A DNA stretch of 64,000 nucleotides from Octopus vulgaris (Eukaryota): NCBI GenBank assembly GCA_951406725.2, contig OX597826.1, positions 28,210,001 through 28,274,000 on the forward strand. Direction: 5' to 3'. Under the pieces are notes generated by a model. It did not search any database, was not told the origin of the DNA, and saw nothing but the letters and a program-made list of their open reading frames with translations. Of this stretch, positions 1 through 64,000 are shown piece by piece. Position numbers and translations under genes: made by a program. Within the stretch, counting starts at the first letter, position 1; every line of letters begins with the position of its first letter.

Positions 1-53040: not shown

Positions 53041-53149
53041 GAAGGATTAAAAGAATACAATGAATGAAAGAATAAAAGAATACAAACATACACACACACA
53101 TATACGCCTAATGTATGCATATGTGTATATATATATAAGGATGTGTAGA

Positions 53150-53470
53150 GGCGCAATGGCTCAGGGGTTAGGGCAGCGGACTCCCAGACCGGGCGTTGTG
53201 AGTGTTTATTGAGGCTCCGGCAGGGGATAGTGGCGAATCCTGCTGTACTCTTCCACCACAACTTTCTCTCACTCTTCCTGTTTCTCTTTTGCCTGTATTT
53301 CAAAGGGCCAGCCTTGTCACACTCTGTATCACGCTGAATCTTCCCGAGAACTACGTTAAGGGTACACGTGTCTGTGGAGTGTTCAGCCACTTGCACGTTA
53401 ATTTCACGAACAGGCTGTTCCGTTCATCGGATCAACTAGAACCCTCGTCGTCGTAACCGACGGAGTGCCA
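53150..53470 (+). mobile_element. SINE family C with ~14 bp TSD
   Basis: tataaggatgtgta (53134-53147) / tataaggatgtata (53476-53489). Confidence 0.9.
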
Positions 53471-53492
53471 CGAGTTATAAGGATGTATAATA

Positions 53493-54059
53493 TTGGGTTG
53501 TCCGGAAAGTTCATGCCGCTATTAAAAGGAAACGAAAAGGTCAATAAATACCTGCCATTACATTTTTAATCAACCAAATATGAACCATTTTGTTGCACAA
53601 TGCGTCTCCATCTTTCCTTTAACTTGAAAATACCCTCTTCCCAGAATTGAGGTGGTTTCATGGCAAAGAATTCATCATGGTATCTTTTTACGTCATCCAA
53701 GGAATTGAAATTTTTACCATTAAGACTATTCTGCAGAGACCTGAGTAAGTGGAAATCCAAAGGAGCAATATCTGGTGAATATGGAGGGTGGGGGTAACAC
53801 ATCCCAGCTGAGCTGCAGCAATTTTTGCCTGGTTCCTAAAGCATCAAGTGCCGAAAATGAACTTTCTTATCTTCCATTTTAAAGGGTTACAGAATTAACG
53901 CAGGTTATAGGAACATAAACCTTCTTCCGCGAAAAGACAGCTTAAACTGTGCTCTAAATGGAGGTGTAGTAAAATCCTTTTTTATGAACTCAACCATGTT
54001 CTAATATAAGTCGAAATGTAAGCTACTATAAATGGGCACGAACTTTCCGGACAACCCAA
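53493..54059 (-). mobile_element. Internally deleted mariner with intact TIRs and TA TSD
   Basis: TA-TTGGGTTGTCCGGAAAGTTCATGCC ... GGCACGAACTTTCCGGACAACCCAA-TA; ORF 53566..53802 has HPPYSPDIAPLDFHLLRSL (YSPDLAP.D motif). Confidence 0.95.
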
Positions 54060-54274
54060 TACATACGTATTTTATAAAAAAAAAATGTGTATTATATGTA
54101 TATTATGTACAATGTCTTTATATACAGTTATCTATATATGCGTAACGTAGCTAGTGTGCCGCCCGGGGCGGACCACCCCTACCGCCTCCCCCACTACATA
54201 CGGTAGTGCATGGGTATATATGTATATGAGTGTATGTTTGTACGTATATGTATATTCACACACAGACATATTTT

Positions 54275-54480
54275 ATTATTTTACTTGTTTCAGTCATTTG
54301 ACTGCGGCCATACTGTATCATCGCCTTGAAAGGTTTTAGTTGAATAAATCGACTTCAAGATTTATTTGTTGAGCCTTGTACTTATTCTATCAGCATCTTT
54401 TGCCGAACCGCTAAGTTACGGGGACGTAAACACACCGGTTGTCAAGTGATGGTGGGAGGACAAGAACAAAGGCACAAATA
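54275..54480 (-). mobile_element. SINE family A 3' half
   Basis: ttacttgtttcagtcatttgactgcggcca...gccgaaccgctaagttacggggacgtaaac. Confidence 0.85.
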
Positions 54481-54489
54481 CACACCTCT

Positions 54490-54740
54490 ATTGGCCCTGC
54501 TCTCTTCATCACCGTGCCAGACACACATAAAGGAGGAAAGTGACTTCACAGCATTCAAATGATCCCTAGATGATTACTCACAACAAATACCAGATAAACC
54601 ACCCACACCCAGATATGTCTCTGAAAACAATAACCCTCTGCTTGAACGGGCTACGTTTCCCTAGAGCTGACTGTGGTGCTATTAAATTAGACATGGCCTG
54701 AGTCAAATTCGGCCAAGACTTATCTAAATAATCTAATCTA
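54490..54740 (+). pseudogene. CR1-group LINE 3' end of a second, older subfamily
   Basis: GPALF...FK*SLDDY..QIPDKP....NPLLE parallels GPQLFN...[16 protein letters not shown]...NSLLDQ; different tail (atctaat repeats). Confidence 0.65.
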
Positions 54741-55547
54741 TGCTGTAACCTTTTAATCAAAGCATGACAACGCGGGTAGAGGCTGATATCTTAACATTTC
54801 TGATGGTCTTGAGTATAAAAGAAATTATTAAAGATTTATATAGAACTACATTCAGAGTATGTCTATAAGTTATTGTGTTTAGACCTGGTTTCTATCCTCA
54901 AACTGTTCCGTTTTGTAGATGCAATTTTTTTTTAATAAAGCACTCCGAAATTAGAAAAATAAAAAATCTGCAACAATTTCGGTCCCATGAGAATCAGATA
55001 ATGGATGTTCAACTGTGTAAAGAAACTGATTGTGGGGATCGTAGTTTTGATGGTGATTGTTGTGAAAGCAGAGACAGTGTTGATGATGACGATGGTCGAG
55101 ATAAGTATGGGAGGAGGATAAAATAGTACCGGTGGTTATAATGGCGACAGGAGTGGTGTGTTGTGTGATGCTGAAGTGATGGTGGTAATAATGGTGTTGA
55201 TGATAGTGTTAGTTGTGTGATGGTGGTATTGTAGTGGTTATACTGGTTGTGATGGTGAAAGTGGCTGTCGAGGTAACCGTCATGATAACGTTGATGACGA
55301 TGTATGTGGTTGAAGTGGAAGCAATGACACTGCTGCTGATGATGTTGGTGGTTGTGGTGATTGTGATATGGTGGTAGTGGTGGTGGTCGTCGTAGTGCTG
55401 CTCCTGCTGGTTTGGTGGAGGTCTGCACTCTCCGAGTGCTTTTCTAGTTGAACCTGTGGGAAGGTACGCTAGATGCCGAAATATTGTTCAACCAATTTCA
55501 CATGATAACTATGGCACACTAATAATAATAATAATAATAATAATAAT

Positions 55548-55700
55548 AGAAGTGAACTAGAACCAGTGTGTGTGTTTATTATTGGCATAATGGCTTTCCC
55601 GAGATACAACGAAATCTAGAAACACAGGCTGGCTGCCCGCTACTCGAGAACATTGATATGAAAGTTGTTTGGAGGAGCCATCTTCCTGAGCCTCCCAATA

Positions 55701-55739
<39 letters not shown>

Positions 55740-56005
55740 GAAGTGAACTGGGACCAGTGCATGTGTTTATTATTGGCGTATTGACCTTCCCAAGATACAA
55801 CAAAATCTGTTTCAACACACGAGTTCACATCAAGAATCTTGCAAACTAAAAAGAAGTCGAAATATATAAAAGTCTGCTTAGACAAGTGAGGAAGATGTTA
55901 AACAAGAGGGGAACCAGAAGGCAGCACTGCCTCACTTCAAGTAAGACATCTTCACGCTATCAACAAGTCGAACAATCAACTCGGTATGGAAATGGTGCAT
56001 ATTTT
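55548..56005 (-). mobile_element. Two tandem retroelement 3' ends with (TAT)n tails plus an RTE-like RT fragment
   Basis: agaagtgaact.g.accagtg duplicated at 55548 and 55739; minus 55865-55935 gives VRQCCLLVPLLFNIFL (GVRQGC.LAP.LFN motif). Confidence 0.55.
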
Positions 56006-56797
56006 TAACACACACACACACACAAACACAAATCTGCATAATTATGACAATTACATATAACACACATAAATATATACAATTATGGCAATTACGAACACAC
56101 GCATACACACACACACACACGCATTACACATATCGACACAATTATTCTACAGACTATATCCTGCCTATAGCTAGGCACGGCCCCAAGTTATGACGTATGT
56201 TTCAGTGCGTGTCCGTGTGTGTGTCCGTGTGTGTGTGTGTGTGTGTGTGTAGTTGTTTTTTGTGTATGGGACTGTGTCTGTGATTCAAATGTGTATGCGT
56301 ATACCTACATATATTACCTTTTGCTAGTGTTTCTGCTCTCTTCAGTACAGACGTAAACGTGTGTGTGTGTTTTAGCGTGCGCCTGCATAAATGTAATCTC
56401 CATTAAAAGAGAAAAGAAATTACCAGGAATTACAGCTGCTTCCAATACCATTTTACGATTCCTCAAAATAATCGTCTTCGGCAGAAGAATACCAAAGGTC
56501 AAAATATTTAATTTTCGTGAAAAGGTCATAATTTTCGGGTAGGTTGGGGGGAAGGAATGAGATTAAATAGAAATAAAGATCGGAGTCAAAGAAATTAGGA
56601 GAGAAAATAAGAACTAATATTAATATTCAATGTGTATTTCTGTGTAAGAGAAGGAAACTCGGCTGAAAGTGTAAAGCGCTGAACTCGATAAATAGCTTAA
56701 GATGGGTTCTTTTAAAGCACAGCTCTAGATGTTGGGGTTCGTTCTTTACCTCTTTATATATACATACACACACATATTATATACACTAACGCATGTG

Positions 56798-56841
<44 letters not shown>

Positions 56842-56884
56842 TACGTACTATATACACGCGCGCATATATGTGTACTTGTATATA

Positions 56885-57075
56885 CTCTCACTTGTATCAG
56901 TCATTTGACTGCGGCCATGCTGAAGCACCGCCTTTAGTCGAGCAAATCAACCCCAAGGACTTATTCTTTGGAAGCCTAGTACTTATTCTATCGGTCTCTT
57001 CTGCCGAACCGCTAAGTTACAGGGGCGTAAACACACCTCCATCAGTTGTCAAGTGATGTTGGGGGGACAGACACA

Positions 57076-57137
<62 letters not shown>

Positions 57138-57234
57138 CGACAGGCTTCTTTCAGTTTCCATCTACAAAATCCACTCACAAGGCTTTGGTTGGCCTGAGTC
57201 TATAGTAGAAGACACTTGCCCAAGGTGCCACGCA
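56885..57234 (-). mobile_element. SINE family A
   Basis: Tail at 56885, internal (CA)n(TA)n, gacacttgcccaaggtgccacgcag. Confidence 0.88.
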
Positions 57235-57372
57235 GATGTATTAGTTTAACGCTCTGGAAGTGAGAAAGTCTTTTACGTTTCGAGCCTACGCGCTTCAACA
57301 GAAACGAACACAGAAAGAAACAGGGAGAGAAAATAGAAAAAAGGTTTAGTGGCTAGCAATCTATCATGGCGA
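57235..57372 (-). mobile_element. Short repeat with a variant hammerhead-like motif (copy 3 of 3)
   Basis: Minus 57270-57304: ttt-CTGTTGAA-gcgcgtaggctc-GAAACGTA-aaag. Confidence 0.6.
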
Positions 57373-58093
57373 ATATATATATATTTATAAATATAGAGTA
57401 GTGGTATATCAAAGCACCAATATTTACTGGAAATAGCAGTCGATACATTTACGACGCTATAGTAAAGCTTCAATGTGTATTTACTGGCAAAGACGCGTGA
57501 GGGCAGCGAATATAAAATGTTTCGTCTTACCTCTAGGAAGAACATTATATAAATGGACAACCCAGAATCGGATAATCCAGTACCTAGGTTTCGGACACTT
57601 CAAATACGTTTGTCATCGTAAATTTGATTAGCTGGATATACCTGGACAATATTTCAAACTGATGTTGCTACATCAATGCCAGTATACTCGCCTGAACTCT
57701 TAGCCGTTAACAGACCGAGAATAGAGAAAAAATTTTCAATGACAAATAAGACGTTGCTTTCCAGTAAAATAAAGCATCGTAAAGGTAGACGTATAAGTGT
57801 AGAGTAGTGTACAACAAAGCACCTATGTTTACTGGAAATAGCAGTCAATACATTTACGACGCTATAGTAAAGCTTCAATTTGTGTATATATATATTAGAG
57901 GGAAAGGAGTAACAAATACCAAGGCACGACGAGTTGGTTTTACTTGTCCTTTTACCTCTAATATATACCTGCCAACACGGAAGCCTAATAAGGATCTCTA
58001 GCTCCAGTCTCAACTGTAAATTTGGAATCTAATGGATGACCAATTATAGCACTTACCTATTCGTTTAGATCACCAGTGAACTAAAACCTTCAT

Positions 58094-58154
<61 letters not shown>

Positions 58155-58212
58155 TGCCCGAAGTCTTTTGTTCATTTTCGTAAACTTTTGTTCATTTTCG
58201 TAAACTTTCCCG

Positions 58213-58265
<53 letters not shown>

Positions 58266-58339
58266 CACATATAATAGATATTCACAAATGCAATATATAT
58301 ATATATATTACGTGATTGTGTGTGCATATATATAGCATC

Positions 58340-58800
58340 GATTCGGTGATCATGAAACACCGTCTTCGATGATATGTGCTTGTATCAAAAATACAAGAGT
58401 CAAGGTTCCCACGCCGAGTCTTATACAGCGAACTCACTTCATGGAATAGACCACGGGGTTGTCCTCTTCCAAGATACAAGGATCAGCTCAAAACAACACT
58501 GGAAGCCATTGGATTTGAGCCCGAATCGTTTGAAACACATGCCCGAGACCGTACCAAGTGGTGGCGTTACATCACCATCGGAACCAAAAACGTGGAAACC
58601 ACCAGCAGAGAAAAGAAAGAAATCAAGAAATCAAACAACAGGAGGGAAAGGCTTGACAAAATCAACCTGCTCGCCCCCACCAACATTACCATGCAGCCAA
58701 TGGCATCGATTCTTCTGTATAAGAATTGGTCTACAGTCATCAACCCCATCAGCATAAAGGAAGCGTTCAGTGAAGAAGAAACCAAATGATATAAAGCCAG
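58340..58800 (+). pseudogene. RTE (BovB-like) LINE C-terminal fragment
   Basis: RFPRRVLYSEL...RPRGCPLPRYKDQLKTTL...ARDRTKW, plus frameshifted C..C...IGL.SH remnant. Confidence 0.85.
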
Positions 58801-58827
58801 CGACGATGACGATAATTTATAATAATA

Positions 58828-59019
58828 CTTTCTACTAAAGGAACAAGGCCTGGAATTTGGGGTGGGGAGGGGACAAATCAATTTCATCGACCCCCAGTGT
58901 TTGACTAATACTTAATTTATCGACCCTGAAAGTCGGCCTCGGTAGAATTTGAACTCAGAATGACGGGTGAAATACTGCTAACAATTCCGTCCAGCGTGCT
59001 ATTCTGCCAGCTCTTTTCC

Positions 59020-59054
<35 letters not shown>

Positions 59055-59268
59055 CCTTTCTACTATAAGAACAAGGCTTGAAATTTGGGGGGAGGGGGCT
59101 AGTCGATTGTATCGACTCCAGTGTTTCACTGGTACTTAATTTATCGACCCCGAAAGGATGAAAGATGAAGTCGACCTCGGTGGAATTTGAACTCGGTAGG
59201 TAGCGGCGAACGAAATACTGCTAAGCATATCGCCAGCCTGGCGTGCTAACGATGCAGCCAGCTTGCCG
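58828..59268 (-). mobile_element. Two SINE family B copies separated by (TAA)n
   Basis: 58828-59020 and 59054-59268. Confidence 0.87.
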
Positions 59269-60294
59269 TGTGTGTGTATCGCCATGTTACAAGCCTTTAC
59301 AAGAGTCTGTAAAGGCGGTCAACAACCTCCATGCAATCAATAGCAGCTAAACGACACTTCAACCGACTTGAATATGAAACGGTACATTGGATGCGTGTAA
59401 TTCCAGCTGCACATATTAGTAATAATAATAATAATAGTAATAATATAGTAAACAGAATATATGGGGCAGAGTTGAATGGCTTTCTAGAAAGCCATTCCTC
59501 TATGCTTCTTGTTTGCTCAAGACTAGATCTAGGACAAAACTACATCAGCAGCAATATGTACAACAACAACAACACTAGCGCTATGACAACAACAACAACA
59601 ACAAGCAAAATCAAGAGCAACATGAACTACTACTACTACTACCACTGCCACTACTACTGATAACTTTCGGTAATTAATTCTCCTATGAAATGCAAAATGG
59701 CGCGAATATTTAAATGTTTGTACTCAGTCACCGGCCATTAGTTGTAGTTTCGTCCCCTGTTCAACCCTAATTGACCCTATAATTAACCAAACCTATAATT
59801 ATAAATATTCCAGGCATGACCATCCAGTTTATCTTACTTTGTATTTCGGGGTTATTTATTTTTTGCTTATTTTGTTTTGTTTTTTGTGTGTGTTTGTTTG
59901 TTTTTTGTTTTTGTTTCACAGACATTGCATGTCTACATCAGAAAATATATCTTTCATCCCATTTTTTAGTTGTTAGTTGTAAAGTGTAAAACAAGTTAAG
60001 GCGCATGGCTTAGTTGTTAAAGTGTTGCTCCCCAGATCGTAAGAACGTAGTTTCAATTCCCAGACAGGATGTTATGTTTTGTTCTTCAGCAAAACTCTTC
60101 TTTTCGCGTTGCTCCAGTCCAATCAGCTACAGAAGTTAATTCTGCAACATTTCCTAAGATCCTTTAGCAATGCCCATGTTCTGAGCTCTCTGGATGAATT
60201 GTAGTTTCCTTATAGAACCCGAACGTTTAGAATGGAATTTTCGCTTTCATGCAATCGAAACATTCCCGCCAGAGACATTCTCAACTTTTATTCA

Positions 60295-60491
60295 TTTATT
60301 TGTTTCAGTTATCGGACTGCGGCCACTCTGGAACACCGCCTTTAGTCGAGCAAATCGACACCCAGGACTTATTCGCTGTAAGCCTAGTACTTATTCTATC
60401 GGACTCTTTTGCCGAACCGCTGAGTGGCGGGGACGTGAACACACCAACATCTGTTGTCCAGCCATAGGGAGGGAAGAAACGCAGACACACA

Positions 60492-60527
<36 letters not shown>

Positions 60528-60724
60528 TTAATTAATGAGGGTCGAAATTGATATTAATCATTTAAGACCAGTGGCTTAGCATATTTAAAAAATCCGAAGA
60601 TTAAAAATTATATTACATACAAATTAAGAGGAATGAGTACCAAAGTGGTAAGGCGTTTTAACGTCTATCTTTAGCATATTACGAATCCACTTTGGTGGTC
60701 ATTCCTTTCAATTTCTGTGTGTGC

Positions 60725-60768
<44 letters not shown>

Positions 60769-60932
60769 GACAGGCTTCTTTCAGTTTCCGTCTGCCAAAT
60801 CCACTCACAAGAATCCACTTTGGCAGGCCCGCGGCTATAGAAGAAATTTGTTCAAGATCCCACAAAGTGGTACTGAACCCGGAACAATTTAGTTGGTAAG
60901 CAAGCTACTTACCACACAGCCACTCCTGCGCC
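60295..60932 (-). mobile_element. SINE family A split by a ~190 bp insertion in its internal microsatellite
   Basis: 3' half 60295-60495, 5' half 60765-60932 (ends cacacagccactcctgcgcc). Confidence 0.85.
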
Positions 60933-61123
60933 TAGCTACCTACCATACAGCCACTCGTTCAAAAGATCCGGCAACGTTTAAAATGTTTGGAATTACAAAA
61001 TTATTAAGTGTTGCCCATATAGCAACAATGACTGCAGGTTTTTCTATTTCTTGTTTTAGCATTTTATCTGTCAGAGAATCTGAAAACAATAAAATCCTTG
61101 TAATTGGTTTGAAGAAAGTAATA

Positions 61124-61160
61124 GGCGCAGGAGTGGCTGTGTGGTAAGTAGCTTCTTACC
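61124..61160 (+). mobile_element. SINE family A, first 37 bp (left of the insertion)
   Basis: ggcgcaggagtggctgtgtggtaagtagcttcttacc matches the head of the 60932 copy. Confidence 0.88.
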
Positions 61161-63360
61161 AGACAGACGTGTCGTTTTTTGCTCCTGCAAATGTCACGTG
61201 TTTGAACGTGAAATGTTGAACTTTTGACTCGGTGACAGGTAAGACGTTCTGTATTTTTAGAAGCATAGTGAAGTTTATTGCTTGCTTAATGTTATTTAGC
61301 AGTTAACGTTATCTAGCATTAATATTTTTTTGCGGGTAATAGACTTCACTTTACTTCAGATATATTTCTCTGCCTGTTGTCGTGTCTAAGGTCTCACTCT
61401 TTAGTGAGAATTGTGCTTTTTGAGGAGGCGTAGCCCCTCCGCAAAAATTAATTTGTTTGCTTGTGTTTTACTACTTCGCAAGAAAATTATAAAAATAAGC
61501 CACTATTGGATTACCTTTCGGACCCATTTTTGTGGAGGTTGTGTTGCAGTTGCGGCGTTCCAGGTTCAACCCAGGCCGAGAGTACCGCAAGGCCAGAATA
61601 TTTTTGCTGTGTTTTTTCTGTTTATTAACTTTCTTTTGAACTTCATTTAACCCCCCCCTTTTTTTTTTTTTCTTTATTGCGACTTTCCGTTAATTTCTTC
61701 CCTTCTGTTGTGCTTTCTCCTTTTTGTTTTTTCAAAAATCTATCAAATTTTATTTAGACTTTTGAACTTTTTTCTTCCTGCTTTTGAGTTTAATTTGAAT
61801 ATATTTTTAAAAAAACATGGCAATGAAAAATAACAAAATTTTGGAGTGGGAAATCATACCACCCAAAAAGTGGTTAAAAGACCGTGAAGATAGGACGGTG
61901 GTGTTGAGAACCTACTTCAAGGCACTTGACACCATCGCCCTATTCGAAAAGACGGCAATTGAGGAGGAGTTGGAAGAGTATTTGCCAACAATTAAATTCA
62001 TTTCCAGGGGTGTCAAATATGCAACGGTGTGGTTGCTATTTGACACCCCTGAAGAGGCTTGCATATTTGCTAGCAAACCCTTGGAGGGTAAGGAAATCTT
62101 ATTCCTGCCCACGTACAAAAAAAAGAAATTGATGAAAGCTTGGATCTGCGGACTGCCACCCGACATAGAACCCGAGTGGATAGAGGAGACTATCCGCCGG
62201 GGTCTGGGTGACAGCGAAACTAAGCTCCTCAATGTAAAAGTTCTTCCTGCGGCTGCTTGGGTTGGGTCGAAAGCAATTTTGACTCTGTGGACACAATCAG
62301 CCAATCTGGTTCTTCCAGATTTTTTGAAAATGGCCGGGTGCAGGTACCCGGTGATGCTTGAGGGTCGCCCCCCTAAGTGTCATCGGTGCTTGGAGTCCGG
62401 CCACATAAAGAAGAACTGTCCTCGGGAACAAAATAGGATCCCGGAACAGTTAAGTAAAACCCCTCTAGAAGAGGGAACGATAACGGCCGAGAAAGCAGAG
62501 GACTCCTCAAACAGAGGCCGAAAGAGGAAGGTGAGCAACAATGGGTGCTCACCAAAGGATAATAGGGATGAGGAGAGGAAGGCGAATCTTCCAGCCACGG
62601 AGGAGACGCACCCTCCCTCAGTTGAAAAGGGAAAAAAAAAAGAAAAAGAGGAAGAAAAACGGGACATTACCGGCTGTCAGTGTAGCACCGGAATGTTGCG
62701 GAACTACGTCGGTTGGGGTTATGCCACCGACAAGAGAAGGAATACCGTTGGCGGAAACTGTGCCGCCAACGAAAGAACTAAATGTGTTGGTCCTCTTCTA
62801 TAGAGGAGGAGAAATTGAAAAAGTGATGGAAGAGCACTACAAGGGAGCACCTTTAGCCTTCACACAGGACCCCGAATGGCCTCCGCAGGTAGCTGTGGAG
62901 GCCGTGGCGTTCGACGTGACGCTAGGGCTAAAGGAGCTCAACGAAGATTATAACTTGGTCCCGGGCGACGCGAACTCGGAACTTGACTACGTTCTGAGGG
63001 AGGCGTGGTTGATGGTGGAGGGCGCGGGCACAAGCTATTTCGAGGACGATATGTATTATTAGTAATGGACTTAAGTCCAAAAATTGAAAAATTGTAAGAG
63101 GATTAATACCTCGTTTTGTATTAATAATGGACTGCTAAGCCCAAAAATTGGGAAAAATTGTAAGAGGTTTTATACCTCGTTTTGTGTTTATCTTTTTAAA
63201 AAGAACAATGTTTTAGAGAAGCAAAAGTCGGCGGGCGCTTTCTGTCTTCTCCCATCCTTATCATCTTTCTTTCATTATCATTCACTTCATTAATGTCCTC
63301 GTCCAGCCCGCAAAGCTAACTTAATCTGTGTACTGCCTTTATGGCAAATGTTTTGAAATA
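61161..63360 (+). mobile_element. ORF1-only non-autonomous L1/Tx1-type retroelement (HAL1-like), 2.2 kb, with ~16 bp TSD
   Basis: T-rich 5'UTR, single ORF1, 300 bp 3'UTR ending at AATAAA; flanks aagtagctt-cttacc (61146-61160) / aagtagcttgtttgac (63361-63376); no APE or RT. Confidence 0.82.
61817..63062 (+). CDS. ORF1-like protein (~414 aa if one A is removed from the A10 run at 62632-62641): RRM-like region, CCHC knuckle, basic linker, acidic C-terminal domain
   Basis: CHRCLESGHIKKNC = CX2CX4HX4C; ORFs 61817..62803 and 62541..63062 differ by a +1 frame and join at the A run. Confidence 0.8.
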
Positions 63361-63712
63361 AAGTAGCTTGTTTGACAACCACATTGTTCCAGGTTCAGCC
63401 CCACTGCGTGGAACCTTGGGCAAGTATCTTCTACTGTAGTCTCGGGCTGACCAAAGCCTTCTGAGTGGGTTTGGTAGACGGAAACTGAAAGAAGCCCGTC
63501 GTATATATATATATATATATATGTGTGTTCTCACCAACATCACTTGATAACCGATGCTGGTGTATTTACGTCCCCGTAACCTAGCGATTCGGCAAAAGGG
63601 ACCGATAGAATAAGTACTAGGCTTACAAAGAATAAGTCCTGGAGTTGATTCGTTCGACTAAAGGCGGTGCTTCATCATGGCTGCAGTCAAATGACTGAAA
63701 CAAATAAAAGAA
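63361..63712 (+). mobile_element. SINE family A, remainder (right of the insertion)
   Basis: Resumes aagtagcttg..caaccacattgttccaggttcagcccc and runs to gactgaaacaaataaaagaata. Confidence 0.92.
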
Positions 63713-64000
63713 TATATATATATATATATATATATGCATATATGGGTACAGGACGTCACCACCAGTAAACAACATGAAATACGAAAACAAATGAGTTCAA
63801 TACGCAAAAAACAAGAGAAACAAATGGAAAGCAGCACAAATAACACAAAGAACGGCCCTTAATCAGTTGTCGGCTGTCTACTCCTCACTTCGAGTATATG
63901 AGTCTTCAAAGACAGTTGGTCCCACAAATACCAAAATAAAATTTTAGATTTATAGAGGGTCAAAGTTAATAACAAAAACAGGAGAGTGGAGACGTACAGG

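Follow-up and report, generated by a model that had tools for sequence, protein, structure and literature searches.

The window analysed here (the whole stretch of 64,000 nucleotides of Octopus vulgaris DNA) contains a SINE copy that is split by an insert with a single ORF1, and the question raised by this locus is how an element that lacks the enzymes for its own insertion came to lie there, whether its position within the SINE is accidental or targeted, and which enzyme could have placed it. Based on the evidence presented below, we consider it very probable that the insert represents a multicopy, ORF1-only non-LTR retrotransposon found at one base of the SINE head, likely copied by the endonuclease and reverse transcriptase of a full-length L1/Tx1-type partner.

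The interrupted SINE and its insert

The layout given in the original prediction, a SINE split by a 2200-nt insert in the order head, 15-mer, insert, 16-mer and body, holds together with its coordinates (Table 1).

Table 1. Features of the interrupted SINE and of its insert, in window positions.
Feature	Position	Strand	Remarks
Host SINE 5' head, tRNA-like	61124..61145	+	same head upstream of 27 of 30 full-length copies
A-box-like motif within host SINE head	61134-61144	+	visible by sequence
5' target copy, 15 nt, one G missing	61146..61160	+	subfamily A variant carried by the element
Insert, 2200 nt	61161-63360	+	
5'UTR	61161..61816	+	starts with ~310 nt that occur in three interchangeable types (A, B, C) before a common body
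Donor-like GGTAAG in the 5'UTR	61238	+	
ORF1	61817..63062	+	414 aa when intact; frameshifted in the window copy
CCHC zinc knuckle	62378..62419	+	Pfam zf-CCHC
ORF1 C-terminal domain	62778..63059	+	common to four ORF1-only families; unmatched in partner ORF1
3'UTR	63063..63360	+	~62-nt internal duplication and ~150-nt conserved block
3'UTR internal duplication, ~62 nt	63057-63125 / 63119-63191	+	
~150-nt block kept across ORF1-only families	from 63215	+	
Near-complement of the target site	63310..63322	+	2 edits from the 11-mer
TGCC-N5-GGCA hairpin motif	63334..63346	+	inside the ~36-nt tail common to the partner
AATAAA across the element/target junction	63357..63362	+	no poly(A) tail
3' target copy, 16 nt, host-derived	63361..63376	+	bears private variants of its SINE copy
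Rest of host SINE (body)	63377..63710	+	
B-box-like motif of host SINE	63392-63402	+	visible by sequence
CORE-like stretch of host SINE	near 63410-63424	+	

In the host SINE, the motif at 61134-61144 is one that we take to be A-box-like from the box consensus, and the stretch at 63410-63424 presumably resembles the SINE CORE domain. ARAGORN, with default settings, found no tRNA in the 64,000-nt window, and a tRNA-like fold was obtained from one intact SINE head at a relaxed threshold only. The window also holds an uninterrupted SINE head at 60932 (minus strand) and about a dozen further SINE pieces, and at 37225-37514 lies a SINE copy with an inverted head duplication, a long hairpin for which Rfam returned sub-threshold hairpin matches only. 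The dominant SINEs of octopus are described as tRNA-Core and tRNA-Deu (PMC8967140).

The ORF1 of the window copy, originally called complete, is in fact frameshifted, with an extra A in the A-run at 62632-62641 splitting the intact 414-aa form into overlapping frames of 328 and 173 aa. The single 414-aa frame is found in 10 of the 30 best copies, and the full frame in 2 of the 29 copies picked by their tail. The length of the A-run is variable among copies, and slippage or an assembly error is a possible origin of the frameshift in the window; a programmed frameshift at this run was considered and rejected, because a single open frame crosses the run in 10/30 copies and its length is free to vary. 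The predicted zinc knuckle is present as a CCHC motif at 62378-62419, which Pfam matches to zf-CCHC with E 0.0056, short of its curated cut-off, and Pfam reports no other domain in this ORF1. The protein is organized as two predicted RRM folds, the CCHC knuckle, a low-complexity basic linker and a C-terminal domain of ~90 aa. Residues 1-208, when folded from a 35-row alignment, gave a model with pLDDT 85, whose best Foldseek matches are tandem-RRM proteins (E 5e-5), and language-model features lie nearest to CCHC proteins and ZCCHC3-type RNA-binding domains (0.91-0.93), which is a lead only. The ORF1 protein is predicted to bind RNA. The full-length fold, from a 5-row alignment, is poor (pLDDT 40). 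For the C-terminal domain (about 321-400), which is conserved among the ORF1-only families, Foldseek gave no match at E 0.001 or better (not a proof of a new fold), VIA-align a best Z of 4.7 and the Atlas search no usable match. Among named proteins, one of Octopus sinensis comes closest (63%), and the further named relatives are also octopod.

The insert was said to carry neither endonuclease nor reverse transcriptase, and this agrees with the tblastn search using the partner ORF2 (see below), whose best match in the insert has E 0.62, so that no ORF2 remnant is detectable. A private deletion in the window copy had been named as one danger to that reading; the other copies carry no ORF2 between ORF1 and tail, the distance from the ORF1 stop to the 3' end being 295-310 nt in 29/30 copies, with 1 unmatched.

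A family at a fixed SINE position

A genome search with the insert alone gave 3307 candidates, of which 40 were scored; these 40 main matches are 95-100% identical to it (10 of them whole-length and 30 starting from position 309-312). All 30 fetched loci (30/30) end at the same base and continue into the SINE body, with the SINE head upstream in 27 and the 3' end of another element in 3, and these loci show three different front ends of ~310-370 nt (A, B and C) on one shared body. An exact 24-nt tail pattern has 217 genome matches, followed directly by the target in 207, and the reversed-pattern controls for the tail and target searches gave 0. Furthermore, the first 30 tail matches by position, picked by the tail alone, are all at the SINE site (30/30), and 6 of the 10 tail-pattern misses, namely those within the first 100 rows, were examined and found also at the site, with point variants in the target. 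The perfect empty 33-nt site occurs 53,949 times in the genome; these tail, target and empty-site counts are of exact matches and hence lower bounds. Targeting just 3' of the A box, which had been offered as a possibility from a single copy, is thus borne out as recurrent, and the two outcomes that would have spoken against it, random flanks or a single-copy retrogene, are at odds with these counts (207/217 matches and 6/6 examined misses at the site; 217 exact 3' ends). As for the target itself, for which either the SINE or its parent tRNA had been suggested, the SINE is the flank in the loci read and a tRNA gene is not.

Over the 30 loci the insert body has a mean divergence of 1.8%, against 9.3% for the 140 nt of downstream SINE, and in eight young type-A copies the values are 0.5% and 7.5%, respectively; the distance matrices of inserts and SINEs are uncorrelated (rho 0.06, p 0.24). 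Since the inserts are so much less diverged than their host SINEs, they must be independent insertions. Their own 5' end is kept in 28 of 30 copies picked by tail alone, including one mini-element of ~100 nt. This mini-element (L182) joins a 5'UTR B start to the last 42 nt and is flanked by a perfect 16-nt duplication; if it was moved in its present form, it bounds the sequences required in cis. A recombinant subfamily (L195, L199, L200, L206) combines a type-A front and the last ~600 nt of the family (91%) with a different middle.

The junctions give further detail on how these copies were made. The original prediction of a target site duplication of ~16 bp stands in so far as there are target copies at both ends, while the 5' copy measures 15 nt and mostly comes with the element; the view that the two copies differ by decay of one duplication fails, given that the G-less version recurs at the 5' side of 17/20 type-A loci and at the 3' side of 0/20, where 10 different versions of the target copy exist, none without the G. 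The 5' target copy is largely carried by the element. The same mismatch between 5' and 3' target is seen in three partner copies (L210, L221, L224), two loci (L016, L023) have host-private variants duplicated on both sides of the insert, and in another (L015) the carried target copy comes after a complete 16-nt duplication of host sequence. In six 5'-truncated copies the duplications are only about 0-11 nt long, which means that the true cut stagger is not fixed by the data. At the 3' side, the AATAAA that had been described as the end of the insert is present, although it spans the junction and does not lie wholly within the insert, and no poly(A) tail was found at the junctions read.

Stacked copies were also observed, 4/29 tail-picked copies having another element upstream of them at the site (for a site occupancy of 1%, p is about 2e-4; for 3%, 0.01). 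Three of the upstream neighbours of these four copies belong to one family, and read-through dimers or template jumps may contribute to stacking. In one stack, two bases separate a target copy from the end of a Tx1-like element that belongs to another family (L071), so that stacks can take in unrelated elements too. Trains of at least 3 elements of different families, with single target copies between them, are found at one SINE site each in L121, L148 and L226.

Two further signals were seen in these elements. All three partner-type tail clusters contain an exact 9-mer complementary to the target, and 10/24 tail clusters have such a match to the 11-mer with no more than 2 edits, against 0/41 control rows (these being redundant and some of them SINE tails), a level reached 0-9 times in 100 by per-cluster shuffles. 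Three tails of a second lineage that still hit the site do not have this anti-target stretch, which is consequently not required. Base pairing of this stretch with read-through target was obtained in silico for both passenger and partner RNAs. Additionally, all three 5'UTR types and the partner have a donor-like GGTAAG at 60-120 nt from their start, and the partner has an acceptor-like stretch just before its ATG (L141, near 2900 and 3230). The intervening sequence is retained in all genomic copies read; one putative RNA contig is unspliced across the donor-like site, and no splice joint appears among 15 of 24 rows listed, leaving a 5'UTR intron as an unproven reading of the sequence. Contigs from four putative RNA runs cover 23-28 of 30 bins, and these contigs are evidence neither way on expression and splicing. 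The family sequence was also matched in four further runs, three with other organism labels, the matched stretch being without the SINE junction.

The probable autonomous partner and the ORF1-only lineages

At 66 junctions the tail has a different ending, and the 30 of these that were read belong mostly to diverged ORF1-only relatives, with one (L109) being the end of an ORF2. This led to a partner element of 5.44-5.46 kb, with a CCHC ORF1 of 467 aa and an ORF2 of 1133 aa containing the Pfam domains Exo_endo_phos, RVT_1 and zf-RVT; among 20 partner regions fetched, ORF2 is open in 8, ORF1 in 4 and both in 2. There are 111 exact partner tails, and 30/30 copies picked by tail are at the same base as the family. 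Three 5'-truncated partner copies are joined directly to the SINE head, and these truncated-copy junctions are the signature of target-primed reverse transcription. Partner and family stand in tandem at one site in L219, L227 and L228, and both are young, their copies being mostly 95-100% identical. At the nucleotide level, the only match between them with E below 0.1 covers the last 36 nt (78%). The original expectation of an APE-RT element with a shared 3' end therefore proved right as to its existence and its target, while the shared tail is ~36 nt instead of ~100. The TGCC-N5-GGCA motif is present in 103/116 junctions with six loop variants (in related copies, not independent events), and its stem is invariant among the target-site elements, so that these give no covariation support.

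Among solved sequences, the partner ORF2 is closest to human L1 ORF2p (E 8e-67; R2, 6e-20), and by sequence it is assigned to the L1 group. In the RT tree, which contains no Tx1 references, the partner is placed among other L1/Tx1-like elements of the same genome; its architecture and insertion specificity suggest Tx1 membership, sequence-specific insertion being described as common in the Tx1 clade (PMC4494074). The site is also the end point of at least one older element related to the partner (87% identity; L282, also L144), so that either ORF2 may have moved a given family. Further intact L1/Tx1-like families are numerous in the genome, frequently arranged head to tail (L061-L090, L123-L140); their tails have GCCC-N5-GGGT/C before AATAAA, a version of the hairpin changed on both sides. 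Several of them have a fixed 3' flank particular to them (L124/L125, L084/L090, L127/L130, L129/L131), a hint of further targets, and the same GCCC-N5-GGGT/C-type tail is found on another octopus SINE. Within the window, a decayed partner relative (11322-12946, minus strand, 71% nt) retains ORF1 and the beginning of ORF2, and a search of its ends gave no SINE target; beside it lies a long, foldback-like nested inverted repeat (13517-14867; arms of 312 and 237 nt, at 96% and 97%, respectively), and a different RT remnant, 23% identical to the partner ORF2, is located at 17275-18570 (minus strand).

Three other explanations have to be weighed against independent insertion by this partner. In one of them, SINE head, insert and SINE body would move as one composite, and the shared site would go back to a single ancient insertion, as might be thought from the same SINE sequence on both sides of nearly every copy and from a 5' target copy that does travel with the element. 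We regard this as almost certainly wrong, considering that the SINE halves are about five times more diverged than the inserts, are of different SINE variants and show uncorrelated distances, that the junction is also used by unrelated families and by the 5.4-kb partner, that truncated partner copies are joined straight to the SINE head and that array members are separated by single target copies. Alternatively, the true mobiliser could be another, unsampled autonomous element, nearer to the passengers in ORF1 and 3'UTR. The ~150-nt block of the ORF1-only 3'UTRs is absent from the partner, and sampling comprised 30/66 junctions, plus 30 loci and 20 regions of at least 150 zf-RVT matches, which is some room for such an element; the zf-RVT loci and regions read belong to other L1/Tx1-like families without the shared tail. 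Nevertheless, it is improbable: the sole ORF2 sequences in the 30 junctions are those of the partner (L109) and of a deleted relative (L119/L144), and the partner is young, with intact copies and co-arrays with the family.

A third alternative concerns the origin of the coding sequence: the family could have arisen recently from the present partner by deletion of ORF2, with ORF1 as a passenger without role. The two ORF1s are homologous (E 1e-24), and the full 414-aa frame survives in few copies (10/30 best, 2/29 tail-picked). However, their identity is 30% over 196 aa and the nucleotide likeness is confined to the last 36 nt, and the four ORF1-only families, ~60-67% identical to each other in the N-domain, form their own long-branched group (support 100/100) apart from 11 other ORF1s including that of the partner, in a tree that is unrooted and in which the partner itself is a long branch. 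Between the ORF1-only families, the dN/dS is 0.13-0.26 in the RRM-CCHC region (N-domain; six pairs of four families) and 0.45-0.68 in the C-terminal domain, ratios that are rough due to dS being near saturation in five of the six pairs. Among ten intact family copies, the changes shared between copies comprise 15 silent and 8 replacement changes, and the singletons 11 and 16, respectively. The dN/dS check that had been proposed for ORF1 returned values well below 1 between families, and the ORF1s of these families are, as judged from sequence, under purifying selection. We consider this alternative very improbable, and the divergence of the sequences argues that this ORF1 did not come from the present partner by a recent deletion. 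Short elements of a second kind, which differ in ORF1 and tail, also end at the site (L096/L142, L121, L145), which suggests more than one origin of short elements there.

Proposed mechanism and comparison with known systems

From the shared site, tail, age and co-arrays, we infer that the partner mobilises the passengers in trans. In the mechanism that we propose, the partner ORF2 would nick the bottom strand just 3' of the A box and take the passenger RNA via the shared 3' hairpin tail. Since AATAAA becomes complete only across the junction, we propose that this RNA reads through for a short distance into the downstream target; its pairing with the nicked primer would then produce 3' junctions that are exact and tail-less, possibly as in R1Bm, where downstream target sequence aids priming through such pairing (PMC7265360). 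At the other end, the RNA would begin with the target copy and the finished cDNA would anneal to the upstream overhang, which would explain why most copies are full-length and why the duplication is a mosaic, at most 16 nt long, that rebuilds the site; a similar annealing was proposed for R2Bm, whose 5' junction is helped by target sequence at the beginning of the RNA (PMC6895275). The passenger's own ORF1 protein would package its RNA and be kept by selection for that, and insertion would part the A and B boxes of the SINE, silencing that copy.

A wider reading, which we hold to be rather unlikely, sees the ORF1-only families as a long-lived guild of protein-coding hitchhikers on the SINE-specific enzyme of one LINE, with RNA:target pairing at both ends and ORF1 as an adaptor capturing ORF2 in trans. 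Pairing would then occur via the target copy at the RNA start, the read-through target at its end and the anti-target stretch of the tail, which is an exact 9-mer in the partner lineage and, at a different distance, a near match in the main ORF1-only one. The passenger ORF1 is without the N-terminal extension of the partner and has its own C-terminal domain instead. If true, this reading would describe a compact, partly RNA-assisted and site-regenerating insertion system needing a tail of ~40 nt.

The young age and intact copies of these elements make them a natural system in which to ask why non-autonomous LINEs keep ORF1, and their mosaic duplications, as records of a carried target copy pairing with host DNA, bear on 5' junction formation by AP-endonuclease LINEs. 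Known LINE targets are extended to a SINE head, a large, renewable and safe niche of at least 53,949 perfect empty sites, and targeted-insertion work could draw on a single-base-specific ORF2 for which a short tail apparently suffices.

With a LINE-homologous ORF1, no ORF2 throughout the family and many independent insertions, the octopus family can be classed as an ORF1-present non-autonomous LINE. In the strict sense, HAL1 is derived from mammalian L1, with an L1-type ORF1 and a poly(A) end; the octopus elements differ from it in their RRM-RRM-CCHC ORF1 and in having no poly(A) tail at the junctions read. The ORF1-present non-autonomous LINEs listed in the sources consulted are HAL1 (L1), HeT-A (Jockey) and Ag-Sponge (CR1), with no Tx1-derived case named in that list (PMC5786205, PMC5753468). 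Like these, the octopus family has one ORF1 and no ORF2, has repeated origins and appears to rely on an autonomous LINE; unlike these, it is specific to a single base of a SINE, has no poly(A) tail, adds a C-terminal domain of its own to the RRM-RRM-CCHC array and has ~36 nt in common with its partner. Our literature search gave no SINE-head-targeting LINE and no ORF1-only Tx1-type family (an entry may exist in Repbase, Bao and Jurka 2010, Kojima and Fujiwara 2004 or supplements, which were beyond its scope); ORF1-only LINEs and transposon-targeting Tx1 elements are each known, and their combination at a SINE head was not found in the literature searched.

In R2Bm, R1Bm and SART1Bm, target sequence in the RNA aids the junctions (PMC6895275, PMC7265360); these elements are autonomous and insert in rDNA or telomeres, whereas the logic described here is read from the genomic junctions of an L1/Tx1-type pair. 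Tx1-clade elements inside other transposons are reported for Xenopus (Tx1 in Tx1D) and for crocodilians (Tx1-Mar in Mariner-N4_AMi, with SINEU passengers), where SINEU-3 shows a 16-nt TSD and tandem insertions and its partner was inferred from shared target and age (PMC4494074). As in those cases, an endonuclease-RT LINE and its passengers share a site in another mobile element. The targets of Tx1 and Tx1-Mar are DNA transposons or LTR elements, their passengers are non-coding and Tx1-Mar copies are 85-87% identical to their consensus, whereas in octopus the target is a SINE head, the passengers code for ORF1 and the elements are mostly 95-100% identical, with intact copies.
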